Assembly (NCBI GenBank): GCA_903854645.1
Contig: CAINWY010000125.1
Span: 1 to 39,190, forward strand
Source: an uncultured bacterium
GTDB lineage: Bacteria > Patescibacteriota > Minisyncoccia > Phycocordibacterales > UBA9973
Direction of reading: 5' to 3'
DNA: 39,190 nucleotides
This document shows, in pieces, positions 1-39,190 of this stretch; within the stretch, counting starts at the first letter, position 1; each line of letters opens with the position of its first letter. The notes below the pieces were generated by a model. That model saw nothing but the letters and a program-made list of their open reading frames with translations, made no database searches and was not told where the DNA came from. A program made the position numbers and the translations under genes.

Positions 1-759
1 GGTACATCTATTACAAGCCCTATACCAGAAACAATTTTAAATAATGATGATACTACGATCGATACGAGTGTAGATGCAATTAAAAAAGCCAATGATTTAT
101 TAGATAAAAGCGGATGGACACTAAAAGAAGATGGCACTAGATCTAAGGGTGGAACAACAACTGCAACTAAAACAAAAAAAGTAGGAAAGAAGACCATTAC
201 AGAACAAGTAAAGGTAACTAATGGGCCACTCATTCCATTGCAATTTTCTCTGACAACTGGAGACACACCAGAACTAAGATATTCAACAGAAATAATTAAA
301 ATCCAATTAGCAAAAATTGGTATCGCTGTAGATATTCAAAAAGTTTATGAAATGGGCCCATTAAATCAGGTAATTAAAAATCGTGAATATGAAGCCTTGT
401 TCTTTGGCCAAGTTATTAACCATGAATCAGACCTATATTCATTCTGGCACTCATCACAAAGAAAGGCCCCAGGATTAAACATTTCAATGTATAGCAATGC
501 CGCAGTTGATAAGATACTTGAAGATGCACAGAAAAATATGGACAAGGATAAAAGGAGTACCAAATATAAGCTTCTTATAGATGAATTTAACAAAGACATA
601 CCGGCTCTACTGATATATTCTCCAAAGTACATATATATAACATCAAACAAACTTAATAATTTTAACATTAACACATTAACAAATCCTTCCGATAGATTTG
701 CTCCCATATATCTATGGTACGCAAGTAAAGATCGTGTATGGAAAATTTTTACTAAATAA
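1..759 (+). CDS. ABC transporter substrate-binding protein, family 5 (peptide/nickel type), C-terminal fragment entering from upstream of the window
   Basis: Frame 1 is open from base 1 to the TAA at 757-759, so the TTG at 238 in the track is not a real start. The C-terminal part (FGQVINHESDLYSFWHSSQ..GLNISMYSN..VDKILEDA) resembles the C-lobe of OppA/DppA-type binding proteins. Confidence 0.6.
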   Translation, partial: GTSITSPIPETILNNDDTTIDTSVDAIKKANDLLDKSGWTLKEDGTRSKGGTTTATKTKKVGKKTITEQVKVTNGPLIPLQFSLTTGDTPELRYSTEIIKIQLAKIGIAVDIQKVYEMGPLNQVIKNREYEALFFGQVINHESDLYSFWHSSQRKAPGLNISMYSNAAVDKILEDAQKNMDKDKRSTKYKLLIDEFNKDIPALLIYSPKYIYITSNKLNNFNINTLTNPSDRFAPIYLWYASKDRVWKIFTK

Positions 760-801
760 TAACCTTATTGGTGTCTCGCCAATAATACAAAAAATAAATA
801 T

Positions 802-2802
802 ATGAATGATAAACCAAAAATACAATCTAATGATAGAAATAATAATTTTAGATATCGTAGACCGAATAGCATACGAGTAATTCACAAAGAAGGTGTTCCA
901 AAGATTGGAACAATATCTTCTGCTCCTGAAATACCACAAAGAAAAAATCCAAACGCAAATAGAAATACTAATCCTAATTCGACTCCAAATAAAATAAGTC
1001 GCGGTAGTTACCAGTATGGCAATACAAAAGGTGGAAGAAAGTCTTTTATTAAAACACCTCCTCCCCCAAAGGATACGAATACTTTTGTAAGAAAAAATAA
1101 GACAAATCTTATCCCACCTATTTTACCCGGAGTTATAAGAATAATTCCGTTAGGAGGAGTAGAAGAAATCGGTAAGAATATGACGGCAATAGAAATAGGT
1201 AATGATATCATAGTTATAGATGCTGGTATGCAATTCAAAACTGAGGACACTCCAGGTATAGACTATATAATACCAAATACCACCTATCTAGAAGAAAGAA
1301 AAGACAAAATAAGGGCTATGCTCGTAACGCATGGACACCTAGACCATATAGGAGGCATACCACTAGTTATGAGTAGAATTGGCAATCCACCTCTATACTC
1401 AAGAAATTTATCCATTCTTGTTATGAAGAAAAGGCAAGAAGAATTTCCTCATCTACCAGCCCTCAAAACAAACGTTGTGGAAAATGATTCTGTGATTTAT
1501 GTAGGAGACCTTCGTATACGTTTCTTTGGAGTTACTCATACAATGCCTGATTCTATGGGTATAGTTATAGAGACTCCTTATGGATCAATCGTTACTCCAG
1601 GTGACTACAAACTAGACCAAATAGACGGTGTTGTCAGTGATGAAGAAGAAAAAGAATATGCTTTCTTTGATAAAGAGAAAGTGCTCCTCCTATTAACAGA
1701 CTCAACAAATATCGAAAATGAGGGGTTTTCACTTCCTGAAATAAAAGTTCATGAGGGATTAGATAAAGTTATAAGACAAGGAACAGGACGTATAATCATT
1801 TCTGCTTTTGCTTCTTCTATTACTCGTCTTATGAAAATAGTTGAAATAGCCGAATCACTTGGAAAGAAAGTAATTCTTGATGGTAGATCTCTAAAGAATA
1901 ATATGGAAATATGTGAACAAGCAGGAATTTTCAAACCTAAAAAAGGTACTATTATAAATATTGAAGATATTGATAACTACCCACCGAACAAAATTCTTAT
2001 AATGATGACAGGTGCCCAAGGTGAAGAATTCGCAGCCCTCGGACGAGCAGCAAATAAAACACATAAAAAATTTACAATAAAACCAGGAGATACTATAATA
2101 CTCTCCTCTTCAATAGTCCCCGGAAATGAAATTGCGGTGCAGCACCTAAAAGACAATCTGACACGTCACGGGGTACGTCTTATAAGTTATAGAACTAGTG
2201 AGGAATACATTCATGCAACTGGTCACGGAAACCAAGAAGATATCAAGTGGCTTCACAGGAAGACACATCCTAAATTCTTTATTCCTATACACGGATGGCA
2301 CTCAATGTTAGTTAAACACAAAGAAGTTGCTATGTCTTTAGGTATGTCCATGGACAACATCATAGTGCCGGACAATGGTTCAATCATAGAGATAGTGGAC
2401 AATGGAAGTAAAATTATCCTACGCAAAGAGAAAGCTCCATCAAGCCCTATGATGGTAGATGGCTTCTCTATAGGAGACGAGCAGGATGTAGTTATACGTG
2501 ACCGCGTAATGCTCGCACAAGATGGTATGTTTGTTTTAATAGCTACCATTGACTCTGTTACAGGAAAACTTCGTAAGTCTCCAGACATAATTTCAAGAGG
2601 GTTTATATACCTAAAAGAGAATCAGGAACTACTTCACCAAGTAAGATTGATAATAAAGAAGACAATTGAAGATGGAAGTGTCGGGGTAAATGCTATGAAT
2701 TTTGATTCAATAAAAACTCAATTGGGAGATAATATTTCTAAATTTCTTTTCCAAAAAACAGCAAAGAGACCCCTTGTGATACCAGTATTATTAAATATTT
2801 AA
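802..2802 (+). CDS. rnj: Ribonuclease J (metallo-beta-lactamase / beta-CASP RNase) with a ~110-aa low-complexity N-terminal extension
   Basis: 666-aa ORF. The conserved core starts at IIPLGGVEEIGKNM (about residue 113). It has the HxHxDH motif LVTHGHLDHIGG, and its length and C-terminal domain are typical of RNase J. Confidence 0.9.
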   Translation: MNDKPKIQSNDRNNNFRYRRPNSIRVIHKEGVPKIGTISSAPEIPQRKNPNANRNTNPNSTPNKISRGSYQYGNTKGGRKSFIKTPPPPKDTNTFVRKNKTNLIPPILPGVIRIIPLGGVEEIGKNMTAIEIGNDIIVIDAGMQFKTEDTPGIDYIIPNTTYLEERKDKIRAMLVTHGHLDHIGGIPLVMSRIGNPPLYSRNLSILVMKKRQEEFPHLPALKTNVVENDSVIYVGDLRIRFFGVTHTMPDSMGIVIETPYGSIVTPGDYKLDQIDGVVSDEEEKEYAFFDKEKVLLLLTDSTNIENEGFSLPEIKVHEGLDKVIRQGTGRIIISAFASSITRLMKIVEIAESLGKKVILDGRSLKNNMEICEQAGIFKPKKGTIINIEDIDNYPPNKILIMMTGAQGEEFAALGRAANKTHKKFTIKPGDTIILSSSIVPGNEIAVQHLKDNLTRHGVRLISYRTSEEYIHATGHGNQEDIKWLHRKTHPKFFIPIHGWHSMLVKHKEVAMSLGMSMDNIIVPDNGSIIEIVDNGSKIILRKEKAPSSPMMVDGFSIGDEQDVVIRDRVMLAQDGMFVLIATIDSVTGKLRKSPDIISRGFIYLKENQELLHQVRLIIKKTIEDGSVGVNAMNFDSIKTQLGDNISKFLFQKTAKRPLVIPVLLNI

Positions 2803-2826
2803 AAAAATAAGAGATCCACAAATTAT

Positions 2827-4011
2827 ATGACCAAAATAACTCGAATGTATATTCTCTCTTTCTTGTTTAGTATTCATATAGCACTTTCTGCTTATATAAA
2901 TTCGACATTTTTACTCAAAATAATTTCTGTTAAATATGTTGGTATTCTTTATACAGTATCTTCACTTGTAACACTATTACTTCTTGCAAAAAGTGTAAAC
3001 TTACTTAAACATTTTGGAAATCGTAGATTTATATTAATATCCCTTTTGGTTAATATGTTATCCTTGGTTGGAATGATAACATCAAAAAATGTTTACATCA
3101 TAGGTGCATCATTTATAGCGTTAATAGCCACAAATACATTAGTTTATCTTTCTATAGATATCTTCATAGAGCATTTTGGTAATCCTGAAAGTATAGGTAA
3201 AACTCGTGGTATTTACCTAATGATAATCAATCTTGCGTGGATGCTCTGCCCTCTTGTAACATCATTCCTCATAACAAAGGAAGGTGGATATATCTCGATA
3301 TATATTATTTCTTTTATCGCTACTATAATAATGACAATTGCATTGGTTTTTTCAGTAAAAACATTTGAGGATAAGATATATACAAAAACTCCATTTTTGC
3401 AAACATATAGATATCTAAAAGAAAATCGACATATGCTAGCAATAACAATGATTAATTTTATTTTACAGTTTTTTTATGCATTAATGGTCGTATATACCCC
3501 TATCTATTTATTTGAACATATTGGTTTTGGTTGGGCTCAAATAGGAATTATATTTACTATAATGCTTGCTCCGTTTGTAATATTTGGTTTACCTATTGGA
3601 ATACTAATAGATAAGTATAATCTAAAAAAAAGGACATTGCTTTATATTGGTATAATTATTATGAGTGTTTCGACTTTTGTAATACCTTTTATAACTTCTA
3701 TAAGTGTCATACTTTGGGCATTTGTACTATTTATGACTCGTACAGGGGCGGCAATTGTAGAAGCTACCTCGGAAATTTATTTCTTTACTCACATTAAAGA
3801 GGAAGATACTTACCTACTAAGTGTATTTCGAGATATGGTGCCTATGGCTTACATAATCGCTCCATTAGTAGGGACACTCATATTTATGTTCTTACCTTTT
3901 AAATTTCTATTTATTATATTAGGAATTATAGTTCTATCGGGATTATATTATATTCCCCATTTAAAACATAACCATTTACCAATACAAAGTCCTAAAGTAG
4001 AACTGATTTAA
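2827..4011 (+). CDS. MFS-type transporter
   Basis: 394 aa and very hydrophobic, with about 12 predicted helices in a 6+6 arrangement separated by a charged central loop (KTFEDKIYTKTPFLQTYRYLKENRH). Confidence 0.7.
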   Translation: MTKITRMYILSFLFSIHIALSAYINSTFLLKIISVKYVGILYTVSSLVTLLLLAKSVNLLKHFGNRRFILISLLVNMLSLVGMITSKNVYIIGASFIALIATNTLVYLSIDIFIEHFGNPESIGKTRGIYLMIINLAWMLCPLVTSFLITKEGGYISIYIISFIATIIMTIALVFSVKTFEDKIYTKTPFLQTYRYLKENRHMLAITMINFILQFFYALMVVYTPIYLFEHIGFGWAQIGIIFTIMLAPFVIFGLPIGILIDKYNLKKRTLLYIGIIIMSVSTFVIPFITSISVILWAFVLFMTRTGAAIVEATSEIYFFTHIKEEDTYLLSVFRDMVPMAYIIAPLVGTLIFMFLPFKFLFIILGIIVLSGLYYIPHLKHNHLPIQSPKVELI

Positions 4012-4017
4012 AATAAT

Positions 4018-4725
4018 ATGGAATACCCAATGCGAATAAATAAATACCTAGCAATGCATAATTTTGCAACTAGAAAAGGAGCAGATGAACTTATTAAAAA
4101 AGGTTATGTTTTTATTAATGGAAGAAAGGCAGTTTTGGGAGATCAAGTATACAGAGAAGGTGAAGTAGAGGTAAGTGATAAAGTCCCAAAGAAAAATTAT
4201 GTATATTACGCATATAATAAAGCAGTAGATGTATCTACAAACCCAGATATAAATACAAAAGATATTTTACAAGTTACCAAGTTCCCTGAGACAGTCTTCC
4301 CTATCGGCAGACTCGATAAAGATTCACGTGGGCTTATACTGATGACAAACGATGGCAGAGTAACTGACAGACTGCTCGCTCCACAATATGTACACGAGAA
4401 AGAATACACAGTGAAAGTAGAACCAAACTTCTCAGATAAATTTATAGAACTTATGGCAAATGGTGTCCACTTTGATAAATTCATAAGCAAAAAGTGCAAA
4501 GTCTGGAAGACGACAAGCAAATCCAAAGATACTTTCAATATCATACTGACCGAGGGCAAGAAACGCCAAATAAGACGTATGTGTGAAGCTCTCCACCACA
4601 CTGTGGTTAATCTTAAAAGAATTCGTGTAATGAACATAGAACTTGGAAGATTGAATGAAGGTGAATACAGAGTTATAAATGGAGAAGAACTAGATACATT
4701 GCTAAAATCTCTACAGCTTCGATAA
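4018..4725 (+). CDS. rRNA pseudouridine synthase, RsuA/RluB/RluF family
   Basis: N-terminal S4-like segment (RINKYLA..RKGADELIKKGYVFINGRK) and the catalytic Asp motif PIGRLDKDSRGLILMTNDG. Confidence 0.85.
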   Translation: MEYPMRINKYLAMHNFATRKGADELIKKGYVFINGRKAVLGDQVYREGEVEVSDKVPKKNYVYYAYNKAVDVSTNPDINTKDILQVTKFPETVFPIGRLDKDSRGLILMTNDGRVTDRLLAPQYVHEKEYTVKVEPNFSDKFIELMANGVHFDKFISKKCKVWKTTSKSKDTFNIILTEGKKRQIRRMCEALHHTVVNLKRIRVMNIELGRLNEGEYRVINGEELDTLLKSLQLR

Positions 4726-4740
4726 ACAAATTACCAATAA

Positions 4741-4773
4741 AAAACACCGCGAGCTTCGCTTGCGGTGCTTTTC
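4741..4773. terminator. Bidirectional intrinsic terminator between the converging pseudouridine synthase and rpsR genes
   Basis: The hairpin CACCGCGAGC-TTC-GCTTGCGGTG (4745-4767, one G:U pair) is flanked by an A-run on the left and CTTTTC on the right. This gives a U-tract on both strands. Confidence 0.75.
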
Positions 4774-4776
4774 TAT

Positions 4777-4804
4777 CTAATTATTAATTCATAATTAATA
4801 ATTA
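4777..4804. repeat. Four phased heptamers NTAATTN (CTAATTA TTAATTC ATAATTA ATAATTA) at the rpsR 3' end
   Basis: Read directly from the sequence. It belongs to the same heptad family as the copies at 20834-20868 and 36792-36833. Confidence 0.45.
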
Positions 4805-5002
4805 TTTTGCTATGTATGGTAGTAATCCCATAAAACGCGAACGCTTGATAGCTATTGCTAGCTTGCGTTGGTTCTTGGACGTTACATCTGTACGACGGCG
4901 TGACTGCATACGAGCACTTGGAGTAAGGAATCTACGTAGTAGTTCTGTATCCTTGTAGTCAATATGTTTTATATTGTTTGATGAAAAGTAATCTTGTTTC
5001 AT
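4802..5002 (-). CDS. rpsR: 30S ribosomal protein S18
   Basis: 66 aa. The core DYKDTELLRRFLT..RRRTDVTSKNQRKLAIAIKRSRFMGLLPY matches S18, and the gene sits in the conserved rpsF-ssb-rpsR order. Confidence 0.9.
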   Translation of the reverse strand: MKQDYFSSNNIKHIDYKDTELLRRFLTPSARMQSRRRTDVTSKNQRKLAIAIKRSRFMGLLPYIAK

Positions 5003-5029
5003 TTTTCTATGTTGTTAAATTTGTAATTT

Positions 5030-5479
5030 TTAGAAAGGTATATCTTCTACATTTATCTGTTCTTCCGGATATTCTATAGTATCTATTTCTTCCTTTTTAG
5101 CTGCAGGTGCCCCACTTGGTGCAGATGAAGATGGACTTCCTCCACCAGTATTCTTTGCTCCAAATTGAACTGTGTCTGCGATGATTTCAGTACGATATTT
5201 TTTTGTATTTGTAGCTGCATCATCCCAACTTCTTGTCTCCATTCTACCTTCTACGAGTATCTGACTTCCCTTTTTCATATAAGTGGCGACATTTTCAGCC
5301 GTCTTTCCCCATACTACTATATTGTGATAATCAGTTTTCTCTTGGCGAACACCGTTTGAATCTTTGTAAGTACGATTTGTTGCTATACTAAATGAACAAA
5401 CTTTGTTCCCAGAAGCTATGGCTTTTAATTCTGGATCACGAGTTAAATTCCCTATGAGAATTGCTTTGTTTAGATACAT
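5030..5479 (-). CDS. ssb: Single-stranded DNA-binding protein
   Basis: OB-fold N-terminus (MYLNKAILIGNLTRDPELK..), a Gly/Ser/Pro/Ala-rich linker, and an acidic C-terminal tip ending DIPF. Confidence 0.9.
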   Translation of the reverse strand: MYLNKAILIGNLTRDPELKAIASGNKVCSFSIATNRTYKDSNGVRQEKTDYHNIVVWGKTAENVATYMKKGSQILVEGRMETRSWDDAATNTKKYRTEIIADTVQFGAKNTGGGSPSSSAPSGAPAAKKEEIDTIEYPEEQINVEDIPF

Positions 5480-5513
5480 ATATATTTAATAGTTTAAATT
5501 ATTAATATCTTAA

Positions 5514-6017
5514 TTATACCACAAGGGCTTCGATTTCTTTATCTATAGTCTCTTCATTGATTGGTAGAGAATCTTCGGCCTTAGGACTTGAACGGCGCTT
5601 GTAGCCATCCTTGTTGCCATATGGGCGCTTACTAGACATAGTACTCTCACGAACAGTCTTTATCATAAGATAACGCACTAATTTCTCATTCTTATCTAAT
5701 GCATCCTTGATAATTTTACCTGCATGGGTGCTACACTCAAACTTTACCCAACCAAAATAACCATAAGAAAACTTCTGCTTCTTATTTTGAATTGAACGAG
5801 ACATCTCGTATGCAAGCTCTAACATCTTTGGATATTCATCAGAAATAAAGGTTGCCCCCATATCTGCCAAACTATCCTTAAAACTTGAAACTTCTCCTCC
5901 AAGATTTTCCTCTGGAATCGAAGGAACCATAATATACCCAACTTCGTATATAGAAGACTTTGTATCTGTATCCAGAGACGGATCTGCTACAACTTCTTTT
6001 ATTTTTGCCATAAGCAT
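5514..6017 (-). CDS. rpsF: 30S ribosomal protein S6 with N- and C-terminal extensions
   Basis: It lies first in the rpsF-ssb-rpsR order. The S6-like core starts at IYEVGYIMVP, and the C-terminal tail is charged. An alternative ATG lies at 6011. Confidence 0.8.
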   Translation of the reverse strand: MLMAKIKEVVADPSLDTDTKSSIYEVGYIMVPSIPEENLGGEVSSFKDSLADMGATFISDEYPKMLELAYEMSRSIQNKKQKFSYGYFGWVKFECSTHAGKIIKDALDKNEKLVRYLMIKTVRESTMSSKRPYGNKDGYKRRSSPKAEDSLPINEETIDKEIEALVV

Positions 6018-6170
6018 AAACGATATTACTACTTTTATATAGTAAAAACGCTTTAATTATTACTTTTAATATTCCTTCGCCTACTGGCTCAGGACCTTCA
6101 GCCTCGCGACTTCCGGCATCCCATTATGGACCTGTGTGTACCGGTTATAAGACCGGGACAAATGAAATGT
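6018..6170 (-). promoter_or_regulatory. Structured GC-rich 5' leader of rpsF; candidate S6:S18-binding autoregulatory leader
   Basis: A ~100-nt island (6070-6165) is far more GC-rich than its surroundings. On the minus strand it contains the hairpin GUCCCGG-UCUUAUAA-CCGGUAC, paired CAGG/CCUG and GGCU/AGCC segments, and GGCGAAGG, which is identical to the 16S rRNA helix 23a segment (E. coli ..CCGGUGGCGAAGGCGG..) in the S6:S18 binding region. It lies between a predicted promoter and the rpsF start. Confidence 0.4.
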
Positions 6171-6176
6171 GTAGTT

Positions 6177-6205
6177 ATACTAACAAAGATTAGGCTAAAT
6201 GTCAA
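6177..6205 (-). promoter_or_regulatory. Sigma-70-type promoter for rpsF-ssb-rpsR
   Basis: Minus strand: -35 TTGACA (6200-6205, overlapping the tatD stop), a 17-nt spacer ending in TGT (extended -10), and -10 TAGTAT (6177-6182). Confidence 0.5.
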
Positions 6206-7055
6206 AAAGACGCTTTGCATTTAGAACTATCTGTTTTGCTACTTCCTCCTCATTTAAACACTTAATTTGAGCAATTTTAGCAACTATATCCTTAACATAT
6301 ACTGGTTCGTTTCGAAGCCCTCTATGGGGCACAGGCGCCACATAAGGACTATCCGTATCGGCAAGTATCATATCTATAGGAGTTTCTCTTATTACACTCT
6401 CATAGTCGCAAATTTCAGGTTTGGGCTTGTATGTTATAGGTCCTGCAAAAGATATATATATACCTATTTCTATAAACCTTTGCATATCTTCCACACTACC
6501 GGCAAAGAAATGGGAAACTCCCTTTGTCCCATAAATTTTGGAGTATTTTTTAATTAACTCATAAACATCAAAGTAAGCATTATTGATTTTATTATCTGGA
6601 TTATTGCGAACATGGAGCATAAGAGGCAAACCCAGTTCATTTGCAAGTTCTATCTGTCCCATGAATGCAACTTTTTGATTAGCAATCGTGTCATCGTTCA
6701 TATGATAATAATCAAGCCCACACTCACCAATACCTACTACCTTCCCCATTTTTGTCAATAATTTATATTTATCTTTATCAAAAATCTCTCCACGGGAAAC
6801 GAATTCTTTGCCTTCTTCTCCAAGTTCTGCTTCATCGTGATACGATGCATCTGTATGTATTGGATGAAGTCCTATCGTCGCATATACTCCCTCATAATCA
6901 TTCGTCATCTCTACTGCCTTCTTTGAAGTATCATACTGTGTACCAATATTTATAACCCAAGTATCATTGTCTAATGCACGAGAAATCACTTCATCTCGAT
7001 CTGCATCGAATGCCTTAAAGTTCACGTGTGAATGTATATCTATATATTTAGGCAT
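6195..7055 (-). CDS. tatD: TatD-family metal-dependent hydrolase (DNase)
   Basis: IDIHSHVNF, GLHPIH, GECGLDY, LHVRN and DTDSPY form the TatD metal-ligand pattern. Its start overlaps the metG stop (TAATG). Confidence 0.85.
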   Translation of the reverse strand: MPKYIDIHSHVNFKAFDADRDEVISRALDNDTWVINIGTQYDTSKKAVEMTNDYEGVYATIGLHPIHTDASYHDEAELGEEGKEFVSRGEIFDKDKYKLLTKMGKVVGIGECGLDYYHMNDDTIANQKVAFMGQIELANELGLPLMLHVRNNPDNKINNAYFDVYELIKKYSKIYGTKGVSHFFAGSVEDMQRFIEIGIYISFAGPITYKPKPEICDYESVIRETPIDMILADTDSPYVAPVPHRGLRNEPVYVKDIVAKIAQIKCLNEEEVAKQIVLNAKRLFDI

Positions 7056-8494
7056 TACTCTTTCCTTAAAAATAATGGATTTTCTGGCTTTTTGTTTTGC
7101 TTGATTAATTCTTGTATTTTTTCTGAAGTCTCTGGAAGCAGAGGAATTAACATTTGGGAAATCTCGTAAAGCATTAGAACGTTTTCTTTAATTAATTCTT
7201 TACCTTTATCAGGATCAACTTTTATTACTTTGAATGGCTCGGTCTCTTGTATCCTCTTGTCGAGTTCCCCTATTTTCTGCCAGACGAATTCTGTTGCTTT
7301 TTGAATATCAAAATTATCTAAATGATCAAAATATTCTAGAGGCATTTCTATTCCCTCTAAATCATATTTTCCATCAAGATATTTTTCTGACAATGTCAAA
7401 ACCCTAGAAGTGAGATTCCCTAATCCGTTTGCAAGACCTGAGTTATAAGCATCTTTGAATCGCTCTATAGTAAAAGGGCTATCTTCAAAGCTTCCTACTT
7501 CTCGAAGAAGAAAATATCGGAGCGCATCTGTTCCATACTCCTTCACTATATCTCTAGGGTCTACAGAATTACCTAGAGATTTTGACATTCTTATTCCACC
7601 ACTACCTGTTATGAATCCATTCACAATTATCTGGTGAGAATTTGGCAAATCTGCTGCAGCAAGCATTGCTTGCCACATTGCAGCCTGAAATCGAGTATTG
7701 TCCTTTCCGCAATACTGGGTTGGTGTACCATGCACCCAATACTTCTCAAAATTTTCATTATTGTTCGGCCAGCCAAGTGTAGATATATAATTTACAAGTG
7801 CATCAAACCATACATACATCACTTGCTCACTATCTCCTGGAACTTCGATACCCCATGGCATCTTTTCCTTTAGACGTGATATAGAAAAGTCCTGCAGGCC
7901 ACCCTTTACAAAATTCCTGACTTCGTTTAATCGAAAATCGGGTACAACAAAATCAAGATGTTCATCATAGAATTTCAAAAGCCTGTCTCCAAAAGAAGAA
8001 TACTTAAAAAAGTAATTCTCTTCATTTATGAGTTTTAACTCCATGCCAGGATGAAATGGGCAGGCACCATCTACAAGCTCGCTGTCTGTCTTCTCGCTTT
8101 CGCAGCCTATACAATACTTTGCTTCATATTGCTTCTTGTAAATATAACCATTATCCTTTACTCTCTTCCAGAATTCTTGAACTGCCTTTATGTGGCTCTC
8201 GTCTGTGGTACGAATAAAGTGAATATTATCAAGTATACCAAATATTCGAAGTTGCTCTTTGAATGTTTCAAAGCCTTGATCCACAAAATCCTGCACATCT
8301 AAACCTTTTTCTATCGCTTTATCATAAATTTTTATTCCATGTTCATCGGTTCCAGTATTAAAATAAACATCAAAATCTAAATGCTTTTTATATCTTGCTA
8401 TGGTATCTGCTCGGACAAATTCTAAAGCATGCCCCATATGAAGTGGTGCGTTTACATAAGGTAGAGTAGTAGTGAGATATAAAGTCTTGGACAT
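7055..8494 (-). CDS. metG: Methionine--tRNA ligase, short form
   Basis: HIGH-type motif LHMGHALE, KMSKS-type motif RMSKSLGN, and a Cys knuckle CIGCES..CPFH. At 479 aa it has no C-terminal tRNA-binding appendix. Confidence 0.9.
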   Translation of the reverse strand: MSKTLYLTTTLPYVNAPLHMGHALEFVRADTIARYKKHLDFDVYFNTGTDEHGIKIYDKAIEKGLDVQDFVDQGFETFKEQLRIFGILDNIHFIRTTDESHIKAVQEFWKRVKDNGYIYKKQYEAKYCIGCESEKTDSELVDGACPFHPGMELKLINEENYFFKYSSFGDRLLKFYDEHLDFVVPDFRLNEVRNFVKGGLQDFSISRLKEKMPWGIEVPGDSEQVMYVWFDALVNYISTLGWPNNNENFEKYWVHGTPTQYCGKDNTRFQAAMWQAMLAAADLPNSHQIIVNGFITGSGGIRMSKSLGNSVDPRDIVKEYGTDALRYFLLREVGSFEDSPFTIERFKDAYNSGLANGLGNLTSRVLTLSEKYLDGKYDLEGIEMPLEYFDHLDNFDIQKATEFVWQKIGELDKRIQETEPFKVIKVDPDKGKELIKENVLMLYEISQMLIPLLPETSEKIQELIKQNKKPENPLFLRKE

Positions 8495-8500
8495 AAATAA

Positions 8501-9580
8501 TTAACTATCTTTTGCTAAAATCTTTTTCTGCTCAACATCATCTAAAAATTCAAACAGGCATACAGCAAAAGGAACAGCTAGAATAACTCCCCAGAAACCA
8601 GCTAATTCTAATCCAATAAGAATGGAAAGTATTATGACTAGAGGAGAAATACCTATAACCTTTTTAATTACTAAAGGATATATGAGATATGCCTCAAATT
8701 GATGCAGAATAAAATACAGAGCAATAGTTAGTACCGCCAATGTTGCGCCACCATCTAAAAATGAAAACATAACAGCAGGAACTACGGCTAGATAAATACC
8801 AAAAGGAATTATTTCAAAAAAACCGGTTATAATAGCCAAAACCAGAGAATACTTGACCCCCAAAATAGTAAGCCCTAAATATGTAAGTACACCTATTATT
8901 AAACCTATCATCATCTGCCCTTGCATCCAAAGACCTATTTTATGCTCTGTGCGCTGCCACAAATCTATAATGTATTCTTCGCTTTCATCGGGAATAATAA
9001 CACGAAGAAAATTCTCAATCCCTTTTTCTTTAATAGATAAATAAAATGAAATAATAACTATGAGTACAAGATTTAATAAGCTTCCAAATACCTGACTGAA
9101 TACATTAAATAAACCACCAGAAAGATTACTGGCTAGGTTCTGCGTGCTCGAGATAAGGTCACCTAATGTTCCATGAGAAGATATAGTGCTAACGACACCC
9201 TTTGCTCCTGAAATTGCAGCTGGTTGGAAGGTATTGAGCAAACTGCCATCAGGAATATACTGGCTTAAAGAGGAAACAAGTAGTGACATTTCATCTAAAA
9301 ATACAGGAATAAAAACTGAAGCTAACCCAATCAAAATACTAAATGTTAATATATATATCAAGAAAACAGCAAAAACACGATTCTTTATATACTTCTTCAT
9401 CCTCTTTACTGCAGATTCTATAAATGAAGCTATTACTATTGCAGTAAGTACAATAAAAATTATATTTACGAGCTTAATAGCCAAAAATACTAGGCCTGCT
9501 ATGATCAAAATCCTGACCATTGTTCCAGTTGATATACTAACTTTTACGTTTTTTTGATTTTCACTCATATTTAATATCAT
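8501..9580 (-). CDS. AI-2E (PerM/UPF0118) family membrane transporter
   Basis: 359 aa with about 8 hydrophobic helices and a family-typical layout. A second in-frame ATG at 9568 (MSENQKN) lies 7 nt downstream of a TGaTATGAT extended -10 and may be the true start. Confidence 0.7.
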   Translation of the reverse strand: MILNMSENQKNVKVSISTGTMVRILIIAGLVFLAIKLVNIIFIVLTAIVIASFIESAVKRMKKYIKNRVFAVFLIYILTFSILIGLASVFIPVFLDEMSLLVSSLSQYIPDGSLLNTFQPAAISGAKGVVSTISSHGTLGDLISSTQNLASNLSGGLFNVFSQVFGSLLNLVLIVIISFYLSIKEKGIENFLRVIIPDESEEYIIDLWQRTEHKIGLWMQGQMMIGLIIGVLTYLGLTILGVKYSLVLAIITGFFEIIPFGIYLAVVPAVMFSFLDGGATLAVLTIALYFILHQFEAYLIYPLVIKKVIGISPLVIILSILIGLELAGFWGVILAVPFAVCLFEFLDDVEQKKILAKDS

Positions 9581-9622
9581 ATCACTCCAAAGTAAATTCC
9601 GCCAATTTGAAAATATTTCTAA

Positions 9623-10894
9623 CTAGAATTTTAAAACATCGAGGAATGGAGTGTTTTCCTTATATGGCCCGATAATTGCAAGATTTAAATTTTTAGTTTT
9701 AAATATGATTTTTGCCATTTTTTGTATATCGAGAACTGTAACTTTTTTAATCTCTTTTATTTTCTCTTCCAGTGTTTTGATCTCTCTCTTCATAAGTTCC
9801 TGACTTCCATAATAATTTGCTATATCATCAGTTGCTTCGAGAGACATCTTTGTGTTCCCTATTATCAAAGCTTTTACTTTATCTAATTCCTTTTCTGTTA
9901 CCTTTTCATTAATTAATAAATTACATTCCTTTATAATTTCCTTTAGAACTTCAACAACTCTTTCATTGTTTACACCTGCAGAAATTTGGAAAGATCCATG
10001 ATCAAGTGATGGCTGATTGTACGCCCTGACATAATAAGCAACCCCCATCTCTTCACGTAGCTTACTGAAAAGTCGTGAACTCATACCGGCACCCAAAACA
10101 CCCCCAAGCATAGCTACTGTCATATTCCTCTTATCAAAAATATCAAAACTCCTAACTCCAAATACAAAATGAGTCTGGTCAGTTTCTTTATAAGAAATTT
10201 TTATATTAGGCTCGTCTTGAGTATCTTTTGTTTTAGGCTTCTTCCCACTCTTATTCAAAGGAACATCTTTAAAATATTTATTTACTTCTTTGTAAACTTC
10301 TTCGCTCGTTACATTCCCTGCAACTATTACAACAGTATTATCTGCTACGTAATGTTTTTTCTTATATTCTACAAAATTATCACGAACCATTTTCTGTATG
10401 TTATCTTTGGTTCCTAATGTGCTTCTGCCTGCTGGCTGGTCACCATAGAGAACCTCGCCAAACAAGTCTTGTACGTGGGCTTGCGGCATATCCTCATACA
10501 TATTAATCTCCTCAATAATTACTCCTTTTTCTTTTTCCATTTCAGCCAGAGGAAAAGTAGAATTTAAATATATGTCAGATACAATATCAAACATCTGATT
10601 GAAATTTTTGCTATCACCCTTTGCATAATACCCTGTATATTCTTCGCTCGTAAAAGCATTATACTGGCATCCAAGGGCATCAAGCTCGTGAGATATAATC
10701 TTTGGAGAATTTCTCTTCAGTGTCCCTTTAAAACACATATGTTCCAAAAAATGAGAAATGCCATTGATTTCTTTGGGCTCATAATCACTCCCTGTCCCTA
10801 CTAATACTAATACTGTAACTGTCGGATTATCTTTCATTGGTACTGTAATCACCCGAAGTCCATTCTTATATGTTTTCTTTTTAGCTTTTTGCAT
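9623..10894 (-). CDS. M16 (pitrilysin/insulinase) family zinc peptidase
   Basis: Inverted zinc motif HFLEH (..SHFLEHMCFKGT..) and a two-domain length of 423 aa. Confidence 0.85.
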   Translation of the reverse strand: MQKAKKKTYKNGLRVITVPMKDNPTVTVLVLVGTGSDYEPKEINGISHFLEHMCFKGTLKRNSPKIISHELDALGCQYNAFTSEEYTGYYAKGDSKNFNQMFDIVSDIYLNSTFPLAEMEKEKGVIIEEINMYEDMPQAHVQDLFGEVLYGDQPAGRSTLGTKDNIQKMVRDNFVEYKKKHYVADNTVVIVAGNVTSEEVYKEVNKYFKDVPLNKSGKKPKTKDTQDEPNIKISYKETDQTHFVFGVRSFDIFDKRNMTVAMLGGVLGAGMSSRLFSKLREEMGVAYYVRAYNQPSLDHGSFQISAGVNNERVVEVLKEIIKECNLLINEKVTEKELDKVKALIIGNTKMSLEATDDIANYYGSQELMKREIKTLEEKIKEIKKVTVLDIQKMAKIIFKTKNLNLAIIGPYKENTPFLDVLKF

Positions 10895-10900
10895 AAGGCT

Positions 10901-10909
10901 ATTTTAGCA
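10901..10909 (-). promoter_or_regulatory. Extended -10 box (TGCTAAAAT) 6 nt upstream of the M16 peptidase ATG
   Basis: Minus strand reads TGC TAAAAT AGCCTT ATG. It lies directly downstream of the glyQS terminator. Confidence 0.45.
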
Positions 10910-10924
10910 CATTTTAACAATATT

Positions 10925-10961
10925 AAAAATCTCCACTAGGTCATACCTAGTGGAGATTTTT
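10925..10961 (-). terminator. Intrinsic terminator after glyQS
   Basis: Perfect 16-bp stem AAAAATCTCCACTAGG / CCTAGTGGAGATTTTT with a 5-nt loop. The U-run is part of, and follows, the 3' arm on the minus strand. Confidence 0.8.
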
Positions 10962-10964
10962 AAT

Positions 10965-12260
10965 TTAATTCATCCTCTCTTTTATATAATCTATTATGTC
11001 TACCTTCTTTATTCTTTCTTGGACTCCTGTATCACGATCACGTATTGTGACTGTATCATCTGTAAGAGTATCAAAGTCTACAACTATGCACCAAGGTGTA
11101 CCTATCTCATCTTGCCTTCTGTAACGCTTTCCGATGTTTCCATTATCATCCCACATGACACGTCCAAATTCATCTTTTAATGTGCGATAAAGTATATGCG
11201 CATAATCGCGAAGTTCAGGCTTATTTTTCAATAGTGGGGAAACTGCACATACGACAGGAGCTACGGACGGCTTAAATGCTAAATATGGTCTCGTCTCGAT
11301 ACCTCCATTGTCTTCTGTATAAGCACTGAGCATAAGAGCCAATACAGTCCTATCTACTCCAAAGGTGGGCTCTATAACGTGAGGTACTATCTTGCTACTG
11401 GTTTCCTCGTCTTGATAAATAAGATTATGGCTCTTTAAGTCAAAATCCGTTCTATATGCAAGCCCGTAAAGTTCCTTCAATCCAAATGGAAAGTCAAACT
11501 CGAAATCAATAGTCCTCTTGGAGTAGTGGGCCAAATCTTCCTTCTCTACCTCGAGCTCATGAACCTTATTCATATCTATACCCATACCCTCCATCCACGC
11601 AAGCATTTCATCCTTCCAATATTCAAAATATTTTTCCCAATCTTCGTCTTTTATAAAATATTCAATCTCCATTTGTTCAAACTCCCTTACGCGAAAAATA
11701 AAATCCCTCGGAGTAATTTCATTCCTAAATGCTTTTCCAATTTGTGCCATACCAAAAGGTAGTTTTGGGTGAAAAGAATCTATTATGTTTTTGAAATTTA
11801 CAAACATACCTTGCGCTGTCTCAGGACGAAGATACACGGTAGAAGAAGAATCTTCAACTGCACCAATTTGGGTCTTGAACATGCCATTAAATTTACGTGA
11901 CAAACCTGTGTCACCACCACACTCATCACACTTACCTTTTTCTTTTAGGTGATCCTCGCGAAATCTCTTATGACATTTACCACATTCAACAAGCGCTTCG
12001 GTAAAAGTATCTACATGCCCTGATGCTTGCCATACAGCACTATTCATAAGAATAGCAGCGTCTACTCCATACATATCAACTCTTCCATCTACAAATTTCT
12101 TCCACCAAAGAGTTTTGATATTATTTTTTAATGCCACTCCTAGTGGCCCGTAATCAAATGTCCCTGCAAGTCCTCCATATATTTCAGAGCCAGGGTAAAT
12201 AAAACCTCTCCTTTTACAAAGCGATGTAATCTTCTCCATTAATTTTTCATCTTTTTCCAT
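10965..12260 (-). CDS. glyQS: Glycine--tRNA ligase (homodimeric class II type)
   Basis: RGFIYPGSEIYGGLAGTFDYGPLG, FRNEITPRDFIFR and FGVDR motifs, plus a C-terminal anticodon-binding domain. Confidence 0.9.
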   Translation of the reverse strand: MEKDEKLMEKITSLCKRRGFIYPGSEIYGGLAGTFDYGPLGVALKNNIKTLWWKKFVDGRVDMYGVDAAILMNSAVWQASGHVDTFTEALVECGKCHKRFREDHLKEKGKCDECGGDTGLSRKFNGMFKTQIGAVEDSSSTVYLRPETAQGMFVNFKNIIDSFHPKLPFGMAQIGKAFRNEITPRDFIFRVREFEQMEIEYFIKDEDWEKYFEYWKDEMLAWMEGMGIDMNKVHELEVEKEDLAHYSKRTIDFEFDFPFGLKELYGLAYRTDFDLKSHNLIYQDEETSSKIVPHVIEPTFGVDRTVLALMLSAYTEDNGGIETRPYLAFKPSVAPVVCAVSPLLKNKPELRDYAHILYRTLKDEFGRVMWDDNGNIGKRYRRQDEIGTPWCIVVDFDTLTDDTVTIRDRDTGVQERIKKVDIIDYIKERMN

Positions 12261-12282
12261 ATATTTGTATTTTAATTAGTAA

Positions 12283-14157
12283 TTACTGTATAACACGTTC
12301 GAGGCCATTCTTAAAGTTTGGATCATTTGATAATAACGTATTTATAGACATATACCTACTATTAATTACTGTGCCCGAGAATACATCTGTGCCTACTAGA
12401 TAGAGATCTTTCATGAGTTGAGGGGTGCTATCTACTTGTGATATCGAAGGAGTGAGAGCTATTGTAAATACTGCTTCACGATTATTTACGCCACCCGTAT
12501 TAGCTTTTACAGATCCTATATCCCAAATAACTTCTCTAGTTACATCATTATAAGTTACATTTTCTCGAGATGATATACTGCCAACCCATTTTACATAAAC
12601 AGGTAAAACTGACCGCGCCACAGCTCCCGATATTGCATTTGTAGAATTACGTAAAGTCCAAGTAACATTATATTTTGTTTCAACTTCTGCTTTTGGTGGA
12701 AATGCCCCTTCCTTATATGTTGCACTAGAAACAATTTGTAAATCTGACAAGAATTTAACTACTTTCTTTGAGAAGTTATTTATATCTGTATATGTAGAAC
12801 CAAGCGACGGCTCTCTTCCCTTAATACTTACATCTATAGAAATTTGTGGATCAGCTATATTTGTTTTTAAATCCCTTGCCAATAGAGACTTCATGCTAAA
12901 CGATACTACGCCTTTTACACCTGGCTCGATATTTGCTAAATCAGAACTTGAATTTTTGTCCCAAATTATTCGATTATTCAATGAATCAAAGAAGCCATCA
13001 GTAGGCTTAATCGACATTCTGTCCAAAACATTTCCACTTATATTTGCAATTATTTCTCCATCTGTAATTCTATTTGGTAAATTATTTGCCCAAGATATTC
13101 TTACGTTTATAGTATCACCCAGAACTGAAGTATTATCGACTAATATATTTGCTTCTATAAAAGGCTTGGTTATAAGAATGGAATGAAGAAGAGAATTATA
13201 AACTACATTTATAGTAGATTTATCAGAGAGTGTAGTTGTACCTGCATAGACATGGAAAACTTGCTGGTCTTTGTCCTCGCCAATAATCCTACCTTTTACA
13301 ACAACAGAGATTGGATTAGTTAGAGTCAAATCTTTCAAACTCCACATTGCATTACCAAAAGACGGCTCGGGTATCGAACTTTCATATATAAAATTATTAG
13401 GATATGTTACTTGCATTACTGCATCTCCACTTGGCAATGAGGTATTGAGTGTTGCCTTCACGGTAAAAGATACTGGCTGGTCAGATGTAACAGTATCTGG
13501 TCCATCAATAGTTAATGATAGTGGGGCTGAACTTATATTTACACTATAATTCTTTGCTTTGGTAAAAATAGCATTCGATCCCTGTGGATGATAATCGAAT
13601 GAAATTACAACACTTCGGTCTGATCTCTCATCTCCAAAAAGTACAACTTTGATATTCTTTGTAATGGTTTCTCCTGGTTTAATTGTACCTATATTTATGC
13701 GTGACAAGCGCACTACATCTGTCGGGTTGTCACTTGCTCCACTAGGATATGATACAAGAAGATTAGCAAGCTCAAGATTTGCCTTGTTATTATTTGTAAC
13801 TTCTATTTGAAGAGGTAATTCTTCTCCTCCTTTAGTAAAGGCGTTACCTATAACTGTTATGTCAATCTTGTCACTCGAAACTGATGAATCAACATTGTAA
13901 AACATATATACAGCGTAACCTAGGGCCATAAAGAAAAATATAATTGATGCTATAAAAAACTTTTTAAAAATTGATGTCTTTGGTTTTTTCATTGAACTCA
14001 AGGAATTATTGATCTCTTCATTTCTCCATTCAGGCTCTACTTTATGATTTATCTGGTGTAAAACTCCATCGCTATGTCTGTGTGTAACTGTATCTATAGG
14101 GTCATATAAATGACGCTTAATATCTTCAATTTTGTTTTGGTGTTCATTTTCTGACAT
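12283..14157 (-). CDS. Hypothetical bitopic membrane protein with a large beta-rich extracytoplasmic region
   Basis: Start set at ATG 14157 (MSENEHQNK), because the TTG at 14196 in the track lies inside the promoter/terminator region. The protein has a ~75-aa cytoplasmic head, one TM helix (FFIASIIFFFMALGYAVYMFY) and then ~530 aa rich in T/S/N/V with repeated beta-sandwich-like segments. I recognised no catalytic motif. Confidence 0.6.
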   Translation of the reverse strand: MSENEHQNKIEDIKRHLYDPIDTVTHRHSDGVLHQINHKVEPEWRNEEINNSLSSMKKPKTSIFKKFFIASIIFFFMALGYAVYMFYNVDSSVSSDKIDITVIGNAFTKGGEELPLQIEVTNNNKANLELANLLVSYPSGASDNPTDVVRLSRINIGTIKPGETITKNIKVVLFGDERSDRSVVISFDYHPQGSNAIFTKAKNYSVNISSAPLSLTIDGPDTVTSDQPVSFTVKATLNTSLPSGDAVMQVTYPNNFIYESSIPEPSFGNAMWSLKDLTLTNPISVVVKGRIIGEDKDQQVFHVYAGTTTLSDKSTINVVYNSLLHSILITKPFIEANILVDNTSVLGDTINVRISWANNLPNRITDGEIIANISGNVLDRMSIKPTDGFFDSLNNRIIWDKNSSSDLANIEPGVKGVVSFSMKSLLARDLKTNIADPQISIDVSIKGREPSLGSTYTDINNFSKKVVKFLSDLQIVSSATYKEGAFPPKAEVETKYNVTWTLRNSTNAISGAVARSVLPVYVKWVGSISSRENVTYNDVTREVIWDIGSVKANTGGVNNREAVFTIALTPSISQVDSTPQLMKDLYLVGTDVFSGTVINSRYMSINTLLSNDPNFKNGLERVIQ

Positions 14158-14164
14158 ATTTATT

Positions 14165-14170
14165 ATTATA
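14165..14170 (-). promoter_or_regulatory. -10 box TATAAT 7 nt upstream of the ATG at 14157
   Basis: Minus strand reads GGAG TATAAT AATAAAT ATG. It lies downstream of the recO terminator. Confidence 0.4.
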
Positions 14171-14201
14171 CTCCAATTTTTTAAAATTGTAATCAATTTA
14201 T

Positions 14202-14239
14202 AAAAAATGCAGTCCAGCGAGATTTATCGAGTCGTGGAC
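14202..14239 (-). terminator. Intrinsic terminator after recO
   Basis: Minus-strand hairpin GUCCA-CGA..UCG-C-UGGAC (14212-14239) followed by UGCAUUUUUU. Confidence 0.55.
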
Positions 14240-14247
14240 ATAAAAAT

Positions 14248-14832
14248 TTAAAGTTGACTCTCGTTTAATGCTTTATTTATATGTGACAATATAGAGCGTT
14301 TTTCAAGAAGTAATATCTCAGTATTCTCTATATTAATAGAACCATCTAGATAATTCTTTAACATATCGGATTCCCCTATATAGCCAAGTTGGTCCATAAT
14401 TCGAAGAACTAGATGAATCTCAAGTGCTTCACGAGACGAATCTAAAATACTCTCACTGTCTAATAAATAAAGACTTTGTATAAAATCATCAAAAATTTTT
14501 TCATTTGATTGTTCCCCATCACAAAGCCGTTCGAGTAATTTACTCACACGAGCAATTATAAGAAGTGATGCCTTTGACGAACGAGCATAAGGGAAAGTTG
14601 TAATATTCCTGGAGGAAGTCACACGCCAAATATCCTTGCCACGAACTAGATCAATATTTGAATAGGACAAATCCTGAAGAGCAAAACGGAGCTTGGATTT
14701 ATGTAATCTTATCCCCTGTACCATTGCTCGCACAAGCCCCATCTCACGCGTGTAAATCGTTAGCATCTTATTCGCCTCTCCTTTATTTACCGAACTTAAT
14801 ATAAATCCGTTTGTGTGATAGATGTGATGCAT
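14248..14832 (-). CDS. recO: DNA repair protein RecO, short form
   Basis: RecO-like N-terminal OB-fold pattern (GFILSSVNKGEANKMLTIYTREMGLVRAMVQG). It is 194 aa and has no Cys-rich zinc motif. Confidence 0.7.
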   Translation of the reverse strand: MHHIYHTNGFILSSVNKGEANKMLTIYTREMGLVRAMVQGIRLHKSKLRFALQDLSYSNIDLVRGKDIWRVTSSRNITTFPYARSSKASLLIIARVSKLLERLCDGEQSNEKIFDDFIQSLYLLDSESILDSSREALEIHLVLRIMDQLGYIGESDMLKNYLDGSINIENTEILLLEKRSILSHINKALNESQL

Positions 14833-14846
14833 TTTATAAAAACTAA

Positions 14847-15416
14847 TTACAAATTTTTTGTCATTTTTAATAAAGCTTCTAATGCTTGTGGTAATTCATA
14901 CCAGCCTTCACCACCTCTTAGGTGACCACCATTTGGTATTGAAATTAAATTACAGTTTAATTTAGCAGAATAATATTCCGCATCGGAGAATGGAACGTTT
15001 GGGTCATTGTCTCCATGAATAATGGTAAAATTCTTGCATACATTTTTGATTAGTTTGAAATTAAATGGCATATCTATAAAGCTATTCACCTTTTCATAGC
15101 TTTCCTTTTCTATTTGAGTATATGGACCAGAAACTAGTAATGCTCCACCAATTTTAGTATTTTGGTCTAACCCTTCTAGATAATGTAAAATAGTAGGAAC
15201 TCCTAGTGAATGACCAACTAGAAATATCTCTTCTGTAGGAATCGGGACTGCAACGTTTATAGTTTTAATCCACTCACTTTTTTCTGGCATATCTGGAGCT
15301 GGCATAGGCAAAGCACATGCATATATATCGTTTTTACTTAATTCACCCATAAGCCAAGGTGCCCATCCAGAGTTGGGCTTACCATTAAATCCATGTATTA
15401 TAAATACTTTTTTCAT
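14847..15416 (-). CDS. Alpha/beta serine hydrolase, YdeN/RBBP9-like
   Basis: 189 aa. KVFIIHGFNG, the nucleophile elbow GHSLG, and late Asp/His candidates (HGDNDPNVP, NGGH). It begins 4 nt after the ileS stop. Confidence 0.7.
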   Translation of the reverse strand: MKKVFIIHGFNGKPNSGWAPWLMGELSKNDIYACALPMPAPDMPEKSEWIKTINVAVPIPTEEIFLVGHSLGVPTILHYLEGLDQNTKIGGALLVSGPYTQIEKESYEKVNSFIDMPFNFKLIKNVCKNFTIIHGDNDPNVPFSDAEYYSAKLNCNLISIPNGGHLRGGEGWYELPQALEALLKMTKNL

Positions 15417-15420
15417 ACCT

Positions 15421-18400
15421 CTATTTTACCACATTTACAATAAATACAAGTTCAGATATTTTTACTTCCACTCCATTATTTTCTTTAATTTTAGTGCCGT
15501 TTGCTCCAACTGCTTTCAATAAATCAGTTTTAAATTTATTTAGTAAATCTTCACCTTCTTTACTGGTTGAAATTTCAAGATTTATTATATCATTTGGATT
15601 TAACCCCATCTTCTTTCTCATATCTTGGATAGCACGAACTAGCTCACGGTAATTCCCTTCTTGTTTTAATTCTTCTGTAATATTTGTATCTAGTTCTACC
15701 TTTTTTTCTTCCCCCTCCATTATTTTAATTTCTTTTACATTCAACTCATCTTTAACTATTTCTTCATATTCTTTTCTTAATTCGTAATTCGTAATTATTA
15801 ATTCTTTTAGTGGTTGCCTTACTGGTATCCCTACTTTTTGTCTTGCTTGTAGGCCAAGAGTTACAATCTCTCGAACTTCTTTCATATCTGAAACAACTTT
15901 TTGGCTTGCCTCGTCGTAGCCTTGTGCGAAGACGGGCCAATCAACCAAGTGTATACTTTCTAAATCCTTATCATTCTTTAATTTCTGCCAGATGTCTTCA
16001 GACGCAAATGGCGCAAATGGAGCCATTATTTTTACCAATGTTTTTAACACATAGTATAAAGTTGCCTTAGCTTCTATATCTCCATCCTTCAGTCTTTCAC
16101 GAGACCTACGAACATACCAAGTAGAAAGATCGTCCATAAAGTCACGCATCCCGCGGACTGGCTCTAAAAGCTTATATACCTCTAGGCTATTTGTAGTAAG
16201 CAGAGTAAGTTGATGCAATCTTGCCAATATCCATAAATCTAAAACATTTTTACTTTCTATTTTAGATTCATCAGTTTCCAAGCTTTTATCTCTATACAAT
16301 TCGTAGAAAGCCAAAACATTATAAAGTAAATTGAAAACTTTATTATGAAGCTCACCCACTGTCTTCTCGTCAAAGTTCTTTGGTTCTCCTGGTTGATTCA
16401 CTCCATACATCCAAAGTCTCAAAGTATCTACTCCATACTTTTCAATCATACTTATAGGATCGACAACATTACCTACTGACTTACTCATCTTCTTTCCATT
16501 TGCATCTAGAAGAAGCCCAAGACAAATAACATTCTTGTAAGCTTTGCCTTTACCCATTAGTACTCCAACTGCGTGCAAAGTATAGAACCATCCACGAGTC
16601 TGATCCATCGCTTCACTTATAAAATCTGCGGGATACCCACCTCCCTTTTCTATCAAATCCTTATTTTCAAAAGGATAATGACTCTGCGAGAAAGGCATTG
16701 TACCTGAATCAAGCCATACATCCATAACTTCCTTCTCTCTTTTCAATTTTCCACCGCACTCACAAACCAAATCTATCTCATCTATAAAAGGCTTGTGTAA
16801 ATCTAGCTCAAAATTCTTGTTGTGTGGAAGCCTGCTAAAATTAACTTCTCTTATTTCAGCATTCTTTAAATATGAGGGAAAATGCAAATCTGTAGGTAGC
16901 GTTTCAAAACTAAAACCTTGTACAACATGATACAGTGCACTACTCTCGCCTGCATGCCCAACAAAAAGAATATTTTTGCCACTATATTTATTATCTGTAT
17001 CATAGATCATTTTACCAACACGGTATACAACCTGTGCGTAACTCTCTCCGTTAGGCAGAACCTCAAATGGATGATTCAGATAATCTTTACAATAATATTC
17101 TTCAAATGCATCTCTCGACTTTCCTTGAAAATCTGAGCTTACATCCCATTCCTTTTCTAGATCAGTGTATATGACATTCTCTAAAGGAAATCCCATATGT
17201 TCACAAATAATTCTTGTTGTCTCTCTAGTTCTTACGAGTGGTGATGCAATTATAATATCTATTTTCTCTTTAAAATGCTTTATGCTCTCTTTTACTTGCT
17301 CTATACCTTTTTCTGTCAGTTTACAATTAATTGAATCCTCCTCATTTAGTATTACCTCGCTCGTATTACAGACAGCTTCTCCGTGTCTTATTACCCAGTA
17401 TTTATTTTCAGATTTTTTTGTTCTTTTTTTCAAATCTTCTATACTCCCTACCACTTCTCTCTTCTCGCAAAGATCGCAAGTCCAAACTGGTAATGGAGTA
17501 CCCCAGTAACGCTCACGAGATATGGCCCAATCCTTTATCTCTTTTAGCCACTCTCCAAAACGCCCTTCCTTGATATATGAAGGCTCCCAATTTATACTTT
17601 TGTTCTCTTCTATCAACTCTTTCTTAATTTTTGGATCTGACATTTTTATATACCAAGAATCACGCGCATAGTAAATCAATGCTGTCTTACAACGCCAGCA
17701 ATGTGGATATGAGTGCTCGTACTTTTCCTTTTTAAATAGAAGTCCTCTATGCGCCAAATCTTTAATAATATCTACAGCGACATCTTCGTCGCGGACATTT
17801 CTACCTTCCAAGAATTCTGTACCTGTTAGAAACTTTCCATCTAGCCCCACCATATGATGCTTCGGCAAACCTATCTCATTACCCAAATTAAAGTCATCAA
17901 CTCCATACATGACAGCCGTATGTACAACACCTGTACCATCCTCTGTTGTAACAAAAGTGGCAGAATATACTTTAAATGCTTTTTCTAGTTTTGGTTTTTC
18001 AATTACTGAAATAGTACTTGATAGATAAGGGTACAATGGCTCATATTCTAAACCAACCAATTCTTTTCCTTTCATCTCTTCTACTATTTCATATGCACCT
18101 TCTATTATAGAGAGACGTGCTTTAGCGAGAATATAAAAAGCTCCATCTGCATTCATTTTTATTTTTACGTAAATAATTTTCTCTCCTACTGCAAGAGCAA
18201 CATTCCCGGGAAGTGTCCAAGGTGTTGTAGTCCATGCCAATATATAAGTATTCTCCTGCCCTTTTATTCTAAACTTTGCAGTTACAGATAAATCCTTCAC
18301 ATCTACATAACCTTGTGCAAGCTCGTGTGAGGATAGAGTCGTACCACAACGTGGACACCAAGGAACAACTTTATAATCTTTATAAAGTAATTTTTTATCA

Positions 18401-18897
18401 TTTACAGTTTTTATAACATTCCAAACAGATTCAATATAATGATTGTGATATGTAACATATGCATTCTTTTGGTCTACCCAATACCCTATACGTTCTGTAA
18501 ATTTCTCCCAGAGATCTGTATATTCCCAAACACTCTCTTTACATTCCTTATTGAACTTTTCGATTCCATATTCTTCGATAGCCTTCTTAGAAGTTAATCC
18601 CAACTTCTTCTCCACTTGGAGCTCCACAGGTAGCCCGTGTGTATCCCATCCACCCTTGCGAGCTACGTGATATCCTTTCATTGTTTTATATCGTGGAATA
18701 ACATCTTTGAAAGCACGCGCCTCTAGGTGGTGAATGCCAGGCTTACCATTGGCAGTAGGAGGTCCTTCATAGAAAACATATTCCCCTTTTGGTGAATCCT
18801 TCTCCAGACTCTTATCAAAAATCTTATTCTCTTTCCAGAATTTTAAAACTTCCTCCTCTCTTAATGCACTTTGTGATTTTTGATTTTTTTCTTCCAT
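15421..18897 (-). CDS. ileS: Isoleucine--tRNA ligase (type 2) carrying an inserted histidine-phosphatase domain
   Basis: HIGH-type motif PGIHHLEA, editing-domain motif WTTTPWTLPGN, KMSKS motif KKMSKSVGN, and a type-2 C-terminus. At 1158 aa it is about 200 aa longer than usual because of an internal insert. Confidence 0.95.
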   Translation of the reverse strand: MEEKNQKSQSALREEEVLKFWKENKIFDKSLEKDSPKGEYVFYEGPPTANGKPGIHHLEARAFKDVIPRYKTMKGYHVARKGGWDTHGLPVELQVEKKLGLTSKKAIEEYGIEKFNKECKESVWEYTDLWEKFTERIGYWVDQKNAYVTYHNHYIESVWNVIKTVNDKKLLYKDYKVVPWCPRCGTTLSSHELAQGYVDVKDLSVTAKFRIKGQENTYILAWTTTPWTLPGNVALAVGEKIIYVKIKMNADGAFYILAKARLSIIEGAYEIVEEMKGKELVGLEYEPLYPYLSSTISVIEKPKLEKAFKVYSATFVTTEDGTGVVHTAVMYGVDDFNLGNEIGLPKHHMVGLDGKFLTGTEFLEGRNVRDEDVAVDIIKDLAHRGLLFKKEKYEHSYPHCWRCKTALIYYARDSWYIKMSDPKIKKELIEENKSINWEPSYIKEGRFGEWLKEIKDWAISRERYWGTPLPVWTCDLCEKREVVGSIEDLKKRTKKSENKYWVIRHGEAVCNTSEVILNEEDSINCKLTEKGIEQVKESIKHFKEKIDIIIASPLVRTRETTRIICEHMGFPLENVIYTDLEKEWDVSSDFQGKSRDAFEEYYCKDYLNHPFEVLPNGESYAQVVYRVGKMIYDTDNKYSGKNILFVGHAGESSALYHVVQGFSFETLPTDLHFPSYLKNAEIREVNFSRLPHNKNFELDLHKPFIDEIDLVCECGGKLKREKEVMDVWLDSGTMPFSQSHYPFENKDLIEKGGGYPADFISEAMDQTRGWFYTLHAVGVLMGKGKAYKNVICLGLLLDANGKKMSKSVGNVVDPISMIEKYGVDTLRLWMYGVNQPGEPKNFDEKTVGELHNKVFNLLYNVLAFYELYRDKSLETDESKIESKNVLDLWILARLHQLTLLTTNSLEVYKLLEPVRGMRDFMDDLSTWYVRRSRERLKDGDIEAKATLYYVLKTLVKIMAPFAPFASEDIWQKLKNDKDLESIHLVDWPVFAQGYDEASQKVVSDMKEVREIVTLGLQARQKVGIPVRQPLKELIITNYELRKEYEEIVKDELNVKEIKIMEGEEKKVELDTNITEELKQEGNYRELVRAIQDMRKKMGLNPNDIINLEISTSKEGEDLLNKFKTDLLKAVGANGTKIKENNGVEVKISELVFIVNVVK
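16813..17415 (-). other. In-frame histidine-phosphatase (phosphoglycerate-mutase-like) domain inserted in ileS (about residues 495-695)
   Basis: YWVIRHGE (His505 at 17383-17385), ASPLVRTRET, and LFVGHAGES (His648 at 16954-16956). The insert is flanked by ordinary IleRS sequence: VWTCDLCEK..GSIEDL upstream and LDLHKPFIDEIDLVCECGGKL..DVWLDSG downstream. Confidence 0.7.
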
Positions 18898-18922
18898 ATA
18901 TTTTCTATTAAAATTAATAATT

Positions 18923-18974
18923 AAAAAAACTCGTCCTTATACAACAATTATAATAATTGCTATACAAGGACGAG
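18923..18974 (-). terminator. Intrinsic terminator of the ileS T-box leader
   Basis: Minus strand: CUCGUCCUUGUAUA ..loop.. UAUAAGGACGAG followed by UUUUUUU (18923-18929). Confidence 0.8.
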
Positions 18975-19085
18975 CTTCTAATGAAACACGTGGTACCACC
19001 TCGTTTACTTCTCGTTTATAGGGTTCTACTTACCAATTAAGGCTTTCTTCCCAACACTCAGGAGTGATAACTCCTTCTTCGTATA
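18923..19085 (-). promoter_or_regulatory. T-box riboswitch (Ile specifier) controlling ileS
   Basis: Minus strand carries the T-box sequence AAACGAGGUGGUACCACGUG (19006-18987). It also has the short hairpin GGAG-UUAUCA-CUCC with AUC (19068-19066) followed by A, a Stem II-like GGG..AGUA..CCC element, and then the terminator. Confidence 0.8.
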
Positions 19086-19091
19086 AACTTA

Positions 19092-19119
19092 ATAATAACA
19101 CTAAAACCAAAATTTGCAA
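19092..19119 (-). promoter_or_regulatory. Sigma-70-type promoter for the ileS leader
   Basis: Minus strand: -35 TTGCAA (19114-19119), a 16-nt spacer ending in TGT, and -10 TATTAT (19092-19097). It lies directly after the argS stop. Confidence 0.5.
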
Positions 19120-19121
19120 CG

Positions 19122-20831
19122 CTACATTCTCTCTGGGATTTCTATACCGAGGAGCCAGAGACCATTCTTCATTGTTTGATAAAATGCTTTTATAAGATTC
19201 AAATGATATAGGGCATTTTTGTTCTCTTCTTTTAATATTTGAGTATTGCCGTAGAAAGTATTAAAACTACTTGCAAGCTCTGTGAGGTATGTAGCTATAT
19301 GATGAGGCTCTAATTTCTCATATGCATGCTCTACTACTTCAGGGAATTGATAAATATACTTTTCCAGTTCTGTAACTTCTTCTGGTATATCCTTTTTGTC
19401 GTCAGTATTAAAGTCTTTTGCTTTATTCAAAATTGAATTGGCACGGACAGAAGTATACTGCAAATAGGGACCTGAATCCCCTTCGAAAGACACAGACTTC
19501 AAAGGATCATATATAATGTCACTTCCTAAAGAAGACTTGAGTATAGAGTATTTGAGAGCAGAAACCCCAACAACTTCAGAAATTTTATTTTTCTCTTCAT
19601 CTCCCATTTCTCTTTCCTTCATTTTCTCTAGGACCATATCCATAGAATCATGAAGTAGCGACTCACCTGTTATCACATTCCCTTTTCTTGAAGACATCTT
19701 CCCAGAGGCAAAACGCATCATACCGTGAGTGATATGGTTCATTCTACTCTCATAGTCTCCATGTATAAGTGAAATAGCCTTTTGGACCACCTTCATATAT
19801 TCTGCTTGCTCAGTAGCTGTGACTACTATAGATAAGTCCGGATTCTCTTTCTCAAACTTTGTCACAGTTAAACCTATCTCTTTTGTTTCGTAAGTCGGAA
19901 GTCCCTGAGAATTTATAAACACTCTAGTATGGAGCTTCTTGTCGTATTCTCCTCCGTGGAAAACTATTGCTCCATCTGATTCAGTAAAAACTTTTCCTAC
20001 ATTTTCTCTAACTATTTTTTCTCCTATTGGAGCCATAATACTTTCAAAAAAATAACATCCATCACTAAACTTTGTACCTAGAAGTTTATATATTTCTTCA
20101 AAGGCCTCCAGTGTAATAGCTCTACCCCAATCATAAATTTTGTTTACCTCTCCATCTGTTTTATCATAAACTTTTTTATTTATGACTTCTATTTCTTTTT
20201 TTATATTCTCGTCTGTGTCATAAAGATTACTACCTTCTGTATAACATTTGCCTATGTAATGGGCTTTCTCTCCTATAGACATACCATCACTTGGTAACCC
20301 CATTTTCATAATGCCATATATAGCCTTTGCTACATGAGGGCCTACATCACCTTGGTAATTCGCACGTACTGTTTTTGCTCCCGAGAATTCAACAATCCTA
20401 GAAATTGACTCTCCAATAGCGTTTGTCATGAGATGCCCTATATGGAAAGGCTTGAATGGATTCGGGTCTGTATACTCCACCATAATCTTCTTACCTGACA
20501 GTATTTGATTCTTCCCCCAGTTTTCTTTCTTGTTTAAAACTTCACCCACACTCTCAGTAAAAAATTCTCTAGATAAATAGAAATTTATAAATCCAGGACC
20601 AGCGGTCTCTACTTTTGAAATTTCATTTATTAAATTCTTCTCTAATTCTAGCTTTATTTTCTCTGCTAATTCTTTTGGATTAGTTTTTAAACTCTTAGCA
20701 CAAACCATCGCTACATTTGTAGAATAGTCTCCATTCTTAAAATCATCTGGGTGTTCAATAGAAAAATTACTCTCATCTATACTGAGATTTTTTAATGCTT
20801 CCTGTATTATTTTTTGTATTTTTTCCATCAT
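19122..20831 (-). CDS. argS: Arginine--tRNA ligase
   Basis: HIGH motif PFHIGHLM, KMSK-like motif MSSRKG, and a C-terminal anticodon-binding domain. An alternative ATG lies at 20828. Confidence 0.9.
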   Translation of the reverse strand: MMEKIQKIIQEALKNLSIDESNFSIEHPDDFKNGDYSTNVAMVCAKSLKTNPKELAEKIKLELEKNLINEISKVETAGPGFINFYLSREFFTESVGEVLNKKENWGKNQILSGKKIMVEYTDPNPFKPFHIGHLMTNAIGESISRIVEFSGAKTVRANYQGDVGPHVAKAIYGIMKMGLPSDGMSIGEKAHYIGKCYTEGSNLYDTDENIKKEIEVINKKVYDKTDGEVNKIYDWGRAITLEAFEEIYKLLGTKFSDGCYFFESIMAPIGEKIVRENVGKVFTESDGAIVFHGGEYDKKLHTRVFINSQGLPTYETKEIGLTVTKFEKENPDLSIVVTATEQAEYMKVVQKAISLIHGDYESRMNHITHGMMRFASGKMSSRKGNVITGESLLHDSMDMVLEKMKEREMGDEEKNKISEVVGVSALKYSILKSSLGSDIIYDPLKSVSFEGDSGPYLQYTSVRANSILNKAKDFNTDDKKDIPEEVTELEKYIYQFPEVVEHAYEKLEPHHIATYLTELASSFNTFYGNTQILKEENKNALYHLNLIKAFYQTMKNGLWLLGIEIPERM

Positions 20832-20833
20832 TT

Positions 20834-20868
20834 GTAATTAGTAATTAATAATTAGTAATTGGTAATTA
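20834..20868. repeat. Five phased heptamers (GTAATTA GTAATTA ATAATTA GTAATTG GTAATTA) filling the dut-argS spacer
   Basis: Read directly from the sequence. The array spans from the dut stop codon to 3 nt before the argS ATG. Confidence 0.6.
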
Positions 20869-21288
20869 TTTCCTCCCAGTACTTCCAAAAGATCCCTCTC
20901 CACGAGCTGACTCACTTAATGTATCAGTTTCCTCCAATTCTGCAATGACCACAGGAACAACTACAATTTGGGCCACCTTGTCTCCCTCTTCTACAGTATA
21001 AGGCTTATCGGAGAGATTCACCAGATGAGTATTATATTCGCCTCTATACCCTGCATCAAATACTCCACCCATTGTATGAAGTCCAGACTTTGAGATACCA
21101 CTTTTGTCTACCACCATAGCGGTGTAACCTATAGGAAATTCCATAGCAAATCCATGCCAGAAAAAGTGATGATCTCCCGGCTCTAATATAAAAGTCTCCA
21201 TAGCATATACATCCATACCTACATCCCCTGGGTGATGATACTTTGGCAAAGTTGCATTATCTTTTAATTTCTTGATTTTAATTTTCAT
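20866..21288 (-). CDS. dut: dUTP diphosphatase
   Basis: 140 aa with dUTPase motifs GDVGMDVYA, KSGISKSGL, GVFDAGYRGE and RGEGSFGSTG. Confidence 0.9.
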   Translation of the reverse strand: MKIKIKKLKDNATLPKYHHPGDVGMDVYAMETFILEPGDHHFFWHGFAMEFPIGYTAMVVDKSGISKSGLHTMGGVFDAGYRGEYNTHLVNLSDKPYTVEEGDKVAQIVVVPVVIAELEETDTLSESARGEGSFGSTGRK

Positions 21289-21290
21289 AA

Positions 21291-21869
21291 TTATTGCATT
21301 GCATCCTTGCCCTCTTTTATATGGATGAGTGCAAAAACAAGATAATTTGTAATATCAAACAACGAATCTAATATTTTGGGATTTAGTTTCTGTGCTTTTT
21401 TAGAATCCTTTTTAATCATTTTCTCCATCTCTATTATCCTATAAGTTTTTACAAGAGCTTCGTCTATAATAGAAGAAACCCTCATCTTTCTCCATGATTC
21501 TCCATAGTCATGATTTTTCTTCTCTAGGATATCCTTAATCTCTTTTACTATTTTATTTATTTTGATTAGATTAATTTCTCTAACATTCTTTTTCTCTTCT
21601 AATCTCCAAATTCTAAATAAAACATAATTTATCGTATGGAGTAATGTCTCTTCTATGCTTTCATTTACCTTTGCATTACCTTTTTCTTGAATGGATCGAA
21701 TTCTTGAGAGTTTGGTCAATATTCTATCTGTGATTGAGCTAGGTCTATATTTGCACACACTAGATCCATATTCTTTCTTTTTTGAATCTATAACATCAAG
21801 GCAATTTTCTGTTATTTCATCAAAATATAGAACTGTTGGTTTAATCTCTGTTATTTTATTCTTTATCAT
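21291..21869 (-). CDS. Conserved hypothetical protein with an internal duplication; DUF1599-like
   Basis: Two homologous halves: KKKEYGSSVCKYRPSSITDRILTKLSRIRSIQ and KNHDYGESWRKMRVSSIIDEALVKTYRIIEME. From memory, the K..DYG..W...S..D...K..RI pattern fits DUF1599. It is tightly coupled to its neighbours, with a 14-nt overlap with the Nudix gene and a 2-nt gap to dut. Confidence 0.5.
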   Translation of the reverse strand: MIKNKITEIKPTVLYFDEITENCLDVIDSKKKEYGSSVCKYRPSSITDRILTKLSRIRSIQEKGNAKVNESIEETLLHTINYVLFRIWRLEEKKNVREINLIKINKIVKEIKDILEKKNHDYGESWRKMRVSSIIDEALVKTYRIIEMEKMIKKDSKKAQKLNPKILDSLFDITNYLVFALIHIKEGKDAMQ

Positions 21870-22284
21870 AAAAGTTTTTTCCTGTTTTGTGTGAATCTAT
21901 TAAAATTCCTGTTGGTAAGAATATAGGCTTGGGTAAATTATCTAGTTCATACCAATTCCAATCTCCTATCCTCTCATCTATTTTAGTTCTAACTTCACCA
22001 CTATCATAATCTGCAGTAAAACACACTAGCAAATCATGACGATATGAATACCTATCAATATTTGCTACACACTGAAATTTAATATTCTTAATTTTTATTC
22101 CTGACTCTTCTTCTGTCTCTCTTTGCACTGCCCCTGTAAGACTTTCCATATAATCAACTCTTCCTCCGGGAAAAGAATACTCCCCTGGTGCATGCTTGCC
22201 TAATCTTTTTCCTAGAAGTACCTTCCCATCCTTAAATATCATAACTCCTACGCATGGTTGTATATCTTTCCTTAAGTCCGTCAT
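21856..22284 (-). CDS. Nudix hydrolase
   Basis: Nudix box GGRVDYMESLTGAVQRETEEESGI. Confidence 0.85.
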   Translation of the reverse strand: MTDLRKDIQPCVGVMIFKDGKVLLGKRLGKHAPGEYSFPGGRVDYMESLTGAVQRETEEESGIKIKNIKFQCVANIDRYSYRHDLLVCFTADYDSGEVRTKIDERIGDWNWYELDNLPKPIFLPTGILIDSHKTGKNFYDKE

Positions 22285-22286
22285 AT

Positions 22287-23462
22287 TTATTTACTTCGTA
22301 ATATTTTATCCATTCTTAATGCTAATTTTACCATATCACCTTCTTTCTTTCCGCGTGTTGTTTCTGCACAAGTACCAAGTCTGATTCCTGATGGATCCAT
22401 AGGAGAGCGAGTATCCCCCGGTATAGTATTCATATTCACAATGATCCCTTGCTTCTCGAGCTTTATACTTGCATCCTTGCCTGGTATCCCAGAACCCTCC
22501 ATCCACGTATCTATGAGGATGAGGTGCGAATCTGTCCCACCGGAGATAATATGCCAGCCCTTCTTTTGTAATTCTTTGGCGAGAGCTTTCGCATTCTTTA
22601 CAACTTGCTTTGCATACTTTTTGAATTCGGGTTTTGATGCTTCAAGGAAGCTAACTGCGGCAGCAGCAATAGTATTCTCGTGAGGACCACCGAAAAGTCC
22701 TGGTATTATCATCTTGTCTAATTTCTTATCAAATTCTCTTGCATCCTTCTTCACAAATAATATTGCATGACGTGGACCACGGAGAGACTTGTGAGTGGTA
22801 GTCATGACTGAGTCTGCATATGGGAAAGGTGTTGGGTAAGCGCCCCCTGCGACGAGTCCTGCAAAGTGCGACATGTCTACGTGAAGTATTGCCCCACACG
22901 CATCAGCAATCTCTCTAAACTTTTTAAAATCTACAACTCTAGGATATGCAGTAAACCCACAAACTATAATGTTTGGCTTTTCAGTAATTGCTAATTGTTT
23001 CAATACTTCATAGTCTATCATCTCTGTTTTCTTATCAAGTTCAAATTGTACGGGCTTCCAAAGCTTGCCTGTCATAGAACCAGGGTATCCATGAGTGAGG
23101 TGTCCACCAGCTGAGAGCTTCATTCCCATTATCTTTCCACCAATTGGAACGAGAGCAGAATAAAGGGCAAAGTTTGCAGGACTTCCGGATAGGGGTTGGA
23201 CATTTACATGCCATTCTGTGGGTTTCAATTTAAAAAGTTTAAGTGCACGAGTTATTGCCAAGTTCTCTACTTTGTCTACAACATCATTACCGCCATAGTA
23301 TCTGCGCCCTGGATAACCTTCTGCATATTTGTTTGTGAGTTTGGAACCAAGAGCTTTCAGTACATCATCGGAGACAATGTTCTCTGAGGCTATTAAATTC
23401 ACAACACTTTTTTGTCTCTTCTCTTCTTCTTTTATGAGTTTCTCTACTTGTTTATCTTTCAT
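22287..23462 (-). CDS. glyA: Serine hydroxymethyltransferase
   Basis: LIASEN motif and the PLP-lysine motif TTTTHKSLRGPR. 391 aa. Confidence 0.95.
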   Translation of the reverse strand: MKDKQVEKLIKEEEKRQKSVVNLIASENIVSDDVLKALGSKLTNKYAEGYPGRRYYGGNDVVDKVENLAITRALKLFKLKPTEWHVNVQPLSGSPANFALYSALVPIGGKIMGMKLSAGGHLTHGYPGSMTGKLWKPVQFELDKKTEMIDYEVLKQLAITEKPNIIVCGFTAYPRVVDFKKFREIADACGAILHVDMSHFAGLVAGGAYPTPFPYADSVMTTTHKSLRGPRHAILFVKKDAREFDKKLDKMIIPGLFGGPHENTIAAAAVSFLEASKPEFKKYAKQVVKNAKALAKELQKKGWHIISGGTDSHLILIDTWMEGSGIPGKDASIKLEKQGIIVNMNTIPGDTRSPMDPSGIRLGTCAETTRGKKEGDMVKLALRMDKILRSK

Positions 23463-23495
23463 AAAATGGTGATAAATTAGATTGTTAATAGGCTA

Positions 23496-23504
23496 ATTTT
23501 AGCA
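23496..23504 (-). promoter_or_regulatory. Extended -10 box (TGCTAAAAT) for glyA
   Basis: Minus strand reads TGC TAAAAT TAGCC. This is nearly identical to the box upstream of the M16 peptidase gene. It leaves a leader of about 27 nt before ATG 23462. Confidence 0.4.
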
Positions 23505-23527
23505 TATTTATGTATTATCGTAAAAGT

Positions 23528-23555
23528 TTGTTAAAAATAGACGAGATAGTATAAT
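23528..23555 (+). promoter_or_regulatory. Sigma-70-type promoter for thyA-folA
   Basis: -35 TTGTTA (23528-23533), a 16-nt spacer, and -10 TATAAT (23550-23555). The ATG at 23562 is only 6 nt downstream of the -10 box. Confidence 0.55.
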
Positions 23556-23561
23556 AAACAA

Positions 23562-24434
23562 ATGAAAGCATATTTAGATATTGTAAAAAAGGTAATAGAT
23601 AACGGCGTAAAAGTTGATACTAGGACTGGTATTAAAGCTTACACTATAGCAGGAGCTATATTCGAGCACGATATGTCAAAAGGGTTTCCATTGCTTACTA
23701 CTAAAAAAGTACCCTTTCGTTTAATATCTAGCGAGTTGGAGTTTTTTATAAAAGGAATAACAGACAAGAAATGGATGCAGGATAATAATAATCATATATG
23801 GGATGAATGGGCAAAACCGCAGCTTGCTCCTTATGGTCATGACGAAGAATCCAAAAAGAAAATGCTCGAGGAGCGTGACCTAGGTCCTATTTATGGATTC
23901 CAATGGAGACACTTTAACGCACCATATGAAAAATATGATACTGACTATAGTGGTAAAGGGATTGATCAATTGAAAAATATAGTGGAAACATTAAAATCAA
24001 ATCCTCGTGATAGAAGAATGATAGTGAACTCTTGGAACCCTATCCAATTTAGTGAGATGGCTCTTCCTCCCTGTCACTATTCATACCAAGTTACAGTGAT
24101 AGATGGTAAATTAAATTTACTTTGGAACCAGAGATCAGTTGATACAATGCTCGGGCTTCCATTCAATATTGCAAGCTATGCATTACTTCTCCATCTTCTT
24201 GCAAAAGAAGCGGGCTTAAAAGAAGGTAAACTTGTAGGATTCCTTGCTGACGTACATATATATGAAAATCATATGGATGGAGCCAATGAACAACTAACTC
24301 GTGATGTAGATAAATTTCCTCTACCAACTATAGAAACAGAGAATTGGAAATCTATTTTTGATTGGAAATATCAAGATTCAAAAATATTAAATTATCAGAG
24401 CTATGAGAAAATACCTTTCGCAATAGCAATTTAA
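23562..24434 (+). CDS. thyA: Thymidylate synthase (ThyA type)
   Basis: Catalytic Cys motif LPPCHYSYQ and RSVDTMLGLPFNIASYALL. Confidence 0.95.
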   Translation: MKAYLDIVKKVIDNGVKVDTRTGIKAYTIAGAIFEHDMSKGFPLLTTKKVPFRLISSELEFFIKGITDKKWMQDNNNHIWDEWAKPQLAPYGHDEESKKKMLEERDLGPIYGFQWRHFNAPYEKYDTDYSGKGIDQLKNIVETLKSNPRDRRMIVNSWNPIQFSEMALPPCHYSYQVTVIDGKLNLLWNQRSVDTMLGLPFNIASYALLLHLLAKEAGLKEGKLVGFLADVHIYENHMDGANEQLTRDVDKFPLPTIETENWKSIFDWKYQDSKILNYQSYEKIPFAIAI

Positions 24435-24456
24435 AAATAGAGCTACAAAAAAAATT

Positions 24457-24978
24457 ATGATACTTTCAATAATATCAGCAATAGGAAAAAATAACGAAAT
24501 AGGAATGAAGAATGAGCTTCTATGGAATCTACCGATAGATATGAAGCATTTCAGGAAAACTACTTCTGGGCACCCAGTTATTATGGGTCAAAAAACTTTT
24601 GAATCTCTTGGCACAACGAATGGTGTTTTGGGTCGTCCACTTCCAAATAGAAGAAACATAGTTCTCACTCTAGATAAAGAATTCAAAAGAGGAGATTGTG
24701 AGGTAGTCTACTCAATAGAAGAATTAGAAGGAAGATTAAAAGATACTATGGAAGATGACGAGGAAGCTTTCATTATCGGAGGTGGACAGATATACAAGCT
24801 ATTTATAGACAAAGCAGATAGACTTTACATAACCCACGTCGACAGAGAGTTTCCAGATGCAGATACATTCTTCCCTGTTATAGACCCTACTGTATGGAAA
24901 GTTGCAAGTGAAGATAAGCATGCAAAAGATGAAGAAAATATATATGATACAAGCTTTGTAATATACGAAAAGAAATAA
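24457..24978 (+). CDS. folA: Dihydrofolate reductase
   Basis: ISAIGKNNEIGMKNELLWNLPIDMKHFRKTT and IIGGGQIY motifs. 173 aa. Confidence 0.9.
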   Translation: MILSIISAIGKNNEIGMKNELLWNLPIDMKHFRKTTSGHPVIMGQKTFESLGTTNGVLGRPLPNRRNIVLTLDKEFKRGDCEVVYSIEELEGRLKDTMEDDEEAFIIGGGQIYKLFIDKADRLYITHVDREFPDADTFFPVIDPTVWKVASEDKHAKDEENIYDTSFVIYEKK

Positions 24979-24981
24979 ATT

Positions 24982-25005
24982 AAAAATCCCCTTATGGGGA
25001 TTTTT
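24982..25005. terminator. Bidirectional intrinsic terminator between folA and the converging kinase-like gene
   Basis: AAAAATCCCC-TTAT-GGGGATTTTT, a perfect hairpin with A and T runs on both sides. Confidence 0.8.
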
Positions 25006-25008
25006 AAT

Positions 25009-25578
25009 TTATTTTTGCAATAATTCTTCTACAATATTATCTATCTGTTTATACAAATCTTCCTTTGTCCCATTATTATCAATTGAGTATTTTGCCTCTT
25101 TCATAACAACCGGTATTAAACTATCGGCTTCTGACTCGTGATCATTTATGAATTCCTCAAATGTCTTCTTGTCATCCCCCTCATTCTCATTCCTTATTAC
25201 AGATCTATCATATCTAACCCTCGGGTCTGCATCAATTTTAATTAGAAAGAAATTTGGTAATTTATTTAAATGCTCTATATCTGTGGGCCTCCTTACCCCA
25301 TCTATAACAACAATGTCTGCATTTAGTTTTGAGGCATCCACTGCAATAGCTTTTGCCAGTAGGTCCTCACCAAAATTAGATCTTAACACGGTCGATATTT
25401 TTTGTAGATTTTCACGACTTACTGGAATTGCAGCTCTATTTAAAACTTCACGTAAAATAGTAGAAAACCTACAATCTTGTGCGTTGTATTTACTAACTAA
25501 ATATTTTTTTGTTTCTTCTTTACCACTTGCTAATGTCCCCACTAAACCAAATATAATTTTATTCATACTATTTGTCAT
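25009..25578 (-). CDS. P-loop nucleotide-kinase-like protein (dNMP kinase / dephospho-CoA-kinase-like fold) with an atypical Walker A
   Basis: 189 aa. The N-terminal motif IIFGLVGTLASGKEE has Glu where Ser/Thr is expected. The later VVIDGVRR segment and the overall length resemble small nucleotide kinases. It overlaps the dCMP deaminase gene by 11 nt. Confidence 0.45.
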   Translation of the reverse strand: MTNSMNKIIFGLVGTLASGKEETKKYLVSKYNAQDCRFSTILREVLNRAAIPVSRENLQKISTVLRSNFGEDLLAKAIAVDASKLNADIVVIDGVRRPTDIEHLNKLPNFFLIKIDADPRVRYDRSVIRNENEGDDKKTFEEFINDHESEADSLIPVVMKEAKYSIDNNGTKEDLYKQIDNIVEELLQK

Positions 25579-26056
25579 TATTAATATTATATTGCCTCAT
25601 TCCGATCTTTGCTAGTTTCAACATTTTCCTCGATGCCATAAATGCAGGAACATCAGCATATTTATCACTTTCATAGATAACTTCATTAATGCCATTCTGA
25701 ATTATAGTTTTAGCACATTCATTACAAGGGAAAAGTGTGCAGTAAATTTTGCATCCTTCTGTAGAATTATTTGCATTATAAACAGCATTCTCTTCGGCAT
25801 GACAAACGTAAGCATACTTTGTATTCATAAAGTCACCTTCTCTTTCCCATGGCAGCTCCTCACTTTTAATTCCTCTTGGCCAACCATTATACCCTACTCC
25901 AACTAGTATATTCTTTTCATTCACAACTACAGCTCCTGCTTGAGTGGAGGGATCTTGGGATCTATCTGCTATGACATGTGCGATTTGCATAAAACATTCA
26001 TCCCATGAAATACGCTTGCGAACGACTGTCTTTGTTTTTAAACCTTTTTTATTCAT
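25568..26056 (-). CDS. Deoxycytidylate (dCMP) deaminase
   Basis: Zinc motifs CHAEENA and PCNECAK. 162 aa. Confidence 0.9.
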   Translation of the reverse strand: MNKKGLKTKTVVRKRISWDECFMQIAHVIADRSQDPSTQAGAVVVNEKNILVGVGYNGWPRGIKSEELPWEREGDFMNTKYAYVCHAEENAVYNANNSTEGCKIYCTLFPCNECAKTIIQNGINEVIYESDKYADVPAFMASRKMLKLAKIGMRQYNINNDK

Positions 26057-26069
26057 ACTTTATATCAAA

Positions 26070-26684
26070 TTATCTAATAATAAAAAAACCAAATATCATA
26101 GCTATAAAATTTAAAATAGTATGGGAGATAGATATTAGAATAAGATTTGGATACTTGTAATAAATCCAGGCGAAACCAATACCTGCAACAAATGTAAACG
26201 GTAATGTAAACAGTGCATTTAAATATATAATATGCATGATAGAAAAAATACCAGCATTAAGCAATATGATAAACCATTTATTAAAAAAAACTCTTCTTAG
26301 CATGTTCATCAATACTCCTCGAAAAACTATCTCTTGAAGAACAGAAAGGGGTATAAATAAAAGTAAAAATCTTAGATTGGTCCACCAGCTAAGCATAGGC
26401 TTGCCGATATTAAACTCTTCCACAATAAAAAGAAGTGTCACACATATAATCGTAAAAATTAGATACGGTATAAAATATTCAGTCCACTTTCCTCTTATAC
26501 CAAAATCTATTTTGTTCCATTTTTCGTAGCGAGCAATCCCATAAATTAAAATTGTTATAATTAACAATGTTAAAACACGCCCATTGCTAGGAATAACCTT
26601 ATAATAAAGAAGCATGATTGGAATTAAGAATAGATATAATATCTGGATCCAAACTAATTCTTTATTTCTTTTTATTACATCCAT
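26070..26684 (-). CDS. CPBP-family intramembrane metalloprotease (CAAX protease-like)
   Basis: 204 aa, multi-TM. Motifs LQEIVFRG (EExxxR type), FSIMH and HTILN. Confidence 0.8.
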   Translation of the reverse strand: MDVIKRNKELVWIQILYLFLIPIMLLYYKVIPSNGRVLTLLIITILIYGIARYEKWNKIDFGIRGKWTEYFIPYLIFTIICVTLLFIVEEFNIGKPMLSWWTNLRFLLLFIPLSVLQEIVFRGVLMNMLRRVFFNKWFIILLNAGIFSIMHIIYLNALFTLPFTFVAGIGFAWIYYKYPNLILISISHTILNFIAMIFGFFIIR

Positions 26685-26691
26685 GTAGTCT

Positions 26692-26700
26692 ATTATACCA
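26692..26700 (-). promoter_or_regulatory. Extended -10 box (TGGTATAAT) 7 nt upstream of the CPBP ATG
   Basis: Minus strand reads TGG TATAAT AGACTAC ATG. It lies directly downstream of the terminator at 26718-26743. Confidence 0.45.
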
Positions 26701-26717
26701 AAGTTATAGCTTATATT

Positions 26718-26743
26718 AAAACCCCCTTAATAAAGGGGGTTTT
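26718..26743 (-). terminator. Intrinsic terminator ending the ECF-sigma / exporter operon
   Basis: Minus strand: AAAACCCCC-UUUAUUAA-GGGGGUUUU. Confidence 0.7.
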
Positions 26744-26755
26744 AATTGGGTTTAA

Positions 26756-27217
26756 TTAATTTATCTTCACTCCTGCTATTGGTAAGGTGGGTCTTATTTG
26801 AATAGATGAAGCTGTGACACTTCCATCAGGATTAGCTGTTCCTGATACCATAACTTGTTTACCAGCTACTACATCTGTACCTGTTCCATCAACAGTCTTC
26901 TCAACCTTGGAAGAGGGTGATATTAATACGATTTTGGATCCTCCATCACGAAGTTTGACTGTCATACTAGTGGCATCTTTTGAAAGAACTTCCCCAGACA
27001 CAACTCCCCCACCTAATCCTCCACCATTCCTCATTCCTTGTAGGTTTCTTCCTCCAACATTTTGTTGATTCATACCACCTTGGCCAAATTGGCTTGAACG
27101 ATTTGTATTAGTATTGGCTACTTTACTATTCATATAAATCATTCCGCCTCTAAAACTTAATAGTGCTATAGCTAAACAAACAACTACACTCACAATTATT
27201 TTTCTATTTTTTTGCAT
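26756..27217 (-). CDS. Hypothetical bitopic/secreted protein, paralog of the 30828-31349 product
   Basis: N-terminal hydrophobic helix, a Gly/Asn/Gln-rich linker, and a C-terminal beta-rich domain ending ..GTANPDGSVTASSIQIRP. That domain aligns with ..GNPNGQGQIEAKLIRIMP in the other protein. Confidence 0.6.
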   Translation of the reverse strand: MQKNRKIIVSVVVCLAIALLSFRGGMIYMNSKVANTNTNRSSQFGQGGMNQQNVGGRNLQGMRNGGGLGGGVVSGEVLSKDATSMTVKLRDGGSKIVLISPSSKVEKTVDGTGTDVVAGKQVMVSGTANPDGSVTASSIQIRPTLPIAGVKIN

Positions 27218-27220
27218 ATT

Positions 27221-27248
27221 TTAATTCTAAATTTTTAATTATTAATTA
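27221..27248. repeat. Four phased heptamers (TTAATTC TAAATTT TTAATTA TTAATTA) in the spacer upstream of the 26756-27217 gene
   Basis: Read directly from the sequence. Same heptad family as 20834-20868 and 36792-36833. Confidence 0.45.
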
Positions 27249-27250
27249 CT

Positions 27251-28480
27251 CTACTCATATCGAAGTGCTTCAATCGGATTTAATTTTGAAGCACGCTGTG
27301 CTGGATAATATCCAAACACTATTCCAATAAAAGCAGAAACTCCAAATGCTAATAATACTGACGATACTGATACCTGTGCTTCTAGAATTCCTAGCTTCGT
27401 TATACCGAACGAAACACCCCACCCTAGCATCACTCCTATGACTCCTCCTATAAATGTAAGCATGACTGCCTCTACTAAAAATTGTATGTTTACATCTCTT
27501 CTCTTTGCACCAATTGCTTTCCTTAATCCTATTTCTCTAGTTCTCTCCGTTACTGAAGTCAGCATCATATTCATAATTCCTATACCACCAACAAGAAGTG
27601 ATATACCAGCAATAGCTGATAGGAGCATTGTAAAGGTTCCAGTTATAGATGATGCGGTAGCAATAATATCAGCCTGGTTCATAGTGGAGAAATCCGCAGA
27701 TGCAGCTTCCAATATATGATGCTGCGCAAGTAACGTTGTCGTTACGTCGTTCTGTACCTGTGTTGTTATATCAGACCCAGTAGCTGCTACACTTATAGAA
27801 CTTACGTATTGATCTCCGGAGAAATATCTCTGTGCCGTAGTAAGTGGAATATAAATCATATCATCTGGATTCTGAAATCCAGTTCCACCCTTGGCCACTG
27901 TAACTCCAATTATTTTAAATTGATTACCTTTAATTTTAATTGTTTGACCCATCGCGTCAGAGGCAAGAGCATTAGCCCCAAAAAGATCTGTTACTACCGT
28001 CGGACCAACAACTGCTACTTTAGCACCTCCAGCATTATTTTGATCAGTTATAAAACTACCCTGATCTATAGCTAAATTACGAACAGTAGGATAATCCGAT
28101 GTTACCCCATCAACTGTTGTATTAGTATTAGTACCTTTTGCAGTTACCTGCATTCTGCTTGAAACCTCAGCAGTTACAGCTTTGACTCCACTAATATTTT
28201 TTAAGGACGCAACATCACTTAGTGTTAAAGTTTTTGCTGTCCCTCGCCCTTGATTGACTTGCTGACCTACACCACGAGGTGCACCTGGGGATACGATAAT
28301 TAAATTAGATCCTATAGATTGTATAGAAGCTGAGATAGAATTTTGTGCTCCTGTACCGATAGCTGTCATCGCTATAACCGAAGCGATACCAATAATAATT
28401 CCAAGCATTGTAAGCCCGGAACGAATCTTATTACTAGAGAGCGCCATAAATGTTTCTTCTAAAATATCTTTTGTTTTCAT
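27251..28480 (-). CDS. ABC transporter permease, MacB/FtsX type
   Basis: 409 aa. N-terminal TM helix, a ~230-aa extracytoplasmic domain, and a C-terminal FtsX bundle (GIMNMMLTSVTERTREIGLRKAIGA). Its start overlaps the ATPase stop (ATGA). Confidence 0.85.
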   Translation of the reverse strand: MKTKDILEETFMALSSNKIRSGLTMLGIIIGIASVIAMTAIGTGAQNSISASIQSIGSNLIIVSPGAPRGVGQQVNQGRGTAKTLTLSDVASLKNISGVKAVTAEVSSRMQVTAKGTNTNTTVDGVTSDYPTVRNLAIDQGSFITDQNNAGGAKVAVVGPTVVTDLFGANALASDAMGQTIKIKGNQFKIIGVTVAKGGTGFQNPDDMIYIPLTTAQRYFSGDQYVSSISVAATGSDITTQVQNDVTTTLLAQHHILEAASADFSTMNQADIIATASSITGTFTMLLSAIAGISLLVGGIGIMNMMLTSVTERTREIGLRKAIGAKRRDVNIQFLVEAVMLTFIGGVIGVMLGWGVSFGITKLGILEAQVSVSSVLLAFGVSAFIGIVFGYYPAQRASKLNPIEALRYE

Positions 28481-29181
28481 AAATTTATTATTTTCTTATT
28501 ATGTAAACTATCATCACTGAGAATAAGTCCATCTCTAATGGTGATAATACGATCAGCATGTAGTGCAACATCATGCTCGTGAGTGATAAGAACAATTGTG
28601 CGACCCTGTTCTTTGTTTAATCTTTGAAAAGTACCCAGTACTATCTCTCCAGTTTTTGTATCCAGATTACCAGTTGGCTCATCAGCGAGAATAAGAGTTG
28701 GATTATTTACAAGCGCACGAGCTATAGCTACGCGCTGTATCTGTCCTCCTGAAAGCTGATTTGATAAATGCGTAAAATGCGTTTCTTCTAGACCACTATC
28801 TAGAAGTGCCTTCCTCGCTCTTTCTGTTCTATCTTTTACAGAAACTCCTTCATATATGAGAGGTAAAATTACATTGCGTAAAACTGTAGTTCTAGGAAGT
28901 AGATTAAAAGATTGAAATACGAAACCTATCTTATCTTTTCGAATATCTGCGAGCTCGTCATCACTCAAAGTAGATACATCTTTACCGTCTAGAAAATAAG
29001 TCCCTCCTGTCGGACTGTCCAGCGCACCTAGTATATGCATCAATGTTGACTTACCAGATCCCGATGGGCCCATAATCGCAACGAATTCTCCATCATTGAT
29101 TTTAAAGCTAACTCCTTTCAATGCTTCAAATGGTTCACCTTCTGTTAGATAAGCTTTTTTAATATTTTTTATTTCAATCAT
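28477..29181 (-). CDS. ABC transporter ATP-binding protein (MacB/LolD-like)
   Basis: Walker [10 protein letters not shown], signature LSGGQIQR, Walker [13 protein letters not shown], and H-loop ITHE. Confidence 0.9.
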
Positions 29182-29184
29182 ATA

Positions 29185-30825
29185 TTAGTGTCCTGCTACT
29201 GCTCGCATTGCATTACTGCCACCCGCTTGAGTTCTATTTCCACCAACAGCACTTAAAATACTTGGTGCGGTAGTTGCTTTTGCTGCTGTAGCTGTTATTG
29301 TTTTAGTAACTATTATATCTCCAATTTTTAATCCAGAAGTTATCTCTGTGTTTATATCATCTGCTAAACCGATTTCAATCGTAGTCTGATTTGGTAATGT
29401 TGGAGAGATAGATCCTTGTACTCCAGTTGCAACAGCAGGAAGATCCGCATTAAATGTCTCCACATAGCTTAATCCATTTTTTGTTTTAATAGCACTATTT
29501 GGAACCACTACGACGTCCTGTGCCGTATCTGTAATAACAGTCGCCGAAACACTCATCCCTGGCTTTACACGTGCATCATCCACATCCAGACTAATTGTTA
29601 CATTATAAGTAACAACACCAGAAGAAACAGTTCCTACCGTATCAATGCCATCTACGGAACCAGTAATAGTTAATCCTTCAATCGCATCAAATGCTAAAGT
29701 GGCCTTTTGCCCTAATTTAATTTTTGCTATATCAACTTCATTGAGTGCTATTTTAACTATCTTTTGTTTCGCTATTAATGTACCTATACTTCCACTAGCA
29801 GTTTGACCAACTTTTGCAGTTAATGTAGCGATAATTCCATCAATAGGAGCACGAACAAAACAATCATTTAATGCATTTTGCTTTGTTTCAACATTTAATA
29901 TTGCCTGACGTATATCTAGTTCATCTGCTGGAGAAATAGCTTCCTTTAATGATTGAATGGATTCTCCTTTTGTATTTATACTTGAAAGAATACTATTCAC
30001 ATAACCATTTGAAGTATTCGCCCAAGACGCTAGATTTGCTTGATTGGTTGATACTTGACTTGAACTACTTTGGGCAAGATAGTTATTTAAATAATCAAAG
30101 CTCGCTTGTTCTAGCTTTACAGAGTTTGAAACAATTTTTGCAGTATCAAGAGATTGAATCAATAGCTCGTCTAAGCTTTCATTTGATGAAGAACGAGATA
30201 GGCTTTTGTAAAATGCTACATTTGTATCATAACTTTTCTTTGCATCCCAATACGCTTTTTCAGATAAATCAAATTTAGTTCTACCTGCATCACCTAACTG
30301 AGACTTATTTTGTGAACCTAAATATCCATTATTCAAACTTTCCAAGCCATTTATAATATTATTCGTATCGATATAAAATGATGACATATTATTCCAGGAA
30401 TCATCATAGTTCTTTTTTAGAGAATTTTCTTTCTGAAGTACCGTCAATGTATTTGGTTTCTTTAATTTATCAAGTGATAGTTGTGCAGTCTCAAGTGCAA
30501 TCTTTGCATCAGCAGAATCTATGCTAGCTATTATTGAGCCCTTACCTATATATTGTCCAACTTTTACAGGAACAGAAACTATATCACCTGTTGTTTTGGC
30601 ATTTATCGTTATCGTATCGCTAGACTCTATCTGTCCACTACCGGAAACTGAAACTATGACACTACCATTAGCGACCGTACTTGTTATATATCTAGTCTCA
30701 GTGCTAGTTTTACCTTTTAAAAAATAATATGAAACACCAACGATAACAAGTAATATGAGAATACTCCAGATTATATTGTTTGAAATAAATGATTTGATTT
30801 TTTGTATAAAAGTTTGATTATTCAT
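29185..30825 (-). CDS. HlyD/MacA-family membrane-fusion (periplasmic adaptor) protein, long form
   Basis: N-terminal TM helix, a lipoyl-like motif (TTGDIVSVPVKVGQYIGKGSIIASID), a long coiled-coil region, and beta-barrel motifs (VRAPIDGIIA). Confidence 0.75.
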   Translation of the reverse strand: MNNQTFIQKIKSFISNNIIWSILILLVIVGVSYYFLKGKTSTETRYITSTVANGSVIVSVSGSGQIESSDTITINAKTTGDIVSVPVKVGQYIGKGSIIASIDSADAKIALETAQLSLDKLKKPNTLTVLQKENSLKKNYDDSWNNMSSFYIDTNNIINGLESLNNGYLGSQNKSQLGDAGRTKFDLSEKAYWDAKKSYDTNVAFYKSLSRSSSNESLDELLIQSLDTAKIVSNSVKLEQASFDYLNNYLAQSSSSQVSTNQANLASWANTSNGYVNSILSSINTKGESIQSLKEAISPADELDIRQAILNVETKQNALNDCFVRAPIDGIIATLTAKVGQTASGSIGTLIAKQKIVKIALNEVDIAKIKLGQKATLAFDAIEGLTITGSVDGIDTVGTVSSGVVTYNVTISLDVDDARVKPGMSVSATVITDTAQDVVVVPNSAIKTKNGLSYVETFNADLPAVATGVQGSISPTLPNQTTIEIGLADDINTEITSGLKIGDIIVTKTITATAAKATTAPSILSAVGGNRTQAGGSNAMRAVAGH

Positions 30826-30827
30826 AT

Positions 30828-31349
30828 TTATATTGTTTCGTTATTAATTGTTCTCATATTTATTTTTTTCATATCATCTGGGTTTGGCATTATTCTTATC
30901 AGCTTAGCTTCTATTTGACCTTGTCCATTTGGATTACCTATGACTATAATAAACTGATCAACTTTCAGGCCTTCCTTATTTACAGCATCCCTTCTCTCTA
31001 ATATGTTTGTATCATCTTTTACAATTATGATTTTCTCTGTTTTATCTTTATCTAATACTACAATATTCGGAAGTTCTACTTTTATAATCCTACCTATGGC
31101 ACCATGAGCATTTGGTAGATAACCAAGATCATTTTTTATAAAATTTTGTGACGATCTCATAGGACCGAAATTTCTTTCATAGTTATTACCCCAATTACGG
31201 CTATATGACGCTCTGTTGTATCCTGCCATCATTCCAAATTGAAAAACAAAAAATAATATAAATACTGATCCCAATATGTATAATATTTTTCTAAAATTCT
31301 TTGATTCTACAAACATATTTACTTTTTCTTTTATTTCATTTATTTTCAT
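30828..31349 (-). CDS. Hypothetical bitopic protein, paralog of the 26756-27217 product
   Basis: N-terminal TM helix (ILYILGSVFILFFVFQFGMMAGY), an RN.G.MR-containing linker, and a C-terminal beta-rich domain. Confidence 0.6.
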   Translation of the reverse strand: MKINEIKEKVNMFVESKNFRKILYILGSVFILFFVFQFGMMAGYNRASYSRNWGNNYERNFGPMRSSQNFIKNDLGYLPNAHGAIGRIIKVELPNIVVLDKDKTEKIIIVKDDTNILERRDAVNKEGLKVDQFIIVIGNPNGQGQIEAKLIRIMPNPDDMKKINMRTINNETI

Positions 31350-31390
31350 ATGATTATGACTTTTCTTTACAAAACCTTCGTGTAAAAAGT

Positions 31391-31789
31391 TTAACTAACT
31401 AATAATTTATATCTGAATTGATGGATAACTTTTCGGAATGATACAAGGGTCGAAACCAAAAGAAATAACAGTGCGCCAAAACTTGCGACAGGTAGTGAGT
31501 CTGCAAGAGAAAGTAAATATTCTTTCCAATAATTCAAAAATAAACCATCTCCTCCAAAAGCTATTGAAACGTATTGATAGAATCCGAATGATGACAACTC
31601 TTTTGCAAAAGATAGTGACATAAACACAAAACCACCTAAAGATAAAATCCCTGTTATACCATAAACAAGAGATTGTATCTTTATGTATTTTTCTTGCTTC
31701 GCTTGGATTGCACGCCAAATACTTTCCGAAAGTCCTGTTTCAGAGATTTTCTTCGCATTCTTTAATGCTTTTGATAGATTTTTATCCAT
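31391..31789 (-). CDS. Small membrane protein; possible anti-sigma factor by position only
   Basis: 132 aa. It has a ~40-aa soluble N-terminus followed by 2-3 hydrophobic helices, and it starts 18 nt after the ECF sigma gene. It has no HxxxCxxC zinc motif. Confidence 0.4.
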   Translation of the reverse strand: MDKNLSKALKNAKKISETGLSESIWRAIQAKQEKYIKIQSLVYGITGILSLGGFVFMSLSFAKELSSFGFYQYVSIAFGGDGLFLNYWKEYLLSLADSLPVASFGALLFLLVSTLVSFRKVIHQFRYKLLVS

Positions 31790-31807
31790 ACACTTATATA
31801 TACGAGA

Positions 31808-32353
31808 CTACATAAGTCTTTGGTGCAAAGCCTTCAGAGCCCTATGATGGTAGCTTTTCACTGTATTCATAGGCTTGCCCAGTACTACACCTATTTCCTT
31901 GAAGCTCATATCTTCTTGATAATGAAGAGTGAGCACCAATCTATATTCCCCTTTTAATTCATTTATAACTTTATTGAGCATTTCTTTATCTTGCAACTTC
32001 TCTAGTGCTTCATCTGGTAAAATAATTTCATCCTCTATGTTATCCCCAAAATTTTCTTCCTCTTTATCAAGGCTTGAAAACATGACAACTTTCCTTTTCC
32101 TTAAATAATCAGTGACTGTATTTCGTGCTATTATAAAAATCCATGTCTTAAATTGAGACTTGCCCATATCAAAACTTTCTAGTTTTTTCCACACTTTTAT
32201 AAAAACCTCTTGAACTACATCTTCTGTCTGTGTATCTTTTATAAAACGTGAAGTGAAGTTATATATAGAAGAAGTATACTTTTCTATTAGTATTTTAAGT
32301 GAATGCTCGTCCCCCTCTAAGTATTTCTGTATTAGGATATGGTCTTCTTCCAT
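31808..32353 (-). CDS. ECF-type RNA polymerase sigma-70 family factor
   Basis: Region 2 (DVVQEVFIKVWKK, WIFIIARNTVTDYLRKR) and the region 4 HTH (MSFKEIGVVLGKPMNTVKSYHHRALKAL). The start is set at ATG 32353; the track start at 32356 is GTG. Confidence 0.85.
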   Translation of the reverse strand: MEEDHILIQKYLEGDEHSLKILIEKYTSSIYNFTSRFIKDTQTEDVVQEVFIKVWKKLESFDMGKSQFKTWIFIIARNTVTDYLRKRKVVMFSSLDKEEENFGDNIEDEIILPDEALEKLQDKEMLNKVINELKGEYRLVLTLHYQEDMSFKEIGVVLGKPMNTVKSYHHRALKALHQRLM

Positions 32354-32359
32354 CACTCT

Positions 32360-32365
32360 AATATA
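32360..32365 (-). promoter_or_regulatory. -10-like box TATATT 6 nt upstream of the sigma-factor ATG
   Basis: Minus strand reads TTTGGTAG TATATT AGAGTG ATG. Confidence 0.35.
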
Positions 32366-32418
32366 CTACCAAACTACCTCTGGCCAAAATATCTCTAATT
32401 TGGAACTATTTTGATCAT

Positions 32419-33033
32419 TTATTTATTATATTTTGGATGCTCCTCATTTATAGATAGAGCATAGTTCGCATAGCGCGACATTGCAAAAAGAATTGAGGAA
32501 AGACGGTTAAGATATGCGAGAGTTACCAGTCCAACCTTACTCCCTCCGCCATCTACTACAGAAATAATTCTCCTCTCACACCTACGAGATAGTGTTCTAC
32601 TATAATCAAGCTCCGCGCTCAAAACACTCCCTCCTGAAACAGTAAAGGATTTTATCGGTGGGAGAATATTGCTTATATGACTTATAATATCTTCAATTTT
32701 ATTTAAATCAATCTTTTTTACGGTCATTGGTGAACCTGCCATCTCAGCCTGAATAATGAATAGGGTCTGCTGAATATTGTTTAATATATCGCTATACGGA
32801 ATTTTTCTCCTTGAACTTACTACTATCTTTAACTGCTCATTACTCGCGTAAACTTTCACTATACCTATATATGCGTTTAGCTCATCTAAAACACCAAGCG
32901 CCTCAATGATATCTGAACTTTTGGAGATGCGCCCTTGTTCGCAGTGAAAAAGTGTCGTAGTTCCACTATCCCCAACTCCTGTGTATAAGGATGGCTTTTG
33001 TTTTTTAATTTTTGATTTTTGATTTGGTATCAT
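32419..33033 (-). CDS. ATP:cob(I)alamin adenosyltransferase, PduO/MMAB type
   Basis: LYTGVGDSGTTTL, K.S..IEALGVLDELNAYIG and other family motifs. The start is moved to ATG 33033 (MIPNQ..), which lies 6 nt downstream of TGT TATAAT. The upstream 28 codons of the track ORF look non-coding. Confidence 0.8.
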   Translation of the reverse strand: MIPNQKSKIKKQKPSLYTGVGDSGTTTLFHCEQGRISKSSDIIEALGVLDELNAYIGIVKVYASNEQLKIVVSSRRKIPYSDILNNIQQTLFIIQAEMAGSPMTVKKIDLNKIEDIISHISNILPPIKSFTVSGGSVLSAELDYSRTLSRRCERRIISVVDGGGSKVGLVTLAYLNRLSSILFAMSRYANYALSINEEHPKYNK

Positions 33034-33039
33034 AAACCC

Positions 33040-33048
33040 ATTATAACA
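33040..33048 (-). promoter_or_regulatory. Extended -10 box (TGTTATAAT) 6 nt upstream of the adenosyltransferase ATG
   Basis: Minus strand reads TGT TATAAT GGGTTT ATG. Confidence 0.45.
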
Positions 33049-33070
33049 ATATAGATTAAAACCGATACTA

Positions 33071-33098
33071 TTGACTTTTCTACAAAATACATTATAAT
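33071..33098 (+). promoter_or_regulatory. Near-consensus sigma-70 promoter for the two small-ORF cassette
   Basis: -35 TTGACT (33071-33076), a 16-nt spacer, and -10 TATAAT (33093-33098). Confidence 0.6.
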
Positions 33099-33109
33099 AT
33101 ATACAAATA

Positions 33110-33127
33110 ATGTTCAAAAATGAACAT
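33110..33127 (+). promoter_or_regulatory. Perfect palindrome ATGTTCA-AAAA-TGAACAT just downstream of the predicted start site; operator or RNA hairpin candidate
   Basis: 7-bp inverted arms read directly from the sequence. It spans about +5 to +23 relative to the promoter at 33071-33098. Confidence 0.4.
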
Positions 33128-33145
33128 ATAAAAAAAATTTAAATT

Positions 33146-33451
33146 ATGAGAAAACTGGTATTGATTGTAAGTGATTTCGATTGCGTGGATAATGAAAATA
33201 TATCCTATGCAGCTAAGGAGATTGTGTTAATTGAAGATTTGGGTATGAAGGAAGAGCGTGTCAGATTTTTCCACCGACGATTTCAAAGTAAACTACTAAC
33301 CTTGGGTAGAATTCTTAAAGAAGAAAGGCGTGCTGAAATACACGTAATATTCCAAAAAAGAATTAAACCTAAAAAGGTGGTTAAACTGATTAATCACATT
33401 TCAAAAAAAATGGAAAATGGGATTTTAGTATTCTCGTCTACCCTCGTTTAA
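33146..33451 (+). CDS. Hypothetical small protein (101 aa), paralog of the next gene
   Basis: ATG-initiated ORF within a promoter/terminator-delimited unit. It shows an alternating beta/alpha pattern (KLVLIVSDF, VRFFH, IHVIFQK, ILVFSS). I recognised no family. Confidence 0.55.
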   Translation: MRKLVLIVSDFDCVDNENISYAAKEIVLIEDLGMKEERVRFFHRRFQSKLLTLGRILKEERRAEIHVIFQKRIKPKKVVKLINHISKKMENGILVFSSTLV

Positions 33452-33485
33452 AATTATTTCAAACCAAATTTAAAAAAATTGTTCT

Positions 33486-33866
33486 ATGAAAAGTATTGTA
33501 TTGTTTGTTTCCCCTTTCGTCGACAAAAAAAATCGACCAATTTATGAAAAGCTAATAAGAGGAACTATCCTCCGAGATGACCTAAATGTAAATTTGAAAT
33601 TTATTTACGAGGAGACTAATAACTTGGCCATTAATCTTTGGCTCAAAATAAAGAAAAATGAGTCAAAAGTTGTAGTATTCCACAAATGTCAGGCAACAGT
33701 CGTGAAAGAACACCATGATATATTGGAAAAACAAAAAGGGACAGGTAGAATGTTATTTTTTCACAATGAAACATCGGGTGTACTTGATGAAAAAATAAGA
33801 GACAAAGTAAAAACACTTAATACTTTGAAATTCCTTCCAGTGCAAATTGCATTAATGGTTGGATAA
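33486..33866 (+). CDS. Hypothetical small protein (126 aa), paralog of the previous gene
   Basis: Aligns with the upstream product: SIVLFVSPF / KLVLIVSDF, LKFIYE / VRFFHR, VVVFHK / IHVIFQK and MLFFHNE / ILVFSST. It has an extra ~30-aa C-terminal tail. Confidence 0.55.
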   Translation: MKSIVLFVSPFVDKKNRPIYEKLIRGTILRDDLNVNLKFIYEETNNLAINLWLKIKKNESKVVVFHKCQATVVKEHHDILEKQKGTGRMLFFHNETSGVLDEKIRDKVKTLNTLKFLPVQIALMVG

Positions 33867-33875
33867 AAAATTACA

Positions 33876-33910
33876 AAAAAAACGGTACCTTTCGGTTGCC
33901 GTTTTTTTTA
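33876..33910. terminator. Bidirectional intrinsic terminator between the small-ORF cassette and pyrD
   Basis: AAAAAAAACGGTACC-TTTC-GGTTGCCGTTTTTTTT, a hairpin with one bulge, flanked by A8 and T8 runs. Confidence 0.75.
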
Positions 33911-33921
33911 CGTATAAATGG

Positions 33922-35037
33922 TTATTTATTATAAAATCCTATAGCCTCCGTCATATTTTTATACCCATCTTTTTTAAGTAAATTTGCCAGATCCTTATTA
34001 ATTTTCCCAACAATACTTGGACCCTCGTAAACCATACCTGTTATCATTTGAACTAGAGTTGCTCCCCTCTTTATCTTTTCATAAACATCCCTTGCCTCAA
34101 ATATTCCTCCGCAACCGATTATGATATATCTATCTTTATATTTTTTATAAACTTCTGTAATAAGATTATTGGAAAGTTGTTCTGTAGGTTTACCACTAAA
34201 GTTACCTTTGCCTGCCAATCCTACCTCTTCTTTGTCTAGAAAAATATTGTCTCTATTTTTTACTAAGTTTGACATTATAACTCCAGAAACCCATTTATAA
34301 TCCTTGGCCACTTCTAGAAGAGCAAAAGTTTCTATTATGCTTTTCTCTGCATGCATTTTTATAAATAATGGTTTATTAAAGTTTAGATAAGAAAGTTTAT
34401 TCAGAAGAATTGAAAAACCGATAGGGTCATCAAACTTCTCTTTAAGATTTTCAATGTTGATCAGGTTCGGGCAAGAAATATTTAATTCAAAATAATCAAA
34501 ATAGTCTGACTTAATAGCATCCCCAAAAGATATAAAAACGTCGTCTGCCATATCTTCTATTTTTTTATAAGGCTTGTTCGTAGAACCGATACTTATACCT
34601 AGAGGAATACTTCCCTCTCTTCTTTTTCCTATCTTTTTTAAAACTAATTTAATCCCTTCACTTTTAAAACCTTTGTTTACAAGAAGCGACTTAGACTTAG
34701 GAAGCCTGCCTAGCATGGGCTTAGGATTACCTGCATAAGGTAAATTTGTAACTGTACCTATAGTATGGAAACCAAAACCTATGACAGGGAGTATGTCTAT
34801 AAGGTCTGCATCATAATCAAAACCGGCGGCAAGACCTACCGGATTCTTAAAATTTATTCCTAAAACTTTTTGATTCAGAATAGAGTTCTCATAAATAAAA
34901 ATTTTTCCAAACAGATTTTTAACAAATTTTATACTCCCAAAATAATTCCCTGTTTTAAGGAAAAAATTATGTACATCATCAGCCGGATATTTAAAGAGTA
35001 TCGGTTTGATAATTTTTCTATATATGAATCCAGTCAT
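33922..35037 (-). CDS. pyrD: Dihydroorotate dehydrogenase, class-2-like architecture
   Basis: N-terminal helical extension (FIYRKIIKPILFKYPADDVHNFF), NPVGLAAGFD, ELNISCPN, and IIGCGGI..GATLVQMITGMVYEGP. Confidence 0.85.
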   Translation of the reverse strand: MTGFIYRKIIKPILFKYPADDVHNFFLKTGNYFGSIKFVKNLFGKIFIYENSILNQKVLGINFKNPVGLAAGFDYDADLIDILPVIGFGFHTIGTVTNLPYAGNPKPMLGRLPKSKSLLVNKGFKSEGIKLVLKKIGKRREGSIPLGISIGSTNKPYKKIEDMADDVFISFGDAIKSDYFDYFELNISCPNLINIENLKEKFDDPIGFSILLNKLSYLNFNKPLFIKMHAEKSIIETFALLEVAKDYKWVSGVIMSNLVKNRDNIFLDKEEVGLAGKGNFSGKPTEQLSNNLITEVYKKYKDRYIIIGCGGIFEARDVYEKIKRGATLVQMITGMVYEGPSIVGKINKDLANLLKKDGYKNMTEAIGFYNK

Positions 35038-35038
35038 T

Positions 35039-35437
35039 TTATTGCTCTGTTGTTACTCCATCATATTCTTCCTCGTTTGCTTCTGCCATGGCTTTACTCT
35101 CTCTTATGATGCCATCCTTGTGGTGAGCAGGACTATATATTGTATAAAGCTTTAAACCACTTGCTCCTGCAATTACATTGTGACTTGAACCAGATGGGAC
35201 TATTACAGCATCTCCATCTTTTACTACATATTCTGTCTCGTTTATTATCACTTTTCCATCACCATTTTCAAAACGGAAAAATTGATCATTATCAGGATGT
35301 ACTTCCATCCCTATATCTTCATTTGATCCTAAACTCATAAGTACGAGCTGGCAATGTGCCCCAGTGTATAAAACTTTCCTAAAATTACTATTTTCTACTG
35401 TTAAACTCTCTATGTTATCTTTGTATCCTTTTTTCAT
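35039..35437 (-). CDS. Cupin-domain protein
   Basis: 132 aa. Cupin-like His/Glu pattern (MEVHPDNDQFFRFENG .. DAVIVPSGSSHNV). Confidence 0.7.
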   Translation of the reverse strand: MKKGYKDNIESLTVENSNFRKVLYTGAHCQLVLMSLGSNEDIGMEVHPDNDQFFRFENGDGKVIINETEYVVKDGDAVIVPSGSSHNVIAGASGLKLYTIYSPAHHKDGIIRESKAMAEANEEEYDGVTTEQ

Positions 35438-35451
35438 AAATTAATTTTATT

Positions 35452-36783
35452 TTAACTAATAATCTCACTAATTGTACTACCTTTTTTGTAAATAATTAAA
35501 TCATAATTTGACGTAGACCACGTTTTCTGTAAAGAATCTAGTATTCTCCAAGTCTCTATAACTTCTTCACTCGTTGAGAATAAACTATGATCCCCATTCA
35601 TGGCATTATATAATACCTGTTCATATGCTTCAGGGAGAGCACTATAATGATCCTTGAATGAGAAGTTTAATGCGTGCTTGCTTACTTGATGTTCATACCC
35701 AGGACGCTTGGCCCATACAGAGAATGATATCCCCTCATCTGGCTGAAGCTTCAAGAGTAATTCATTGGATTCATGATCGCTTCCCTTTTTATAAAAAATT
35801 TTAATTTCAGTAAATTTATCTTTTAATGCTTTACCGGTTGTCAGATTAATCTCGACACCTTCCCATTTTGGGTCGCTTGATTCTAATTCAATTGAAGCAA
35901 AAGTCTCCGTCATACTTTTTTCATTTCCTACCTCTTGCCTATATCCACTATACTGTCCACGCTTTACACTTAAAGATGAGTCATTTTCTTTTATATGAAG
36001 TTTATTTAAAGCTTCATATCTCAATCGAGGAACTTCCTCTATATCTTCATTTTTTGGCATATCCATCAATGTTAATGCTAGAAGCTGTAATAGATGACTT
36101 TGTATGAGATCACGAAGTGCGCCTGTCTGCTCGTAAAAGTTTGCTCTTCCTTCTATTCCTATCTCTTCACTAACTATTACTTCTATTCTACTAATAAAGT
36201 CTTTATTCCAAGTTCTTTTAAATAATGAGTTACCACCTCGAAAGACTATTATATTCTGTGCAGTCTCTTTTGCCATATAATGGTCAATGCGATAAACTTG
36301 CTCCGACTTAAAGTACTCTTCTATATGAGATGATAAATCTTTTGCACTTTCCAAATCGGTTCCAAAAGGTTTTTCCAATAACAGTTTAGTGCATGCTTTG
36401 TTTGCTAAACCAGACTCTCCTATTAAACCTATAATCCTTTTCGATGTAGCTGGTGGTACAGAAAGATAAAATAAATACTCTGCATTTGACCCAAACTCTT
36501 TCTCAATTTCCCCTAGTTTATTTTCTAGTTTTTTATAATCTTTAATATCTTCTAAATCCATTTGAAAAAACTCTGTATTCTCTCTCAGATATTCTTTGTT
36601 TGAAGTATTTTTTAACAAATCATCTATAGCAATATCACTTTTACGTGTCACCCCTAATATCTTAAATTGTGAGGGTATCATACCAGTCTTTGCTATCTCC
36701 CCTATAGCAGGGAGAAGCTTTCTTTTGGATAAGTCGCCAGTTATACCTACTATTATTAATATTGTCGGTTTGTTATTTTTCAT
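35452..36783 (-). CDS. zwf: Glucose-6-phosphate dehydrogenase
   Basis: Dinucleotide-binding N-terminus (LIIVGITGDLSKRKLLPAI), EKPFG, and RIDHYMAKE. Confidence 0.9.
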   Translation of the reverse strand: MKNNKPTILIIVGITGDLSKRKLLPAIGEIAKTGMIPSQFKILGVTRKSDIAIDDLLKNTSNKEYLRENTEFFQMDLEDIKDYKKLENKLGEIEKEFGSNAEYLFYLSVPPATSKRIIGLIGESGLANKACTKLLLEKPFGTDLESAKDLSSHIEEYFKSEQVYRIDHYMAKETAQNIIVFRGGNSLFKRTWNKDFISRIEVIVSEEIGIEGRANFYEQTGALRDLIQSHLLQLLALTLMDMPKNEDIEEVPRLRYEALNKLHIKENDSSLSVKRGQYSGYRQEVGNEKSMTETFASIELESSDPKWEGVEINLTTGKALKDKFTEIKIFYKKGSDHESNELLLKLQPDEGISFSVWAKRPGYEHQVSKHALNFSFKDHYSALPEAYEQVLYNAMNGDHSLFSTSEEVIETWRILDSLQKTWSTSNYDLIIYKKGSTISEIIS

Positions 36784-36791
36784 CTTAGTAT

Positions 36792-36833
36792 TAATTCGTA
36801 ATTCGTAATTCGTAATTTTTAATTGTTAATCTT
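36792..36833. repeat. Six phased heptamers (TAATTCG x3, TAATTTT, TAATTGT, TAATCTT) filling the gnd-zwf spacer
   Basis: A perfect 21-nt (TAATTCG)3 is followed by three degenerate units. The array runs from 8 nt downstream of the zwf ATG position (on the plus strand) into the last gnd codons. Confidence 0.65.
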
Positions 36834-37721
36834 GTGTCCACCAAAAGCATTTCTCATTGATGCAAGCAATTTAGTAGCAAAATTAACTTTACCATTTTGT
36901 GAGGCAAGTCTGACATCAAAAGATGTCTGTATTGCTGGAGCCTCTATACCAAATTCTTTTGCAGCTTCGAGAGCCCAGCGTGCTTCACCTGACTCTGCTA
37001 CAACACCCTCTACACCATTTTGTTCAGGATTATCTTTCAATATATCGCGAGTTAATTCATTTAACCACGAAGTTATCACGCTCCTATGCTGCCACACAAC
37101 TCCTGCTTTATACAAATCTATATTCTTGTATGGACCTTCCTTTAAAAGCCTATACCCTTCAGCTAGACTCTCCATCATTCCATATTCTATAGCATTGTGA
37201 ACCATCTTCACATAATGACCTGAGCCACTTTCACCAAAGTATTCATAATACCCAGTAGGCTCTTTTAAGGTTTCTAGTACAGGTTTAATAATCTCATATG
37301 AATCTTTATCTCCACCTACCATCATCGAAAATCCATTCTGATAACCCCAAACCCCACCTGACGTTCCTATGTCCAGATATGTAGACCCACTCTCTCGCAC
37401 CTTCTCTCCTCTCCTTTTTGTATCACTCCATTTAGAATTTCCACCATCTATCAATATACTTCCCTTGGGAACCAAAGAAAGCCATAAATCAAGCTCACTA
37501 TCTACTACATCCGATGGGACCATAATCCAAATAATTACCTGGTCATCACCAAAGGATGAAACTACTTCTTCTTTTGTATAAGCACCTATCATACCTAGCT
37601 TCTTCATATCATCTACTAAACCACTGCTCCTATTTGAAGCTACTACAATATGCCCTCCTTCATGAAGTTTTCTGGCTATTTGCGAACCCATTCTACCTAA
37701 ACCTGTAATTGATATTTTCAT
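36819..37721 (-). CDS. gnd: 6-phosphogluconate dehydrogenase (decarboxylating), short ~300-aa form
   Basis: Rossmann motif ISITGLGRMGSQIARKL and 6PGDH core motifs (GGNS, GSGHYVKMVHNAIEYG). Confidence 0.85.
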   Translation of the reverse strand: MKISITGLGRMGSQIARKLHEGGHIVVASNRSSGLVDDMKKLGMIGAYTKEEVVSSFGDDQVIIWIMVPSDVVDSELDLWLSLVPKGSILIDGGNSKWSDTKRRGEKVRESGSTYLDIGTSGGVWGYQNGFSMMVGGDKDSYEIIKPVLETLKEPTGYYEYFGESGSGHYVKMVHNAIEYGMMESLAEGYRLLKEGPYKNIDLYKAGVVWQHRSVITSWLNELTRDILKDNPEQNGVEGVVAESGEARWALEAAKEFGIEAPAIQTSFDVRLASQNGKVNFATKLLASMRNAFGGHKINN

Positions 37722-37839
37722 CCCGTTAGAGATAGGAAATCATTAGACTTCCGTACCTTATAAATTAAATTTAATAATATAGACCTAGTAACTTATTTAT
37801 TATACCCCCGCTTTATTTAAAATAATCATTTCTAACGGG
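37722..37839 (-). repeat. 110-nt pgl-gnd spacer bracketed by a perfect 9-bp inverted repeat (CCCGTTAGA / TCTAACGGG)
   Basis: On the minus strand the 5' arm contains the pgl stop codon. The 3' arm ends immediately before the gnd ATG. An internal TATAAT lies at 37799-37804. Confidence 0.4.
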
Positions 37840-38506
37840 ATTCATCTGCTCTGTAGTCCGTAAAAATTGTTAACAATGGGACACTTTTCAATATTTGAGC
37901 TGGTTGTTCATCTATTGATATTTCTTTCTCTAGTTTTTCAATCATTGGCCACTTCATATCACCCACAGCAAAAAGTACTGCTTCATCTAAACAAGAAATA
38001 ACTTTCCCTGTTATAGTAATTCTATCATATTGATGTGTATCATATGCACATATTAACTCATTGGAATTTACTGCTTCTGTGTGTGGCAATATACCAGCAG
38101 TATGACCATCAATACCCATACCAAAAATCCCTATTTTATAATCTGCTTTATCTAATTCTATCTTAATTTTTTCTCTTAATTCTATTGTTGTGTCTTTAAA
38201 GCTTTTCCCAATAAGGAAAGGTATTGACTTTGCTTTTGGCACATCAAAACCAGACTCTAATAATTGAAACCAATTAGAATCAGGATGATTTACCTCACCA
38301 TACCTCTCGTCGGTTAGAGTTATCACAAGATCACCCTCATGTTCTTTATTTATCCTTTCAGCTATTTTAGTTTCAATTTTGATAGAAGATCCACCAGAAA
38401 GAAACCATAACACTCTTTTACCTTCCAATAGCTTAGTATTTATAGAATGAGATATGGAATCTACTATATCTTCGATGTTATTAAAATTTTTAATATTTAG
38501 ACTCAT
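37832..38506 (-). CDS. pgl: 6-phosphogluconolactonase
   Basis: LSGGSS, TDERY and GMGIDGHTAGI motifs of the 6PGL / glucosamine-6-P isomerase fold. It lies in an operon with gnd and zwf. Confidence 0.8.
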   Translation of the reverse strand: MSLNIKNFNNIEDIVDSISHSINTKLLEGKRVLWFLSGGSSIKIETKIAERINKEHEGDLVITLTDERYGEVNHPDSNWFQLLESGFDVPKAKSIPFLIGKSFKDTTIELREKIKIELDKADYKIGIFGMGIDGHTAGILPHTEAVNSNELICAYDTHQYDRITITGKVISCLDEAVLFAVGDMKWPMIEKLEKEISIDEQPAQILKSVPLLTIFTDYRADESR

Positions 38507-38536
38507 ATGGTTTGATTTAAATACAAAAACATTAAA

Positions 38537-39172
38537 TTAATTAATTTCTATAAACACATCTTCTTTAGCGAATCGAATCTTCTTGCCTGCTGCATCCATA
38601 TCATCTACTGATCTATATCCTAATACTATTATCATTTTAGATTCTAGATCTAAAGAAGAAAGTCCTAGCAATTCATCAAGCTTAGCTTTATCAAATCCTT
38701 CCATAGGGCAAGCATCTATGCCAGATATGGCACAGACTGTGAGAAGATTGCCAGCGGCAAGATATAATTGGCAGCTAGCCCAACCTCTCAAATCCTCCAT
38801 AGTTCTTCCCTTGAAACTTCCTTTCATCATTTTACTAAACCCATCCAAATTCGAAATATCAATATTCTTTTCCTTTGCTACAAAATTAATATATTCATCT
38901 ATTAGATTATCATCAATATTCTTTTTGTTTGCAAAAACCAGAAGGTGAGATGCATCTGTTGTCTGTGACTGCCCATAGGCTGCCTCACGAATTTTCTCCC
39001 TCATTTCCTTGTTCTTCACTATTATAAATTTCCATGGTTGTAATCCATAAGATGATGGGGACAGACGTAATGCATCTAATAAACCCTCAAATGTCTCCCC
39101 ATCAATCTTCTTGTCTATATCAAACTTCTTTGTGGCATATCTCCATTTCAATGCCTCTATTATATTTTTCAT
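38537..39172 (-). CDS. Nitroreductase-family flavoprotein
   Basis: RYATKKFD and SSYGLQPWKF motifs, and 211 aa, typical of NfsB/FRase-like nitroreductases. Confidence 0.85.
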   Translation of the reverse strand: MKNIIEALKWRYATKKFDIDKKIDGETFEGLLDALRLSPSSYGLQPWKFIIVKNKEMREKIREAAYGQSQTTDASHLLVFANKKNIDDNLIDEYINFVAKEKNIDISNLDGFSKMMKGSFKGRTMEDLRGWASCQLYLAAGNLLTVCAISGIDACPMEGFDKAKLDELLGLSSLDLESKMIIVLGYRSVDDMDAAGKKIRFAKEDVFIEIN

Positions 39173-39190
39173 CCCAATTTGAAATTATAC

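Follow-up and report, generated by a model that had tools for sequence, protein, structure and literature searches.

A predicted histidine phosphatase nested in the CP3 loop of a patescibacterial isoleucyl-tRNA synthetase

Why would the enzyme that charges tRNA with isoleucine carry a second, unrelated catalytic domain in the middle of its own core? This question is raised by ileS on contig CAINWY010000125.1 of an uncultured patescibacterium (assembly GCA_903854645.1), of which we analyzed a stretch of 39,190 nucleotides (hereafter, the window). A first-pass annotation had read an ileS of 1158 aa with a histidine-phosphatase domain at residues 495-695 (16813-17415); the gene is indeed that long, 16813-17415 does encode those residues, and the codons given for the two catalytic histidines, H505 (17383-17385) and H648 (16954-16956), proved exact. 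The host gene and its parts are the following.

15421..18897, minus strand: ileS, type-2 isoleucyl-tRNA synthetase (IleRS) with nested domain; the ORF encodes 1158 aa
17440..18897, minus strand: IleRS N-terminal part, residues 1-486, aligning to 8c8w residues 1-478; first Rossmann half, CP core, CP1 editing domain, CP2 and first CP3 half
15421..16800, minus strand: IleRS C-terminal part, residues 700-1158 plus stop, aligning to 8c8w 482-1025; remaining CP3, second Rossmann half, anticodon-binding and type-2 C-terminal domains
18727..18738, minus strand: G54-I-H-H57 (GxHH), non-canonical class I signature, read from the sequence
16477-16491, minus strand: K803-MSKS807, the KMSKS motif in the second Rossmann half
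17467..17478, minus strand: C474-x-x-C477, first half of the CP3 zinc knuckle (sequence and 1ILE alignment)
16756..16764, minus strand: C712-x-C714, second half of the CP3 zinc knuckle (sequence and alignment)

Judged by profile and structure matches, the host protein is a type-2 IleRS, nearer to IleRS2 than to IleRS1. In profile searches it scored 861.4 bits against TIGR00392 ileS (cut-off 621.4) and matched the Pfam families tRNA-synt_1, Anticodon_1 and PF19302 (DUF5915; residues 1066-1156). Its best PDB match was P. megaterium IleRS2 (8c8w, 853 bits), with Thermus thermophilus IleRS (1ILE) at 788 bits and type-1 1ffy at 311 bits. The GIHH, KMSKS and editing motifs are all present and the synthetase appears otherwise complete; it is the sole isoleucine-charging enzyme seen within the 39-kb window. 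In an alignment of 59 IleRS with the insert, each KMSKS position is retained by 54-58 sequences, and at residue 56 (position three of the signature motif) 31 have histidine and 28 glycine. A G/AxHH signature is reported to make IleRS2 hyper-resistant to mupirocin and is documented as functional in that class (PMC10485003). A full-length AF2 model had a pTM of 0.60, with pLDDT <50 at residues 39-88, 127-151 and 731-812 of the Rossmann core, probably because the alignment there is both shallow and near-invariant.

The alignment to 8c8w locates the insertion. Query residues 1-493 map to chain residues 1-478 and query residues 694-1099 to chain residues 482-892, so that ~200 residues (about 494-693) stand where ~3 CP3-loop residues would be; both flanks are ordinary IleRS, as had been claimed. 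The claimed surplus of ~200 aa holds for this local replacement but not for the net length, which exceeds that of insert-less CPR relatives (972-1002 aa) by ~160-190 aa and that of Bacillus-type IleRS2 (1032 aa) by ~125 aa. From the alignments, the domain is nested in a CP3 surface loop between the two halves of a zinc knuckle, whose cysteine pairs, C474/C477 and C712/C714, flank it as the annotation had noted. The four predicted ligands (CxxC...CxC) would form a Thermus-type CP3 knuckle at the homologous position, C474/C477 corresponding to about C461/C464 of T. thermophilus IleRS by the 1ILE alignment offset. The CP3 subdomain of T. thermophilus IleRS has been reported with a zinc motif, and the IleRS compared to date differ in the topology of CP3 (PMC7191050). 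All four cysteines occur in only 25/59 insert-bearing homologues, the other 34 being without the four. The insert is in frame, and the GC content of the region (0.366-0.368) is that of the adjoining genes, in keeping with the host-like composition first described.

Within the insert, the family match and the predicted catalytic residues fall at these positions.

16894..17397, minus strand: Pfam His_Phos_1 (PF00300) match, residues 501-668 (E 6.3e-24; 85.2 bits, gathering threshold 21.7 bits)
17380..17388, minus strand: R504-H505-G506 (RHG), H505 being the predicted phospho-accepting nucleophile; invariant in 120/120 close homologues and 59/59 of the diverse set
17365..17367, minus strand: N511, phosphate-pocket Asn; 120/120 close homologues, 58/59 of the diverse set
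17230..17232, minus strand: R556 of S552-P-x-x-R556-x-x-x-T560, second phosphate-binding Arg; 59/59
17149..17151, minus strand: E583, predicted general acid; invariant, 59/59
16954..16956, minus strand: H648, second catalytic His (GH.G); invariant, 59/59

The complete histidine-phosphatase signature that the annotation had recognized thus aligns with the family, and the whole set (R504, H505, G506, N511, R556, E583 and H648) is invariant in the 120 close homologues. Inserts of the diverse set are only 30-78% identical, yet R504, H505, R556, E583 and H648 are retained in all 59. The insert also modeled with high confidence as a His_Phos domain (AF2 pLDDT 92.9, pTM 0.90), and a Foldseek search of this model against the PDB returned many solved His_Phos members (probability 1.00, TM 0.65-0.73). 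Conservation is limited to the phosphate pocket and the linkers (linkers 0.72-0.74, cap and loops 0.29-0.36), and dN/dS is 0.08-0.14, indicating that selection on the domain as a whole is purifying, not diversifying. Taken by its sequence and modeled fold, the insert is a self-contained, catalytically intact-looking branch-1 histidine phosphatase of the PhoE/CobC/PspA-like kind, with a predicted phosphatase activity. Four narrower identities were rejected on the score of the insert alone: CobC (TIGR03162; 60.3 bits versus an equivalog cut-off of 162.9), dPGM_arch (51 versus 225), PspA (42.5 versus 350) and SixA (26.1 versus 74.5).

The same domain is found at the same site in 120/120 closest homologues (64-100% identity, many on contigs >100 kb). 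Of the 150 best 50%-cluster representatives at least 85 have it there too, as do 80 independent metagenome loci; a genome-collection scan with one sequence as query returned a single locus (L001). With taxonomy taken from source names (Paceibacterota, Nomurabacteria, Campbellbacteria, Minisyncoccia, Staskawiczbacteria), the nested architecture is, across these homologues, the standard IleRS in a large part of the Paceibacteria/Patescibacteria. Databases already list such proteins with automatic PF00300 matches, under 'isoleucine--tRNA ligase' or 'class I tRNA ligase family protein', and a search of the open-access literature found no published description of an aminoacyl-tRNA synthetase with a histidine-phosphatase domain. 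The novelty first proposed therefore stands for the literature and falls for rarity: the architecture is undescribed rather than unseen.

A discrete, in-frame unit of ~640 nt with sharp exchange boundaries and an end in ...PHN might suggest an assembly chimera, an intein or another selfish insertion, an origin to which we give almost no credence. That the assembly is sound here is borne out by the 120 best matches and 80 metagenome loci, and identical junctions recur across hundreds of independent assemblies. No HINT/intein or endonuclease match appeared in the Pfam search, the fold by Foldseek is His_Phos, H692-N693 is followed by K/E/D and not by C/S/T, and the insert has the composition of its host gene; the chimera and intein readings are already refuted. 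A transposon-like mobile element was likewise rejected, as the region 16700-17550 is without terminal direct or inverted repeats and its sole ORF is the phosphatase.

Comparison among relatives indicates that the insert has not shared the evolutionary history of the IleRS backbone. The exchanged unit is somewhat larger than the domain.

16801..17439, minus strand: exchangeable cassette, residues about 487-699, bounded by recombination breakpoints; N-linker LKK.TKKSxNKY, His_Phos domain and C-linker YLKNAEIRE..F..LPHN.N.ELD

Breakpoints lie at codons about 487-490 and about 699-700 in both the L002/L003 and the window/L001 comparisons. Pairwise identities of the N- and C-terminal IleRS parts correlate at 0.82, those of N-part and insert at 0.20 and those of C-part and insert at 0.33. 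Locus L001 has 80% identity in RecO, 78% in the insert and 47% in the IleRS N-part, and L056 has 80% in RecO, 87% in the N-part and 37% in the insert. For L002 and L003, inserts are 89% identical in nucleotides (dS 0.54) and flanks 57-59% (dS saturated), with sharp breaks at the linkers. Since the cassette has been swapped at its linkers between ~47%-identical backbones, a co-evolved interface with the synthetase is evidently not needed.

The phosphatase also exists as a gene of its own. We examined five distinct free-standing homologues of 189-194 aa from Staskawiczbacteria/Parcubacteria (for example P0305, P0291 and P0367); free-standing relatives as a whole are 27-37% identical to the insert (P0217, ~30%). 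At all five loci the gene sits between argS and ileS, directly upstream of ileS and separated from it by 2-5 nt at four loci and by 98 nt at the fifth, and phosphatase and ileS are probably co-transcribed. The partner ileS is insert-less (972-1002 aa), one locus at a contig end showing a 709-aa ORF with CP3 beyond view; recO lies downstream wherever the contig reaches, matching the window's own argS...ileS...recO neighborhood. In one split locus the argS-phosphatase gap is ~51 nt, too short for a leader of the window's type. Free-standing proteins and insert have common N-terminal (..NNKY.ILRHGEA) and C-terminal (..GELRE..) ends; they differ in that the former are separate polypeptides, and in their partner IleRS the CP3 is short and retains nothing of the linkers. 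In a tree, inserts formed one clade, sister to the free-standing CPR clade. None of the loci examined had both forms, and the surroundings of the nested loci yielded no further phosphatase copy. As the same phosphatase adjoins an insert-less ileS in the same neighborhood, split and nested genes are two forms of one module.

Upstream of ileS, the window carries a putative regulatory leader.

18923..19088, minus strand: ileS leader, reduced T-box (RF00230, 29 bits, E 1.6e-4)
19060-19075, minus strand: specifier hairpin AGGAG-UUAUCA-CUCCU, with AUC at 19066-19068
18989-19000, minus strand: T-box sequence GGUGGUACCACG
18923-18976, minus strand: intrinsic terminator hairpin and U-run, read from the window sequence

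RF00230 scores (29 bits for the window, 32-67 for relatives) do not reach the gathering score of 93; the T-box control claimed at first pass is nonetheless supported by leader motifs shared with relatives. An exact GGUGGUACC[AG]CG occurs in 15/58 homologous leaders. In 9/15 of these motif-bearing leaders a search found an AUC(A) specifier-loop hairpin, whose stem covaries through six different pairs, and 3' of the motif all 15 have a stable fold (-27 to -44 kcal/mol). The leader has in common with RF00230 T-box riboswitches the T-box sequence, a small hairpin loop with the AUC specifier and a purine after it, and a mutually exclusive terminator, and is much shorter than the model. We take ileS T-boxes with a shortened Stem I (the actinobacterial type) to be the closest kind. 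The U-run terminator implies transcriptional, not translational, control.

The closest relatives of the insert are mostly in IleRS, some with two copies. Related domains were also found in a ValRS with four copies, one of them at the CP3-equivalent site, in a CCA-adding enzyme and in TsaC; such fusions outside IleRS are rare (ValRS and CCA-adding enzyme singletons, four TsaC clusters). Insertion loops differ among carriers and copy number ranges from 1 to 4, which argues against a precise geometry relative to the active site. One metagenomic IleRS holds a GNAT and a His_Phos domain together. In CPR bacteria TsaC has other, seemingly unrelated fusion partners as well, among them Ogt (PF01035; most close relatives), TruB, NUDIX, GNAT and 2H; a fusion in this lineage is therefore no sure sign of a functional link.

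With slightly more belief than doubt, we consider the insert an autonomous phosphomonoesterase cassette tethered to tRNA charging, where it would remove phosphate-bearing species that are met or produced there. The nested form is the fusion of a conserved two-part module of phosphatase and IleRS, which in Staskawiczbacteria is encoded by two adjacent genes. Anatomy, conservation, the relation of split to nested form and the exchange of cassettes are established by the comparisons above, whereas catalysis and its substrate are inferred. By analogy with the family, H505 would attack the phosphorus of a phosphomonoester or phosphoanhydride to give phospho-histidine, with R504, N511, R556 and H648 holding the phosphate and E583 protonating the leaving group. 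Because no co-evolved interface is needed, the domain is most likely an autonomous hydrolase that gains 1:1 stoichiometry and proximity with tRNA charging, and phosphatase and synthetase would both be under one Ile-tRNA-sensing T-box. Most likely it would clear a phosphate-bearing compound encountered or generated by class-Ia charging and by tRNA 3'-end enzymes; the first candidate substrate is tRNA with a 2'/3'-terminal phosphate, the second PPi or a nucleotide by-product. Against this, the structures closest to the insert belong to small-molecule phosphatases that have a cap subdomain, rather than to RNA- or protein-end phosphatases, and fusions outside IleRS are uncommon. We know of no branch-1 His_Phos acting as a tRNA 3'-phosphatase or inorganic pyrophosphatase. 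No ppa gene was among the window ORFs scanned, 39 kb being too little to inform, and a search of open-access papers for evidence that Patescibacteria lack inorganic pyrophosphatase found nothing useful.

The insert might instead be a metabolic phosphatase of the PhoE/CobC/PspA-like kind, a neighbor fused by chance and retained because a streamlined genome conveniently co-expresses it with an essential gene, its chemistry having nothing to do with tRNA charging. We regard this as doubtful. In its favor, the structures and profiles closest to the insert are those of metabolic phosphatases, CPR fusions are promiscuous (as for TsaC above), the substrate-specifying cap is not conserved, and insertion site and copy number vary. 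However, neighboring genes usually fuse end to end and not into an internal loop, and the association has been kept in two formats over IleRS backbones only 35-50% identical and is re-created by cassette exchange. The domain also turns up in ValRS, at the position equivalent to CP3, and in two further tRNA enzymes, and a second phosphatase copy was found near none of the nested loci; these points, too, speak against chance. Very improbable, in our view, is a non-catalytic structural or tRNA-binding module that stabilizes or extends CP3, for instance in place of a lost zinc knuckle. The missing cysteines in 34/59 homologues and the variable CP3 topology would fit it, but the catalytic residues are kept in 59/59 (N511 in 58/59) while surface and cap residues drift freely, a free-standing form exists, and a domain exchangeable between backbones has no co-adapted interface.

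GNATs such as MccE detoxify aminoacyl-nucleotide antibiotics, toxSAS toxins pyrophosphorylate tRNA CCA ends and HipA-type kinases phosphorylate aminoacyl-tRNA synthetases. The cassette could be a protective or repair module removing (pyro)phosphate from the tRNA 3' end, the synthetase or an adenylate-mimicking inhibitor, which we rate as unlikely; the same rating applies to competitor or host pressure as the driver of its linker-to-linker reassortment among IleRS backbones, those of the GxHH antibiotic-resistant type included, and occasionally into ValRS, CCA-adding enzyme and TsaC. Quite unlikely, too, is the form of this idea in which the phosphatase is an arms-race antidote shielding IleRS or tRNA-Ile from phosphate-dependent attack by a phosphorylated isoleucyl-adenylate mimic, a synthetase-phosphorylating kinase toxin or a CCA-end (pyro)phosphorylating toxin, with selection by competitors or hosts leading to cassette-like exchange. 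Cassettes and backbones do reassort between lineages, canonical HxGH and GxHH backbones alternate at the same locus in close relatives, copy number is 1-4 and the specificity regions vary; there is also another curated IleRS class with a GNAT domain (NF040702), besides the IleRS with both GNAT and His_Phos. This case is wholly circumstantial, however: the low whole-domain dN/dS is purifying, no toxin or immunity genes were seen adjoining ileS, and to our knowledge there is no phosphorylated IleRS inhibitor.

Returning to the preferred reading of a tethered phosphomonoesterase, it is unexpected that the principal IleRS of a large bacterial radiation has, nested in its catalytic core, a second, unrelated and predicted hydrolytic site. 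These proteins are at present annotated just as 'class I tRNA ligase family protein'. The locus is a clean example of domain-level recombination inside an essential gene, with breakpoints exactly at domain linkers, and its three natural configurations (split, nested once, multi-copy) form a ready experimental series. Few enzymes have been studied as thoroughly as aminoacyl-tRNA synthetases, and the domains known to be added to them are editing, RNA-binding or protein-interaction modules; if the protective or repair reading were true, this would be the first defense or repair domain built into such an enzyme.

Compared with known systems, the window protein has the same set of Rossmann, CP1 editing, CP2/CP3, anticodon-binding and DUF5915 domains as type-2 IleRS (8C8U/8C8W, 1ILE), the CP3 Cys4 knuckle of T. 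thermophilus IleRS and the GxHH signature of the hyper-resistant IleRS2 class. It differs in the foreign catalytic domain of ~200 residues that replaces ~3 residues in mid-CP3, for which we found no counterpart among solved or described IleRS. The insert itself resembles PspA phosphoserine phosphatase (4IJ5), Rv2419c GpgP (4PZ9), CobC (6E4B/6NRU), PhoE (1H2E) and a riboflavin-pathway HFP (9MMH). These small branch-1 histidine phosphatases (~190-210 aa) have its fold and its RHG, N, SPxxR, E, GH constellation, but the insert is only 18-24% identical to them, is not a free enzyme here and has an unrelated and variable specificity-determining cap. A precedent for an IleRS with an extra internal catalytic domain is NF040702 ('isoleucine--tRNA ligase, N-acetyltransferase domain-containing'), in which both the accessory domain and its position are different; at 306 bits against a cut-off of 1999, the window protein is not a member. 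His_Phos is joined to a nucleic-acid enzyme in the RNase H / CobC-like acid phosphatase PRK07238 (Mycobacterium tuberculosis Rv2228c type), the second-best NCBIfam match of the insert (55.7 bits, cut-off 326), but that fusion is end to end and with another partner enzyme, whereas the insert described here is nested.

The 1158-aa product of ileS is an isoleucyl-tRNA synthetase (IleRS; TIGR00392, 861 bits, cut-off 621) in which Pfam tRNA-synt_1, Anticodon_1 and DUF5915 are all found, and it belongs to type 2, matching P. megaterium IleRS2 (8c8w) at 853 bits and S. aureus IleRS1 at 311. Pfam His_Phos_1 matches its residues 501-668 (E = 6.3e-24, 85 bits, cut-off 21.7), which confirms the histidine-phosphatase domain that a first-pass annotation, made by a model from sequence alone, had placed inside this gene; the codon coordinates it gave for H505 and H648 are exact. 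Aligned to 8c8w, residues 1-493 correspond to chain positions 1-478 and residues 694-1099 to positions 482-892, so that about 200 residues stand in for about three. The insertion site lies in the CP3 subdomain of the connective peptide, which carries a zinc motif in the T. thermophilus enzyme (PMC7191050). Both halves of this motif, C474xxC477 and C712xC714, are retained, one on each side of the insert (the domain with its linkers, residues ~487-699), as the annotation had also read the split cysteine pairs, and the insert does not differ in GC content from the sequence around it. The features discussed below are as follows.

18923-19088, minus strand: shortened T-box leader with specifier hairpin (AUC + A), T-box sequence and terminator
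15421-18897, minus strand: ileS open reading frame, 1158 aa
18727-18738, minus strand: non-canonical class I signature G-I-H-H, IleRS residues 54-57
19122-20831, minus strand: ArgRS gene
12283-14196, minus strand: 637-aa ORF with no Pfam match, adjoining recO
10965-12260, minus strand: class II aminoacyl-tRNA synthetase gene with HGTP anticodon domain
7055-8494, minus strand: MetRS-like gene

A G/AxHH signature in IleRS2 has been reported to lead to mupirocin hyper-resistance (PMC10485003). Four aminoacyl-tRNA synthetase genes (MetRS-like, class II, IleRS and ArgRS) lie within 14 kb on the minus strand, and in each of the eight related loci checked, recO is followed by sequence matching the 637-aa ORF, with 39-72% identity over long matches. 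A 114-aa ORF antisense to the insert (17165-17509, plus strand), wholly within ileS, is most likely spurious.

The first-pass annotation had further proposed T-box control of ileS. An Rfam scan of the window at the gathering threshold gave no match, and a sensitive scan of the leader gave a T-box hit below the gathering score (29 bits, E = 1.6e-4). Three elements can nevertheless be read in the leader: a specifier hairpin (AGGAG-UUAUCA-CUCCU) whose Ile codon AUC precedes an A; the T-box sequence GGUGGUACCACG; and a strong terminator plus U-run. Of 58 homologous leaders, 15 contain the exact T-box 12-mer, ahead of both backbone classes described below; all 15 form a stable fold after the motif (-27 to -44 kcal/mol), and a search located the specifier hairpin in nine of them, with six different covarying stem pairs. 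Relatives' leaders reach 32-67 bits in Rfam (E down to 3e-12). The leader elements, the conserved motif and the relatives' scores together support T-box control, the element being a shortened T-box that falls under the curated threshold.

The nested domain is real, widespread and under selection. All 120 best matches to the window protein from a collection of 5.8 billion proteins combine PF00300 with IleRS domains (64-100% identity, 1140-1220 aa); many lie on contigs >100 kb, and their source names include Paceibacterota, Nomurabacteria, Minisyncoccia and 'Patescibacteria group'. With only the insert as query, 1.84 billion representatives of 50%-identity clusters gave 3042 matches at E ≤ 1e-3, and at least 85 of the best 150 are complete or fragmentary IleRS that carry the domain at that same site. 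A metagenome scan added 80 further loci, from which 58 full-length proteins were aligned with the window protein (n = 59). Across this alignment, insert identity to the window ranges from ~30% to 78%, R504, H505, G506, G531, S552, R556, E583 and H648 are invariant, and N511, E619 (alignment position 618) and R626 are retained in 58 sequences; the host enzyme keeps its KMSKS positions in 54-58. Insert dN/dS is 0.08-0.14 for pairs with unsaturated dS. One insert-bearing IleRS (MDI9325301.1, 207-kb contig) is labelled 'Alphaproteobacteria bacterium' at NCBI, reflecting either a misassigned bin or an architecture that also extends beyond Patescibacteria.

The nearest free-standing relatives of the insert (189-195 aa, 27-37% identical), from Candidatus Staskawiczbacteria/Parcubacteria, start with ..NNKY.ILRHGEA and end with ..GELRE... 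In all five loci examined, the free-standing gene sits between argS and ileS, separated from the latter by 2-5 nt in four cases and 98 nt in one. The partner ileS is insert-less (972-1002 aa) in four of these loci, while the fifth ORF ends with its contig at 709 aa, before CP3 can be compared. In the insert-less form the CP3 loop is short, contains a Cys4 knuckle and bears no linker remnant. Wherever the contig reaches, recO lies one or two genes downstream, which matches the window order of argS, leader, ileS with the nested domain, serine hydrolase and recO. Nested and free-standing copies never occurred together in the loci checked, and the 39-kb window holds no other His_Phos ORF. In a neighbor-joining tree (without bootstrap, indicative only), the inserts form one clade, sister to the free-standing clade of the Patescibacteria radiation (CPR). 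Phosphatase and IleRS therefore make up a conserved two-part module, which is found either split or nested.

Insert and synthetase have followed different histories. When the 59 sequences are compared in pairs, identity in the IleRS N-part (residues 1-486) is strongly correlated with identity in the C-part (residues 700-1158; r = 0.82), whereas insert identity hardly follows either (0.20 and 0.33, respectively). By class I signature the backbones form two classes, the window's GIHH type (31 of 59) and the canonical HYGH type (28 of 59), which alternate among close relatives at the same locus; all four cysteines are retained in only 25 of the 59. Two loci illustrate the reassortment.

Identity of two ileS loci to the window
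L001: RecO 80%, insert 78%, IleRS N-part 47%, C-part 54%
L056: RecO 80%, insert 37%, IleRS N-part 87%, C-part 77%

The clearest exchange is between L002 (GIHH backbone) and L003 (HYGH backbone), whose inserts share 89% nucleotide identity (dN 0.045, dS 0.54) between flanks of 57-59% identity and saturated dS, with sharp jumps at codons ~487-490 and ~699-700. Since their neighbouring genes are less alike than the cassette (RecO 70%, 637-aa ORF 56%), the cassette itself, and not the backbone alone, has changed lineage; L001, in turn, pairs an insert resembling that of the window with a backbone resembling that of L003. The exchange boundaries match two linkers that all backbones conserve, S(I/L)EDLK.K.KKSGNKY and YLKNAEIRE..F.PLPHN.NYELD, and the simplest mechanism would be homologous or micro-homologous recombination in these linkers with selection for in-frame products. 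Judged from these comparisons, the insert is an exchangeable cassette, and such free exchange would mean that the domain requires no co-adapted interface with the synthetase body. Neighbouring genes are mosaic too across the ileS loci compared (L001-L081; for example, L056 1-1588 and L008 717-2480), the ArgRS of L056 being only 47% identical to that of the window as against 80% for RecO and 87% for the IleRS N-part. Aminoacyl-tRNA synthetase genes thus seem to be replaced often in these populations, whole or in segments.

Copy number and host protein also vary. Three IleRS of 1379-1419 aa (P0187, P0188 and P0247) have two His_Phos domains, the second directly before Anticodon_1, and the 1419-aa form is found on contigs up to 1.06 Mb. 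Another IleRS (P0219, 1066 aa) joins an IS200-like Y1 transposase segment in its N-terminal part to His_Phos and a C-terminal GNAT; it may be genuinely composite, or it may have arisen through faulty assembly or gene calling. Non-IleRS hosts (P0128, P0254, P0153 and P0402-P0404) are rare: one ValRS fragment holding four copies of the His_Phos domain, of which one comes straight after the WWGHRIPVWY block, at the CP3-equivalent site; one CCA-adding enzyme with the domain nested between HD and C-terminal domains; and four clusters of TsaC (threonylcarbamoyl-AMP synthase) with it at the C-terminus, sharing an SGNKYF.MRH junction. IleRS, ValRS, the CCA-adding enzyme and TsaC all release PPi, and each of them works on tRNA or makes an adenylate. 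The most frequent fusion partner of TsaC in Minisyncoccia/Paceibacterota is O6-methylguanine-DNA methyltransferase (PF01035), with TruB, GNAT, 2H cyclic phosphodiesterase (PF13563/PF07823), NUDIX and methylpurine glycosylase as occasional partners; this fusion set is unusually promiscuous, and the lineage is prone to gene fusion.

A full His_Phos catalytic constellation, under purifying selection, is tethered by conserved linkers to an intact IleRS. By analogy with the family mechanism, H505 would form the phospho-enzyme, R504, N511, R556 and H648 would bind phosphate, and E583 would serve as general acid. We lean towards a phosphohydrolase that works autonomously and is functionally coupled to tRNA charging; the lead candidate substrates would be tRNA carrying a terminal 2'/3'-phosphate, and PPi or by-product nucleotides. 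That the domain is instead a metabolic phosphatase hitch-hiking on the synthetase gene is less likely. A purely structural module is very improbable beside these invariant catalytic positions.

Improbable too is a role in an arms race, as an antidote or repair module; what favours it is circumstantial, namely that cassettes and backbones reassort, GxHH and HxGH backbones alternate, copy number varies and GNAT-bearing IleRS exist. No terminal repeats, intein features or recombinase were found at the insert, and an artefact, intein or selfish element is hardly credible. Occurrence in both split and nested form, together with exchange as a cassette, brings the question within reach of experiment, and a second catalytic site within CP3 would surprise the specialist.

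Full-text searches of 7.7 million open-access PMC papers and of bioRxiv found no description of an aminoacyl-tRNA synthetase with a histidine-phosphatase domain, and recent papers on IleRS evolution leave the nested domain unmentioned. Insert-bearing sequences themselves are plentiful in public databases, where Pfam matches have been assigned automatically; the nested-phosphatase IleRS is a clade-wide variant, so far undescribed, of a known kind of enzyme and not a unique oddity. A full-length AF2 model (m5d1c08677e31) reached pTM 0.60 with a poorly predicted Rossmann core: pLDDT is <50 at residues 39-88, 127-151 and 731-812, the most conserved Rossmann-fold segments, likely owing to a shallow, near-invariant alignment, and the insert and editing domain are confident in the same model. 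Modelled alone, the insert reached pLDDT 92.9 and pTM 0.90. It scores below every curated equivalog cut-off tested (CobC, dPGM, PspA and SixA). Its only conserved parts are the phosphate pocket and the linkers, with mean conservation of 0.29-0.36 in the cap (residues 584-617) and two loops versus 0.58-0.79 in the core, a variability that points either to a small, generic phospho-substrate or to specificities that have diversified. Its nearest solved structures are small His_Phos phosphatases, namely the riboflavin-pathway HFP 9mmh, Rv2419c, PspA, CobC, PhoE and Rv3214, which it resembles in fold (TM ~0.7) at only 18-24% identity.
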